From: an uncultured Acidobacteriota bacterium | Lineage (GTDB): Bacteria; Acidobacteriota; Thermoanaerobaculia; Multivoradales; UBA5704 | Direction: 5' to 3' | DNA length: 64,000 nucleotides | Assembly: GCA_963770895.1 (NCBI GenBank) | Contig: CAVYRF010000002.1 | Coordinates: forward strand, 832,001-896,000 | Shown: piece by piece, positions 1 through 64,000 of the stretch | How the letters are laid out: every line of letters starts with the position of its first letter | Numbering within the stretch: the stretch's first letter is position 1 | The notes under the pieces: model-generated | What the model saw: only the letters and a program-made list of their open reading frames with translations | What the model was told of the DNA's origin: nothing | Database searches by the model: none | Translations under genes and position numbers: made by a program

Positions 1-832
1 GGCGGCCGGCCAGGCCGGCCACGACCGGCAGCGGCACGAACGCTTCGTCGTCTTCCTCGCCGCCGCTGGTGACCACCCCCACCACGCGCAGCCGCTGCGC
101 ACGGGCTCCTAGCGACGCCAGCAGCTCGCCGGTAATGGGAGCGATGGGAGCGGTGGGAGCGGTGGGAGCGGTGGAGCTGAAACCCAGACGCTGCGCCAGC
201 CGGCGGCCCAGCACGACCTCCGGCTCGGCGTCGGCGGTGGCGTCGGTTGCGGCGGTGGCGACGGGCGCAGGCGTGGCGCTGGTGGCGGCTGCCGATGCCG
301 GGAGGTCGCGCGGCCAGCGCCCGGCAATGCGCAGCGTCGGCCGCGTCGCCGGCAGGCCGGTCGTCCAGCCATCTTCCAGCGGATGCCGGAACCAGGTCCC
401 CACCACCTCGGCCACCGCCCCGGACGGCGAGGCGGCCTCCGGCGCGGCCATCGGCGCGACCGTGACCGCGGCCGCCGCTGCCGAGGGCGCCGGCGGCCCT
501 GCCGCGACCCGCGCCGCGGCGGGCGCCGCGCCAACCACCGCCAGGCGCAGGCGCAGCGGATAGAACGGCGCCAGGGCGATGACGTTGTTGCGCCAGAAGA
601 TGTGCCGCACCTGGGCGAGCCGCGCCACGTCGAGCAGCGGGCCGCCCGGCGCCGGCACCAGCTCCAGGTTGGCACCGTAGGAAGCCAGCTCGGCCGCCAG
701 GCGGTCGCCGGATGCCAGCGTCACCTCGCCCAGCGCGGTGGCGCCCAGGGTGCCGAGCGCCACGGCGCTCACCGCCAGCAGCTTCCGCCGGGTGCCGCGG
801 CGCAGCGATTCAAGCAGCAGGCGCGTGTACAT
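1..832 (-). CDS. ABC transporter permease, FtsX/MacB-like (5' part; runs off the window)
   Basis: Manual translation from ATG at 832: MYTRLLLESLRRGTRRKLLAVSAVALGTLGATALGEVTLASGDRLAAELASYGANLELVP, a typical N-terminus for permeases that follow FTR1/DUF2318 genes. Not in the ORF track because the stop lies outside the window. Confidence 0.75.
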   Translation of the reverse strand, partial: MYTRLLLESLRRGTRRKLLAVSAVALGTLGATALGEVTLASGDRLAAELASYGANLELVPAPGGPLLDVARLAQVRHIFWRNNVIALAPFYPLRLRLAVVGAAPAAARVAAGPPAPSAAAAAVTVAPMAAPEAASPSGAVAEVVGTWFRHPLEDGWTTGLPATRPTLRIAGRWPRDLPASAAATSATPAPVATAATDATADAEPEVVLGRRLAQRLGFSSTAPTAPTAPIAPITGELLASLGARAQRLRVVGVVTSGGEEDDEAFVPLPVVAGLAGR

Positions 833-856
833 GGGTGTCGGGCGGTGCGCCCTCGC

Positions 857-2242
857 TCACATGCCGGGGTGCCGCATGGCGGCGGCGGCGCTGAAGATCG
901 GCAGGCCCGCCGCCAGGTCGCGCGCCGCAAAGACCAGCTGGTCGCCTTGGCGGCGCGCCCGCAACGGCACCGGATTGCAGCCGCCGTGCTGGCCGATGCT
1001 GGGCGGATAGATGGTCGAGCCGCAGTGCAGGCAGGCGATGTTGGGACCGTCCTGGTAGTAGCCCTTGGGACCGCAGATCTCGCACGCGTCAAAGGCGGTG
1101 GCGATCGCCGTGTCCGGCTTCGCCGGATCGTCCAGCGGCACGGCGATGAAACGCACCGTAACGCCTGCCGGGACGGTCGGCAAGGTCACGGCATAGCGGC
1201 GCAGCGCGGTGCCGTGGAAGTCGGCCAGCGGCACCCGCACCAGGCCGTCGGCGCCGACCGGGAGCGATCGCGCCGGCGACAGCGCGGCCGGCGGCCGCGA
1301 ATAGACGAAGCCCAGACCCAGGGCGGCCAGGATGGCAACGCCCAGAGTGCCGGCCAGGACGCGGGCGCGCGCCTGGCGCTGGGCGCTGGCGCGCTCCAGG
1401 CGGGCGGCGGCACCGCTGGCTGGGCGCTCCTCGCCGCCACCGGACGGCGCCGGCGCCCCCGCCGGCACGGGCGGCCCCAAGGCGGCGCCGGACCCGGCAG
1501 CGCCCGGCGAGCGCCGGCCCGGAATCAGCAGCATCAGCAGCGGCAGCACCAGCACGGCGGCGATGAAGAAGAACTCGTTCTTGGCCAGCGGGCCGATCGC
1601 CGCCATGGTGGTCTGGTTGGCGGGCAGCCAGCCCGCCTCGGCCAGCTCGTGGTAGCCGTCCACCAGCAGCTGCACGATGAAGATCCCCAGGGCGATGCCG
1701 GTGATCTTGAAAAACCGCCCCAGGTCGACCCGCACGCTGCCGCGCACGAACAGCACGCCGAAGACAAAGGCCGCCCCAAGACCGATCAGCACCCCCAGCA
1801 GGGTCTGCAGGCCGCCGCTGGTCAGCGACAGGGCGGACAGGAAGAGCACGGTTTCCATGCCCTCGCGGAAGACCATCAGAAACGTGAACAGGAAGATGCC
1901 CATGGCGACGGACGTGCCCCGCTCGCGGGTCAGGATGCGCGCCAGGGCGCCCTTCATCTGGCCCGACAGCCCTTTGCTGTGGCGCCACATCCACACCAGC
2001 ATGGAGCCCACCACCACCGCGGCGATCAGGTAGAGGAAGCCTTCCAGCACGTCCTCGTCCAGCGTCAGGCGGCGCAGCGCGACGCCGCCGGCAAGGCTGG
2101 CGGCGATCGCCACCACGATGCCCGCCCACACCGCCCCCAGGTAGCGTCCGGCCGCCTCCCGGCGCAGGAAGGCGGCGATGATGCCCACCACCAGGGCCAC
2201 CTCGACCCCTTCGCGCAACGTCACGATCAGCGCTTCAACCAT
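857..2242 (-). CDS. FTR1-family iron permease fused to a C-terminal DUF2318-like Fe-S domain
   Basis: Two RExxE motifs (LREGVE, FREGME) and multiple TM helices; C-terminal DACEIC...CLHC...GGCNPVP. Confidence 0.88.
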   Translation of the reverse strand: MVEALIVTLREGVEVALVVGIIAAFLRREAAGRYLGAVWAGIVVAIAASLAGGVALRRLTLDEDVLEGFLYLIAAVVVGSMLVWMWRHSKGLSGQMKGALARILTRERGTSVAMGIFLFTFLMVFREGMETVLFLSALSLTSGGLQTLLGVLIGLGAAFVFGVLFVRGSVRVDLGRFFKITGIALGIFIVQLLVDGYHELAEAGWLPANQTTMAAIGPLAKNEFFFIAAVLVLPLLMLLIPGRRSPGAAGSGAALGPPVPAGAPAPSGGGEERPASGAAARLERASAQRQARARVLAGTLGVAILAALGLGFVYSRPPAALSPARSLPVGADGLVRVPLADFHGTALRRYAVTLPTVPAGVTVRFIAVPLDDPAKPDTAIATAFDACEICGPKGYYQDGPNIACLHCGSTIYPPSIGQHGGCNPVPLRARRQGDQLVFAARDLAAGLPIFSAAAAMRHPGM

Positions 2243-2726
2243 GGACCCCTCGCGCCGCACGCGCTTCGGCCGCCGGTCCCGCCGGTGTCTCGCGCGCCGC
2301 GCAGCTCTTGCAGAAGCCGTTGATCTGCAAGCTGTGGGCGGTGGGCAGGAAGCCGTGGGCGCGGCAGATCTCCGCCTGCAAGGCGGCGATGCCGGGGCTC
2401 ACGAACTCCACCACCCTGCCGCAGGCGGTGCACACCAGGTGATCGTGTCGCTGGCCGCCATGGACGTGCTCGTACAGGAAGCGCCGCCGGCCCAGCCGCT
2501 GCCGCCGCACCAGGCCACTCTCCACCAGCAGCTCCAGGTTGCGGTACACCGTGGCGCGCGAGATCTTCAAGCCGCGCTGCCGCACCGCCGCCAGCAGCTG
2601 CTCGGCATCGATATGCCCATGCTGGCGGAACACTTCGTCCAGCAGCGTCAGCCGCTCGGCGGTGACCCGCTGGCGCCGCTCCCGCAGGAAGCTGAGAAAC
2701 CGGTCTTTTTCACGCTGATCTTGCAT
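2235..2726 (-). CDS. fur: Fur-family transcriptional regulator
   Basis: RVTAER, HIDAE, SRATVYRNL, HDHLVCTACG and CKSC motifs. Confidence 0.92.
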   Translation of the reverse strand: MQDQREKDRFLSFLRERRQRVTAERLTLLDEVFRQHGHIDAEQLLAAVRQRGLKISRATVYRNLELLVESGLVRRQRLGRRRFLYEHVHGGQRHDHLVCTACGRVVEFVSPGIAALQAEICRAHGFLPTAHSLQINGFCKSCAARETPAGPAAEARAARGVHG

Positions 2727-2763
2727 GGCACCGCCACGAACCCCAGCTCACCCACTCCCTAAT

Positions 2764-2778
2764 TGAGATTCTATCTCA
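2764..2778. promoter_or_regulatory. Fur-box-like 7-1-7 palindrome
   Basis: TGAGATT-C-TATCTCA directly upstream of fur and the iron uptake operon. Confidence 0.7.
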
Positions 2779-2962
2779 GTAGGGATCCAGATTGTGGACG
2801 GAACCAGTCCAGTTTGTCAACCTGCGGGGACCGCGAGCCGCTCCCGCGCGGGGCCGGGCGGCGCCGACCTGCAGCTGGCGGTGCATCTCACGGCCGGGCG
2901 GTCCGGGAATGCGGCTGCGCAGCGCCGGCCGGGCGCCGGCGCGCGCGACCAGGGGGGAGGGG

Positions 2963-4303
<1,341 letters not shown>

Positions 4304-4489
4304 GCCGTGTTCTCCTTTGTTTCAGCTGGGCGGGCACCTGCGTCCTGCAGCTGGCGGGCACCTGCGGCGCTCCGTGCAGCCGAGCCCCAGGCCGGATTCT
4401 AGCGTCTGGCCGAGAGCAGGCGCAACCAAGGAGCTCGCGGGGCCGGTCCCGCGGCGTCGCGGCGCGGCGGGCCGCCGCGGCGCCTGGGC

Positions 4490-4870
4490 TCAGGGCTCGT
4501 AGGCGGCGCAGGCGGTGTCGTTTTCCCACACCTCGACCCGCACCACGGCCAGGCCTCGCCCGTCGCCGTCGGCGGGCAGGCGCCCCGCGACCTCGTCGAA
4601 GACGTAGGCGGCGAGCAGCTCGGCGGTGGTGTTGCGCTGATCGAACGGCGGCACCTCGTTGAGGACGCGGTGATCGAACGGCCCCAGGATCTCGCGCACG
4701 ATCGCCTTCAGGTCGGAAAAGTCGAGCACCATGCCGAGCTGGTCCAGGCGCTCGGCCCGCAGGTGCACGCGCACCCGGTAGTTGTGGCCGTGCAGGTTCT
4801 GGCAGCCGCGGGTGTGGCCGCGGATGGCGTGCGCCGCCGAAAACGAGAAATCCTTGAAGATGGAGTGCAT
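4490..4870 (-). CDS. queD: 6-carboxy-5,6,7,8-tetrahydropterin synthase
   Basis: FSAAH, CQNLHGHNY, DHRVLN, TTAE; ATG at 4870 within the longer ORF 4490..5956. Confidence 0.93.
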   Translation of the reverse strand: MHSIFKDFSFSAAHAIRGHTRGCQNLHGHNYRVRVHLRAERLDQLGMVLDFSDLKAIVREILGPFDHRVLNEVPPFDQRNTTAELLAAYVFDEVAGRLPADGDGRGLAVVRVEVWENDTACAAYEP

Positions 4871-4884
4871 GGCGTCCCGGCCTT

Positions 4885-5907
4885 TCACGACGCGCGAAGA
4901 TACTCGACGGTTGGCGGCAGCCCCTGCTCGAGGCCGCGCGGGCTCCAGCCCAGCTCGCGGCGGGCGCGGCCGTCGTCGAATGCCCAGTGGCGGGTGAGGC
5001 TGCCCAGCTGCTCGGCGGAAAACGGCGGCCGGCGCCGCCGGCGGCCCGACGCCGCCGACACCCCCGCCGGCGCCGCGCCGGCGCCGCGCCGGTAGAACGG
5101 CAGCATCGCCGCCAGCAGCAGGCGCGCCACGCCGAGCGGCGCGTCCCAGCGCGGCGGCCGCACGCCGCCCAGGGCGCACACCCGCGCCACCGCCGCGCGC
5201 AGGGTCGCCACTTCCCCGGCCAGCACGAAGTCGCGGCCGGGCGGCGCCTGCTCCATCACCCTCTGGATCGCGTCCACGGCATCGTCCAAGTAGATCCAGC
5301 TCAGCTTGCGCCGCCCCCCCGCCATCACCACGTAGCCGCCGCCGAGCACGCGCGCGACGAGCGCATTGGCACCGCCGCGCCGCCCCGGCGGACCGTAGAC
5401 CAGGCCGGGATAGACGGTGTTGACCTTGAGCAGCCCCCGCCGGGCGTACCCTTCGATCACCTGCTGGCCGGCGTGCTTGGTGGCGCTGTAGCGGGTCGGA
5501 AACGGCGGCCGCGGCGCCGCGCCTTCGTCCGCCAGGGAGCCGTCCTCGGGGCTGCCGCCAAACCGGGCGACCGACGACACCGAGAGGAAGCGTCCGACGC
5601 CCAGCTTGTAGGCCAGCGACGCCACGTTTTCGCACCCCTGCACGTTGGCCGCCTGCATGCGCGCCGGCGGCGCGTCGGGGTCCACCTCGGCGCCGGCGTG
5701 GATCACCCAATCGCTGCCCGACATCCCCTCGCGCATCGAGGCGCGGTCCGCCAGGTCGCCGGTGAACGTCGCGATGCCCAGGCTGGCCAGCGCCTCCAGC
5801 TGGCTGGTCGGCCGCACCAGCGCGCGCACCTCGTGCCCCGCCGCCGCCAGGCGGCCGGCGAGACGGCTGCCGATGTAGCCGGTGGCGCCGGTCAGGAACA
5901 CGCGCAT
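4885..5907 (-). CDS. NAD-dependent epimerase/dehydratase (extended SDR)
   Basis: MRVFLTGATGYIG Rossmann motif; YxxxK (YSATK). Confidence 0.9.
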   Translation of the reverse strand: MRVFLTGATGYIGSRLAGRLAAAGHEVRALVRPTSQLEALASLGIATFTGDLADRASMREGMSGSDWVIHAGAEVDPDAPPARMQAANVQGCENVASLAYKLGVGRFLSVSSVARFGGSPEDGSLADEGAAPRPPFPTRYSATKHAGQQVIEGYARRGLLKVNTVYPGLVYGPPGRRGGANALVARVLGGGYVVMAGGRRKLSWIYLDDAVDAIQRVMEQAPPGRDFVLAGEVATLRAAVARVCALGGVRPPRWDAPLGVARLLLAAMLPFYRRGAGAAPAGVSAASGRRRRRPPFSAEQLGSLTRHWAFDDGRARRELGWSPRGLEQGLPPTVEYLRAS

Positions 5908-6064
5908 GGCGCGCGATTGTACTCCCGTGTGACAGCGATCCAGGATTTTGAACCAAAGGGAATCGTCAGGATACCTACCGTGTTGCAGGATAGGACGGGT
6001 GTTTGGGAGTAGAGCCCGTTCGCGGAGGCGTTCCTCCGACAATCTCCATAACTCCCTCTCCTCC

Positions 6065-6100
6065 CCCCGCATCGTCTCCCTCCACGGTGCGGGGCTTTTT
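6065..6100 (+). terminator. Rho-independent terminator with a CUCCCUCC loop (3' end of a candidate sRNA)
   Basis: Stem CCCCGCATCGT/ACGGTGCGGGG, loop CTCCCTCC, followed by CTTTTT. Confidence 0.7.
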
Positions 6101-6146
6101 ATTGCCCGCGGGAGCATAATGGGCGGGTCCTCTGGCTTCGATTCCA

Positions 6147-7622
6147 ATGTCCGACCGCATCACCCTACCCCTGTGGCTGGTCCTGGTGCTGCTGCTGCTC
6201 GCCAGCTGGGCAACCCTCGACCGGCTGCTGGTGCCCAGCGTGCGGTGGTACCTGCGGCGGCGGGTCAACCGCGTCATCGACGAGCTCAACGCACGGCTCA
6301 AGATCGGCATTCAGCCGTTCCAGCGCACCCGCCGCCAGGTGCTCATCGACCGCCTGCTGTACGACCCGTCGGTGCTGCAGGCGGTCGACCTGTCCGCCCG
6401 CGAAAGCCACGTGCCGCGCGAGGTGCTGCTGGCGGACGTGGAGCGCTACGCGCGCGAGATCGTGCCGGCGTTCAACGCCTACTTCTACTTCCGCCTGGGC
6501 TACTGGCTGTCGCGATGGTTCGCCCGCCTGCTGTTTCGCGTGCGCCTGGCCGCCGTCGACGAAGCCGGCCTGGCGGCGGTGCCCGCCGACTCGACGGTGG
6601 TCTTCCTGATGAACCACCGCAGCAACATGGACTACATCCTGGTCACCTACCTGGCCGCCGACCGCACGGCGCTGTCCTACGCGGTGGGCGAATGGGCGCG
6701 CATCTGGCCGCTGCAAACCCTCATCCGCGCGACCGGCGCCTATTTCGTCCGCCGCAACTCGCGCGACCCTCTGTATCGCCGCGTCCTTTCGCGCTACATC
6801 CAGATGGCGACGGCGGCCGGCGTCACCCAGGCCGTCTACCCCGAGGGGGGGCTGTCGCGCGACGGCCATCTGCGCCCGCCCAAGCTCGGCCTGCTCGATT
6901 ACATGCTGCGCAGCTTCGATCCCCAGGGCGAGCGCGACCTGGTGTTCATCCCCGTCGGTCTCAACTACGACCGCACGCTCGAAGACCGGACGCTGCTGCT
7001 CGACGTCGAACCGCGCCCGGACGCCAGGCCGCGGCGGGCGGCCGGCACCACCGCGCGCTTCGTGCTGCGCCAGCTGGCGCTTGCGGCGCGCAGCCGCTGG
7101 CACCGCTTCGGCTACGCCTGCGTCGTCTTCGGCAGGCCGATCTCGATGCGGGCGTACCTGGGGGCGCACGGGCTCGATTTTCGCGCGCTGCCGGCGGCTG
7201 AGCACTCGGCGCACCTGGAAGCGCTGGGCACTGAGCTGATGGCGGCGGTCGGCGCCGTCATACCGGTCGTGCCGGTGGCGCTGATGGCGGCGGTCTTCGT
7301 CGAACGGGCAGAACGGGGTCTGCCGCCGCTTTCGCCGCTGGAATTGAAGGCCGCGGCCTACCGGCGGATGGCCGACCTGGCGCTGGCCGGCGCCACGGTC
7401 TACGTGCCGCGGCGCGATCAGGACTACGCCATCGAAGCCGGTCTGCGCATGCTGACCCTGCGCCACCTGGTCGAGGAGCGCCAGGGGCTGTTCGCCGCCA
7501 ATCCCGCGGAGCTGACCCTGCTGCGCTACTACGCCAACTCGATCGATCACTTCCGCGCCGCGCCCGCCGCCGCCGCCGCCGCAACGCAACTCGCCGCCGC
7601 CGGCGCCGTATCCAGCGGTTGA
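6147..7622 (+). CDS. Glycerol-3-phosphate/lysophospholipid acyltransferase (PlsB/PlsC-like)
   Basis: NHRSNMD (HX4D), YFVRR and YPEGGLSRDG motifs; N-terminal TM helix. Confidence 0.88.
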   Translation: MSDRITLPLWLVLVLLLLASWATLDRLLVPSVRWYLRRRVNRVIDELNARLKIGIQPFQRTRRQVLIDRLLYDPSVLQAVDLSARESHVPREVLLADVERYAREIVPAFNAYFYFRLGYWLSRWFARLLFRVRLAAVDEAGLAAVPADSTVVFLMNHRSNMDYILVTYLAADRTALSYAVGEWARIWPLQTLIRATGAYFVRRNSRDPLYRRVLSRYIQMATAAGVTQAVYPEGGLSRDGHLRPPKLGLLDYMLRSFDPQGERDLVFIPVGLNYDRTLEDRTLLLDVEPRPDARPRRAAGTTARFVLRQLALAARSRWHRFGYACVVFGRPISMRAYLGAHGLDFRALPAAEHSAHLEALGTELMAAVGAVIPVVPVALMAAVFVERAERGLPPLSPLELKAAAYRRMADLALAGATVYVPRRDQDYAIEAGLRMLTLRHLVEERQGLFAANPAELTLLRYYANSIDHFRAAPAAAAAATQLAAAGAVSSG

Positions 7623-7635
7623 CCCCCCTCGCGCC

Positions 7636-8979
7636 ATGCGGACCCAACGACGCAGCACCGGCCATCGCAGCACCAGCGCCTGGCGCATCCAGCCGCCGGG
7701 GTCGGAGCCGGACACCACCGCCCCGCCAACCAAAAAGCCCAAGAAACAACGGCGCCAGCGGGACCGCAAGGGGCCCGGCCTGGCCGAGCGGCTGCTGGAC
7801 TTCCTGCGCGAATACACCGCGGGCGTCAACACCGGCGAGGTCAAGCGCCTGTTCCGGCGTGACGCCACCAGCGCCTACTCGGTGCTGACCCGCGAGCATG
7901 CCGAGCTGCCGCAGCCGAAGCCCGGTCTCAAGCGCCTGCTGTTCCGCGTCAAGCTCGCCTTCCTGGGTCTGTCCTACAAGCTGACCCCGGCACGGCGGAT
8001 GCTCTTTGCCGCCTCCCTGATCTGCCTGGTCGTGGCGCTCATGTCGGGCAGCTGCCGCGTCGACATGGAGTCGCACCATCGCATCACCCACCTCTCGATC
8101 GACTTCTCGCCGATCCTGTTCGTGGCCTGCGCCGGCGGCCTGGTCTTCCTGCTGGCGCTGGAGCTGGTCGACCGCATCCGCGTGCGCGACGAGCTGGAAG
8201 TGGCGCGCGAGCTGCAGGCCGAGCTGCTGCCGCACGGCACCATCGACCTGCCGGGCTACCGGATCGCCCACTCCTACCGCACCGCCAACGAGGTGGGAGG
8301 CGACTACTACGAGGTGATCCAGCTGCCGGACGGCAGGGTGGCCCTGATGGTCGGCGACGCCACCGGGCACGGCATGGCCGCCGGCCTGGTGATGGCGATC
8401 GCCAACGCCACGCTCAAGACCGCTCTGGACCTGGACCCCGATCCCCGCCGCGTGCTGGCGCTGCTCAATCGCACTCTCTGCCGCACCGGCACCCGCCGCA
8501 CCTTCATGACCGTCTTCTACGCCCTGCTCACCCCCGCCACCGGCGAGCTGGTCGCGATCAGCGCCGGCCACCCCTACCCGGTGCTGCGCCGGGCAGCCGG
8601 CGGCATCGAAGAGCTGGGGCGCGGCGGCCTGCCGCTCGGGGTCCGGGACCACCTGGCGCCCGAGCCGCAGACGACGACGCTCGCGCCTGGCGACATGCTG
8701 CTGCTCTACACCGACGGTCTGGCCGAGGCGATCAACGCCAACTCCGAGGCTTTCGGCTACGACCGCATCGCCTCGCTCACGCGCCTGGGCGGCGCGCCGC
8801 AAGAGGTGCACGACCGCGTGCTGGCAAACTTCGACTTCCACATCGGCGGCGAGCCGCTGCGCGACGACCTCACCCTGCTGGTCGTCGCGCGCGACAGGGC
8901 GGCCCCGACCGCCGCCGTCGGCGCTGCCACCGCCGCCGCTGCCGGGACCGCGGCTCCCCTGCCCGTCGGTCCGGCATGA
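7636..8979 (+). CDS. Membrane-anchored PP2C phosphatase (SpoIIE/RsbU family)
   Basis: GGDYY, GDATGHG, SAGHP, YTDGLAE and DDLT motifs; two TM helices. Confidence 0.9.
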   Translation: MRTQRRSTGHRSTSAWRIQPPGSEPDTTAPPTKKPKKQRRQRDRKGPGLAERLLDFLREYTAGVNTGEVKRLFRRDATSAYSVLTREHAELPQPKPGLKRLLFRVKLAFLGLSYKLTPARRMLFAASLICLVVALMSGSCRVDMESHHRITHLSIDFSPILFVACAGGLVFLLALELVDRIRVRDELEVARELQAELLPHGTIDLPGYRIAHSYRTANEVGGDYYEVIQLPDGRVALMVGDATGHGMAAGLVMAIANATLKTALDLDPDPRRVLALLNRTLCRTGTRRTFMTVFYALLTPATGELVAISAGHPYPVLRRAAGGIEELGRGGLPLGVRDHLAPEPQTTTLAPGDMLLLYTDGLAEAINANSEAFGYDRIASLTRLGGAPQEVHDRVLANFDFHIGGEPLRDDLTLLVVARDRAAPTAAVGAATAAAAGTAAPLPVGPA

Positions 8980-9800
8980 AGCGCGCGACCGGCGGCGATG
9001 TTCGCCGGAGCGACCGCGGCGAGCGGCCGCCGCGGTGGTTCGCCGTGCCGCTGACCGACGCCCTCAACGGCCTGGAGCTGTGCCTGGGCGGCGGCTGGCG
9101 CGGGCTGGCGCTGATCGCCGCCGGGATGCTCGCGGGGTGGTGGGTCTACGTGCCGGTGCACGAGCTGCTGCACGCGGCGGGCTGCTGGCTGGCCGGCGGC
9201 GCGGTGCGGCGGCTGGAGATCGGCACGCTCTACGGCGGCGCGGCGCTGGCCCGCGTGCTGCCCTTTGTCGTCGGCGGCAGCGACTACGCCGGGCGCCTCT
9301 CGGGCTTCGACACCAGGGGCAGCGACCTGGTGTACCTGGCGACCGACCTGTGCCCCTTCCTGCTCAGCGTGTTTCCCGGCGTCTGGTGGTTGCGCCGCGC
9401 CGCCCGCGGCCGCCACCCTGTGCTGTTCGGCGCTTCGCTGCCGGTGGCGCTGGCGCCGTTTCTGTCGCTGACCGGCGACGCCTACGAAATCGGCTCGATC
9501 CTGGTCACCCGGCTGCCGCCCTGGGCGGCGCCCGCGGTGCGCCAGCTGCTGCGCGGGGACGACCTGGGGCTGCGCTGGAGCGCCCTGAGCGCGGCGGCGG
9601 CCGCGTGCGGCGGCAGCGCCGGCGCCGTCAGCGCCGCGCTCGGACCTTGCGCCGCGGCGCTGTCGCGCCTGCGGGAGGGATGCGTGTTGGCCGCGCTGGC
9701 CGGGCTCGGCTGGGCGCTCCTCACCTACGGGTGCGGCGCCGCCGTGGCGCGCGCCGCCGGACAGCCTGCCTTGCGGCCGGCGCCGCCGCCTACTGGCTGA
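8976..9800 (+). CDS. Membrane protein with HExxH motif (putative M50-like metalloprotease)
   Basis: HELLH right after a TM segment, later GDAYE; start overlaps the upstream stop (ATGA). Confidence 0.6.
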   Translation: MKRATGGDVRRSDRGERPPRWFAVPLTDALNGLELCLGGGWRGLALIAAGMLAGWWVYVPVHELLHAAGCWLAGGAVRRLEIGTLYGGAALARVLPFVVGGSDYAGRLSGFDTRGSDLVYLATDLCPFLLSVFPGVWWLRRAARGRHPVLFGASLPVALAPFLSLTGDAYEIGSILVTRLPPWAAPAVRQLLRGDDLGLRWSALSAAAAACGGSAGAVSAALGPCAAALSRLREGCVLAALAGLGWALLTYGCGAAVARAAGQPALRPAPPPTG

Positions 9801-10821
9801 GCTTTTCCCAGTCGGCGTCGGGAGCGTCCAGCGAGATCGCCAGGCCGCCGTCCGAACCGGCGAAGACCGGGTCCTTGACCACCCGGACCTTGCCGCCGCC
9901 CACCGCCGCCAGCTCCTGCTCCAGGCGCGGGCCGAGGTTGCGGATCAGGCCGGTGCCGCCCGAAACGATGATGTTGTTGCGCACCTTTTCCTGGTATTCG
10001 GGCTGCACGCGCGACAGCAGGTCGAGCATGCTTTCCACGATCGGCGGCAGCAGCCCCTCGCAGGCCTGGCGCATCTCCTGGGTGATGTCGATCGGCGTCG
10101 GCTTGCCGTTGACCGGCACGGTGACCACCACCGGGTTGCGCGAGGCGCCGACGAAGCTGGCCTCCTCCTTCCACAGGCGCACCATGTGGATCGAAAACCG
10201 CGCCTCGGGAAAGCGCTCGCGCACCAGCCGCGACAGCTGCTCGTCGACCCAGTCGCCGGCCGCGGTCAGGGTGCGCTGGTCTTCTTCGGCCGGCAGGCGG
10301 CCGTTCATGACACAGAAGTCGGTGGTGCCCGCGCCCAGGTCGATGATCATGGTGTGCAGCAGCGCTTCCAGACCGTAGGCGACGGCAAAGGGCTCCGACA
10401 CGATCATCAGGCTGTCCACCGCCCCGGCGATCGCCTTGCGCACGTTCTGCTTGTTGACCCGCAAGGCCTCGGCGGGCACGCCGACCACCGCGCGCACCTT
10501 CATGCCTTCGCGCGTCTCGCGCGCCACGCCGACCAGCGACAGCAGGTGCCACAGCAGCTCGCGCACCGCCGCTTCGTCCTTTTCGGAGCCGTCCTTGATC
10601 AGACCCTGCTCCAGCGGCCGGTGCAGATCGAGCATCGAACGGTTGTCCAACGCCTCGCGGCCGACCAGCACCGGCTTTTTGAGCACCTTGCGCGCCACCA
10701 TGTCGAGCGGCCAGCCGACGTAGCTCTCGACCACGTGGCGCTGGCCGTTGGAGGCGGAGATCGAGCTGCGAGAGGTGCCCAGGTCGATGCCGACATGGAG
10801 GACAGGCCTGGTCTCGGTCAT
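9790..10821 (-). CDS. MamK-like actin ATPase
   Basis: GIDLGTS, VGVPA, SEPFAVAYG, IIDLGAGTTD, EEDQRTLTAAGDWVDE, QPEYQ, VKDPVFAG; closely parallels MamK as I recall it rather than MreB. ATG at 10821. Confidence 0.85.
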   Translation of the reverse strand: MTETRPVLHVGIDLGTSRSSISASNGQRHVVESYVGWPLDMVARKVLKKPVLVGREALDNRSMLDLHRPLEQGLIKDGSEKDEAAVRELLWHLLSLVGVARETREGMKVRAVVGVPAEALRVNKQNVRKAIAGAVDSLMIVSEPFAVAYGLEALLHTMIIDLGAGTTDFCVMNGRLPAEEDQRTLTAAGDWVDEQLSRLVRERFPEARFSIHMVRLWKEEASFVGASRNPVVVTVPVNGKPTPIDITQEMRQACEGLLPPIVESMLDLLSRVQPEYQEKVRNNIIVSGGTGLIRNLGPRLEQELAAVGGGKVRVVKDPVFAGSDGGLAISLDAPDADWEKLSQ

Positions 10822-10886
10822 GCGGTCAAATTCCTTTCCGTCCGGCTCGGTGCGCTGCGCGACTGGCCAAGCGGGACACCGGGTGG

Positions 10887-11912
10887 CTAGTGCCCGGCGC
10901 CGCGGGCGGCGCTGGCGTACGCCCGCAGCCCTTCCGCCAGGGCCAGGGCAATATATTGGCGATACAGCGGTTTGGCCAGCAGCTGCGCCTCCTCGTTGTT
11001 GGACAGGCACGACACTTCGGCGAGGATGGCCGGCATCTGCGTCGACAGCAGGACGATGAACGGCGCCGATTTGACGCCGCGGTCCTCCACCTTGGGATTC
11101 ACCTTCCCCAGCGAGCGGAACAGGGACGCCTGGACCATCTGCGCCAGCTGGCGCGACTTGTCCTGGCGCACCCCGGCGTAGATACGGTCGAGCAGCTGGC
11201 GCATGTCGGCCATCGAATAGCCCGAGCCGCGGTTCTCCGAGGCCGCCAGCCGGCTGAGCGCCGGATCGTTGGTAGGTCCCAGGAAGTAGGTTTCGACGCC
11301 GCGCGCCGCGTGGTTCTCGATCCAGTTGACGTGCACCGAAACGAAGACGTCCGCCCCCTGCCGGTTGGCGATCGCGGCGCGCTCGGCCAGCGAGATCGCG
11401 CTGTCGTCGCTGCGGGTCATCACCACCTGGAAGACTCCCTGGTCTTCCAGCAGCTGGCGCAGGCGCTGCGCGATGTCCAGGGTGATGTCTTTTTCGAGCA
11501 CTCCCGAGGGCGTCCGGGTGCCGCGACTGTCGCCGCCGTGGCCGGCATCGATGGCGACCTTGCGCACCGCCAGCGGCAGCACGGCCGCGTCGATCGCCGG
11601 CGCCGGCGACGACAGGCCGGGGATCGCCGCGCCGGGCGACAGGGCCGCGGCCAGTCCGGATGGCGAGGCCGCGGCAGGCACGGTGCGCAGCGCCGGCGGG
11701 TTGGTCCGGCTGCTGAGCAGGCCGGTCGCACCCACCAGCGCGCTGGACACCAGCAGGAGGGCCAGCGCGCCCGCCCAGCGCAGCCGGCGGCGGCGCCCGC
11801 GGGAGCGGCGCACCGCCGCCGCGGCCTGTCCCTGCCACAGCTCGACGTTCTGCTGCACCAGGTCCTGCACCATGCGGCGCTTCACACGATCGAGATTGGG
11901 CTGCGACCACAT
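10887..11912 (-). CDS. N-acetylmuramoyl-L-alanine amidase (Amidase_3) with N-terminal TM anchor
   Basis: IDAGHGG, EKDITL, SVHVN and LAEVSCLSN carry the zinc/catalytic residues; no AMIN domain before the catalytic domain. Confidence 0.92.
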   Translation of the reverse strand: MWSQPNLDRVKRRMVQDLVQQNVELWQGQAAAAVRRSRGRRRRLRWAGALALLLVSSALVGATGLLSSRTNPPALRTVPAAASPSGLAAALSPGAAIPGLSSPAPAIDAAVLPLAVRKVAIDAGHGGDSRGTRTPSGVLEKDITLDIAQRLRQLLEDQGVFQVVMTRSDDSAISLAERAAIANRQGADVFVSVHVNWIENHAARGVETYFLGPTNDPALSRLAASENRGSGYSMADMRQLLDRIYAGVRQDKSRQLAQMVQASLFRSLGKVNPKVEDRGVKSAPFIVLLSTQMPAILAEVSCLSNNEEAQLLAKPLYRQYIALALAEGLRAYASAARGAGH

Positions 11913-11924
11913 ACCGCGCGCCTG

Positions 11925-14162
11925 CTATCGGGTGCCGATGTGGATGCGCAGCTGGCGCGGACCAGGCTCGATGGCGGTGAGCACCGCATCGGGCCGGGCC
12001 AGGTCCAGCACGACGTGCAGTTCCTGCGGCGGATGGTAGCCGGTGCGGATCTGCTGCACCTCGGCGGAGCTGACGCCCAGCCGCGCGCTGGCAAAGGGCC
12101 GCGTGATGCCGCTGATCCTGATCACTTCGCGCGCCGCCGGGCCGGCGATGCGAGCTTCGGTCCAGGTGCCGGCGGCGAACTCGCCGTTGCCCCACAGGGT
12201 CACCACCGTGCCGCCGCCATGGGCCGCTTCCCAGGTGATGCGCTGGATCGCCGTGGCGCGGCCCGCGGCCGCGACGCCAGCCTGGCTGGCGGCAGCCTGC
12301 TGCGACGACGCGGGGGTGGAGTCGGTGGACGAACCCTTGGCGCGCACCAGGGGCGGGGGCGCCACGGCGGCAGATGCCTCCTGCCGCGCGGCGCTCCTGG
12401 CGCCGGGGGCGGGAGCGCTCCCCAGGGCAGCGGTGGCGCCGCCGGCCGCGACGCTCGCGGCAGCCCCGGCGCCGGAGCCGGTCCCGCCGGCAGGCCGGCC
12501 GCTGGGCGATGCCGGAGATGCGGGCGACGGGGTGGCCGCCGCAAGCTGGGCGGCGGCGGACGGCGGCGCGGCCGCGGAGGAGTCCGCGGACGGCGGCGAT
12601 TGCGCACCCTGGCCGGCCCCAGCCGGCGCCGGCGACCGCTGCCGCGACGCTTCCAGGGCAGCGGCCATCTCGGGAGTTGCGGCGGTGTCAGAGGTTGGCG
12701 GAGCCGTGGCGGCGCCGGGGCTGGCCGGGAGGGGGAGCCCCCTGCCGGCTCGGCGGGCCGCGGCACCGGGTCCTGCGGCGGCGTCCAGCGAGCCCGGCAG
12801 CACCGGCTGGCGCGGGTTGCGCCGGGTATGCAGCGCGGGTGCGCCGTCAGCAGGCGGCCCGCCGGCCGTATCCGCCGCGGCAGCGGCACCGCGGTGGTCG
12901 AGCCACTCCAGCACCGAGTCGCGCAGCAGGTAGACCGTCACACCCGCCAGGGCCAGCGCCGCCACCAGCCCGATCAGCGGCGCCCGCGAGCGCCGCCGCG
13001 GCGCGCGGTGGTCGAACGCGGCAAACGCGGGAGGCGGCGCCGCCGGACCCGCGGCCGCCGGCGCCGGCGGCGTCAGATCGTCGAGCGCCGGCAGCGTCGA
13101 AGCCATGTGTACCAACGGATCGACGTCCCCATCGGCGGTGGCGGCGCCGGCCACGGATGCGGGATGCCATGGGTCCGGCGGCGCCGTCGGTTCCTGCGGC
13201 CACCCGGTCGACCGCGCAGCGTCTGGCGCCGGCCAGTCCTGCGTGGGCGCCGCGGCACCTGATGGCCGTGCCTGTGCTGGCGCGGCGGCCCCTGCGGGCC
13301 ACTCTTGCGCCGGCGGCGCGGCATCCGACGGCCAGCCCTGACCTGGGGTGGCGGCACCCGAAGGCCAGCCGTCCGGTGCCGCCGGCGCGGCGCCACCCGC
13401 GGGCCACGCACCCGCCGGCGAAGCATTTTCTGCAGGCCAGGAAGACGGTGCCGCACCGGCGGCGGCCCAGCCTGCCTGCACTGCCGCATGGTCCGGCGCG
13501 GGGCGCCCCGGATGCACCGCGGGATCTGCCAGGCCGGCGACAGCCGGATCCGCCGGCGCCAGGGCTTCCAGGGGCGAGCGGGGGGTGATCGCGGGGATGC
13601 CGGGAACGGGCTGGATCGCCGGAATCTCGACGTGCCAGGGCATCGATGACGGCTCCTGCGCCCGCTGGGGACCCGCGGCAGCGGCGCCGACCTCAGGGGC
13701 CTCAGGGGCCTGAGAGACCTGAGGGGCCTGGGCGGCTGGCGCCGCGGACGGCTGGGCCCCCGGCGGCGCCGCGGCGGCCTGCAGCCCCGCCAGATCGAAC
13801 GGCTTGCCGCCGTGCGCCACGTAGTCGTCCACGATCTTGTAGATCAGGTCCTTGCTGCCGGCGCTGAGCTCGAGAAACCGCACCCCCATGCCGGACGGCC
13901 GCTCCGGCCCTTCCGGCCGCACGCGCGTCCAGACCACTTCGCCGCGGCCGCGGATCAGCTCGAAGCCGTCACCCAGGCGGAATTCGAACTCCAGCAGCTG
14001 TCCCGGCGGCTCGGGCGAATCGGTGCGGATGAAAATGCCGCCTGGCGAGATGTTGGCGACGTACTCGTTGATAAAACCGCTGAAGCGGTCGAATTTCAGC
14101 TGGATGCGGTGAGCGACGGGCACGCGTGTGGAGTCGCGCGGGGAGTTTGAGTAGTCGGGCAC
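11925..14162 (-). CDS. PilZ (TIGR02266-like) domain + low-complexity linker + TM + C-terminal AMIN-like domain
   Basis: RDSTR (RxxxR), NISPGG, GEVVW, GMGVRF; TM PLIGLVAALALAGVTVYLL; C-terminal VQQIRTGYHPPQELHVVLDL. Likely GTG start at 14162 (ORF is open to 14249). Confidence 0.78.
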   Translation of the reverse strand: MPDYSNSPRDSTRVPVAHRIQLKFDRFSGFINEYVANISPGGIFIRTDSPEPPGQLLEFEFRLGDGFELIRGRGEVVWTRVRPEGPERPSGMGVRFLELSAGSKDLIYKIVDDYVAHGGKPFDLAGLQAAAAPPGAQPSAAPAAQAPQVSQAPEAPEVGAAAAGPQRAQEPSSMPWHVEIPAIQPVPGIPAITPRSPLEALAPADPAVAGLADPAVHPGRPAPDHAAVQAGWAAAGAAPSSWPAENASPAGAWPAGGAAPAAPDGWPSGAATPGQGWPSDAAPPAQEWPAGAAAPAQARPSGAAAPTQDWPAPDAARSTGWPQEPTAPPDPWHPASVAGAATADGDVDPLVHMASTLPALDDLTPPAPAAAGPAAPPPAFAAFDHRAPRRRSRAPLIGLVAALALAGVTVYLLRDSVLEWLDHRGAAAAADTAGGPPADGAPALHTRRNPRQPVLPGSLDAAAGPGAAARRAGRGLPLPASPGAATAPPTSDTAATPEMAAALEASRQRSPAPAGAGQGAQSPPSADSSAAAPPSAAAQLAAATPSPASPASPSGRPAGGTGSGAGAAASVAAGGATAALGSAPAPGARSAARQEASAAVAPPPLVRAKGSSTDSTPASSQQAAASQAGVAAAGRATAIQRITWEAAHGGGTVVTLWGNGEFAAGTWTEARIAGPAAREVIRISGITRPFASARLGVSSAEVQQIRTGYHPPQELHVVLDLARPDAVLTAIEPGPRQLRIHIGTR
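13190..13470 (-). repeat. Degenerate ~33-bp coding tandem repeat (Trp-Pro-x9)
   Basis: WPAENASPAGA/WPAGGAAPAAPDG/WPSGAATPGQG/WPSDAAPPAQE/WPAGAAAPAQA/RPSGAAAPTQD/WPAPDAARSTG/WPQEP. Confidence 0.8.
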
Positions 14163-14430
14163 CGAGCTACCTTGGAACGGCTCGTCTTGATTGCTGCGGT
14201 CGTCGGGCGCCGCCCATCGTCCCCAGACCTCCGGCCTATCTCCATCCATGCGCGTCGGCCGATAATACCAGCATCGCCGCCCCGAATGGGCTGTTGGCGG
14301 GTGTGCTAGAGTTCAGCTCCCTTTCGAGGGGCGTTCGCACTCCCCTCAATCCCCCTGTCGGGATCGATCATGATCGCAGCAAGGATCGTCGGCGGCTCGC
14401 CACGGGCAGACCGCCGTGGAGTGACTTGGG

Positions 14431-15567
14431 ATGGCCAGAAAGCGCGTGGTGATTGCTGGCGCCGGCGGTATGGGCAGCGCCGTAGCCCTGTTATTGCGGG
14501 AGCTGGGCGACTTCGAAGTGGACCTGTTTCTCGGCGACTCGGACAGGGAACGGGCGGAGCTGGCGGCGGCCTGGGTGCGCGAAGGCTCCACCCAGCCCGG
14601 CGAGGTGCGGTCGTTTCACATGCCGGTCGACGCCACGTCGCCGGGCCTGGCGGCGGCCCTGGACAGCGCCGACCTGCTGCTCGACTGCCTGCCGGGCAAG
14701 GAAGCGCCGCGCATGGCGCAGCTGGCCTGCGAACACCACCTCCACTATGCCAACCTGACGGAGCATGTGCGCGAAACCAATGAGATCGTCAAGATCGCGG
14801 CTGGGTCCGACATGGGCTTCGTCCTGCAGACCGGCCTCGCTCCGGGCTTCATCAACGTGCTGGCCAACGGTCTGTTTCAGCGCTTCTGCCGCGAAAACGG
14901 CGTCGACAAAGCCGACGTCGTGGCCATGCGGGTGGGGGCGCTCAGCACCACCGCCCGGCCGCCGCACTACTACGGCTTCACCTGGAGCTCGATCGGCGTG
15001 GCCACGGAGTACGTCGAGCCGGCCACCGTGGTGCGCGAGGGCAAGCGCACCACCCGGCCGTCGCTGTCCGACCGTGAAACCATCCTGATCCACGGGGTGG
15101 TCTACGAAGAAGCGCTGACCTCCGGCGGCGCCGCCGATCTGCCGCAGGTCCTGGCCGGCCGGGTCGGCCGGCTCGACTACAAGACCCTGCGCTATCCCGG
15201 CCACTATGCCTGGGTGCAATCGATCCTCGACGAAGCGCCGGCCGGCGCCGACCGGGCCGAATACCTTCTGCGCCGCATGGAGCACGAAGTGCCCTTTGTC
15301 GACGACGACCTGGTGACCACCTATGCGGCCGTCGAAGGACGGACCGCGGACGGCAGCCTGCGCCGGCTCGAGGACGCGCGGGTGATCCGCCCCCTGCGGA
15401 TCGGCGCCCGCACCCTCAAGGCGATCCAGGCGACCACGGCGGCGGGGCTGGCCGAGTCCGCCCGCCTGCTGCTGCGGGGGGACTGCAAAGGGGTCTGCCT
15501 GCAGAGCCAGATCGATCCTCCAGAGTTCATGCATGGGCCGTTTGTCAGCACCATTTACGGCGCTTGA
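14431..15567 (+). CDS. Saccharopine dehydrogenase / lysine 6-dehydrogenase family
   Basis: GAGGMG, TGLAPG, FTWS and YKTLRYPGH motifs. Confidence 0.88.
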   Translation: MARKRVVIAGAGGMGSAVALLLRELGDFEVDLFLGDSDRERAELAAAWVREGSTQPGEVRSFHMPVDATSPGLAAALDSADLLLDCLPGKEAPRMAQLACEHHLHYANLTEHVRETNEIVKIAAGSDMGFVLQTGLAPGFINVLANGLFQRFCRENGVDKADVVAMRVGALSTTARPPHYYGFTWSSIGVATEYVEPATVVREGKRTTRPSLSDRETILIHGVVYEEALTSGGAADLPQVLAGRVGRLDYKTLRYPGHYAWVQSILDEAPAGADRAEYLLRRMEHEVPFVDDDLVTTYAAVEGRTADGSLRRLEDARVIRPLRIGARTLKAIQATTAAGLAESARLLLRGDCKGVCLQSQIDPPEFMHGPFVSTIYGA

Positions 15568-15608
15568 CGCCGCCATCACCGCCTCTTTTCCGCCCGCCCC
15601 GATGCGGA

Positions 15609-15801
15609 TGTGGAAAAATCCACGGTTCGCCGTTTGTCAAGCCCCTGTCACCCTCGGCGACGATCCTGAAAACATTTTCAAAGCATTGATTCTAAACGAG
15701 TTGACATCGGCTGCACAAAGATTTGTTCAAAGTGCGTCAAACCGCTGTCGCATCGCGTCTTCAGCCTCTCCAGGCAGGCCTTTCCCACAGGGTTTTCCAC
15801 A
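15609..15801. promoter_or_regulatory. Cluster of DnaA-box-like 9-mers and an IHF consensus site
   Basis: TGTGGAAAA (15609-15617), TTTCCCACA (15781-15789), TTTTCCACA (15793-15801); AATCAATGCTTTG on the minus strand (15679-15691) matches WATCAANNNNTTR. Confidence 0.55.
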
Positions 15802-15844
15802 CTTCCTGCGGAGATCGCTGCCGGCAAGGCAATAGGCCTTCCCA

Positions 15845-18067
15845 CTACTCGCGAATACAGGAATTCCATTCAGATTGCGTGCCAGCGCCGCCGCCAGAGA
15901 CCATCGTTGCCGTCGGCGCGGCCGGCAGGTCGAGCGCCGGCAGCAGGTCGGCGCGCACCGCCACCAGCGGCCACACGGCCGGCCACGGCAGGCGGCGAAA
16001 CAGGTGCAGCGACGTCGACTGCGTGAACCCGGCGGTGTCGATGCCCAGGGCCAGGCTGCGACGGGGGCCCAGGCGCGCCGCCGGCTGCGGCGCCGCGGCG
16101 AGCAGCGCCAGCTTCCAGCCGGGATCGACGCCGGGCCAGCGCCGCACCTCCTCCATGGCATGGCGGAACAGCGGTTCGCGCCCCTCCCACACCGCCGCCG
16201 CGGCCAGCCGCGGCTCCGCCAGCAGGGCGTGCGCCGCCAGGCGCGGCGCCAGCGGCGCGTCCGGCTGCGCCACGGCGAGATAGAACGGCGGATAGGGAGA
16301 CAGAGGGTCGAGGGCGCAGGCCTCCTGGAGCGCCGCCGGCGCCCACACCTCGCCGGCCGATCGACCCAGGATGCCGGCCACCAGCCACAGCAGCCCCACC
16401 CCCCTCGCCTCCCGCGCCGCCGTCACGGCCAGGGCGGCGGCCGCGCCGCGCTCGTCCTGGCGGTCGGCCCGCAGCAGCGCCAGCCGCATGCGGTACAGCG
16501 GGAACGCCGGGTCCAGGTGCACGGCGGCCGCCAGCTCCTCGATCGCCGCCCGGCGGCGCCCCTCCTCGCCCGCGACGACCGCCCGGTCATAGTGCCGGCG
16601 CGCCATCTCCGGCGCCAGCAGGGCCGTGGCCGCCAGCAGCCCATACGCAATCCGCGCCAGGCTGGGCACCCCGCCGGCGCCAGCGGTTGCGGAGCGCCCG
16701 GCGGCGCTGGCGCGCCCCACCCTCTCAGGCGGGTCGGCGACAGCACCGGCGGCCCCGCCCGCGGCGGTCTGGCGCTGGCGATCGGCGACGGCGCTGCCCG
16801 CCGCCACACCGCCGGCCAGGGCGGCGCCCGCCGCCACCACCATCGCCATCGGCAAAGCCGCCACCGCCAGGGCAGCGGTGCTCAGCCAGGCGACACCGCC
16901 GCCGGCCAGCCCCAGGCAGCCGGCGGCGAGCAGGTCGGGGTCGCACGCGGCGTGGCGCTCCCGCCAGCGCCGCGCTACGAAGAGCGCGGCGACGGCGGCC
17001 GCGGCGGCCAGCCCCAGCGCGCCCGTCTCGTAGGCCAGCTCGACGGGCAGCGAATGCAGCTCCCCCACCGCCTCGCCCCAGGGGTTGAGGCCGGGCCGCG
17101 GGACCAGGAACCACGCCGCCGTCCATGCCGCCGATCCGGGCCCCCACCCAAGCCAGGGGCGTTCGCGCCAACCTTCCCAACCGGCACGCAGATAGACCGC
17201 CCGCGCCGCCGCCGAAGGGTCGCGCCCTGAGCCGATGCGGCGCATCCGCGCCAGCTGCCCCGCCGCCAGCGCCGCGGCGAGCAGCAGCAACCCGGCCGCC
17301 ACCCGCCACGCCCGCCACGACCGCCCCTGCCGCCAATGCCGCCAGCCCTGCCAACCCCGCCAGCCCTGCCAACGCCGGGCGTGCACCCCACCGCCGTCGC
17401 CGCCGGCGCCAAACCAGACCGCCGCCAACACCGCTTCCGCGGTGAGCGCCAGGCCGCCGCCGAGCGATCGGCCGGCGATCGTCGCCGCCAGACCGGCGGC
17501 GCCCGCGGCAGCCCCCAGCAGGCGCCAGACGGAGCCTTCCCGAATGGGAAGCAGGGCGAGCGGTAGCAGCAGCGCCAGCCAGGTGGCGAGCAGGGTGTGA
17601 TGCCCGAGCGGCGCCAGCGTGGCGGCCAGGCCGCGCGCCGGCGTGCCGCCCGGCACCAGCGCCCACACCGACAGGGCCAGCACCGCCGCCGCGGCGCACC
17701 GGCCGCCCCAGCGGCGCGACGCCTCCAGCAGCCAGCAGCGCGCGATCGCGCCCGGCAAAAACAGGTAGGCCGGCAGCAGGGCCACCGCCTGCAGTCCGGC
17801 GCGCGGCACCGGCGACACCCAGGCGCTGGCCGCAACCGCCAGCCACAGCGCCGCCGGCGCGGCGCGGGACCAGCCACCCAGACGCAACGGGTCGTGCCAC
17901 GGCGCCGGCGAAGCCGTCTGCGCCGCCAGCACCGCCACCAGCGCCACCGCGCTGCCGGCGGCGGTCACCCCGCCCAACAGGTTGCCGCACCAGCCGGCAA
18001 ACAGTGCCGCCAGCAGCAGCGGCAGCACCCCACGCATCCCGGCGAACATCGCGCCCATCGCGGCCAT
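15845..18067 (-). CDS. O-antigen ligase-like membrane protein with C-terminal TPR-like region
   Basis: Many TMs; RPWLGWGPGS...LHSLPVELAYETGALG (Wzy_C-like); AVHLDP/CALDP helical repeats. Confidence 0.75.
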   Translation of the reverse strand: MAAMGAMFAGMRGVLPLLLAALFAGWCGNLLGGVTAAGSAVALVAVLAAQTASPAPWHDPLRLGGWSRAAPAALWLAVAASAWVSPVPRAGLQAVALLPAYLFLPGAIARCWLLEASRRWGGRCAAAAVLALSVWALVPGGTPARGLAATLAPLGHHTLLATWLALLLPLALLPIREGSVWRLLGAAAGAAGLAATIAGRSLGGGLALTAEAVLAAVWFGAGGDGGGVHARRWQGWRGWQGWRHWRQGRSWRAWRVAAGLLLLAAALAAGQLARMRRIGSGRDPSAAARAVYLRAGWEGWRERPWLGWGPGSAAWTAAWFLVPRPGLNPWGEAVGELHSLPVELAYETGALGLAAAAAVAALFVARRWRERHAACDPDLLAAGCLGLAGGGVAWLSTAALAVAALPMAMVVAAGAALAGGVAAGSAVADRQRQTAAGGAAGAVADPPERVGRASAAGRSATAGAGGVPSLARIAYGLLAATALLAPEMARRHYDRAVVAGEEGRRRAAIEELAAAVHLDPAFPLYRMRLALLRADRQDERGAAAALAVTAAREARGVGLLWLVAGILGRSAGEVWAPAALQEACALDPLSPYPPFYLAVAQPDAPLAPRLAAHALLAEPRLAAAAVWEGREPLFRHAMEEVRRWPGVDPGWKLALLAAAPQPAARLGPRRSLALGIDTAGFTQSTSLHLFRRLPWPAVWPLVAVRADLLPALDLPAAPTATMVSGGGAGTQSEWNSCIRE

Positions 18068-18226
18068 TCTACGCGCCGCATGCTGGCAGCGCCTGCACTC
18101 CGCCGCCCGCCGGGGCGCGGCCGGCGTCGCAGAACTGCGATATTCTCGCCGTCCGGCGCTTCACGCCGCCGGCCTTTCCCGCGGGCGCGCCGCGCAGCGC
18201 GCCCCGACACCGTTGGAGACCTGAAC

Positions 18227-19768
18227 ATGACCGTACAAAGCGAGCCGGCGACCGCCGGTATCCTCAAGTCGCTCGGCCTGGGAGCCGAAAATCCGGGAGC
18301 ATTCGACGGGCAGTGGATCGACACCACGGGCGACCGGGTGGAATCGATCAATCCAGCGACCGGCGAGCCGATCGCAGCCGTACGCATGACCAGCTTCGAC
18401 GAATACGAGCGCGTCGCCGCCGCCTCGGTCGCCGCCTTTCAGGATTGGCGCAGCTGGCCGGCGCCGCGGCGGGGCGAAATCGTGCGGCAGCTGGGCGTCG
18501 AGCTGCGGCGCCACAAGGACGACCTCGGCCGGCTGGTATCGCTGGAGGTGGGCAAGGTCCTCTCCGAGGGGCTGGGCGAAGTGCAGGAGATGATCGACAT
18601 GTGCGACCTCGCGGTGGGCATGTCGCGCCAGCTCTACGGCAAGACGATGCATTCCGAGCGGCCCGGCCATCGCATGTACGAACAGTGGCACCCGCTGGGG
18701 CCGGTCGGGGTGATCAGCGCCTTCAACTTCCCCGTCGCCGTATGGGCGTGGAACGCCATGGTGGCGGCAGTCTGCGGCGATTCCGTGCTGTGGAAGCCGT
18801 CGCACCAGGCGCCGCTCACCGCGGTCGCCGTCACCCGCATCGCCGAGCGCGTCCTGGCGGCCAACGGCGCGCCACCCATCTTCAACCTGGCGGTCGCCGG
18901 GCGAACCGGCGTGTCGCAGCGGCTGGTCGCCGACCGCCGGTTCCCGCTCATCTCCTTCACCGGCTCGGTGCGCGTCGGGCGGGAGATCGGCAAGGTCGTC
19001 GCCGACCGCATCGGCCGCGTGCTGCTGGAGCTCGGCGGCAACAACGGCCTGCTGGTGATGGACGACGCCGATCTCGACATGGCCCTGCGCGCCGTGCTGT
19101 TCGCCGCGGCGGGCACCGCGGGCCAGCGCTGCACCACCACCCGCCGCCTCTTCCTGCAGCGCGGCATCGCCGCCGACATGAAGCGGCGCCTGGTCGAAGC
19201 CTACCGCTCGATCCGCATCGGCGATCCGCTCGCCGCCGGCACGTTGATGGGCCCGCTGATCGACCAGGACGCGGTCGACCGCATGCAACGCGCGCTCGCC
19301 GTGGCGCGCGAGCAGGGCGGCCAGGTCCTGTACGGCGGCAACGTCCTTCCCGGCCCCGGCTGCTTCGTCGAGCCCGCCCTGGTGGCGGCCCGCGGCGACA
19401 TGCCCATCACCTGCGAAGAGACCTTCGCGCCGATCCTCTACATCCTGGAATTCGACGATCTGGACCAGGCGATCGAGCTGCACAACGCCGTGCCGCAGGG
19501 GCTCTCGTCGGCGATCTTCACCCTCAACATGCGCCACGCGGAACGCTTCCTGGCGGCAACCGGCAGCGACTGCGGCATCGCCAACGTCAACATCGGCACC
19601 TCGGGAGCGGAGATCGGCGGCGCCTTCGGCGGCGAAAAAGAAACCGGCGGCGGCCGCGAAGCCGGCTCGGATTCGTGGCAGGCCTACATGCGGCGCCAGA
19701 CCTCCACGCTCAACTGGAGCCCCGACCTGCCGCTCGCTCAGGGCGTGGAGTTCAACGTCAAGGCCTGA
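18227..19768 (+). CDS. Aldehyde dehydrogenase family 7 (aminoadipate-semialdehyde/P6C dehydrogenase-like)
   Basis: AFNFPVAV, LELGGNN, GTAGQRCTT, GGEKETGGGRE; ATG at 18227. Confidence 0.92.
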   Translation: MTVQSEPATAGILKSLGLGAENPGAFDGQWIDTTGDRVESINPATGEPIAAVRMTSFDEYERVAAASVAAFQDWRSWPAPRRGEIVRQLGVELRRHKDDLGRLVSLEVGKVLSEGLGEVQEMIDMCDLAVGMSRQLYGKTMHSERPGHRMYEQWHPLGPVGVISAFNFPVAVWAWNAMVAAVCGDSVLWKPSHQAPLTAVAVTRIAERVLAANGAPPIFNLAVAGRTGVSQRLVADRRFPLISFTGSVRVGREIGKVVADRIGRVLLELGGNNGLLVMDDADLDMALRAVLFAAAGTAGQRCTTTRRLFLQRGIAADMKRRLVEAYRSIRIGDPLAAGTLMGPLIDQDAVDRMQRALAVAREQGGQVLYGGNVLPGPGCFVEPALVAARGDMPITCEETFAPILYILEFDDLDQAIELHNAVPQGLSSAIFTLNMRHAERFLAATGSDCGIANVNIGTSGAEIGGAFGGEKETGGGREAGSDSWQAYMRRQTSTLNWSPDLPLAQGVEFNVKA

Positions 19769-21176
19769 CCCAACCGTTGACCAGGCCGGCGGCAAGAAAG
19801 CCGGCCACGCCCAGCCCGGCCAGCGCACACAGCGCCCAGGCGGTGCGCCGCTTGAGCTCGGCGCTGTGGGACAGGCGGGCGATGAGCGGCCAGTTCACCA
19901 GCGCGCTCACCAGCGAAGCCAGCAGCGCGCCGGTGCCCGCCACCCACGGCGAGATGGTGTGCTGCGCCGCCAGCGCCGCGGCCGAAGCCACGGCGCTGGA
20001 GCTGGACAGCAGACCGCCGACCACGCTCACCGAGTAGAAGCCCATCTCGCCCAAGGTGCGCTGGGCCAGCGTGCCGGCCACCTGCAGGCCGACAAACAGC
20101 AGGCCCAGCTGCAGCGCCGAACGGATCGAAAACGGCGACTCCAGACGCAGATCGGGAGGCGGCGGGCTGGCCTCGCCAGCGCCGTCCGCTCCACCTGCCC
20201 CGCCGTCGCCAGCACCGTCCGCGACACCCGCGCCGCCGGGCTCGGCGCCGGCAGCTCCGCGATCGACGGCGACGAGGGTCCCCGCAAGCGAAACCGCGAC
20301 AGGCGCCCGCGAGTTGGCCACGGCACCGACGCGGTACAGCGCCAGCACCGCCCCCGCCACCAGCATCAGGGTGAACGGCAGCCATGCCACGAGCAGCGCC
20401 GCGGGGGCCAGCAGGGCCAGCAGGATGGCGTTGCGCAACAGCATCGCCACCGTCGCCAGCATGACGCCGCGATAGGCTACGTCCGCCAGCGCGCCGCCGG
20501 TTTCGCGCACCCGCACCGCCATCTCGCTCACCGTGACGGTGCTGTTGACCAGCCCGCCCAGGAAGCCGGTCAGCTCCACGCCACGGGCGCCGTACAGCTT
20601 GAGCAGTACATAGTTCGCGAAGCCGATGCCGGCGATCAGGATGACGATGATCAGGGCACCGCGCAGGTCCAGCAGGTCCCAGCGGTCCACCTTGCCCAGC
20701 GGCAGCGCCGGGTAGATCACGAACGCCAGGATCGCCAGCGTGATGGCCGAGCGCAGCTCGGTTTCCGACAGCGCCTGGCTGAAACCGGCCAGCGGACGTT
20801 TCCAGGTCAGCAGCGCCGCCGTGCCGACGGCAAGCGCCGAAGGAGTCAGCCGGTGTCCCTGGCCGCACAGCACGCCGGCAAAGGCCATCAGGAAGAGGGC
20901 CGCCGAGGTGGTCAGCTCGGCGACCTGCCGGGAGCGCAGCGACTGGAGGTTGAGAAAGACCGCCAGAACCCCCACCAGCGCCAGCGCCGCCAACGTGTAG
21001 CTTTCGCCCTGCAGACCGCCCAGGGCGCCCAGCAGGGTGACAAAGGCAAAGGTGCGCAACCCCGCCTCTTTGCTGCGCCGCTCCCGCTCCAGGCCGACGA
21101 CCAGGCCCAGCGCCAGGGCCAGCACCAAGCGCTCCAGGGTGGGAGGGAACGGGTAGTGAATCGTTCCGGGAAGCAT
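19758..21176 (-). CDS. MgtC/SapB family membrane protein with DUF4010
   Basis: GLERE...AGLRTF, TTSAA and GGLVNST motifs. Confidence 0.85.
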   Translation of the reverse strand: MLPGTIHYPFPPTLERLVLALALGLVVGLERERRSKEAGLRTFAFVTLLGALGGLQGESYTLAALALVGVLAVFLNLQSLRSRQVAELTTSAALFLMAFAGVLCGQGHRLTPSALAVGTAALLTWKRPLAGFSQALSETELRSAITLAILAFVIYPALPLGKVDRWDLLDLRGALIIVILIAGIGFANYVLLKLYGARGVELTGFLGGLVNSTVTVSEMAVRVRETGGALADVAYRGVMLATVAMLLRNAILLALLAPAALLVAWLPFTLMLVAGAVLALYRVGAVANSRAPVAVSLAGTLVAVDRGAAGAEPGGAGVADGAGDGGAGGADGAGEASPPPPDLRLESPFSIRSALQLGLLFVGLQVAGTLAQRTLGEMGFYSVSVVGGLLSSSSAVASAAALAAQHTISPWVAGTGALLASLVSALVNWPLIARLSHSAELKRRTAWALCALAGLGVAGFLAAGLVNGWVRP

Positions 21177-21179
21177 CGT

Positions 21180-22070
21180 TCACCCCACCACGGCCAGGGC
21201 GCCGGGCGCCACCTCGACCACGAACGGCTGGCCGGCGTCCCGTGTCGCCACCGGTTCGCCGCCGCCAAAGAGAGTCATCGCGCGATCCAGGGTGATCTCG
21301 GCGCGCCGGACGCGCACGATCTCCACCGCCGGGTGACGCACGTGGGTGCCGCGATAGACGCGCGGGAACACCGCCAGCAGCGCCAGCCGCGACAGCTCCC
21401 GCACCACCACCAGGTCCAGCCAACCGTCGTCCGGCAGCGCCGCGGGCGCGATGCGCATGCCGCCGCCGAACCGCGGCAGGTTGGCCGCGACGGCGAACAT
21501 CGCGCGCCCCTCGAAACAGCCGCCGTCGTGCACGATCCTCATCGCCGGCGGCCGAAAGGTCGCCAGCGTGTGCAGCACCGCGTACACATACACCAGGGGC
21601 CCCCGCAGCCGCCGCACCTGATTGGCAAAGGCCGTCACCTCCGAGTCGAAGCCCACGCCGGCATAGCCGATCGCCACCGTCTCCCCGATCTTCACCAGGT
21701 CGAAGCGACGCACCGGCCCATGCAGCGCTCGCCCGACCGCCGCATCCAGTCCGCGCGGAACTCCCAGCGTGCCCGCCAGATCGTTGCCGGTGCCCAGCGG
21801 CACCACGCCCAGGGCGGTGGCGCTGCCGGCCAGCCCCTGCGCCGCCTGGTGCATCGTGCCGTCGCCGCCGGCCACCACCATCCGCTCCACACCGTCCGCG
21901 GCAGCCCGCCGCGCCTGCACGGCGATATCGGCGCCGCTCTTGCTGACCACCAACCCGGCGCCCGCCCCGGCAGCCAGCACCCGCAACCGGTCGAGCTGCC
22001 GCACCGCCTCCCCTCGCCCCGCCGCCGGGTTGAGCAAGAAGCGCACCGCCGTAGGAGCCTCGGCGCTCAA
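21180..22070 (-). CDS. Diacylglycerol/lipid kinase (YegS/DgkB family)
   Basis: NPAAG, GGDGT, PLGTGND, GVGFD; TTG start after an AAGGAGG RBS. Confidence 0.88.
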   Translation of the reverse strand: MSAEAPTAVRFLLNPAAGRGEAVRQLDRLRVLAAGAGAGLVVSKSGADIAVQARRAAADGVERMVVAGGDGTMHQAAQGLAGSATALGVVPLGTGNDLAGTLGVPRGLDAAVGRALHGPVRRFDLVKIGETVAIGYAGVGFDSEVTAFANQVRRLRGPLVYVYAVLHTLATFRPPAMRIVHDGGCFEGRAMFAVAANLPRFGGGMRIAPAALPDDGWLDLVVVRELSRLALLAVFPRVYRGTHVRHPAVEIVRVRRAEITLDRAMTLFGGGEPVATRDAGQPFVVEVAPGALAVVG

Positions 22071-22241
22071 GCAAGTTCCTCCTTCGCCAGCCAAAAAGGT
22101 CCCTGTCGGCAAAACGTACCATAGCAGCCACACTCCCCGCCGGCTCACCCCGCGCGGACCGCACGTCCACGCCCCATGCCAGGTTGGGCCGCGCTAGCCG
22201 CACCGCGCCGCGACGGCGTCCGGCTGCCGGGTAGTGGTGCC

Positions 22242-22379
22242 CTAGTGGCCTGTCCTGGAGAATTCGAAAGCGGATGGCGCAGAATGCGGCGGCAGGGGCC
22301 AGGCGCGTCCGCAGGCATAGTCGGAACTATGTCGAGGACGCGCAACGCCGCACCTGATTCGAACAGGACAGGCCACTAG
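22242..22379. mobile_element. MITE-like element, family A copy 1
   Basis: Terminal inverted repeats CTAGTGGCCTGTCCTG...CAGGACAGGCCACTAG; internal GCAGGCATAGTCGGAACTATGTCGAGGA. Confidence 0.8.
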
Positions 22380-22620
22380 CTAGTGTGTTGCTGCCTCCCG
22401 AAGGAGTTCACCGATGCTCCAAGGGCGCCGGGTCAGGCCAGCCGCCATCGCCGGGGTCATGTGGATGCTCTTGTGCATTCGGCAGAAGTTGTAGTACGCG
22501 AAGAAGAGCGCCAGGGCGGCCCGCAGGTTCGCCGGCTTCCTACTGAAGCTGTTCGACAGCCGGGTCATCCGCCGCAGGTGGCCGCGAAGTGCCCAGTTCG
22601 CCTGTTCAACGTGCGAGGCG
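22380..22620 (-). pseudogene. IS1-family-like transposase C-terminal fragment
   Basis: SHVEQANWALRGHLRRMTRLSNSFSRK...YYNFCRMHKSIHMTPAMAAGL; no N-terminal part is present. Confidence 0.8.
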
Positions 22621-22694
22621 GCGTTAAGGCCCCACTACCGCCGTCAAGCGGTAGGGCAAGCCTTCTCGGGTTGACGCTTTCGCATGCCATTCCT

Positions 22695-22952
22695 CTAGGT
22701 ACAGATGCGCGGAGGATTGCCCCAAACGAGGAGGCCAGGGTTGTATCCCGCCGGGCATTGGACGGCCTGGCCGCTGCAACAGGCGCCTTCGGTGACGAAA
22801 TCCTCAGTAACCGTGGTCAGCTTCGGAGGATCGCCAGGCTTCGTGCAGATGAGCTTGCAGGTGCCAGTGGTGCTATCGGCCTGGGCGGGTGCCGTATGAA
22901 TGGCCACGGCGACGAAAGCGAGCACACCTAGCGCACGAACGATGTTTTTCAT
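22695..22952 (-). CDS. Small secreted Cys-rich protein
   Basis: Signal peptide ending AQA; six Cys in the ~60-aa mature part; purine-rich RBS upstream. Confidence 0.7.
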   Translation of the reverse strand: MKNIVRALGVLAFVAVAIHTAPAQADSTTGTCKLICTKPGDPPKLTTVTEDFVTEGACCSGQAVQCPAGYNPGLLVWGNPPRICT

Positions 22953-23047
22953 AAATCCCCCTATTCAGCGCGCAAGGATATCCTAAGTTTTCGTCGAGGG
23001 GTAGCCGGCTCCCCCGCGGCCGATCGACCCGGGCTATGATCCGCGCC

Positions 23048-23371
23048 ATGCCGAATCCCAGCATTCAGATCCTGGTCTGCCTCAACGAGCGGCCGCCCGA
23101 CGCCCCCAAGCCCAGCTGTGCCCACCGTGGCTCGCTCGCCGTCTACAACCGCTTCCGCGACCGCGTGCGCGACCTCGGCCTGCGCGACTCGGTGATGGTC
23201 ACCCGCACCGGCTGCCTCAAGCACTGCAGCCAGGGAATTACCGTCGCCGTCTGGCCGCTCAACCACTGGTACCGCTCCGTCACCCTCGACGACATCGACG
23301 ACATCCTGAACGCCGCCACGCAAGGCCAGGAGCTGACACGTCTGCAAATGCCCGACATCCCCTGGGAGTAG
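23048..23371 (+). CDS. Thioredoxin-like [2Fe-2S] ferredoxin
   Basis: LVCLNER...SC...GCLKHC...WY. Confidence 0.88.
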   Translation: MPNPSIQILVCLNERPPDAPKPSCAHRGSLAVYNRFRDRVRDLGLRDSVMVTRTGCLKHCSQGITVAVWPLNHWYRSVTLDDIDDILNAATQGQELTRLQMPDIPWE

Positions 23372-23633
23372 CCCCCCCGCCCCAGCAAGTGCGCTCCAAT
23401 CCAAGCGGCCCCCGGCGCAAAACGGGCCGGTGGCCGGCAGTCTCGATGCCGCCTGCCTGACCCGCGGCGGCCAGTTCCCAAAGCTTGAAACTGCCGCGGC
23501 GCCGGGCAGTGCCGCGGCGATGCCGAGCGCCGCTGATCCCGGCGGCGCGGGGCGCAGACGCCGGCCGCGGAGGCCGGTGTCCTGGGGCGCCCCCGAGGGC
23601 AAGCCAGGCGGTCCAATCGATCCGTTACGGCGA

Positions 23634-24851
23634 CTAAGAAGCGAGGACGGGCAACAGAACGCCGGCGCCGGCTGCGTCGGGCGGCGGGGCGGACGCCAGG
23701 TCGCGGTTTTGCGGCGTGAGGGCGTGGCGGTACTGGTGGGCCAGGGCGGCGGTCTGCTCGCGGGTGACGAAGCGCTCGTAGAGGTTGGTGCGCTGGCGTG
23801 GCCGGTAGCCGGCGGCGGTGATCAGGTGCTCCATCTCATCCTGGCTCATGCGGTAGGACGTGCCCGCCGAGGCGACGACGTTCTCTTCGATCATGGTGGA
23901 ACCCATGTCGTCGGCGCCGAACGACAGCGCCACCTGGCCGATCTTTTTGCCCTGGGTGACCCAGCTGGTCTGGAAGTGGTCCACGTTGTCGATGAAGAGG
24001 CGCGACACGGCCAGCGTCCGCAGGTATTCGTCGGCGTAGGTTTCAGGAATGTCGGGCATCTCGGTGTGGTCGTGCTGGAACGTCCATGAGATGAATGCCG
24101 TGAAGCCTCCCGTCTCATCCTGCAGGTCGCGCACCCGCTGGAAATGCTCCACCCGCGCCGCCAGGTCCTCCCCCATGCCGTACATCATCGTCGCCGACGT
24201 GCGCAGCCCATTGCGGTGCGCCTGCCGCATGATGTCGATCCACTCTTCGGCCGAGCACTTGGGATACGCCAGCACCCGCTTGCGCGTCGCATCCGAAAGG
24301 ATCTCCGCGCCGCCTCCCGGAATCGACATCAAACCGGCGGCCTTCAGCCGCGCGATCACGTCAAAGAAGCTCATCCGCTCCTTGCGCGCGATGAATTTGA
24401 TCTCGGGCGGCGAAAACGCATGCAGGTGGATCGCCGGATACTGTTGCCGCAAGTAGCGCAGCAGATCCTCATAGAAACCGATCGGCAGGTCGGGATGGAC
24501 CCCGCCCTGCATCAGGATCCCGGTGCCGTTGAGCGCCAGCGTTTCCTCTACCTTCCGCCCGATCTCCTCGAAAGGCAGCAGGTACCCTTCAGCGTCCCCC
24601 GGCTCCCGGTAGAACGCACAGAACTTGCACTTGTACACACAGACGTTGGTGTAATTGATGTTGCGATCGACGTTGTAGGTCGCCGCAGCCGGATCGTTGA
24701 ACCGATCCCGCACCGCATGCGCCGCCGCCCCCAGCTCCAGCAGATCCCCGTCCAGCAGCAGCCGATGCGCATCCCCAGCCGAGATCCGCCGCCCCCCCAC
24801 CGCATCCGCAAGAATCGCCGCCACCGCCCGCGCCGAAGGCTCTAATTCCAT
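23634..24851 (-). CDS. mqnC: Cyclic dehypoxanthinyl futalosine synthase
   Basis: DRNINYTNVCVYKCKFC radical SAM motif, QGGVHP, PGGGAEIL, STMIEENVV; mqnA lies nearby. Confidence 0.9.
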   Translation of the reverse strand: MELEPSARAVAAILADAVGGRRISAGDAHRLLLDGDLLELGAAAHAVRDRFNDPAAATYNVDRNINYTNVCVYKCKFCAFYREPGDAEGYLLPFEEIGRKVEETLALNGTGILMQGGVHPDLPIGFYEDLLRYLRQQYPAIHLHAFSPPEIKFIARKERMSFFDVIARLKAAGLMSIPGGGAEILSDATRKRVLAYPKCSAEEWIDIMRQAHRNGLRTSATMMYGMGEDLAARVEHFQRVRDLQDETGGFTAFISWTFQHDHTEMPDIPETYADEYLRTLAVSRLFIDNVDHFQTSWVTQGKKIGQVALSFGADDMGSTMIEENVVASAGTSYRMSQDEMEHLITAAGYRPRQRTNLYERFVTREQTAALAHQYRHALTPQNRDLASAPPPDAAGAGVLLPVLAS

Positions 24852-24908
24852 GCGCCTATCTTAGCCCAAGCCACCGCCGGACCGCCATCCGGCTGCCGAT
24901 GAGCGCGT

Positions 24909-25328
24909 TCACAGGGCGTGCACGCTGACTTCGGGATGCGGTTCCGCTAGTCGCGCAAGATTCTGCTGGTCGCCGGTCAGGATCTGTCCGCCACCTGCCA
25001 CGACCGCGTGGGCCACGACCAGGGCATCCACCGTCGCGGCGATCCCGGCCGCACCCAGCAGCTGGCCGGCGACGCGGCCATGGACTTCGCGCAGCTCCGT
25101 GATGGTGCCGACCGACTTGAGGACACGGTTGACGGCGGCGTCACGTGGGCCGCCGCGCACCGTCTCGGCGACCACGACGACCGGGATTTCGACCGCGGCT
25201 CGCAGCTCCAGTGCCCGCGCCAGGAAAGCCCGCGCTCGCGCATCACCGCGAGCCAGCGCGATCACCGCTCCAGAGTCGAGAATCAGCCGCTACGCCGCCG
25301 GTGGACGCGTGGGGCGGGAGCCGGCCAT
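24909..25328 (-). pseudogene. PIN/VapC toxin with in-frame TAG at codon 13
   Basis: MAGSRPTRPPAA*RLILDSGAVIAL...VVAE...VDALVVAHA...ILTGD; stop at 25290-25292. Confidence 0.7.
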
Positions 25329-25534
25329 TCCTGTTGCACCTCCGCCAGCACCTGGGGATCCACCGGGCCGTGCTCGCGATCCAGGTCCGCCAGCAAGCAG
25401 GAGAGCCGATCGTGTTGCAGCTGCAACGACAGCGCCCGATTGACGTAGCGCGACAGCGCGCGGCTGCCCGTCATCTTGCGCGCTTCGGCCAGGAGCTCCG
25501 CCTCCAGCGTCAGGGATACCTTCTCGGCAGCCAT
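25283..25534 (-). CDS. RHH/CopG-like antitoxin
   Basis: KVSLTL...LSRYVNRAL; overlaps the start of the PIN gene. Confidence 0.8.
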   Translation of the reverse strand: MAAEKVSLTLEAELLAEARKMTGSRALSRYVNRALSLQLQHDRLSCLLADLDREHGPVDPQVLAEVQQEWPAPAPRVHRRRSG

Positions 25535-25539
25535 ACCAC

Positions 25540-25562
25540 CTATCCTACATTGAGTAGGATAG
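25540..25562. promoter_or_regulatory. Putative toxin-antitoxin operator palindrome
   Basis: CTATCCTAC-ATTGA-GTAGGATAG immediately upstream of the antitoxin start. Confidence 0.65.
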
Positions 25563-25755
25563 TCGTGCACCCGCAATTTCGTTCCCCCCGTGCGCAACGT
25601 CCCGCCCGGCATGCCGCCATCTTGGAAACGCGTCCGCCCAGAGCCTGCCACTCGGCGCGGTGATACGATCACTCGCGTATCAACGAATGATCGTTAATGT
25701 TTGCTGTTTTGAACATGTCGAGATTTCTATTCGACTTTCGCCCGCGAGGAGTGAG

Positions 25756-27372
25756 ATGCCCTTCAGGCAAGCCGCGATCGACCTATGCCGCGGCCGCGCC
25801 GTCGCGGCGATGGCTGCACGCGTCGATACGGCGCAGGCGGCCCAATTTGAGGGTGACACCCTGCTGGACTTGGCGGCCCATCTCTTCGCCGTCGCCTCAC
25901 GCCTATTGCTCGACGATCCATCGATAGGCCGCGGAAAGCCCGAATCGCCGGCTGTCAAGACGCTCGCGCCGTCGCCGAACTTCGGCGTGCTGTTGCAACA
26001 GCTGGCTACGCTGCCGCTGACTACCTCCGCGCCGGCCCTGTATGAACACATCGTTGCTGCGCTGGTGGCGATCGAACACGACCTTTGCCGCGATCTCACC
26101 ACCGCCGCGGCGCTGCGCACGTTCACAGACGTCGAAACCATCGAGGCCGACGGGCGGACCCACCTGGGCGGTCGGGTCATGCACTGGATTGGCCCGAGAT
26201 CGGAGCTCGCCGAGTTGCGCGAACGGCGCATGCACCGACCAGGATGGAAACCGCAGGCGCCTGCGCCGCACCCAGCGTCAGGCCTGCGCCAGCTCGGCCT
26301 CTACTGGCGGGCGGGTGACGACCAGCCCCAGGTCGAAAGCCTGCCTCTCCCACCGGCAACCGGCCTACTGGTTTGGGAGAGCGGCAAGGCTGCCGTAAAG
26401 GGTAGCTTCAAGCTGGCGCTCTGCCCGCTCGAAGGCGCCTTTCACCCGCGGTTTGAAATCGACAACCAGGGCTTCCGCGCCTGCCGGCCCGACGGCATCG
26501 TGCAGCCCACCCGCTTGCACGACCATTTGACCAAGGTCGTCGAAGCGGCGCGGGAGGCCAAAGTACACCTCCTCGTGCTGCCGGAGCTGATGGTGGACAC
26601 CGAGGCACGGAACGTCCTCTCCTCTCTACTGCGGCACGTTCCGCTCGACCGGACCGAAGTCCTGCCCTATGGCGTCGTGGCCGGCAGCTTCCACGTCTGG
26701 GACGGCGGAGCGCCAGAGGCAGAGGACCGAGCGGCGCCAAACGCCGCGTGCCGGCCGCGCAATCAGGCCGTCATCCTAGATCAGGGCGGCAATCGGATCG
26801 CCGTCCACGACAAACGTGGCCACTTCCGTTTTCCCGCCAAACTGGTCCAATTGGCCCCACAATTCTTCGAAAAAGTCGCCGTGCCGCTGGCGCCAACCGC
26901 CGAGATCCGCGAAGACATCGCTCCCGGCAATCGCCTGCAGGTCTTACATACATCGTTGGGCAAGCTGGTGCTGCTGATCTGCGCCGATGCCAGCTTCAAG
27001 GATCACCAGGGCTTTGTCCCCACGATCCAAAGCCTGCGCCCCGATCTGGTGGTGGTGGTCTCCATGTCGAGTGACACTCGTCCATTTGAGCCCTTCCTCG
27101 AAGACATGCGCGGCTTCGGGATTGGCACCGTGTTCCTCAATGCCCATTGCATCTGCAGCGCACCAGGGACCGACCTGGCCCTGTGCGACTTCGCGATGTA
27201 CGAGCCACAAGGATTTCCTGTCACCCGTCTGCGCTGGACCATCGACGAGCCGCCGCTGTGGTGCCGCATCTACCACTCGCAAGACGGCAACGAGAACTGG
27301 CGCCCGCTTGCCGATCCGAGGCGGCGGGACTTTCATGGCTGGAGCTGGAAGACGAAAGGCTCGGCTTGGTAG
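25756..27372 (+). CDS. Unknown N-terminal domain + carbon-nitrogen hydrolase (nitrilase-fold) domain
   Basis: E-K-C triad contexts LLVLPELMV, HDKRGHF, LVLLICAD; GAGGAG RBS before ATG 25756; possible frameshift near the 3' end. Confidence 0.65.
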   Translation: MPFRQAAIDLCRGRAVAAMAARVDTAQAAQFEGDTLLDLAAHLFAVASRLLLDDPSIGRGKPESPAVKTLAPSPNFGVLLQQLATLPLTTSAPALYEHIVAALVAIEHDLCRDLTTAAALRTFTDVETIEADGRTHLGGRVMHWIGPRSELAELRERRMHRPGWKPQAPAPHPASGLRQLGLYWRAGDDQPQVESLPLPPATGLLVWESGKAAVKGSFKLALCPLEGAFHPRFEIDNQGFRACRPDGIVQPTRLHDHLTKVVEAAREAKVHLLVLPELMVDTEARNVLSSLLRHVPLDRTEVLPYGVVAGSFHVWDGGAPEAEDRAAPNAACRPRNQAVILDQGGNRIAVHDKRGHFRFPAKLVQLAPQFFEKVAVPLAPTAEIREDIAPGNRLQVLHTSLGKLVLLICADASFKDHQGFVPTIQSLRPDLVVVVSMSSDTRPFEPFLEDMRGFGIGTVFLNAHCICSAPGTDLALCDFAMYEPQGFPVTRLRWTIDEPPLWCRIYHSQDGNENWRPLADPRRRDFHGWSWKTKGSAW

Positions 27373-27619
27373 TCGACCTAGGCATCCACTGGAGGCCCCC
27401 AACCCACATTACACCAAGCAAACAGAAAATTCAGACTCCAAAATCTTGACAGGCGCCATCCAACAGATAGAAAATGAGTAGAATGACGCAGCCGAAGGAT
27501 CAATGCATCCTCAATCGGCCGTGCTCCCGGCACCTGAACCTGTCGCAGAAGGATCTGACAGGAACCCCACCATGATGCCAGCGCTACCTCGCTAAGGCCA
27601 CAGGACCGAAGGGAATACC

Positions 27620-28945
27620 ATGACCTCAGGTTCGATTACCACCACCCTTCGCCGCCCATCCAACGATCCGGACGTGCTGCGCGCCCAGCTGCTACGCGAG
27701 CTGATCGCCCTCGACTCGCCGCCCGAAGCGGCGCCGCCGCCGCAAAACCCCACCGACTCGCCCAGCGTCCAGCCTGCCGGTCAGAATCCTGGCAGCGCTA
27801 GCTCGAATCCCCTTGCAGTCGAGCACAGCTCACGACCAGATCCGGCTGCCGTGCGACCAGCGCCTAGCCTGCCGTCTGCCCCAGGAAACGGCGACACTCC
27901 ACAGCCGGCAGCGTCCGGCGAGCCCGCGCTCTATCACGCCTACCTTCAACACGCCCTCCTGATCGTCTGGCGCGGCGTCGCCCAGGGGAACCTTCACCTC
28001 CCGCGCCAGATGCTGGAGCGCCTGAGGCCGATGCAGCGCTTTATCGATCGCCACCTGTCACGATGGCAAACGCGAGCCGAGCTGGCGGCCGCGGAGCTGC
28101 TCTTCACGCTAGACTGTCTGCGCTTGGCGGACCAAACGCTGGACGAGGCCCGTACCTCGCAGCGTCTGGCCGACCCTCGGCGGTCCTCGACAGAGCGCGA
28201 GGTTCTCCGCGTCCTCAGCCACAATCGCAACCGTTACCTGCGCCGCGGCGCCGTGTGGGAAGAGATGAGCTCCCTGCGGCGCCCAACGCAGGCACGCGTC
28301 GGCCAAATCCTCGCCGACCTCCGCGAGCAGGGAGTCGTGCAACGGACCTTCGGGCGCGCTCAGGGCAACCCCGACTCGTCGTTCTACGCCCTCTCACCGA
28401 TGGGGATCGAGATCTGCGAAAACATCGGCCTTGGCCAACCGAACGCCACGACAAGCAAGGCCGCTTCCGCTGGCTTGGTGCTTGCCAACCACGCGAAACC
28501 AGTGCCGACGAGTCCCGCGATTGCCGTGTCGGAGCCACCGCCGGCGGCTGAAGGTGCAGCTCCGCCAACGCCACCCGCACCCCGAAGGAGCAGCAGCGAA
28601 ACTGAAACCGTCCTGCGGCTCGTCGAATTGTTGGCGTCGTCCGACAGCAACGACCCAAGACGCAGCATGATCATCGGCGCGCTTTCACGGCAGACTTCGG
28701 TCTTCGAGGCACCAAGCGTCGTCGCGCTCCTGAAAAAGGCCGCAGACGCGAACGGCAGCATCGATGCCTGGAAGAACTGCACCGAAGGGGTCGTCGGCTT
28801 AATGGAAACCGCAACGTATCTTGCCGTCAGAAGTATCGCTCCGTCGGCAACCGACAGCGGCGAAAACACCGGCGGCCCCTACCTGTTTCGAGGCGGATCT
28901 ACTCCTTCTGCGCCTAATCGAAGCAGCCCCACCGTCCCATTCTAA
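27620..28945 (+). CDS. Hypothetical protein with central winged-HTH-like segment
   Basis: EREVLRVL...PTQARVGQILADLREQGVVQR...FYALSPMG, flanked by Pro-rich linkers. Confidence 0.6.
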   Translation: MTSGSITTTLRRPSNDPDVLRAQLLRELIALDSPPEAAPPPQNPTDSPSVQPAGQNPGSASSNPLAVEHSSRPDPAAVRPAPSLPSAPGNGDTPQPAASGEPALYHAYLQHALLIVWRGVAQGNLHLPRQMLERLRPMQRFIDRHLSRWQTRAELAAAELLFTLDCLRLADQTLDEARTSQRLADPRRSSTEREVLRVLSHNRNRYLRRGAVWEEMSSLRRPTQARVGQILADLREQGVVQRTFGRAQGNPDSSFYALSPMGIEICENIGLGQPNATTSKAASAGLVLANHAKPVPTSPAIAVSEPPPAAEGAAPPTPPAPRRSSSETETVLRLVELLASSDSNDPRRSMIIGALSRQTSVFEAPSVVALLKKAADANGSIDAWKNCTEGVVGLMETATYLAVRSIAPSATDSGENTGGPYLFRGGSTPSAPNRSSPTVPF

Positions 28946-28994
28946 TTTGGTTCGTTGGCAGCAAAGGCTGCGGACGGACCGATACCCAAAGAGA

Positions 28995-31604
28995 TTGTCA
29001 GTCGTGGAAGAAAGCGTCACATCTTCTGCTTCGCGCAAAGGCGGATTCAACGATGATCTCGCCGGACGGCTCACCGAAGCGATAGTCGGGCTGATCGCGG
29101 ATCAACAGCTGCGCGATCTACCGCAATTCCTCGACGAGCTGGCTGGAATTGTTGTCAATCTACCCGGTGCGGCGCTGGCACAAGTGATCGCGTTTGACCA
29201 AGATGGCGACTTCGTCGCCGCGGGCATATGCGGAGCGGCGGATGAGCGCGAATTCACCGCCTGGACGCAGATGCGGAGTCAGGCGGAGGCTCTCGCTCGG
29301 TCTTCCATGGACGCATGGGTGGCGAGCGAGCCGGAGGGATTCGGGTTTCCGGCTCCGAGCCGATTATGGGTGTTGCGTTTACAGCGTGGTGTTGAGCACC
29401 CCCCCCAAGGGCTGCTCGTTATCCTGCTCCCTGCCACGGCAGGGTCCAGCCCAACCCTCACGACCCTTGCAGGGAACGCACACCTGCTTGCTGCGGCAGT
29501 TCAAGCCGGAATCCGCGCGGCGGCCTGGCGGCGGATCGAGCAGCTGCAACAGCTCGCACGCCGTACCATCAACCGCACGCAACCGGATCTCTTCAAGATG
29601 GTCACGGACCTAGCGGAGATCTTCAGAGCCAACGCGGCAACCCTCCTGCTCTGGGAGCACGGAAAACTACGACTGGCCGCCAGCACCGACTTCGAGCTCG
29701 GACGCGACACGCATGTGACCTACGACAGCGGAGAAGGATTGACGGGGCATGTCCACGCCATGGGTAGGAGCTTGCGTTTGCGGGACAGCGGAGATCCAGC
29801 GGAGATCCACAGCGTCACCTCACTGAAGCGCCTTCACCCTGTTCATCCCGAAAGAGACCGCGAAGGATTGATCGTAGGACCCTTTCTCGGCGTGCCATTG
29901 GCCTTTGCCGGTACGGTTGTCGGCGTGCTGCGCCTCTCGCGCCGCAGCGGCACCGTGCGCTTTGCCCCTGAAGATGAGGCAGCACTTTCGTTTTTCGCTG
30001 AACTTTTGGGAGCAGTACTCGCTCCCGCCTGGGACCTCCTACTTAAACGCAGCATCCTCGCGTCAATGACCGAAGCTATCGCAGTGTCGCGCCGCGAACA
30101 TCTGAATGACGGCAGCGCCGCCTCGCGAATCGTGATGGCCAACGCAGGGACCGCGAAGCTGCTCGCTTGCGAGAGCCTGGTAGGGCGGGAGGCGTCATCG
30201 ATCTACGCACCGGAGGCGTACGCTGCGATCAAGGATTGCCTAACCGCCGCTCTGGCGGAGGGGCGGACGGAGGCCGGCCCGGTCGCGTCGTACATGCTGC
30301 GAGCGGACGGTGCGACCATACCCGTTTCCATTTCCTACCGCTTCCTGACCAACTCCCTGGTGGAGCCTCCCTCTCTCTACACCATCGGCTTGGCGCGAGA
30401 CATGTCCGAGGTGGAGCGACAGGCCGATCGTCACCAGCGGCTGCTGGACCTGCTGGAGGTGACGCAGATAGCGTATTTCAGAACCGACGCGGCGGGCCAC
30501 ACCGTGGAATCGACCCCGGTGGAGGCAGCGATCACTGGCTATTCGCGCGAGGAACTGCGCAGCCAGTCGCGAGACATCCTTTACCCGCACTCCAACGAGC
30601 GCGATCGATTGCTTCGCGAAATGGAGCAGCATGGAGACTGGTTGACGGGGTGGCTGATGCAGCTGCGGCGCAAGGACGGAAACCTCTTCTGGGCTGCATG
30701 CGATGTGCGGATCCTGCGTGACGCCAAGGGCAGCAAAGTTGGCACTGAAGGACTGTACCGTGATGTCACCGATCGTATCGAGCTGCAGCGCTTTCTCAAC
30801 GAGGACGAAGATAGACTTCTCCCCGACCAAGAGCTGCTCGCGGCGCTGCGACGCGAGTCGCAGTTCCACATGGATTACGTGAGCAGCGTCGGGCATCAGA
30901 TGCAAGCGCCGCTGGCCGCCTTGGTCGAGACGCTGCGAAATTTCGAGCAAGGCGTCATTGGCGCCGAGCGGCTCGCGGAGCGTCTGCCGTACGTCATCGG
31001 CCAGGTAGGCGTTTGCGCCCGGCTGGTGCGCAACTTCTCCTACATGAAGAATATTCTGGCCGGCGCCGAGTTTGAGCTTACGCCAGTTCCGTTGGCTCGC
31101 TTGGCGGTTGAAACGCGCAGCGACTTCAGCCACCTGCTTAGGCAACGCCACCTCCAACTGGAGATCGACGAGGACAGTCTCAGGCGGCACCTCGTCGTCT
31201 CAGGGCATCGCGAGCTGCTTCGGCAGGTCTTCGTCAACCTGATCGACAATGCCATCAAGTACTCCTATCCTCACAGCGACATTACGATACGGGCAAGAGA
31301 ATGGCCAGACGGACCAGCGTTGGAGGTCAGCAATAGAGGCCTCGCAATCCCTGAGCAGGACCGGAGTCGGCTCTTCAAGCGCGGCTTCCGCTCACTCAAG
31401 GCAAAGGCCATCGTGCCTCATGGGACTGGTCTCGGCTTGTGGCTGGTGCGCAGAATTGTCGAAGCCCACGGGGCTAAGATCGCATTTGCCGAGGTGATCG
31501 AGGGAGGGCAGCGGCGCAACCTTTTCCGAATCACATTTATGCGCAGTCGGCGCGCCAGGGGAGGACACCGTGCCCAATGGTCCAAGCGTTCTGCTGGTCG
31601 ATGA
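28995..31604 (+). CDS. Cytoplasmic GAF/PAS sensor histidine kinase (start uncertain)
   Basis: GAF (GEGLTGHV, FLGVPL...VGVL), two PAS-like regions, H box GHQMQAPL, N box QVFVNLIDNAIKY, G2 box GTGLGL. Confidence 0.85.
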   Translation: MSVVEESVTSSASRKGGFNDDLAGRLTEAIVGLIADQQLRDLPQFLDELAGIVVNLPGAALAQVIAFDQDGDFVAAGICGAADEREFTAWTQMRSQAEALARSSMDAWVASEPEGFGFPAPSRLWVLRLQRGVEHPPQGLLVILLPATAGSSPTLTTLAGNAHLLAAAVQAGIRAAAWRRIEQLQQLARRTINRTQPDLFKMVTDLAEIFRANAATLLLWEHGKLRLAASTDFELGRDTHVTYDSGEGLTGHVHAMGRSLRLRDSGDPAEIHSVTSLKRLHPVHPERDREGLIVGPFLGVPLAFAGTVVGVLRLSRRSGTVRFAPEDEAALSFFAELLGAVLAPAWDLLLKRSILASMTEAIAVSRREHLNDGSAASRIVMANAGTAKLLACESLVGREASSIYAPEAYAAIKDCLTAALAEGRTEAGPVASYMLRADGATIPVSISYRFLTNSLVEPPSLYTIGLARDMSEVERQADRHQRLLDLLEVTQIAYFRTDAAGHTVESTPVEAAITGYSREELRSQSRDILYPHSNERDRLLREMEQHGDWLTGWLMQLRRKDGNLFWAACDVRILRDAKGSKVGTEGLYRDVTDRIELQRFLNEDEDRLLPDQELLAALRRESQFHMDYVSSVGHQMQAPLAALVETLRNFEQGVIGAERLAERLPYVIGQVGVCARLVRNFSYMKNILAGAEFELTPVPLARLAVETRSDFSHLLRQRHLQLEIDEDSLRRHLVVSGHRELLRQVFVNLIDNAIKYSYPHSDITIRAREWPDGPALEVSNRGLAIPEQDRSRLFKRGFRSLKAKAIVPHGTGLGLWLVRRIVEAHGAKIAFAEVIEGGQRRNLFRITFMRSRRARGGHRAQWSKRSAGR

Positions 31605-32046
31605 CAACGTCGGCGACCTGCAAGGGCTGATTGATCTGATCAACTACCTTGGCTACGACGTGGAACTGGCGACCGACGAGGAGATGGCGCGCGACCTGCT
31701 GAAGGCGGTTCGCGACGGGGGCAGATCCTACATCCTGGCGCTGATCGACGTCATGGTAGCGATCCGCGATATCAGCCGCCTGGACCGGGACCCCGAAGGT
31801 TTCTGGGATGAATCCAACGACACTGGGATTCGGCTATGCACCTACGCCCGCCGCGAGCTGAAGCTGAGCGCCGAGCAGCTCCCGATCGCTTGCATCACCG
31901 CGCGCGAGGACGATGCGGTCCGCCAAGCCATGGAAGAGCTGGGCATCGAGCTCTATCCACGCACCGCGGACTCCAACCGGTCGCTGAGGGATTTCCTGAT
32001 GCAGCACCTGCCGCGTCTCTCCCCGCCTGCCCGCACTCCCGAATAG
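31570..32046 (+). CDS. Single-domain response regulator
   Basis: LLVDDN, LIDVMV and CITAR motifs. Confidence 0.82.
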   Translation: MPNGPSVLLVDDNVGDLQGLIDLINYLGYDVELATDEEMARDLLKAVRDGGRSYILALIDVMVAIRDISRLDRDPEGFWDESNDTGIRLCTYARRELKLSAEQLPIACITAREDDAVRQAMEELGIELYPRTADSNRSLRDFLMQHLPRLSPPARTPE

Positions 32047-32089
32047 CTTCCCGACGGCCTCCTGCGCACGGCGGCCGCTGGCCGTCGCC

Positions 32090-32884
32090 TCAGTCCCAGA
32101 GATCCAGGGGGCGAGGTTCCAGGATGAGGCCGTGGGTGTGGGCGCGGCGGTAGAACTCTTCGAGGCCGGCCAGCTCTTCCTGGCGGAGGAAGAAGTGGAG
32201 GCTTTCGGTGAGGTAGGAGCGGACCTCGGCGGAGTCGAGGTTGAGCTCGGCGGCGGATTCGCGGACCAGGGTGTCCAGGGAGGAGAGGCCGTAGCGCAGG
32301 CTGCTTTTGAAGTAGAAGGAGAGGTCGGGCAGGTCGACTTCGGGGCGGACGGCCCAGACGGCGAAGGTGAAGGGCAGACCGGTCAGGGCGTGCCATTCGG
32401 CGGCGAGGTCGTGGATCTGGTAGCGCTCGCGGTCGACGCGCAGCGCGGGGTCGCCGATGAGCAGGGCGGCGTCGGCGGTGGCCAGCATGCGTTCGGGGTC
32501 GGGGTGCTCGTGGGTGTATTCGGGGTCCACGCCGAAGCGCTCGCGCAGCAGGATGCGCAGCAGGGCCGCCGAAGTACGGCTGTTTTGATCCAGGGCGACC
32601 TTGCGGATTTGATCGGGCGGGCAGCGCGACACCATGAGCACGCTGCGCACCTCGTGATGGGCGGCGACGCAGAGATCGGCCAGCACCTTGAGCTGCGGGA
32701 TGCGCTGCACCTCGATCGACGGGATCAGACCGATATCGAGATTGCCCTGTCCGAGCAGGCGCGCCACCACGGAGGGCGGATGGTAGCTGGGAGCGAACAG
32801 GTCCGCGTGGTGCCCCTTGAGGAAGCCCCAGGCCAGCGGCTTGGCGTTCAGAAAGTTGACGATGCCGACTCGCAGCTTGGGCAA
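32090..32884 (-). CDS. mqnA: Chorismate dehydratase (futalosine pathway)
   Basis: FLNAKPL, VRSVL, SRTS, LIGD, TGLPFTFAVW. Confidence 0.9.
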   Translation of the reverse strand: MPKLRVGIVNFLNAKPLAWGFLKGHHADLFAPSYHPPSVVARLLGQGNLDIGLIPSIEVQRIPQLKVLADLCVAAHHEVRSVLMVSRCPPDQIRKVALDQNSRTSAALLRILLRERFGVDPEYTHEHPDPERMLATADAALLIGDPALRVDRERYQIHDLAAEWHALTGLPFTFAVWAVRPEVDLPDLSFYFKSSLRYGLSSLDTLVRESAAELNLDSAEVRSYLTESLHFFLRQEELAGLEEFYRRAHTHGLILEPRPLDLWD

Positions 32885-32892
32885 GGTGACCC

Positions 32893-34191
<1,299 letters not shown>

Positions 34192-34205
34192 GGTGCTCCT
34201 TTTTC

Positions 34206-34811
34206 TTATTCCTTATTCCCTGCACTCGCCGCAAGGTGGAGGTCGATGACACCCCACAGCTCTTTCATCCCTTCTCCCGAGTGCGCCGAGACGGGGATCA
34301 AGGGGACTTCCTCGCCGAGGCCCAACGCCTTGCCGATACCCGCCAACGCGGCGGTGCGCCGGCTGCGCCCGACGCGATCGATCTTGGTGGCCGCGATCGC
34401 CGTGCGCACCCCCAAATGCGCCAGGTATTGAAAGGCTTGCTGATCGAGGACCGTCGCGCCGACGTAGCCATCCACCAGCATCACCATCAACACCCTGGGT
34501 GTCGCTCGCTGCAAATACTCATTGACCACCTCTGCCCACTCACGCCGCTCCGTCTTGGCAGCGCGCGCATATCCGTATCCCGGCAGGTCGAGGAACCAGC
34601 AGCGGCCGTTGATGAGAAAAAGGTTGACGGCGCGCGTGCGACCCGGAGTGCCACCGACCCTGGCCAGGCCCTTCTGCCCCAGGATGCGGTTCATCAGGCT
34701 CGATTTGCCTACGTTCGAACGGCCGGCGAATGCAACCTCCGGGCGCCCGTCACGCGGGAAATCTCCGCTCCGATGAGCGGACCGAACGAACTCCGCAGTC
34801 TCGACCTTCAC
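34206..34811 (-). CDS. engB: Ribosome biogenesis GTPase YihA/EngB
   Basis: [21 protein letters not shown]. Confidence 0.95.
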
Positions 34812-34928
34812 GGGCTCTTCGTGAGGCGGTACACGCCCGCCTCCATCGCAATTTTCAATCTGATTTGCCTCGAGGACCGCACCGGCCGCGAAGACCGGCG
34901 CGGGGGAAACCCCCGCGGCGACGCCAGG

Positions 34929-37346
<2,418 letters not shown>

Positions 37347-37389
37347 AGATGGAAGACTCTCTGCAGCTCCTGGAGCTTGCCAGCCGCGG

Positions 37390-38628
<1,239 letters not shown>

Positions 38629-38834
38629 CTCTCCTCCGTTGCACGCCGGGACGGTAGGGCCAGGGAATAGTCTTGATGCTAGGAGCGACTGGAACCCCTG
38701 TCAACTAGCCTCCGCCTGTAGAACAGGGTGCCGGCGCGCGGCTATTCCGCTCACCGCCCGCCGCCGCGACGGTTGACAGCGCCGGGACCGAGGGTCGACC
38801 GGCGCCGCCCGACAGCCACAATGGCTCCGCCGCC

Positions 38835-39530
38835 TCACCGGCCGCCCCCACCCATCGCGCCGGCGGCACCGGCCGCGGGCGACGGCGACGGACCGGACGA
38901 ACCGCCATGCCCCCCCGCCGGACCGCCAACCGGCGACGGGCCGGTGGGACCGCGCCGCTGCATCACCCGGTCGGCCAGGCCGTAGGCCAGCGCTTCCGGC
39001 GCCGCCAGGATGCGGTCGCGCTCGGTATCGTTGTGGACCTCTTCCTTGGTCTTGCCGGTATGGAAGGCCAGGATCTCGTCCATCTTGTCGCGCATGATGA
39101 ACATGTCCTTGGCGTGGATCTCGATGTCGCTCTGCTGCCCCTGCAGACCGGACAGCCACGGCTGGTGGATGAGGATACGGCTGTTGGGCAGCAGGATGCG
39201 CTTGCCCTTGGTGCCAGCCGCCATCAGCACCGCCGCCATCGAAGCGGCCTGACCGACGCAGTAGGTCGAGACGTCAGGCTTGATGTACTGCATGGTGTCG
39301 TAGATCGCCAGACCGGAGCTGATCGAGCCGCCGGGGGAGTTGATGTACAGAGAGATGTCCTTTTCGGGGTTTTCCGCTTCCAAAAAGAGCATCTGGGCGA
39401 TGATCAGGCTGGCCACGTCGTCGTCGATCGTGCGCCCCAGGAAGATGATGTTGTCCCGCAGCAGGCGCGAATAAATGTCATAGGCGCGCTCGCCGCGGCT
39501 GGTCTGCTCTACTACCATCGGGATCAGCAT
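38835..39530 (-). CDS. clpP: ClpP protease subunit
   Basis: [22 protein letters not shown]. Confidence 0.97.
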
Positions 39531-39545
39531 GCTGTTTTCGCTCTC

Positions 39546-41048
39546 CTAAACCGTATCCGGGGCGGCGGTACCCGGCTCGCCGGCGTCGGCTCCATGGGGG
39601 CCATGGCCGCCATGGGCATGGACACCTGCCGCGGCAGCCTCATCCCCGGCCTGACCGGCAGCCGGCAGCTCGCCCAGCAGGTGCCGCGTCGTCTTGTCGC
39701 GCCGCATCTGGTTGCGCAGCGATTCGAGCCTGCCGTCTTCGTCGAGGGCGCGGCGCAAAGCCGGCGTCGTCGTCTGTTGCGCGCGCGCCAGGGTCGCCAG
39801 GGCGCGCTCGAACTCTTCGTCGGTGACCGCCACCCCTTCGGCCGCGGCCACCGCATCCAGCAACAACCGGTCGTGCACGCGCTGCTCGGCCAGCGGGCGG
39901 ATCTGCTGGCGGATCTCCTGCCAGTCGACACCCGCCTGCTCGGCGCGCAGGCCGCGCCGGGTCAGATTGTCGGCGTAGTCGCGAGCCATGTGCTCGATCT
40001 CGTGCTCCACGACGCCCTGCGGCAGCTCCAGCGGATGGCGCTCCCGCAGCTGTTGGAGCAACGTCGCCCGCCGGTGGTCGTTGCGCTCCTGGGTCCGCCC
40101 TTCGCGCAGGCGTTGCACCACCAGGTCGCGCAACGCCGACAGACCACCCAGCTCGGGGTTGACCCGCGCCGCCAGATCGTCGTCGAGAGCCGGCAGCTCA
40201 CGCTGCTTGACCGCGTCCACTTTCACCTTGAAACGCCGGCGACGCGCCGGGGTTGCAACGGCCGCAACGTCGGCCGCGTCCGCGGCGTCCGCGCCGGCGG
40301 CGGGCGCGGCGGGGGCCGTCACCTCTCCGGGCGCGGGCTCGTGCACGAAGGTGGTCTCCTGACCGGCCTCGACGCCGGTGACGGCCAGGGACAGGTCCTC
40401 CCACACGCGCGCATCGCCGACTTCGAACTCGACAGGCTGCGGCGCCGGGGCCGCCGCCTTGGAGTCGGTGGCATCGGCGGAGTCGGTGGCGGTGCCGGCA
40501 GCTGCGGCGCCCGCCGCGTCGTCGGGCAGCTCGGTGATCTGGGTGTGCACCAGGTCGCCACGCGCCGCCGCCCGCGTCACCGGCACCCATTCGCCGAAGC
40601 GCATCCGCAGGTCGTCCAGCGCCTTTTCCACGTCCATCTCCCCCGGCTCGACGTCGGGGTTGGGGATGTTGAAGTCGTGCACGTTGCGCAGCTCGATGCG
40701 CGGCCGCGTTTCGACGGTGGCGACGAAGGTGAGCGGGCCGCCGGATTCGACGTCGCGCACTTCGTCCACTTCGGGCGGCATCAGCGGATCGAGCTCGGCT
40801 TCAGCCTGAGCCTGGCGCCAATAGCGCGGCAGCAACCGATCCACCACTTCGTGCTCGATCTCCTTGGCGAAGCGGCGGCGCACCAGATCCGACGGCACCT
40901 TGCCGCGCCGGAAGCCGGGCACCCGCACGCGCTGCGCGTATTCGCGCACCACCCGCTGGGTCTCCGCTTCGACGGCAGGCGCCGGAACCTCCACCGTGAC
41001 CTGTTTGCGCCACGGCCCTACGTCTTGCACTGCTACCACCACGCTCAT
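39546..41048 (-). CDS. tig: Trigger factor
   Basis: PGFRRGKVP ribosome-binding motif; position upstream of clpP. Confidence 0.92.
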   Translation of the reverse strand: MSVVVAVQDVGPWRKQVTVEVPAPAVEAETQRVVREYAQRVRVPGFRRGKVPSDLVRRRFAKEIEHEVVDRLLPRYWRQAQAEAELDPLMPPEVDEVRDVESGGPLTFVATVETRPRIELRNVHDFNIPNPDVEPGEMDVEKALDDLRMRFGEWVPVTRAAARGDLVHTQITELPDDAAGAAAAGTATDSADATDSKAAAPAPQPVEFEVGDARVWEDLSLAVTGVEAGQETTFVHEPAPGEVTAPAAPAAGADAADAADVAAVATPARRRRFKVKVDAVKQRELPALDDDLAARVNPELGGLSALRDLVVQRLREGRTQERNDHRRATLLQQLRERHPLELPQGVVEHEIEHMARDYADNLTRRGLRAEQAGVDWQEIRQQIRPLAEQRVHDRLLLDAVAAAEGVAVTDEEFERALATLARAQQTTTPALRRALDEDGRLESLRNQMRRDKTTRHLLGELPAAGQAGDEAAAAGVHAHGGHGPHGADAGEPGTAAPDTV

Positions 41049-41070
41049 GCGCCGTCCTTACCCCCTGAGT

Positions 41071-41159
41071 TGGTGCGAAAGGGGGGACTCGAACCCCCAA
41101 CCCGATCTCTCGGGACTAGATCCTAAGTCTAGCGCGTATACCAGTTCCGCCACTTTCGC
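41071..41159 (-). tRNA. tRNA-Leu (anticodon TAG)
   Basis: GCGAAAG acceptor stem, CTAGA-CTTAGGA-TCTAG anticodon arm, long variable arm, TTCGAGT, CCA end. Confidence 0.96.
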
Positions 41160-41238
41160 AGTGAGATCCTCCTGGAGGATACAGCGGAGGATGAAGAATC
41201 TAGGCTGTAGGGTGTTGGAGTCTCGGAGTTGAAAAGAG

Positions 41239-41314
41239 TGGTGAGCCGCCTAGGAATCGAACCTAGAACCCGCAGATTAAGAGTCTGCTGCTCTGCCAAT
41301 TGAGCTAGCGGCCC
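41239..41314 (-). tRNA. tRNA-Lys (anticodon CTT)
   Basis: 76 nt; GCAGA-CTCTTAA-TCTGC anticodon arm, TTCGATT, CCA end. Confidence 0.96.
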
Positions 41315-41437
41315 TGTATCGCGCCGATCATACTGAATCGGCCGGGGGGCTGACAACTGACGACAACCTCCTGTTCCCTGCAGTGCATTCCCGATCGTCC
41401 AGCGCGCCGCACCCGCCGGTGCCCCCGCGCCGGCCCT

Positions 41438-41731
41438 TCACACCGAACCACCCTGCACAAAATGCACCACCTCGATGCGGTCGCCGGCGGCGAGCCGCGT
41501 CGCGGCATATTCGGCGCGCGGCAGCAGATCGCCGTTGCGCTCGACGGCCACCGTCCGCGGGTCGCGCCCCAGCTGGGCGATCAGGTCGCCGACGGTCGCG
41601 CCCACGGCGACCTGGTGCGGCTCGCCGTTGAGCGTCAGACCCAGCCGCTGGGTGTCGGCGCCGCCGGAAGCGGGGGCAGTGCCGGCGGGGGCGGCAGCGG
41701 CGGAGGGCGGGGGCGGTTGCGACGGAGCCAT
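41438..41731 (-). CDS. thiS: Sulfur carrier protein ThiS-like
   Basis: LNGE...VAVERNG...[13 protein letters not shown] followed by SV. Confidence 0.85.
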
Positions 41732-42543
41732 CACAAAAGGTGCTTCAGCTCGGCGCGGCCGATGCCGCTGATGGCGCTGATGATGAGCGCGGCGGTGCCG
41801 CGATCCAGCGACGGGATCTCGAAACGCAGCGGCAGACCGCCCAATTCGTCGGTTTTCCCGACCGCCAGCACGCGCGGTTCGGCGATCGTCGAGATCATGC
41901 GCACCGACACCTGGGCGCCGGCGACCGGCAGGCCGCTCTTGCTCGAGCTGGTGCGCAGCGCCAGGCTGGCCCGGCGCCCGAGCGCCAGGTCCGATTCCCC
42001 CTCCAACACCAGCACCAGCTGTTCCTGGTCGGCTTCGTTGGTGAGGTATTCCAGGATCACCTGGTCCAGGGTGCGCTCGCCGCCCATCGGCTTGGCGGCG
42101 GCGGGCGCCGCAACGGCCGGCGGCGACGGCGCCAGCGGCAGCGCGGTAGACGGCGGCGCGGCAGCCGGTGCCGCGGACGGCGACGCGGCGACGACGACGG
42201 GTTGCAGCGCGGGTGTCGGCGCTCGGAGCGGCACCGCCGACAGCACCGGCATCGCCGAGGTCTTGGACGGCTTGACGGCCATCGCCGCGATGCGGCTGTC
42301 GAATTTGCCGTGGCGGATGGCGGCGATCATGGTGCGGTGCTGGTGGTCCATGAACGCGATGATCTCTCTTTCGTCGCGCCCCGCGGCCAGCAGCTCGGCG
42401 TAGCTGGCCCGCTTCGTCGCCAGCACCTGGCCGCCCACGTAGATCATGCTTTCGATGAAAGGGTTGGCGGCGCCCTTGTCCTCGGTCTGGACATGGAAGA
42501 CCACTTCGCCGTGGCGGACGTCGGTGTTGTAACCGGTGATCAT
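41731..42543 (-). CDS. Conserved hypothetical protein
   Basis: [25 protein letters not shown]-domain, Ala/Pro linker, beta-rich C-domain; stop overlaps the thiS start. Confidence 0.7.
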
Positions 42544-42755
42544 CGGCGGCGGCGCAGAGGGCGGCGGCAACCTTGACGTTTTTGGGCTCGGCTGATTCTA
42601 GGAAGAGCCCGGTGCGGAAGCAAGGATTATACGGAAAAGGCGGCGGAACCGCTGGAAAGCCGGCCAGACAGCCGGCGGACGGCCCCTTCGCCGCCATCCC
42701 GGGCCTCGCCGGCCGCTCTCCTACCGTCGCCGGCCGCCGGGGCGTACAATGGGGA

Positions 42756-42860
42756 CGGCCCACCGAGCCCGTCCCACCCTCACCGGCCAGCGGCGGGGGG
42801 CCGGGCCGACAGGGTGCTGCGGGAAACCGGAGCGCCTCCCGTGCTTGGAAAGGCGGGCCG
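42756..42860 (+). ncRNA. Moco-riboswitch-like leader
   Basis: CCGAGC...AGGGTG...GGAAAC...GCCTCCCGT...TGGAAAGG elements, P1 CGGCCCACC/GGCGGGCCG, TACAAT -10 at 42745, upstream of moaA. Confidence 0.75.
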
Positions 42861-42918
42861 CGCCAGGAACCTTCCTGGCGGGGTGGTCGTGTTCGTGGCG
42901 GTGCGGCCCCAGGAGACC

Positions 42919-44124
42919 ATGAGCCCCACCGGCACCGCGCCGCATCCCACCCGCATCCGCCTGCCGATCCTCGCGGAACCGGGCTCGACCTCGCCGCAGA
43001 CCGTGCCGCCACCGCGCGGTCCTGCCGGGCGGCGTGCGGCATCCCCCGCGCTGGGGCCGATGTTCGCGGCAACCCCGGCGGGCGCGGCCGCGGCGCCGCA
43101 GCGGGCCGCGCCCGCGCCGGCGCCCGCCACCAGTCTCGTCGACGGTTTTGGCCGCCGTCTCACCTACCTGCGGGTATCGGTGACCGACCGCTGCAACCTG
43201 CGCTGCCTGTATTGCCTGCCCGACGACGCCGCCTTGCCGTTCGGGGAACGCGACTTCCTGAACCCCGACCAGATCGTGGCCATCGTCGGCGCCCTGGTGC
43301 GGCTGGGCATCCGGCGGGTCCGCCTCACCGGCGGCGAACCTCTGGTGCGCAAGGACATCCTGGACATCGCCCGCCGCATCAAGGCGCTGCCCGGCGTCGA
43401 CGACCTGGCCCTGTCCACCAACGGCACCGAGCTGGCGCGGCTGGCAGGTCCGCTGCGCGCCGCGGGCGTCGACCGGGTCAACATCAGCCTGGACAGCCTG
43501 GACGCCGAACGCTTCCACGCCATCACCCAGCGCGGCGACCTGGCGGCGGTCTGGGAGGGCGTCCAGGCGGCGCTCGCGGTCGGCTTTTCGCCGGTCAAGC
43601 TCAACGCCGTGCTGCTCGCGCGGCAAAACCTCGACGACGTCGACAGCCTGGTCCAGCTCACCCTGGAGCAGCCGCTCTCGGTGCGCTTCATCGAGATGAT
43701 GCCGACCGCCAGCAACCGCGCCCTGCAGCCCGCGGAATTCGTCTCCGCCGCCACGGTGCACGACCACATCAGCCAGCGCTTCGGCCCGTTGCTGCCGGTG
43801 GACCCCGCCGCCGGCGCCGCGCGCACCGGCCCGGCCCGCGCCTATCGCCTGGCGGGCGCGGCGGGAGAAGTGGGCTTCATCACGCCGCTTTCGCACACCT
43901 TCTGCGCCGACTGCAACCGGCTGCGCCTGACCGCCCGCGGCGAGCTGCGGCTGTGCCTGTTCGCCGACCAGGTTCACCCCCTGCGCCAGCTGCTCGACGC
44001 CGCCGATCCCGGCCCGGCCCTCGAAGCCGAGATCCTGCGCGTCGTGCAGGAAAAGCCCGCCGAGCACCTGCTGGCGCAGAGCAACTACGGCAACCTGCGC
44101 AGCTTCATGGAAATCGGCGGCTGA
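42919..44124 (+). CDS. moaA: GTP 3',8-cyclase
   Basis: [31 protein letters not shown]-terminal IGG. Confidence 0.95.
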
Positions 44125-44400
44125 CCCGCCGCTGTTATCCATTGCAGCTCCCCAGCCGGCGCGGCGGGCCCACCGGGTTCATCCGGGCCGCCGCCAGGCA
44201 GCGGGACAGGGTGGCGTCGCCGCTCCACGGATCAGGACGGCGCCGGCGGTGGACGCCTTTTTGACGGCGTGCGACAATGCCGTGTTCCGGCCGGCTGACG
44301 CTGCCGGGCGGGACACTAATGCTGAATTCAGAGCTCGAACCCGGGCAGGCGCCCGGGTTTCTGCACCATCTCTCATCCTGGCAATACGAGGAGACTACGA

Positions 44401-45219
44401 ATGGCTCAGACCGAGGTTGCGGAACAGACTGCGCAGCGCACCCTGGTCCGGTACGAGGTGCGTGAGGGCGTGGCCTATCTGACGCTCGACGATCCGCCGG
44501 CCAACACTTACACCCACGAGATGATGCGGCAGCTGGACGCCGCCATCCTGCAGGCCCGCTTCGACGCCAACGTCCACGTGCTGGTGCTGGTCGGCAACGG
44601 CGACAAGTTCTTCTGCGCCGGCGCCAACATCCAGATGCTGTCCGAGGCGGAACCCAACTTCAAGTACTACTTCTGCCTGCACGCCAACGAGACGCTCAAC
44701 CGGCTGGAGCAGACGCCGAAGCTGGTCATCGCGGCGCTCAACGGCCACACCGTCGGCGGCGGCCTTGAAATCGCCATGGCGGCCGATCTGCGCATCGCCA
44801 AGCGCAATGCCGGCAAGGTCGGCTTGCCGGAGATCAACCTCGGCGTGCTCCCCGGTACCGGCGGCACCCAGCGGCTGGCCCGCCTGGTCGGCAAGTCGCG
44901 CGCCATCGAGCTGATGACCACCGGCCGCCTCATCACCTTCGAAGAGGCGCAGGACATGGACATCGTCAATCAGATCTTCGAGCCGCAGGACTTCGCGGCG
45001 CAGATCCACACCTACGCCCGCCAGTTCTGCCCGCCCGGCCGCGCCGCCAAGGCGGTGGGACGCATCAAGCGGTCGGTGCAGTCGGGCGCCGAAGTGCCGT
45101 TCGAAAGCGGCCTGGCCATCGAGCGGGAACTGCAGCAGCAGCTGTTCGAGAGCAAGGACGCGCGCGAAGGCCTGGACGCCTACATCGGCAAGCGGCAGCC
45201 GCAGTTCAAGGGGCTGTAA
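44401..45219 (+). CDS. Enoyl-CoA hydratase/isomerase family protein
   Basis: FCAGAN, GGGLE, PEINLGVLPG. Confidence 0.9.
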   Translation: MAQTEVAEQTAQRTLVRYEVREGVAYLTLDDPPANTYTHEMMRQLDAAILQARFDANVHVLVLVGNGDKFFCAGANIQMLSEAEPNFKYYFCLHANETLNRLEQTPKLVIAALNGHTVGGGLEIAMAADLRIAKRNAGKVGLPEINLGVLPGTGGTQRLARLVGKSRAIELMTTGRLITFEEAQDMDIVNQIFEPQDFAAQIHTYARQFCPPGRAAKAVGRIKRSVQSGAEVPFESGLAIERELQQQLFESKDAREGLDAYIGKRQPQFKGL

Positions 45220-45229
45220 AGGGACTGTG

Positions 45230-46483
45230 ATGGACAAGGGCGGCCCGCAGCCCGACGACATCGTGCTGGCGGCACCGGTACGCACGCCGATCGGCAAGTT
45301 CGGCGGCGTGCTGGCGGCGCTGTCGGCGGCCGACCTGGGCGTCGCGGCCGCTGCCGCCGCGCTCCAACGCGCGGGGGTGCCGCCGCAAGCGGTCGACCAG
45401 GTCATTTTCGGCCACGCGCGGCAGGCGGGCGGCGGCCCCAACACCGCCCGCCAGATTTCGCATCGCGCCGGCGTGCCGGACGACCGCCCCGCCTTCACCG
45501 TCAACCAGGCCTGCGGCTCGGGCCTGCAGGCGGTGCTGTGCGCCGCCCGCGCCATCCGCCTCGGCGAAGCGCGGGTGGTGCTCGCCGGCGGCACCGAAAG
45601 CATGTCCAACACCCCCTACCTGCTGCCGCGCGCGCGGTGGGGGTACCGTCTCGGGCACGCCGAAATCGTCGACGGCATGTACCGCGACGGCTTCAACGAC
45701 CCACTGTCCGGCCTGGTCATGGGAGAGACGGCCGAAGAGCTGGCGGCGGAGGCGGGCATCGACCGCGCCGCCGCCGACGCCTATGCGCTGCAAAGCCAGG
45801 CCCGCTGCGAGCAGGCCCGCGCCGCCGGCCGGTTCGCCGGCGAGCTGGTGCCGGTCACGGTACAGGGCAAAAAGGGCGACCAGGTGGTGGACCGCGACGA
45901 GCATCCACGCGACGGCACCACCCTGGCGGCGCTCGGCCGCATGGCGCCGGTGTTCCGCGACGCCGGCACCGTCACCGCCGGCAACGCCTCGGGCATCACC
46001 GACGGCGCCGCCGCCCTGATCGTCGCCTCGCGCCAGGCGGCCACCGACCTGGGGCTGCCGATCGCCGCGCGGCTGATCGCCTGGGAAGTCGTCGGCGTCG
46101 AGCCGCGCATCATGGGGATCGGCCCGGTGCCCGCCGTCGAGCGCCTGCTGGCACGCACCGGCTTCGCCCTGAGCGAGCCCGCGGCGGCCACCGGCACCGC
46201 CACCGCCGCCAACGACATCGATGCCGTCGAGCTCAACGAAGCGTTTGCCTCGCAGGTGCTGGCCTGCCTGAAGGGCCTGCACCTCCCCGCTGACAGCCAG
46301 CTGGTCAACCGGGATGGCGGCGCCATCGCCCTGGGCCACCCCATCGGCGCCACCGGCGCGCGCATCCTGGTCACCCTGCTCCACGGCCTCGCGGCGCGCA
46401 ACCAGAAGCGCGGCATCGCCACCCTGTGCGTGTCCGGCGGCCTGGGCCTGGCCGCCCTGGTCGAGCGCGAGGATGCGGCATGA
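45230..46483 (+). CDS. Acetyl-CoA C-acyltransferase (thiolase)
   Basis: NQACGSG, NEAFA, GHPIGATG, CVSGG. Confidence 0.94.
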   Translation: MDKGGPQPDDIVLAAPVRTPIGKFGGVLAALSAADLGVAAAAAALQRAGVPPQAVDQVIFGHARQAGGGPNTARQISHRAGVPDDRPAFTVNQACGSGLQAVLCAARAIRLGEARVVLAGGTESMSNTPYLLPRARWGYRLGHAEIVDGMYRDGFNDPLSGLVMGETAEELAAEAGIDRAAADAYALQSQARCEQARAAGRFAGELVPVTVQGKKGDQVVDRDEHPRDGTTLAALGRMAPVFRDAGTVTAGNASGITDGAAALIVASRQAATDLGLPIAARLIAWEVVGVEPRIMGIGPVPAVERLLARTGFALSEPAAATGTATAANDIDAVELNEAFASQVLACLKGLHLPADSQLVNRDGGAIALGHPIGATGARILVTLLHGLAARNQKRGIATLCVSGGLGLAALVEREDAA

Positions 46484-47454
46484 CCTGGGCGCCCGTCGTG
46501 GTGTCGTCCGCCGGCGAAGAGCGGGTGCGCCCCTACGTCCAGGCCCTGCAGGCGGCCGGCGTACCGGCGGAAGCGATCCGCGTCGTCACGCCGGACGGCC
46601 TGGCCGATCTGCCCGACGCGACGGACCTGGCGGCCACGGCATCCGGCGGTTGCGGCTGCGACGCCAAGGCAACGGACGCTGCGCGGTCACTGGCGGCACC
46701 GCCGGCACAGGCCGGCGCGGCTGCCGCGGCGGCGGCGGCGATGGCGGGGGCCGCCGGCCTGGTGCTGTGCGGCGGCTGCGACGTGGCGCCCCAGCTCTAT
46801 GGCGAAGCGCCGCTGGCGGGCGCCGGGCTGTCCCTGCTGCCGGCCAGGGACGCCCTGGAATGGGAGCTGCTGGTGGTGGCGCGCGCGCGGCGCCTGCCGG
46901 TGTGGGGCGTCTGCCGCGGGTTCCAGCTGCTCAACGTCTTCTTCGGCGGTTCGCTATGGCAGGACCTGGCCTTGCAGCGGCCCAGCGCGGTGGCGCACGA
47001 GGCGGTGCAGCCGCTGGACCTGTTGTCGCACTCCGTACAGGTGATCGCACCGGACGCCCCGCTGGGCAACCGCCTTGCCGACGGCGGCGCGCCGCTGCTG
47101 GTCAACAGCCGCCACCACCAGGGCGTCAAGCGCCTGGGCGCCGGCCTGCAGGCCGTTGCCGCGGCACCCGACGGCTTGATCGAAGCCGCGATCCTGGCGC
47201 CGGCGCCCGCGGCGCCCGGCTCCGGCGGCGCGGGCGGGGCCGGCGGCTGGTGGGTGCGGGGGGTCGAATGGCACCCCGAAAACCTCCTGGACCTGCCCCA
47301 GCACCTGGCCTTGTGGCGCGACTTCGCCGCGGCGCTTGCCGCATCCGCGGCGCGGGCCGCCGGCGCCGCTCCTGATCATGCCGTCGCGGCCGCCCTTCCT
47401 GGGGGCGCCGCGGAAGCCCCCGCCGGCGTCGCCGCGGCGCCGACTGCTGCCTGA
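46480..47454 (+). CDS. Gamma-glutamyl hydrolase (peptidase C26/PuuD-like)
   Basis: GVCRGFQLLN, NSRHHQ, EWHPE. Confidence 0.87.
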   Translation: MTWAPVVVSSAGEERVRPYVQALQAAGVPAEAIRVVTPDGLADLPDATDLAATASGGCGCDAKATDAARSLAAPPAQAGAAAAAAAAMAGAAGLVLCGGCDVAPQLYGEAPLAGAGLSLLPARDALEWELLVVARARRLPVWGVCRGFQLLNVFFGGSLWQDLALQRPSAVAHEAVQPLDLLSHSVQVIAPDAPLGNRLADGGAPLLVNSRHHQGVKRLGAGLQAVAAAPDGLIEAAILAPAPAAPGSGGAGGAGGWWVRGVEWHPENLLDLPQHLALWRDFAAALAASAARAAGAAPDHAVAAALPGGAAEAPAGVAAAPTAA

Positions 47455-47465
47455 GATTCAGGCGG

Positions 47466-48242
47466 ATGGACGCGACCATGGAACCGATCCTCTGCGCTCG
47501 CGCCGGACATGCGGCGGTGGTGACTCTCAATGGGCCGCCGCTCAACATCCTCGACCTGGCCGCGCTCGGCGCGCTGCGCCAGACCTTGGCCGAGCTGGCG
47601 GCGGACCGCGAGCTGACGGTGGTCATCCTGCGCGGCGCCGGCGAGCGCGCGTTCTGCGCCGGCACCGCCGTCCAGGATCACGCCCCGGACCGGGTGGCCG
47701 ACATGTTGTCCGGCCTGCGCCAGGTGATCGAGCAGGTGCGCGCGCTGCCGGCCCTGGTCATCGCGGCGGTGGCCGGCCACTGCCTGGGCGGCGGCATGGA
47801 GCTCGCCCTCGGCTGTGACATGGTGCTCGCCACCGAGGACGCCCGTTTCGGCCAGCCCGAAGTGGGCCTCGGCTGCTTTCCGCCGGTGGCCACCGCGCTG
47901 TACCCAGCGCTTCTGGGACCCGCGCGGACGCTGGAGCTGCTCGCCTTCGGCAAGGGCATGGATGCCCGCAAGGCCGAACGTCTCGGCCTGGTGCAGCGCC
48001 TGGTACCGGCCGGGCGCCTGGTCGAGGGCTGCGAATCGCTGCTCTCCGAGCTGAGCACCAAAAGCGCCCCCGTTTTGCGTCTAATCAAGCAGGCGGTAGC
48101 CGCCAGCCGCGGCCTGCCGTTCGCCGCGGCCCTTGCCGAAAGCGAGCGCATCTACCTGGAAGAGCTGACGCGCCTCGAAGACATGCGCGAAGGCGTCACC
48201 GCTTTCCTGGAGAAGCGTCCGCCGGTCTGGAAGAATCGCTGA
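47466..48242 (+). CDS. Enoyl-CoA hydratase family (dienoyl-CoA hydratase-like)
   Basis: PPLNIL, GGGMEL, QPEVGLGCFPP. Confidence 0.85.
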   Translation: MDATMEPILCARAGHAAVVTLNGPPLNILDLAALGALRQTLAELAADRELTVVILRGAGERAFCAGTAVQDHAPDRVADMLSGLRQVIEQVRALPALVIAAVAGHCLGGGMELALGCDMVLATEDARFGQPEVGLGCFPPVATALYPALLGPARTLELLAFGKGMDARKAERLGLVQRLVPAGRLVEGCESLLSELSTKSAPVLRLIKQAVAASRGLPFAAALAESERIYLEELTRLEDMREGVTAFLEKRPPVWKNR

Positions 48243-48384
48243 GCCGCGGCCAGCCCCAGGCTGGCGGTCCTCGGCGCTGCTGCGGGCGCGGCCCCGGCCG
48301 GGGTGCGGCAAGGCGGCAGCAGCGCGCGGTACGCGGGCGGGCGTTGGACGTGATCAAGAGACGGACCGACAAGGAGATCTGGTG

Positions 48385-49161
48385 ATGGCTGGAACGATCC
48401 TGGAAGAGCGGGAGGGCCGCGTTGCCATCCTGACGTTCAATCGACCCGACAAGCTCAATGCCCTCAACGAAGAAGTGCGCACCGACCTGCTGGCCAGCCT
48501 GGCGGCGCTGGAAGGGGACGACGCGATCGGTGTCGTGGTCGTGACCGGCGCCGGGGACAAATCCTTCATCGCCGGCGCCGACATCGGCGAATTCGCCGGC
48601 CGCACGCCGTTCGATCAGCGGCACGCGATGCGCAGCCCGCGGATCTTCGATGCCATGGCCTCCTTCCCGAAGCCGGTGATCGCCATGATCAACGGCTTCT
48701 GCCTGGGGGGCGGATGCGAAGTGGCGATGTCGTGCGACATCCGCCTCGCGTCCGAAAAAGCGCGCTTCGGCCAGCCTGAGATCAATCTCGGCCTGATCCC
48801 CGGCGGCGGCGGCACGCAGCGCCTCTCTCGGCTGGTCGGCCTCGGCCACGCCATGCGGCTGGTCTTGACCGGCGACATGATCGGCGCCGCCGAGGCGCGT
48901 GACATCGGCCTGGTCGACCTGGTGGTGCCGCACGACGAGCTGCGCGCCCGCACCCTTGAGATGGCGGCCAGGATCGCCGGCAAGAGCCCCCTGACCTTGC
49001 GGGTCGCCAAGGAGGCGGTGCGCGCCGGACAACGGCTCTCGATCGAGGACGGCATCCTCTACGAGCGAGACCTGTTCTGCCTCTGCTTCTCCTCCGCCGA
49101 CAAGGAAGAAGGGGTCAAGGCCTTCCTCGAAAAGCGTCCGGCGCAGTGGCAGGGCCGCTGA
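48385..49161 (+). CDS. Enoyl-CoA hydratase (crotonase)
   Basis: AGADIGE, GGGCE, QPEINLGLIPGGGGTQRL. Confidence 0.9.
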   Translation: MAGTILEEREGRVAILTFNRPDKLNALNEEVRTDLLASLAALEGDDAIGVVVVTGAGDKSFIAGADIGEFAGRTPFDQRHAMRSPRIFDAMASFPKPVIAMINGFCLGGGCEVAMSCDIRLASEKARFGQPEINLGLIPGGGGTQRLSRLVGLGHAMRLVLTGDMIGAAEARDIGLVDLVVPHDELRARTLEMAARIAGKSPLTLRVAKEAVRAGQRLSIEDGILYERDLFCLCFSSADKEEGVKAFLEKRPAQWQGR

Positions 49162-49300
49162 CCCCTGGTCCCTGAGAGATAACGCCAGGCAGGCCAGACC
49201 AAGAACCCTCCGTCGCCGCGGCAGGACGCACGGCATGGGGGTGCAACGGATGCGATGACGTGGAGGGGAGGCTACGATGGAGACGGAGGGGACCCGGGTG

Positions 49301-50455
49301 ATGACCGAAACCGAGGATCTGCTGGCGTGGCGCCGGGAGTTCCCGATCCTCGAGCAGACGACCTACCTGATCAACAACTCCCTGGGGGCCATGCCGCGCG
49401 GGGTGCAGGACGAAATGGCGACCTTCATGGCCGAATGGGGGCAGCGCGGAGTCCGCGCGTGGAGCGAGGGGTGGTGGGAAATGTCCGCCACCACCGGCGA
49501 CCTGCTGGCGCCGCTGCTGGGCGTCGGCAAGGGTCAGATCGCCATGCACCAGAACGTTTCGATGGCGGCCGCCGTCTTCTTTTCCTGCTTCGACTACCCC
49601 CCCGAACGCAACCGCATCGTCTACACCGGGCTGAACTTCCCCAACGTGATGTACCTGGCCGAAGGGGAGCGGCGCAAGGGCGCCGAAATCGTCGTGGTGC
49701 CGTCCGACGACGGGATCGGGGTGCCGGTCGAGCGCCTGCTGGCGGCGATCGACCATCGCACGCGGCTGGTCCCCATCTCGCACACGCTGTTTCGCAGCGC
49801 CTTCGTGCAGGACGCCGCCGCCATCGCGCGCCGCTGCCGCGAGGTCGGCGCGATCCTGCTGCTCGACGTCTACCAGTCCGCGGGCGCGGTGCCCCTGGAG
49901 CTCGCCGCCTGGGGCGTGGACGCGGCCGTCGGCGGCTCGGTCAAATGGCTGTGCGGCGGCCCCGGCGCGGGTTTCCTGTGGGTGCGGCCCGACCTCGCGG
50001 GGGAGCTCCAGCCGGCGCTCACCGGCTGGCAGGCCGACAGCGATCCGTTCGCCTTCCGTCCCGGTCCCGTCCACTACGCCGAAACTCCCTGGCGCTTCCT
50101 CACCGGTACTCCCAACGTCCCGGCGCTCTATTCCTGCCGCGCCGGCTACCGCATCGTGGCGGGGGTGGGGTCCAGGCGTATTCGCGAGCGCTCGCTGGCA
50201 CTGACCAGCCACCTGATCGCCGCCGCCGAAAACGCCGGGTTCGAAGTGCGCACGCCGCGCGACCCGGCGCGTCGCGGCGGCACCGTCTCGGTGTGGCACG
50301 AGCGGGCCGAAGCCCTCTGCCGGCAGTTGATCGAGCGCGAGGTGATCTGCGACTATCGGCCCAACGCCGGCATCCGACTTTCGCCTCATTTTTACAATAC
50401 GGAGGCAGAGTGTAGCCATGCCATCGAAACTCTCATTTCCCTGGTCGCTGCGTGA
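49301..50455 (+). CDS. Kynureninase-like PLP enzyme (class V)
   Basis: NNSLG, DVYQSAG, SVKWLCGGPG, GTPN. Confidence 0.8.
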   Translation: MTETEDLLAWRREFPILEQTTYLINNSLGAMPRGVQDEMATFMAEWGQRGVRAWSEGWWEMSATTGDLLAPLLGVGKGQIAMHQNVSMAAAVFFSCFDYPPERNRIVYTGLNFPNVMYLAEGERRKGAEIVVVPSDDGIGVPVERLLAAIDHRTRLVPISHTLFRSAFVQDAAAIARRCREVGAILLLDVYQSAGAVPLELAAWGVDAAVGGSVKWLCGGPGAGFLWVRPDLAGELQPALTGWQADSDPFAFRPGPVHYAETPWRFLTGTPNVPALYSCRAGYRIVAGVGSRRIRERSLALTSHLIAAAENAGFEVRTPRDPARRGGTVSVWHERAEALCRQLIEREVICDYRPNAGIRLSPHFYNTEAECSHAIETLISLVAA

Positions 50456-50579
50456 CCCGTTTTGGCCATGTGAGAGCACCAGACAAAGTAGAAACGTCTT
50501 GCGCAAATGAAGCAGTTGAAGAGTTTATTCCTGCATGGTTAAATATTGATGCGTCGATGAACGGCGGGGGATCAGGGGA

Positions 50580-51587
50580 TTGAGCGTTCGCTACAAGAGT
50601 CTGCTGTCGTCCACCATTGCGCTCTCGGCGATTGCGCTGATCGCGCTCGGCGTGCTGCGGCCCCACCTCAACGCGCAAGTGCAGGAAGTGCTCTGGATCG
50701 CCCTGTCGGCCGGTCTGCTGGCGGGCATCGCGACCTGGATCGCGGTGCGGCGCATCTCGCGTCCCCTGCGGCGGCTCGCGGACGCGATGTCGGTCATGGC
50801 CAAGACCGGGACCCTCCACAGCGATCTTCAGCGCTCGTCCGGCAACCGCGACGTGCGCCTGATCGAGGAGACCTTCCGCACCCTGCTGGTGTCGCTGGTC
50901 GACTCGCAGCGCGCGCGGGAGCGCTCCTACGTCGAAGCGGTGGGCGCCGTGGTCACCGCCGCCGATGCCCGCGACCACGAAACCACCGGTCACTCCTTCC
51001 GCGTCGCCCTCTACGGCATGGCGCTGGCGCGCTCGCTCGGCCTGCCCGCCGACATGCTCAAGGCGATCGAATGGGGCGCCCTGCTGCACGACGTCGGCAA
51101 GATGGCGGTCCCCGACAACATCCTGCGCAAGGAAGGGCCGCTCACCGCCAACGAATGGCACATCATGAAACAGCACCCCACCTGGGGTTTCGACATGCTG
51201 GCCGAGGTGAGCTTCCTGCAGCCCGCGGCGCTCGAAATCGTCTACAACCACCACGAACGCTGGGACGGCCAGGGTTACCCGCGCAAGCTCGCCGGTGAGC
51301 AGATCCCGCTGGCCGCCCGCGTCTTCGCGGTGGTCGACACCTACGACGCCATCACCTCCGACCGCCCCTACCGCCGCGCCCGCAGCCACGGCGCCGCGAT
51401 CGCGGAACTGGAGCGGGTCTCCGGCCAGCAGCTCGATCCCAAGATGGTGACCGCCTTCCGGCGCCTGCCAGAGCTGGAGCTGCGCCAGCTCACCGAGCGC
51501 TGCCGCAAGATCCATCCCGGCCTCAGCCTCCCCGACGACCTGCTGGACTCGCTCACCAACACTCCCCCCGTCGCCATCAGCGGCTGA
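50580..51587 (+). CDS. Membrane HAMP + HD-GYP cyclic-dinucleotide phosphodiesterase
   Basis: Two TMs, HAMP-like region, LLHDVGK, HHERWDGQGYP. Confidence 0.9.
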   Translation: MSVRYKSLLSSTIALSAIALIALGVLRPHLNAQVQEVLWIALSAGLLAGIATWIAVRRISRPLRRLADAMSVMAKTGTLHSDLQRSSGNRDVRLIEETFRTLLVSLVDSQRARERSYVEAVGAVVTAADARDHETTGHSFRVALYGMALARSLGLPADMLKAIEWGALLHDVGKMAVPDNILRKEGPLTANEWHIMKQHPTWGFDMLAEVSFLQPAALEIVYNHHERWDGQGYPRKLAGEQIPLAARVFAVVDTYDAITSDRPYRRARSHGAAIAELERVSGQQLDPKMVTAFRRLPELELRQLTERCRKIHPGLSLPDDLLDSLTNTPPVAISG

Positions 51588-51595
51588 CCGGGGGC

Positions 51596-51743
51596 CTAGT
51601 ACTACTGTGTCACGCCAGCAGAAAAAGCCTGCCAGCGTTGAATTCCACGAAATTTTCAGAAGTATTCAATTGAAATACGCAAAGTACTGAGACAGAATAA
51701 CTTGCACGGCAGCCTGTGCGAGTTTGTGACACTGTAGTACTAG
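51596..51743. mobile_element. MITE-like element, family B
   Basis: TIRs CTAGTACTACTGTGTCAC...GTGACACTGTAGTACTAG (one mismatch); AT-rich interior. Confidence 0.75.
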
Positions 51744-51946
51744 TGGCCTGTATCAGAGAAATCGGCAGCGCCTGGCTTGCCCTCGACGGCGGGGGCGGCG
51801 TTGCGACCTGCCGGAAGTGCCGGGACAGGCGACAGCCCCGGCCGCCTCCTCGACATAGGTTCGACTATGCCTGCGTCGGCGCGCCTGGCCCGCGCCGCCG
51901 AATGGCGGCGCCATCCGCCGCCAATTTCACTGATACAGGCCACTAG
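51740..51946. mobile_element. MITE-like element, family A copy 2 (inverted relative to copy 1)
   Basis: TIRs CTAGTGGCCTGTATCAG...CTGATACAGGCCACTAG; internal TCCTCGACATAGGTTCGACTATGCCTGC. Confidence 0.8.
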
Positions 51947-52018
51947 CCCGGCCCCCCCGCCGCGCGGGGCAGGCCAGGCTTTCGATTCGAACAGGACCGG
52001 CCGCCGAACGCTGGCGGC

Positions 52019-52981
52019 TCAGGGGATGCCGTAGCGGCGGCGCTTCTCCCACAGGGCTTTGCGGCTGATGCCGAGCAGCTGGGCCGCCTGGCCCTGGTGG
52101 CCGCGGCTGTAGGCGAGGGCGCGGCGGATCTGCTCCCGCTCCACTTCCAGAAGAGGGCGCGGCGCCGGCTCGGCCGTGCCGGGCGGCCAGGATGGGTCGG
52201 CGAGCGGCGGCGGGTCCAGGGTCTGCACGCCGTCCGGCGCGGCGGCGCCCAGGATCAGGCTGCGCTCCAGGACGTTGCGCAGCTGGCGGAGGTTGCCGGG
52301 CCAGGAATGCGCCAGCATCCACTCCGCCGCCGCCGGCGACAGCGCCAGCGCGGGGCGGCCGAAGCGCTCGGCCAGGTCGCGCATCAAGTCGGCGAAGAGC
52401 ACCGGCAGGTCGGCCCGCCGGTCGCGCAACGGCGGCAGGTGGAAGGCGACCACTTCCAGGCGGTAGTAGAGATCGGCGCGGAAGGCGCCGCGGGTCACCC
52501 AATCCGCCAGGTCGTCGGGGCCGATGGCCAGAAACCGGGCGCTGGTGTCGGTCTCGTCGCCGCCCAGCGGGGCGTAGCGTCGCTCGGCCAGGAGGCGCAG
52601 CAGCTTGGGCTGGCTGGCCAGCGGCAGCTCCTCGATGTGGTCGAGGACCAGCGATCCTCCCGCAGCCCGCGCCACGCGGCCTTCGGCATCGCCGGCGGCG
52701 CCGGTGAAGGCTCCGGCGCGATAGCCGAAGAGCTCGCTTTCGAACAGCGCGCTCGGCAGGGCGCCGGGGTCCACTTCGACCAACGGGCCGCCGGCGTGGC
52801 CGCTGGCCGCGTGCAGCGCTCGCGCCAGGCTGGACCGGCCGCTGCCCGGCTCGCCCAGGACGAGGATCGGAGCGTCGGTCGCCGCCGCCCGTTCGACGCC
52901 GCGCAGACACCCTGCCAGGGCCGGGTAGTCGCCGCGCAGACGGTGCAGTGAAAAGGGGAGGGAAACGGGGGCCGGCGCCAC
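52019..52981 (-). CDS. Sigma54-interaction AAA+ protein with Fis-type HTH and no regulatory domain
   Basis: GEPGSGRS, ESELFG, GAFTGA, FRADLYYRL, WPGNLRQL, C-terminal HTH. Confidence 0.85.
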   Translation of the reverse strand: MAPAPVSLPFSLHRLRGDYPALAGCLRGVERAAATDAPILVLGEPGSGRSSLARALHAASGHAGGPLVEVDPGALPSALFESELFGYRAGAFTGAAGDAEGRVARAAGGSLVLDHIEELPLASQPKLLRLLAERRYAPLGGDETDTSARFLAIGPDDLADWVTRGAFRADLYYRLEVVAFHLPPLRDRRADLPVLFADLMRDLAERFGRPALALSPAAAEWMLAHSWPGNLRQLRNVLERSLILGAAAPDGVQTLDPPPLADPSWPPGTAEPAPRPLLEVEREQIRRALAYSRGHQGQAAQLLGISRKALWEKRRRYGIP

Positions 52982-53000
52982 TAGTCCCGGGCCACTGGCG

Positions 53001-53384
53001 TCAGGGACGCGGCGTCGCGAACTCTGCGGTCACGTCGGGCGCGTCGCCCCACAACCGTTCGAGCGCGTAGAAGCGGCGCGGCTCTTCCTGGAAGACGTGC
53101 ACCACCAGGTCGCCATAGTCGAGCAGCGCCCACTGGCCGCGGTTGTACCCTTCGACGTGCAGCGGGCGCACCTTCTCACCGCGCAACCGCTCCTGCACGG
53201 CGTCGGCGATCGCCTGGACCTGCCGCTCGCTGCTGCCGCTGCAGATCACGAAGTAGTCGGTGAAGTCGCTCACCTTCTCAAGGTGCAGCACCTTGAGATC
53301 GATCGCCTTGCGATCTTCGGCGGAGACCACCGCCGCTTTCACGCGGCTGGCGGTATCGGGAGCGCTGGAGGGTTGGGCCTTCAT
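53001..53384 (-). CDS. rsfS: Ribosome silencing factor
   Basis: DYFVICSG, WALLDYGD, FYALERLW. Confidence 0.93.
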   Translation of the reverse strand: MKAQPSSAPDTASRVKAAVVSAEDRKAIDLKVLHLEKVSDFTDYFVICSGSSERQVQAIADAVQERLRGEKVRPLHVEGYNRGQWALLDYGDLVVHVFQEEPRRFYALERLWGDAPDVTAEFATPRP

Positions 53385-54001
53385 CGATACAGACTGTATT
53401 TCTGGATGAATTCTACCACCAATCCAGGCAGCCAGCCGGGCGGCAGCGATTCGCCGCGCGCCAGCAGCTCGCGCACCCGCGTCGAGGAAACTTCGACCTG
53501 GGTCTGCGTCAGGACGTGCACCCGGTCGCTCGCCGCCAGTGCCGCCACCGCGGCCGGCAAGGCGCCGGGCTGGCCGGTCTGCTCGCCTGCCAGGGGGAAG
53601 CCCGGCCGGGCCAGCACCACCAGGCGCGCCGCGGCCACGATGTCCGCGAAGCGAACCCACTGCGGCAGATCGACAAAGGAGTCGCCGCCAAGGATCAGGT
53701 GGAGCTCTGCCTGCGGCAGCTGGCGCTGGAAGTGCTCCAGCGTGTCGATGGTGTAGGCGGGCCGCTCCGGCGTCAGCTCATGGGGCGACACGACCAGGCC
53801 GGGCTCCGCCAGCAGGGCCAGCTCCACCATGGCATAGCGCGCCAGTGCCGGCGCCTGGGCGCCGCCGCGCTTGTGCGGCGCCCTGGCGGTCGGCAGGTAG
53901 ATGACCTGGTCGAGGCCGAGCGCGCGGCGCGCCTGCTTCACCGGCTCGATGTGGCCCCGGTGAATGGGATCGAAGCTGCCGCCAAAAAGGCCGATCTTCA
54001 T
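53381..54001 (-). CDS. nadD: Nicotinate-nucleotide adenylyltransferase
   Basis: GGSFDPIHRGH, YTIDTL, SSTRVR. Confidence 0.94.
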   Translation of the reverse strand: MKIGLFGGSFDPIHRGHIEPVKQARRALGLDQVIYLPTARAPHKRGGAQAPALARYAMVELALLAEPGLVVSPHELTPERPAYTIDTLEHFQRQLPQAELHLILGGDSFVDLPQWVRFADIVAAARLVVLARPGFPLAGEQTGQPGALPAAVAALAASDRVHVLTQTQVEVSSTRVRELLARGESLPPGWLPGLVVEFIQKYSLYR

Positions 54002-54014
54002 CGGTTCGCCGGCG

Positions 54015-55064
54015 TCACGGCGGGGTGCCCGCCGCCTGGGTCGCGGCGCGTCCCGCCCCTGCCGCCGCCAGGCCGCGTGCCAGCTCCGCCACCAGCTTGG
54101 CGGTCCCCTGCCGCGTCGCCGAGCTGATCGCCAGGTGGGGCAGGCCGCGCGCCGCGGCGGCTGCCGGCAGCTCCGCCAGCCGCTCCGGCAGCGCCGCGTC
54201 GAGCTTGCTGCCGACGATCCAGCGCGGCCGCGCTAGCAGCTCGGGGTCGAACGCTCCCAGCTCGCGCTCGACCGTGGCCAGGTCGTTTTCGAGCGTCGAG
54301 CCGGGCTCTGCCGGCGACGAGAGATCGACCAGGTGCACCAGCAGGCGGCAGCGCTCGACGTGGCGCAGGAACTGGATGCCCAGGCCGGCCCCCTGCGCCG
54401 CGCCGGCGATCAGCCCCGGCAGATCGGCGATGACGAACGGAGTGTCCAGCGGCCCCTCGGCGACCACCCCCAGCTGCGGAATCAGGGTGGTGAACGGATA
54501 GTCGGCGATCTTGGGACGCGCCGCCGAGATGACGCTGATCAGGGTCGACTTGCCGGCGTTGGGCAGGCCGATCACGCCGACGTCGGCCAGCAGCTTGAGC
54601 TCCAGCTGCAGGCGCCGATCCTCGCCGTCTTCGCCGGGCTCGCAGTGGCGGGGCGCCTGGTGCGTCGGCGTGGCGAAGCGCGCGTTGCCGCGGCCGCCGC
54701 GGCCGCCCGCCGCGACGCGCAGTCTGGCGCCGTCGGTCAGGATCTCGCCGATCTGGACGCCGGTGTCGCGGTCGCGCACCTCGGTGCCCAGCGGCACCGG
54801 CACTTCCAGGTCGTCGCCGCTGCGGCCGGTGCGGTTGGACCCTTCCCCATGGCGCCCGCGCTCGGCCGGGTACAACGAGGCGAAGCGCAGGTGGTACAGC
54901 GTGTTGCGGCCGATCTCGCCGACCAGGTAGACGCTGCCGCCGTGGCCGCCGTCGCCGCCGGACGGGCCGCCGCGCGGCACGTACTTTTCGCGCCGGAAGG
55001 CCACGCACCCGTTGCCGCCACGGCCGCCGCGGACCTGGATGGCTGCTTCGTCGAGGAAGATCAA
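54015..55064 (-). CDS. obgE: GTPase Obg
   Basis: FRREKYVPRGGPSGGDGG, GLPNAGKST, YPFTT, DLPG. Confidence 0.96.
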   Translation of the reverse strand: MIFLDEAAIQVRGGRGGNGCVAFRREKYVPRGGPSGGDGGHGGSVYLVGEIGRNTLYHLRFASLYPAERGRHGEGSNRTGRSGDDLEVPVPLGTEVRDRDTGVQIGEILTDGARLRVAAGGRGGRGNARFATPTHQAPRHCEPGEDGEDRRLQLELKLLADVGVIGLPNAGKSTLISVISAARPKIADYPFTTLIPQLGVVAEGPLDTPFVIADLPGLIAGAAQGAGLGIQFLRHVERCRLLVHLVDLSSPAEPGSTLENDLATVERELGAFDPELLARPRWIVGSKLDAALPERLAELPAAAAARGLPHLAISSATRQGTAKLVAELARGLAAAGAGRAATQAAGTPP

Positions 55065-55149
55065 GGGTTGGCGACCGGCGGTTGGCCGCAGGAGCCCGCG
55101 TCACGCGAGCCCCTGCCAACCAGGAAAGTGCGGGTGAAGAGAGCGGCGA

Positions 55150-55455
55150 CTACGATGCCGGCGTCTCGGCCGGGGCCGGAGCAGGCTCGGCCGGGGCGGC
55201 CGCGGCGGTCAGGATGTGCACCACGGTGCCGTGGCGCCCGCGGTTCTGGAACTTGACCACCCCGCCCAGCTTGGCAAACAGCGTGTCGTCCTTGCCCTGG
55301 CCGACGTTGTCGCCCGGGAAGAAGCGGGTGCCGCGCTGGCGGACCAGGATCGTGCCGCCGTTGACCCGCTGGCCGCCGAAACGCTTGACGCCCAGGTGTT
55401 GCGGGTTGGAATCCCGGCCGTTACGGCTCGAGCCCTGCCCTTTCTTATGTGCCAT
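55150..55455 (-). CDS. rpmA: 50S ribosomal protein L27
   Basis: [16 protein letters not shown]. Confidence 0.97.
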
Positions 55456-55471
55456 GAGACGGCTCCTTCCC

Positions 55472-55804
55472 TTACGGCAGCTGAATCTCGTCGATGCGCA
55501 CCCGGTGCATGTGCTGGCGATGCCCGCGCGTGCGCCGCTGCGTATTGCGATGCTTATGCTTGAACACCCGGATCTTGGGGCCGGCCGAAACGCCCACCAG
55601 CGACGCCGTGACCAGCGCGCCGCTCACCACCGGGTTGCCGAAGCTGATGTCGTCGCCCGCGCCCCCCACCACCAGCACCCGCTCGAACCGCACCGCCGAT
55701 CCCTTGGCCGCGTCGGGCGCCACCGTATCGAGCAGCTCGACGTCGACCAGGTCCCCCGCTTCGACCCGGTACTGCTTCCCACCGCTTTCGATGACTGCGA
55801 ACAT
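55472..55804 (-). CDS. rplU: 50S ribosomal protein L21
   Basis: [14 protein letters not shown]...GHRQ. Confidence 0.96.
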
Positions 55805-55986
55805 AGACGCACTCTCCCAACAAACCCCCAACCGCCCTTAAGGCGTGGGACGCGAAACCCTACCACGCCCCCCGCCCCTCGTCAATCCAGCGAAGAGGGG
55901 TCGCTGCCCAGCCAGGAGGCGGGCAGCGCCCTTGTGGGGGGCTACCCGCACGCCACCTTCCGAGATCGATCCGCCGGTCGCTCTCC

Positions 55987-56433
55987 TCAGCAGATGTCGG
56001 CGAAGGTTGGAGCTGGGCAGTTGCTGTTACAGGTGAAGTACTCGCCGGCGCAGGTGCTATTGGGCTGGCAGGCAGGATGGTTCGTGTAGTAGCAGTTGTA
56101 GCCCGACACCAGCTCGTCGCACACGGCGCAACCGTTGCCACGACAGCCGGACCACTGGCCGGTAGTGCCGTTGCATTGCAGGTCGCTCGAGGACGGGGTA
56201 GGGCAGTTGGCATTGCATTCGAAGTAGAGGCCGTCGCAGGTGGTGTTGGGAGTGCAGGCCGCATGGTTGATGAAGTAGTACGGATAGGATTCGACAAGCT
56301 CCCAGCACACGGCACAACCGTTGCCGCGGCACCCGGCCCACTGCCCGGACGTGCCGTTGCAGGTCTGCGCGTGGGCTAGGACGGAAAAGAACGTTCCGAC
56401 GCAGAACAAGGTCGCGATGCAAAGCTTGCTCAT
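55987..56433 (-). CDS. Secreted Cys-rich protein with two tandem ~60-aa modules
   Basis: GGAGG RBS; signal peptide ending AHA; CNGT(S/T)GQW(A/S)GCRGNGCAVC...NH..C.PN.TC...F.CN.NCP.P occurs twice. Confidence 0.8.
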   Translation of the reverse strand: MSKLCIATLFCVGTFFSVLAHAQTCNGTSGQWAGCRGNGCAVCWELVESYPYYFINHAACTPNTTCDGLYFECNANCPTPSSSDLQCNGTTGQWSGCRGNGCAVCDELVSGYNCYYTNHPACQPNSTCAGEYFTCNSNCPAPTFADIC

Positions 56434-56940
56434 GGAACCCTCCTGTTGTGAAATTGCGCCATGGCGTCCTTCCGTTTCACCCTGAACGGGCAAGCGCCCA
56501 TGGCCGCAACAGCCACGGTACATTATTTTTATCATGGAAGCAATAAATGAATATAACGATCTCGCAGGACTGTACCCGCCGCAACCCCGCAGGCGCCCCG
56601 CGCTGGTTGGACCAACGGCGCGGCAGCCGATGCGGGGAACGGTGTTCGGGGATCGGCCTAGCCGCGCTTGAGGGGCAGTTCGCCGTCACAGCCGACCGTC
56701 TCACCCGCACAACTCCACCCGCCGGCGAGTAGTACCCCCCACCACCAACACATTGTTGGGACACCACCTCGGGTGACCCGGCGCAGGAGCGGAGCAGCCG
56801 GGGCGCGCGGGGCTGGATCACCAGCCAGCGAGGCGCGGCCGACCCATTGCGCCGCACACATACCTGTTTGAGGGTGATCGGGCACCGGCCTGGACCATCC
56901 CGCCAACGCCAGCTCTAACCGCAACGTTGAGGAGAACGAG

Positions 56941-57102
56941 ATGAAGAAGAGGACGATGTCCAAGCTCGAGCTGCACAAAGAATCGCTTCGCCAGCTCGAC
57001 CATGGATTGCCCAAGATCGTCGCTGGATTACCGACAACCCCGCATGCGCAGAGCTGCCCCTGCAATACCAACAGCGCCTGCTACCCGGAGCACTGTGACT
57101 AA
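56941..57102 (+). CDS. Putative RiPP (lanthipeptide-like) precursor peptide
   Basis: GAGGAG RBS; MKKRTMSKLELHKESLRQLDHGLPKIVAG-LPTTPHAQSCPCNTNSACYPEHCD; followed by a GC hairpin at ~57117-57139. Confidence 0.65.
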   Translation: MKKRTMSKLELHKESLRQLDHGLPKIVAGLPTTPHAQSCPCNTNSACYPEHCD

Positions 57103-57230
57103 CCAGGCATGAGAACGTCCCCCGGCTCCGCTGGGGGACACTCGATGTGCGACGGGCCGCCACCAGCGGCAAAAACAGGTCCGGTGCCGTCCAGGCGGGC
57201 GGCGATCAGCTGGGCCGCCGGCTGGGCGCC

Positions 57231-59246
57231 TTACGGGTCATAGCGGTACAGGACCAGGTTGAGCGCGGCGTAGAGCGTGCCGGTCGGACCGACGTACAGC
57301 TGGGACACCTCATGGCCGGCGGGCAGGCCTTGCAGGGGCACGCCCCAGGTCTGGCCGCCGTCGCGGCTGGTCAGCACTTCGCCAACGCTGCCGGCGTAGA
57401 CCAGCGCCGGGTTGGCCGGGTCGATCGCCACCGACGCCACCGGGGTGAAGACGCCGTCGCCATTGCCGCCCGCGGTCGGTTGCAGCGGCATCAGGGTGCG
57501 CCCGCCGTCGACGCTCTTGTAAAGGCCGGCCTTCCCCGGTCCACAGTACATCGTGGCAGGGGCCACCGGGTCGGCGGCGACGAACTGGATGAACCCAGGG
57601 GTCGCCAGCTGCTCGAAGTTGGTGCCGTCGTGGCTGACGAAGAGCGCCGTGGAGGAAGCAGGCCTGACCACGTTCGTCACCACGTAGACCGTCTGCGGCG
57701 CCGGCGGCGAGATGGACGCCGCCAGGGAGGCCTCGGAAAGGGCAGTGCCGGCGTTGACCACCGCGCGCCAGGTGGCGCCGCTGTCTTGGCTGGCATACAG
57801 GCCGTAGGCCTGCGCGGTCCCCTCCCCCACGAAACCGGCGGCGTAGACGGTCGCCGCATCGCCGGGATCGGCCAGCAGCAGCGAGCCGGGGTGAAACGGG
57901 GTCGGGCGCAGCGACCAATGCGCCGCTCCGTCGTCGGACACCGCCACGCCGGCCGAGGTGGCGGCATAGAGCGTGGCGGGCGCCGCCGGGCTGATGGCCA
58001 GACCGAACAGATTGCGCAGCATCGTGTGGCTGGCCGCTTGCCAGCTGGCGCCGTCGTCGGCACTCTTGATCAGGGGGCCGCCGAAGAACGCCGTGGCATA
58101 CAGGACGCCAGGTTGCGACGGATCGACCGCCACGTTGGAGATCGGCGTCGCGTACAGCCCGCCGCCGGCCGGCTGCCAGCTGTCGCCTGCCGTGGAGCTG
58201 CGCAAGACCGCCGCCTCGCTCGCCCCGACCGCCTGGCTGCTCCCGGCGTACAGCCGGCTGGGCAGCGATGGCGCGATACTCAGGGAAATGAACGTCTGGT
58301 CGGAAAGCCCGCCGACGGCCTGCCAGTGGAATCCGCCGTCCTGGGAGCGGTAGATCCCTTGTCTGCCGCACCCGTACACCGTGCCGCGGGCGCTCGGCGG
58401 CACGGCGAGGCAAAGCGCCTCCGGCGAGCTGGCGGACAAACGCCGCTGGAACCAGCTGGCGCCGCCGTCGGTGCTGATCAGCACCCCAACCCTTGGCGCT
58501 CTCCCCCGCAATGCCTGCTCCTGGGGCAGGGCATAGACCCTGCCGGGCAGCGAAGGATCGACGGCCACCGCCATGATCGCGGCGCCGCCCGCCCCGGTAT
58601 TGGCCGCCTGCCAGGAGGCTCCGCCGTCGGCGCTCCGGTACATCCCGGAATAGGTGCCGGCATACACCGTCGAAGCCGCCGCTCCCGCGGCGATGGCCAG
58701 GGACGTCACCCTGGCGTCCGGCAAACCCGCGCCGGTCGCCACCCAATGATCGCCGTCGTCGACCGACTTGAGCACTTGGCTGCCGACGGCGGCGTAGAGG
58801 GTCCCGGCCGTGCGCGGATCGAATGCCACGTCGGAGACGATCTGCGCGACGCCGCCGGAGGCGCCGGACGGCGTCAGCAGCTGCTGCCAGCTGGCGCCGC
58901 CGTCGGTGCTGCGATCGAGGTCGCCGGTGACGGCGAAGACCGTGTTGGCCGCCGCCGGATCGAACGCCACCTTGGAGACCTGGCCCAGCAAGGTGCCGCT
59001 GGGCAGCCACTGACTGCCGGCGTCGACCGTCTTCCAGACACCGGTTTGAGTGGCCGCATAGACCGTCGCCGGCGCGGCCGGATCCACCGCCAGGCTGAAC
59101 ACCGTGCCGCCCAGCGGCCCGATGTTCTGCCAGCCCGCCGCCGCCGCGGGCATCGCCGCCAGCGCTCCAACCGCGGCAATCACGCCCGCCGACGTCGCCC
59201 GCAGGATCCACCGCGCCGCCGGGACTCGCGCCAGGACTTTCTCCAT
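57231..59246 (-). CDS. Secreted Asp-box/BNR repeat beta-propeller protein
   Basis: Signal peptide; many (S/T)xDxGxxW repeats. Confidence 0.85.
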   Translation of the reverse strand: MEKVLARVPAARWILRATSAGVIAAVGALAAMPAAAAGWQNIGPLGGTVFSLAVDPAAPATVYAATQTGVWKTVDAGSQWLPSGTLLGQVSKVAFDPAAANTVFAVTGDLDRSTDGGASWQQLLTPSGASGGVAQIVSDVAFDPRTAGTLYAAVGSQVLKSVDDGDHWVATGAGLPDARVTSLAIAAGAAASTVYAGTYSGMYRSADGGASWQAANTGAGGAAIMAVAVDPSLPGRVYALPQEQALRGRAPRVGVLISTDGGASWFQRRLSASSPEALCLAVPPSARGTVYGCGRQGIYRSQDGGFHWQAVGGLSDQTFISLSIAPSLPSRLYAGSSQAVGASEAAVLRSSTAGDSWQPAGGGLYATPISNVAVDPSQPGVLYATAFFGGPLIKSADDGASWQAASHTMLRNLFGLAISPAAPATLYAATSAGVAVSDDGAAHWSLRPTPFHPGSLLLADPGDAATVYAAGFVGEGTAQAYGLYASQDSGATWRAVVNAGTALSEASLAASISPPAPQTVYVVTNVVRPASSTALFVSHDGTNFEQLATPGFIQFVAADPVAPATMYCGPGKAGLYKSVDGGRTLMPLQPTAGGNGDGVFTPVASVAIDPANPALVYAGSVGEVLTSRDGGQTWGVPLQGLPAGHEVSQLYVGPTGTLYAALNLVLYRYDP

Positions 59247-59370
59247 GGGATCGCCCTTCCTTTCGTTTACTTCGTTTCTCGATTCATTATATCGAGCGCC
59301 GCCAGGGCGGTCTTCGGCGGCCAGCGGGCGGCCGGCAGGCCACCCGGGCCCGGCCGGGGCCGGCCTGCCG

Positions 59371-62300
59371 CTAGTGCGAGGCGACGGGAGCGCCGATCGT
59401 GGCGTGCAGGGCCTGCAGCGAGATGACCGACAGGCCGTCGCGGCGCAGGGCGGCGATGCCTTCGGCGGCGGCCATGGCGCCGGACAGCGTGGTGATGCAG
59501 GGGATGTCGTATTTGAGGGCGGTGCGCCGGATCACCGCGTCGTCTTCGTGCGACGCACGGCCCAGGGGCGTGTTGACCACCAGGGCGATGTCGCCGTTGA
59601 TCAGCTGGTCGACGATGTGCGGGCGCGCTTCGTGGACCTTCAGGGTCTGGCGCACGGTGAGACCGTGGGCGCGCAGAAAGGCGGCGGTGCCCGCCGTCGC
59701 GAGCAGCTCGAAGCCCAGGTCGGCCAGGCGCCGGGCGACCGGCAGCAGCGCCGGCTTGTCCTGGTCGTGCACCGACAGGAAGGCGCCGCCGCTCTGCGGC
59801 AGGCGATGGCCGGCACCCAGCCAGGCCTTGGCGAAGGCGTTGCCGAAGGAGGTGCTGACCCCCATCACCTCGCCGGTCGATTTCATCTCGGGACCGAGGA
59901 TCGGATCGACGCCGGGGAAGCGGCGGAACGGAAAGACCGGCGCCTTGACGAAGACGCCCGGCACCGGCGGCTCGGCGGTGAACCCCACCTCGGCCAGGCT
60001 TTCGCCGGCCATGACGCGCGCCGCCAGCGCCACCAGCGGCACGCCCACCGCCTTGGCGATGAACGGCACGGTGCGCGACGCCCGCGGGTTGACCTCCAGC
60101 ACGTAGATGCGCCCTTCCTTGAGCGCGAACTGCACGTTCATCAGGCCGACCACCCCCAGGCGCAGGGCCAGGCGCCGCGCGATGTCGCGCATCGCGTCCT
60201 GGTCGGCGATGGAGATGCGATACGGCGGCAGCACAGCCGCCGAGTCGCCGGAATGGATGCCGGCCTCTTCGATGTGCTGCAGGATGCCGGCGACCACCGC
60301 CTGGTGGCCGTCGGCGATCATGTCCAGATCGACTTCGAAGGCGTCTTCCAGGAAGCGGTCGAGCAGCACCGGGTGCCCCGGCGACACCTCCGCCGCCTCG
60401 CCCATGTAACGTTCCAGCGTGGCTTCGTCGTAACAGATCGCCATCGCCCGGCCGCCCAGCACGTAGCTCGGCCGCACCAGCACCGGGAAGCCGATGCGCG
60501 CCGCCACCGCGATCGCCTCGGGCAGCGACTGCGCGGTGCCGTTTTCGGGCTGCAGGATGGATTCGCTGGCCAGCAGGTCGCCGAAGCGGCGGCGGTCCTC
60601 GGCCAGGTCGATCGCATCCGGCGGCGTGCCCCACAACGGCACGCCGGCGGCGGCCAGGCCGCGCGCCAGCTTGAGCGGCGTCTGGCCACCCAGCTGCACC
60701 AGGACGCCGCTCGGACGCTCGCGCTCGACGACCGCCAGGACGTGCTCGAGCGTCAGCGGCTCGAAGTACAGCCGATCGGAGGTGTCGTAGTCGGTCGAGA
60801 CGGTTTCGGGATTGCAGTTGACCATCACCGTCTCGTACCCCGCCTGGCGCAGCGCCAGGGCGGCGTGGACGCAGCAGTAGTCGAATTCGATCCCCTGGCC
60901 GATGCGGTTGGGGCCGGACCCCAGGATCACCACCTTGCGGCGGTCGGTCGGCTCGCTCTCGTCGTCGGCGAGATTGCCGAACGTCGAATACAGGTAGGGC
61001 GTGGTCGCCTCGAACTCCGCCGCGCAGGTGTCGACGCGCCGATAGATGCGGGTGATGCCGCGCGCCGCCCGCGCCCGCGCCACCGCCGCTTCGTCGGCGT
61101 CGACCAGGCCGGCCAGGCGGGCGTCGGTCAGCCCCGACACCTTGGCTCGCGCCAAAAGCGGCGTCGGGATCGAGGCGAGGTCCCAGCACGCCACCTCGGC
61201 CTCCAGGTCGACGATCGCCGCCAGCTCGCGCAGGAACCAGGGGTCGATGTGCGTCACCTGCGCCACCTCTTCCGGGCTCCAGCCCTGGCGCAGGGCCGCG
61301 AAGACCGCGAACAGCCGTTCCCAGTTGGGCACCGCCAGGCGCTGCCGCAGCCGCACCGGATCGCTCATGCGCCGCTCGCGCGCCGCCAGGCTGCCGTCCA
61401 GCTCGAGCGCCGACAGCCCCTTCATCAGCGCTTCGGCGAAAGTGGCGCCGATGGCCATCACCTCCCCCACCGACTTCATCGCCGTGCCCAGCGTCGTCGA
61501 GCTGGCGGGAAACTTTTCGAACGCCCAGCGCGGGATCTTGACCACGGTGTAGTCGAGCGTCGGCTCGAAGGCGGCGAAGGTCTTGCCGGTGATGTCGTTG
61601 GGGATCTCGTCGAGGGTGTAGCCGACCGCCAGCAGGGCGGCGATCTTGGCGATCGGGAAGCCGGTCGCCTTGGACGCCAGCGCCGAGCTGCGCGACACGC
61701 GCGGGTTCATCTCGATGACGACCCGTTCGCCGGTCGCGGGATCGACGCCGAACTGGATGTTGGAGCCGCCGGTCGCCACTCCCACCCGCCGGATCACCTT
61801 GAAGGCGTCGTCGCGCATCTCCTGGTATTCGCGGTCGGAGAGGGTCTGCTGCGGCGCCACGGTGATCGAATCGCCCGTGTGCACGCCCATGGCGTCGACG
61901 TTTTCCACCGAGCAGACGACGATGGCGTTGTCGGCGGTGTCGCGCATCACCTCCAGCTCGAACTCCTTCCAACCGATCACCGACTGCTCGATCAGCACGC
62001 GGCCGGCGGGGCTGGCCTGCAGCGCCCCCTCCACCACGTCCTCCAGCTCGTCGCGGTTGAAGGCGGTGCCGCCGCCCTCGCCGCCCAGGGTGAAGCTGGG
62101 CCGCACGATCAGCGGGTAGCCGATGCCGGCGGCGATCTGGCGCGCTTCCTCCAGGCTGCCGGCGTAGCCGCTGTGCGGCACCTTGAGACCCACCTCCTGC
62201 ATCGCCTGCTTGAACAGCTGACGGTCTTCGCCCAGGCGCAGGGCGTCGATCGACGCGCCCAGCACTTCGACGCCCAGGCGCTCCAGGGTGCCGCGCTCGG

Positions 62301-62607
62301 ACAGCGCGATCGCCAGGTTGATGCCGGTCTGGCCGCCGACCGTGGGCAGCAGCGCATCGGGGCGCTCGCGTTCGAGGATCTTTTCGACCACCTCGGGCAG
62401 CAGCGGCTCGACGTAGGTGGCGTCGGCCATGTCGGGGTCGGTCATGATCGTCGCCGGGTTGGAGTTGACCAGCACGACGCGGTACCCCTCGCGCCGCAGC
62501 GCGCGGCAGGCCTGGGTGCCCGAATAGTCGAATTCGCAGGCCTGGCCGATGACGATCGGGCCGGAGCCGAGGATCAGGATGGAGTGGATGTCTTGGCGTT
62601 TAGGCAT
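59371..62607 (-). CDS. carB: Carbamoyl-phosphate synthase large subunit
   Basis: MPKRQDI...[10 protein letters not shown], duplicated ATP-grasp domains, MGS domain. Confidence 0.97.
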
Positions 62608-62617
62608 GGTTCGGGTA

Positions 62618-63604
62618 TCAGGTGCGCGCGGCGCGGGCGGCAGGCAGCAGTGACAGGTCTGCGGCGGTGGCCGGCGCGCCGGCAAACGTTTCCACCGCCA
62701 GCAGGACCAGGGAGATCCATACGAGATCGGCGACCAGCAGGTGCAGCAGCTGCAGCGGCAGCGGCGCCAGCAGGCCGAGGTTGACGACCCCCAGCCCCCA
62801 CTGCGCAAACACCAGCAAGCGCAGGCGGTTGGCGTGCCGCCGCGCCACCGGGCCGGCAGCGGCGGCCAGCTGGCAGAGGTAGAGCAGGAACGCCCCCAGG
62901 GTGACTGCCAGCAGCGGATGCAGGCCGCGCAGGCGCAGCAGGAAGTGCGAGGCGGGCGACAGGTCGCGCGCCAGCCCTTCGCGCAGCGACGCCGTGGGGA
63001 ACAGGGTGTCGCCCAGGGCGGCGACGGCGCCGGTGGCGGCGATCGCCATGGTGGCGGCCATGCCCAGGGCAAAGGCCCAGCCCAGCCAGCCTTGCGGCGC
63101 CCGCGCGGCGGCGAGAGGCGCCGGCTGGGCCGCCCCGGCCGGTGACGGCGAAAACGCGCCGGCCGCATGCGCCGCCAGCGTCACGGCGGCAAGCAGCAGC
63201 AGGGTGTTGAGCAGGTGGGCGCTGATCGCCAGGGCGCGCGCGATCGATTCGTCCCGCGCCACCAGCTTGAACAGCACCAGCCCCGCGCCAACCGCCGCCT
63301 CGGACAGGGTCAGGGCCAGCGCGGCCACCGCCCAGCGTCGCAGCGGATGACCCCGCGGCACGGCGCGAAAGACCCACACCACCAGCGCCACGACCAGCGC
63401 CAGGACCAGGCCGCTGCTCAGACGATGCGAGTACTCGATCCAGGTCGCCGCCGGCCGGCCCGCCGGCACCACCTCGCCATTGCACAGCGGCCAGTGGCTG
63501 CCGCAGCCGGCCCCCGAACCGGTCGCCCGCACGTAGGCACCCCAGACGATGACCGCCAGGTTGTAGGCGAGCAGGAAGCGGCAATAGGCGCGGAGCGCGG
63601 ACAC
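62618..63604 (-). CDS. ctaA: Heme A synthase (COX15/CtaA family)
   Basis: [22 protein letters not shown], further conserved His residues. Confidence 0.85.
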
Positions 63605-63611
63605 AGGCAGA

Positions 63612-63845
63612 TTATAGCGGCCGGTATCCGGCGCAGCGCACCACCGGCAGCGGCGGATAGCGGGGAAAGGCGGGATCGGTCGCGGCCAGGCCGCAGCGGA
63701 CAAAGACGCTGCGCGCCGACGCCAGCAGCTTGAGATGCACGCAGCCGGCGCACAGCCCAGGGTAGAGAGGCAGGCGGGCCAGCAGCCGCCGGCGCTGATC
63801 GCCTTCTGTCGTGTCCGCGTCGTCGGCGCTCATCAAGGCGCTCAT
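63612..63845 (-). CDS. Small Cys-motif hypothetical protein
   Basis: CAGC...RC...YPPLPVVRC; start overlaps the upstream stop (TGATG). Confidence 0.65.
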   Translation of the reverse strand: MSALMSADDADTTEGDQRRRLLARLPLYPGLCAGCVHLKLLASARSVFVRCGLAATDPAFPRYPPLPVVRCAGYRPL

Positions 63846-64000
63846 CAATTCATCGGGTGGTGCGCCTGGGCCTCGTCGTCGGCCGGGACCTGTCCGGTCG
63901 CCAGGCTCTCGATCTTGGCGGTCGGTCCGATCAACACCAGCAGGTCGCCGGCGGCGAGCACGGTGTCGGCGCTGGCGATGACCTGCTCTTCGCCCTGCCG
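63845..64000 (-). CDS. C-terminus of a TrkA-C/RCK_C-domain protein (partial)
   Basis: ...EEQVIASADTVLAAGDLLVLIGP...HPMN*. Confidence 0.6.
   Translation of the reverse strand, partial: RQGEEQVIASADTVLAAGDLLVLIGPTAKIESLATGQVPADDEAQAHHPMN

What the first reader, a model, noticed from the sequence alone, without database searches (positions are those of the whole stretch)
9790..14162. MamK-like actin in an operon with a c-di-GMP-type PilZ-TM-AMIN protein and an AMIN-less membrane amidase: candidate cytoskeleton-guided cell-wall remodelling system
Seen: three closely spaced minus-strand genes (gaps of 12 and 65 bp). Gene 1 has a PilZ domain with both c-di-GMP motifs (RDSTR, NISPGG), a long linker, one TM helix and a C-terminal AMIN-like domain. 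Gene 2 is a TM-anchored Amidase_3 with intact zinc ligands and no AMIN domain. Gene 3 is an actin whose motifs follow MamK as I recall it (SEPF.V.YG, D.GAGTTD, EDQ.TLT.AG..VDE, QPEYQ, VKDP.F.G). Known: AmiC-type amidases carry AMIN in cis for targeting, and MamK positions magnetosomes. Inference: this is a split AmiC in which a trans-envelope PilZ protein links c-di-GMP and a MamK-like filament to localized peptidoglycan hydrolysis, a non-magnetosome role for the MamK clade.
Basis: partly seen in the sequence, partly recalled or inferred. Interest (0 to 1): 0.88.

Follow-up and report, generated by a model that had tools for sequence, protein, structure and literature searches.

The report
Actin filament protein paired with wall-cutting amidase
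A soil acidobacterium carries a conserved gene pair in which a relative of the magnetosome actin MamK sits next to a membrane-anchored cell-wall amidase whose short inner tail is predicted to dock onto the actin, which points to an undescribed way of steering cell-wall cutting from inside the cell.

Summary
Three minus-strand genes (gaps 12 and 65 nt) encode a PilZ-TM-AMIN protein, a TM-anchored Amidase_3 without AMIN, and a MamK-family actin. The C-terminal domain is a divergent AMIN: Pfam misses it, but a profile comparison (98.1%) and a fold search (AmiC and PilQ B2 on top) find it.

The interpretation needs re-centring. The conserved core is the amidase-actin pair. The amidase lies directly upstream of the actin in 79/80 close loci, in 20/20 Acidobacteriota genomes down to 50% actin identity, and in 61/63 metagenome loci with enough flank. 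PilZ-AMIN is a lineage-limited accessory: 59/61 close loci, 4/20 distant ones.

The amidase has a conserved cytoplasmic N-terminal helix. It occurs nowhere else in the genome. It co-folds with the actin at ipSAE 0.88 against a best control of 0.00.

In the tree the amidase-linked actins form their own clade (SH-aLRT 99). It is separate from the clade of the representative closest to solved MamK. No MamB, I, P or Q was found.

I found no paper describing this system. Function is inferred, not shown.

The parts
9790..10821 (-). MamK-family actin-like ATPase, 343 aa, amidase-linked subfamily
   Evidence: NCBIfam MamK 371 bits (cut-off 400), Pfam MreB_Mbl 74 bits. PDB MamK 264 bits against MreB 45. 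D13, G15, E143, D161, G163 and G165 are invariant in 58 homologs. It lies in a clade with SH-aLRT 99 together with the other amidase-adjacent actins.
10887..11912 (-). Membrane-anchored N-acetylmuramoyl-L-alanine amidase, 341 aa: cytoplasmic tail, TM, linker, Amidase_3 domain with the AmiA/B/C-type insertion
   Evidence: Amidase_3 168.6 bits, residues 119-330. It aligns in one stretch with AmiA 8c2o, AmiB 3ne8 and AmiC 4bin, including the insertion at about residues 215-250. Catalytic residues are conserved in 160 homologs.
11775..11912 (-). Cytoplasmic N-terminal tail of the amidase (residues 1-46) with the conserved motif DRxKRxLLRxLVxxNV(D/E)LxxG; predicted actin-docking helix
   Evidence: Alignment A3 of 58 tails: K11 and N22 are >=90% conserved. 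It is the only significant match to the motif HMM in the whole genome (E 2.7e-9, next best 0.6). Co-fold with the actin: ipSAE 0.88 against a best control of 0.00, with interface residues 10-28.
11709..11777 (-). Transmembrane segment of the amidase (about residues 46-68), Arg-rich on the N-side
   Evidence: Hydropathy scan and direct reading of the sequence.
10923..11558 (-). Periplasmic Amidase_3 catalytic domain
   Evidence: Pfam residues 119-330. The motifs DAGHGG, EKD, VSVHVNW and ILAEVS are conserved.
11925..14249 (-). PilZ-TM-AMIN protein (774 aa from ATG 14249; the likely start is GTG 14162)
   Evidence: It was found in 59 of 61 close loci with enough upstream DNA, in one ORF in 56 of them.
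13836..14138 (-). Cytoplasmic PilZ domain with RxxxR and [D/N]xSxxG motifs
   Evidence: PF07238 48.1 bits; TIGR02266 72.7 bits (cut-off 68.7). The motifs are conserved in 64 homologs.
12915..12983 (-). Single transmembrane segment of the PilZ-AMIN protein (about residues 423-445)
   Evidence: Hydropathy scan, with RRRSR on the N-side. The flanking linkers are Ala/Pro-rich and not conserved in sequence or length.
11928..12263 (-). Periplasmic C-terminal divergent AMIN domain (last 112 aa)
   Evidence: hhalign against AMIN domains 98.1%, E 1e-13. PilQ 3jc8 profile hit. AF2 pLDDT 94.9, top Foldseek hits AmiC 4bin and PilQ B2 4aqz. The Pfam AMIN model itself gives no hit.

Best explanation
The locus encodes a cytoskeleton-coupled cell-wall amidase.

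The core is a two-gene module found across Acidobacteriota: a MamK-family actin, and a single-pass inner-membrane amidase of the AmiA/B/C type. The amidase's catalytic domain faces the periplasm. Its ~45-residue cytoplasmic N-terminus carries a conserved basic amphipathic helix.

Inferred mechanism: the helix docks into the cleft between the actin subdomains formed by residues 138-155, 174-176 and the acidic C-terminal segment 329-341. This is the equivalent of the barbed-end target-binding cleft used by ParR on ParM. ATP-driven filament assembly would then place, cluster or move the amidase along the membrane, and so decide where peptidoglycan cross-links are cut. The amidase keeps the insertion that auto-inhibits AmiA/B/C, so clustering or a further factor probably also gates its activity.

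In the window's own order a third protein is added. Its cytoplasmic PilZ domain would sense c-di-GMP. A long flexible linker and one TM helix follow. Its periplasmic AMIN domain would hold on to peptidoglycan. This gives the module a second-messenger input and a wall anchor.

Shown: gene anatomy, domain identities, conservation and co-occurrence, tree position, and a controlled co-fold prediction. Inferred: binding, polymerisation, c-di-GMP binding, the cellular site of action and the physiological role.
For: Adjacency. The amidase lies directly upstream of the actin in 79/80 close loci, in 20/20 loci from Acidobacteriota genomes with 50-79% actin identity, and in 61/63 metagenome loci with >=900 nt of upstream DNA (72/80 overall). 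Stop and start codons often overlap or abut.

Co-occurrence. Five actin-negative genomes of the same class have only 35-40% identical hits to the catalytic part, in ~520-aa ORFs, and no tail-bearing ortholog.

The tail. The motif is conserved in 58 sequences and unique in the 8.16-Mb genome.

Co-fold. ipSAE was 0.87, 0.88 and 0.88 in three runs, against a best of 3 controls of 0.00. That mark was reached by 58 of 80 solved complexes and 2 of 110 mismatched pairs. The runs share >=97% of contacts and the partner's pLDDT is >=63. The conserved K11 and N22 lie in the interface.

Interface conservation. Actin interface residues are 90%+ conserved within subclades. The less acidic actin C-terminus of the G051-like clade (mean charge -1 against -3) goes with a less basic tail (+1.5 against +2.2 to +2.4).

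Active enzymes. Actin ATPase motifs are invariant. Amidase catalytic residues and the AmiA/B/C-type insertion are conserved in 160 homologs.

Tree. Amidase-linked actins form one clade with SH-aLRT 99.

PilZ-AMIN. It is kept in 59/61 close loci. In three more distant genomes a PilZ and/or AMIN protein is encoded on the other side of the actin (L126, L127, L124), so the association survives rearrangement. The genome has at least 13 GGDEF genes.
Against: There is no experimental datum of any kind, and no RNA data set holds the locus.

The co-fold score is a model's confidence. It used my own alignments, for which the calibration holds only roughly. A helix in the actin cleft resembles solved actin-peptide complexes, so part of the score could be memory of that binding mode.

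The cleft is also a longitudinal filament contact in actins (recalled). Binding might therefore be limited to monomers or filament ends, or it might inhibit assembly rather than ride on filaments.

Two of 63 loci have a related actin without the amidase. One of them, L204, is nested in the clade, with an M48 peptidase-TPR gene upstream.

The genome has two other Amidase_3 genes, so this one need not be the division amidase.

Confidence: 0.55

Rival explanations
1. The PilZ-TM-AMIN protein is the obligatory bridge. Its cytoplasmic part binds the MamK-like filament and its AMIN domain recruits the AMIN-less amidase, making a functional 'split AmiC' under c-di-GMP control.
For: PilZ-AMIN is present in 59/61 close loci. 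The association is kept in two gene orders. The AMIN identity is confirmed. Both PilZ motifs are conserved. The amidase lacks AMIN.
Against: No PilZ or AMIN gene was found within +-10 kb in 16/20 more distant loci that keep the pair, nor in the G051-like clade. Two close loci, L017 and L022, also lack it. The amidase has its own conserved tail, predicted to bind the actin directly. The cytoplasmic linker of gene 1 has no conserved motif, and the tail motif does not occur in gene 1.
Confidence: 0.15
2. A transmembrane activation switch rather than a positioning device. Actin assembly on the tails clusters or strains the amidase and so relieves its auto-inhibitory insertion. This would be analogous to FtsEX-EnvC activating AmiA/B. 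Position in the cell would be secondary.
For: The amidase aligns through the AmiA/B/C regulatory insertion, which is strongly conserved (RLAAxENRxSGYS...). No LytM-type activator is encoded in the module. An ATPase is the only conserved partner.
Against: A single TM helix followed by a ~50-residue Pro/Ala linker is a poor conduit for conformational signals. The insertion's inhibitory role here rests on alignment only. Nothing was tested.
Confidence: 0.2
3. Operon neighbours without physical coupling. The actin serves another task (positioning of DNA, an inclusion or an organelle), and the amidase is only co-expressed with it.
For: No binding has been measured. MamK relatives occur with other partners or fusions: L204 has an M48 peptidase upstream, there is an FtsZ fusion (P0190), and there are long N-terminal extensions.
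Against: Near-universal adjacency over 50-92% actin identity. Co-absence in 5/5 genomes tested. A conserved cytoplasmic tail on a periplasmic enzyme with no other obvious use. The controlled co-fold result.
Confidence: 0.08
4. A true magnetosome MamK whose partners lie elsewhere in the genome.
For: The best solved relative is MamK, and the NCBIfam MamK score is close to its cut-off.
Against: MamB best 106.5 bits (cut-off 350), MamP 34.6 (300), MamQ 103.8 (250, at a level that control genomes also reach), MamI none. The MamI search rang nowhere, so it is weak evidence. The genome is 95% complete. The actin sits in a clade apart from P0157, the representative that scores 508 bits on the MamK model and 463 bits against solved MamK. 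The same pair is present in 30 of 401 sampled Acidobacteriota genomes.
Confidence: 0.02

Closest known systems
MamK of Magnetospirillum (solved: 5LJV, 5LJW, 5JYG)
   Same: It is the closest solved relative (264 bits, about half of residues identical over 335). It shares the NCBIfam family model (371 bits) and the actin ATPase motifs, including E143.
   Different: The score is below the family cut-off of 400. It is in a separate clade from the MamK-proximal representative P0157. No magnetosome genes were found. The partner is a peptidoglycan amidase, not MamJ or magnetosome proteins.
ParM-ParR (ParMRC plasmid segregation)
   Same: A bacterial actin whose cargo is attached through a short peptide of an adaptor. 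[quoted passage not shown] The predicted tail site here is the equivalent cleft (the mapping to the actin cleft is from recall).
   Different: The cargo is an integral membrane enzyme that carries the peptide itself. There is no DNA or centromere. The actin is of the MamK family, not ParM. Binding is predicted, not shown.
MreB-family control of wall enzymes (MreB-RodZ elongasome; MreBH/LytE and Mbl/CwlO in B. subtilis)
   Same: An actin homolog on the cytoplasmic side governs where wall enzymes, hydrolases included, act (PMC3817527: search listing and start of abstract seen; the rest recalled).
   Different: It is a different actin family (MreB model 70 bits), and the genome has a separate MreB. 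The hydrolase is a TM-anchored amidase with its own tail. There are no RodZ/MreCD-type partners in the module.
E. coli AmiC (AMIN + Amidase_3) and AmiA/AmiB
   Same: The catalytic domain aligns in one piece with AmiA, AmiB and AmiC, including the regulatory insertion. An AMIN domain is present in the system.
   Different: AMIN is on another protein, and only in some lineages. The amidase is membrane-anchored with a cytoplasmic tail rather than a soluble periplasmic protein. AmiC model 103 bits against a cut-off of 700.
FtsEX-EnvC-AmiA/B
   Same: A cytoplasmic ATPase linked across the membrane to an auto-inhibited amidase (recalled).
   Different: The ATPase is an actin-fold protein rather than an ABC ATPase. 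No LytM activator was seen. The mechanism is unknown.
BeeR (Verrucomicrobiota)
   Same: A MamK-related actin in non-magnetotactic bacteria (PMC11929497, passages read).
   Different: BeeR is 25-30% identical to MamK and has a disordered N-terminal domain. The window actin scores 202 bits on BeeR (cut-off 530) and is much closer to MamK.

Membership tests
MamK family (NCBIfam NF040964) | Score at or above the curated cut-off of 400 bits | tested here: not met
   371.0 bits and 371.7 bits in the genome search. Distant members of the same amidase-linked clade do pass (G051 417.9, G220 407.8).
MamK family (NCBIfam NF040964) | Groups with bona fide magnetosome MamK in a tree | tested here: not met
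   The window actin is in a 32-row clade (SH-aLRT 99). P0157, which scores 508 bits on the MamK model and 463 bits against solved MamK, is in a separate 8-row clade (SH-aLRT 97). No named MamK sequence could be put in the tree.
MamK family (NCBIfam NF040964) | Encoded with magnetosome genes (MamB, I, P, Q ...) | tested here: not met
   MamB 106.5/350, MamP 34.6/300, MamQ 103.8/250, MamI no match. The MamI control rang nowhere. The neighbours are unrelated enzymes.
Actin/ASKHA ATPase fold | Phosphate-binding and catalytic motifs intact | tested here: met
   Pfam MreB_Mbl 74.2 bits and Actin 46.3 bits. D13, G15, T16, E143, D161, G163, G165 and D168 are invariant in 58 homologs.
PilZ (PF07238) c-di-GMP receptor | Domain model above cut-off, with RxxxR and [D/N]xSxxG motifs | tested here: met
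   48.1 bits (cut-off 22.5); TIGR02266 72.7 bits (cut-off 68.7). RDSTR and NISPGG are present and conserved in 64 homologs.
PilZ (PF07238) c-di-GMP receptor | Binds c-di-GMP | not testable with these tools
   Only context is available: at least 13 GGDEF genes in the genome.
AMIN (PF11741) | Match to the Pfam model | tested here: not met
   No hit at E<=10 for the isolated domain. The whole-genome search finds only a PilQ-like ORF.
AMIN (PF11741) | Profile-level homology and fold | tested here: met
   hhalign 98.1%, E 1e-13, 94 of 96 columns against 29 Pfam-positive AMIN domains. PilQ 3jc8 profile hit. Model pLDDT 94.9, with Foldseek rank 1 AmiC 4bin (TMq 0.66) and rank 2 PilQ B2 4aqz (TMq 0.67).
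Amidase_3 (PF01520), AmiA/B/C class | Catalytic domain with zinc ligands and catalytic Glu | tested here: met
   168.6 bits. The H, E, H and E positions are >=90% conserved in 160 homologs.
Amidase_3 (PF01520), AmiA/B/C class | Auto-inhibitory insertion | tested here: inconclusive
   It aligns in one stretch through the insertion with AmiA 8c2o, AmiB 3ne8 and AmiC 4bin, while amidases of the CwlV type (1jwq, 4rn7), which lack the insertion, align only outside it, 4rn7 in two pieces. The insertion is conserved. Occlusion of the active site was not examined.
AmiC (NCBIfam NF038267) | Score >=700 bits, with AMIN in cis | tested here: not met
   103.2 bits. There is no domain between the TM and the catalytic domain.
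ParMRC-like actin-adaptor pair | Adaptor peptide binds the actin cleft | tested here: inconclusive
   Co-fold ipSAE 0.88, best control 0.00. This is a prediction only, and there is no sequence relation to ParR.

The most novel reading that the evidence does not exclude
A whole subfamily of MamK-type actins is a dedicated cytomotive partner of a peptidoglycan amidase. It is common in Acidobacteriota and abundant in soil and sediment metagenomes. The enzyme itself carries a ParR-like docking helix that inserts into the filament's barbed-end cleft. Filament growth or treadmilling inside the cell would then move or switch wall cutting outside it. Organelle-positioning MamK and this wall-remodelling actin would be sister uses of one ancestral filament. 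In one order the system has additionally been wired to c-di-GMP through a trans-envelope PilZ-AMIN protein.
Probability: 0.4. Interest if true: 0.88.

Novelty: new variant of a known kind. Interest (0 to 1): 0.8.

Why it matters
[quoted passage not shown] Here a close relative (about 50% identical) is tied to a cell-wall hydrolase in a major soil phylum that has no known magnetotaxis.

If the predicted tail-cleft contact is real, it is a new and simple solution to an old problem: how a cytoplasmic filament directs an enzyme that works on the far side of the membrane. It would need no RodZ-, MreCD- or FtsEX-type intermediaries.

It also gives a short, testable binding peptide for a MamK-type filament, and a first functional handle on the cell biology of Thermoanaerobaculia-like Acidobacteria. 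It widens the question of what the ancestral job of the MamK lineage was. The PilZ-AMIN addition would be an unusual direct line from c-di-GMP to peptidoglycan hydrolysis.

Tried and rejected
- Pfam AMIN on the C-terminal domain gave no hit. It was replaced by profile and fold tests.
- The search of earlier findings was not open.
- The RNA evidence search listed no RNA holder.
- Named MamK sequences for the tree: two cluster look-ups of 20 representatives gave only generic names, plus one 'MamK family actin-like protein [Nitrospira sp.]'. Bona fide MamK is therefore marked only indirectly, through P0157.
- An AU test of whether the amidase clade and the P0157 clade can be joined did not finish in three 300-s runs. 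There is no result.
- The first alignment for the metagenome scan (29 sequences) was too diverse. A 10-sequence alignment worked.
- The guessed NCBIfam numbers NF040962 and NF040967 turned out to be unrelated families and are not used.
- Fusion check: long MamK-like fusion proteins are not amidase fusions. Nine of the ten tested (P0136, P0137, P0140, P0141, P0142, P0146, P0149, P0151, P0179) have no Pfam family in the N-terminal part. The tenth, P0190, carries FtsZ domains.
- A third conserved gene in the G051-like clade was sought and not found.
- Other carriers of the tail motif in the genome were sought and not found.
- Conserved linear motifs in the gene-1 linkers were sought and not found.

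Full report
**Observation.**
- Gene 1 is 11925-14249. Its ORF starts at an ATG, but homolog conservation begins near residue 30, which fits the GTG at 14162.
- The amidase is 10887-11912.
- The actin is 9790-10821.
- The intergenic gaps are 12 and 65 nt, with GGAAAGGAA before the actin ATG. No terminator-like site separates the genes.
- The window belongs to an 8.16-Mb genome in 3 contigs, 95% complete. Its closest relatives are records labelled Thermoanaerobaculia, Holophagales or Acidobacteriota.

**Gene 1 (PilZ-TM-AMIN).**
- Pfam PilZ gives 48.1 bits and TIGR02266 gives 72.7 bits, both above their cut-offs.
- RDSTR and NISPGG are the two c-di-GMP motifs. They are conserved in 64 homologs.
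- There is one TM segment at about residues 423-445, with RRRSR on its N-side. This places PilZ in the cytoplasm and the C-terminus in the periplasm.
- The two long linkers are Ala/Pro-rich. They vary in length (383-661 residues after the start of PilZ in 61 homologs) and hold no conserved motif.
- The last 112 residues get no Pfam hit even at E<=10, and the genome-wide AMIN search finds only a PilQ-like ORF. Three other tests agree that the domain is a divergent AMIN:
  - A profile of 56 homologs hits M. xanthus PilQ (3jc8) residues 217-281 (domain E 0.0055; that this stretch is an AMIN domain is recalled).
  - hhalign against 29 Pfam-positive AMIN domains from the same class gives 98.1%, E 1e-13, over 94 columns.
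  - An AlphaFold model (pLDDT 94.9, nine strands) has E. coli AmiC 4bin and the PilQ B2 domain 4aqz as its two best Foldseek hits. Both have TMq about 0.66 and probability 1.00, but the E-values are only 2.8e-3 and 4e-2.

**Gene 2 (amidase).**
- Amidase_3 gives 168.6 bits over residues 119-330.
- The order of parts is an N-terminal tail of about 45 residues, an Arg-rich stretch, a TM at about residues 46-68, a ~50-residue Pro/Ala linker, then the catalytic domain. There is no room for AMIN.
- The domain aligns in a single stretch with E. coli AmiA (8c2o), Bartonella AmiB (3ne8) and E. coli AmiC (4bin). This includes the insertion at about residues 215-250. CwlV-type amidases (1jwq, 4rn7), which lack the insertion, align only outside it, 4rn7 in two pieces.
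- In 160 homologs the H, E, H and E catalytic positions and the insertion (RLAAxENRxSGYS...LLDRIYA) are strongly conserved.
- That this insertion auto-inhibits AmiA/B/C is from recall. Whether it does so here was not tested.
- The genome has two further Amidase_3 genes: one of 528 aa with a Cu_amine_oxidN1-like N-terminal domain, and one of 944 aa.

**Gene 3 (actin).**
- NCBIfam MamK gives 371 bits (cut-off 400), BeeR 202 and MreB 70.
- The best solved relatives are the three MamK entries at about 264 bits, then BeeR 8r2n at 133 and MreB at about 45.
- The ATPase motifs, including E143, are invariant in 58 homologs.
- The genome has a separate MreB.

**No magnetosome genes were found.** MamB scores 106.5 bits at best (cut-off 350), MamP 34.6 (300) and MamQ 103.8 (250). 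Control genomes reach such levels too. MamI gave no match, but that search rang in no control either, so it carries little weight. The genes around the locus are unrelated:
- a SpoIIE-type phosphatase
- an acyltransferase
- an epimerase
- a saccharopine-dehydrogenase-like protein
- a Wzy_C protein

.

**What is conserved.**
- *Close relatives.* 80 loci with actins 76-92% identical were kept out of 200 relatives. The amidase is directly upstream of the actin in 79; the one exception has no upstream DNA. Of the 61 loci with at least 3600 nt upstream, 59 have PilZ plus AMIN, in one ORF in 56. L017 and L022 lack them.
- *Phylum sample.* In 401 sampled genomes of the phylum, 30 have a MamK-like gene at E<=1e-40, counting the window's genome. 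That is 16 of 17 in the window's order, 8 of 21 in the rest of the class and 5 of 362 elsewhere (one of the negative genomes, G024, is unpublished).
- *More distant genomes.* I fetched 20 kb around 20 of these genes. The amidase is immediately upstream in 20 of 20, including G051 and G220, whose actins are only 50-52% identical to the window's and pass the MamK cut-off. HMMs of the PilZ and AMIN domains find them near the actin in only 4 of the 20:
  - In L131 they lie upstream.
  - In L126 and L127 a PilZ-AMIN gene lies downstream of the actin.
  - In L124 an AMIN-only protein lies downstream and a separate PilZ gene upstream.
- *Metagenomes.* A scan seeded with the G051 actin returned 80 loci. 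The amidase is adjacent in 72. Among the 63 with at least 900 nt upstream it is adjacent in 61. In 26 long loci of this G051-like clade the only conserved neighbours are the actin (26) and the amidase (25).
- *Exceptions.* L204 has an M48 peptidase-TPR gene upstream instead. L224 was not examined further.
- *Co-absence.* Five actin-negative genomes of the same class have only 35-40% identical matches to the catalytic part, in ~520-aa ORFs, and no tail-bearing ortholog.

**The tail.**
- Every amidase of the module starts with a conserved cytoplasmic motif, DRxKRxLLRxLVxxNV(D/E)LxxG, followed by basic residues and the TM. K11 and N22 are at least 90% conserved in 58 sequences that reach down to 16% tail identity.
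- An HMM of the motif finds only this amidase among 66,023 ORFs of the genome (E 2.7e-9; next best 0.6).
  - ipSAE was 0.87, 0.88 and 0.88.
  - The best of three controls was 0.00.
  - The mark was reached by 58 of 80 solved complexes and 2 of 110 mismatched pairs.
  - The runs agree in at least 97% of contacts.
  - Partner pLDDT was at least 63.
  - This supports binding but does not show it, and my own alignments were outside the tool's calibration.
- Tail residues 10-28 contact actin residues 121-128, 138-155, 174-176 and 329-341. From recall of actin structure, this is the cleft between subdomains 1 and 3, the site of WH2 helices. R1 ParR binds the barbed end of ParM (PMC6599009, passages read).
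- Interface residues are over 90% conserved within subclades. The G051-like clade pairs a less acidic actin C-terminus with a less basic tail. That is consistent with co-variation, but it rests on only 14 loci of that clade.

**Tree.**
- I ran a quick IQ-TREE on 72 rows:
  - window actin
  - 28 further amidase-adjacent actins
  - 2 loci without an amidase
  - 40 representatives at 50% identity from a search of 1.84 billion proteins
  - the genome's own MreB as outgroup
- The amidase-adjacent actins fall in one clade of 32 rows (SH-aLRT 99). That clade also holds P0125, P0169 and the nested L204.
- P0157 scores 508 bits on the MamK model and 463 bits against solved MamK. The window actin scores 264 and the G051 actin 288 against solved MamK. 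P0157 lies in a different clade of 8 rows (SH-aLRT 97), together with an FtsZ fusion.
- No named MamK could be included, and quick-search stars are less reliable with long branches.
- I left out partial representatives, and trimmed fused ones to the actin part.
- MamK-family relatives carry names or automatic labels from:
  - Nitrospira
  - Verrucomicrobiota
  - Gemmatimonadota
  - ANME-2
  - Nitrosomonadaceae
  - Planctomycetota

.

**Literature.**
- Searches for MamK-like with non-magnetotactic (2 papers), MamK with amidase and actin-like (1 unrelated paper), MamK with Acidobacteria (5 papers) and AMIN domain with PilZ (1 unrelated paper) found no description of this system.
- The BeeR paper describes a more distant MamK relative in non-magnetotactic Verrucomicrobiota (passages).
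- Supplements were closed and may hold wider trees.

**Conclusion.**
- The best reading is a two-gene module of actin and tail-bearing amidase that couples a cytoplasmic filament to periplasmic peptidoglycan cleavage. In the window's order a PilZ-TM-AMIN accessory adds c-di-GMP input and a wall anchor.
- Whether the filament positions, transports or activates the enzyme, and where in the cell, is open.

Noticed in passing
window 8976-9800 (+): A 274-aa hydrophobic protein with no Pfam family, convergent with the actin gene. Its homolog lies just downstream of the actin in many close loci but not in distant ones.
   Followed up: partly
window 7636-8979 (+): A membrane-associated SpoIIE/PP2C-type phosphatase (161.9 bits) next to the module. 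It is conserved only in the nearest relatives.
   Followed up: partly
P0136-P0152 and others (representatives): Many MamK-family proteins of 500-1232 aa carry the actin domain at the C-terminus, behind long N-terminal regions with no Pfam family. P0190 is an FtsZ-MamK-like fusion. In the tree four of the five fused forms that were included cluster together; the fifth, P0190, lies in the P0157 clade.
   Followed up: partly
L204:3990-5516 (+), upstream of the actin at 5968-6999: One actin nested inside the amidase-linked clade has a Peptidase_M48 plus TPR (BepA-like) gene upstream instead of the amidase. This hints that other envelope enzymes can take that place.
   Followed up: partly
L012 (PilZ 2595-3059, AMIN 4281-4607, amidase 6910-7917): In this close relative about 2.3 kb lies between the PilZ-AMIN gene and the amidase, unlike the 12-nt gap in the window. 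The content of the insert was not examined.
   Followed up: no
L115:10990-11487 (+), also L114 and L116: In one other class of the phylum a conserved ~165-aa protein with no Pfam family overlaps the end of the actin gene and may be a lineage-specific third component.
   Followed up: partly
G000:C2:1582783-1584369 (L242:1284-2870): The genome's other main amidase (528 aa) has a Cu_amine_oxidN1-like N-terminal domain instead of AMIN. Similar ~520-aa ORFs are the only amidase matches in actin-negative relatives.
   Followed up: partly
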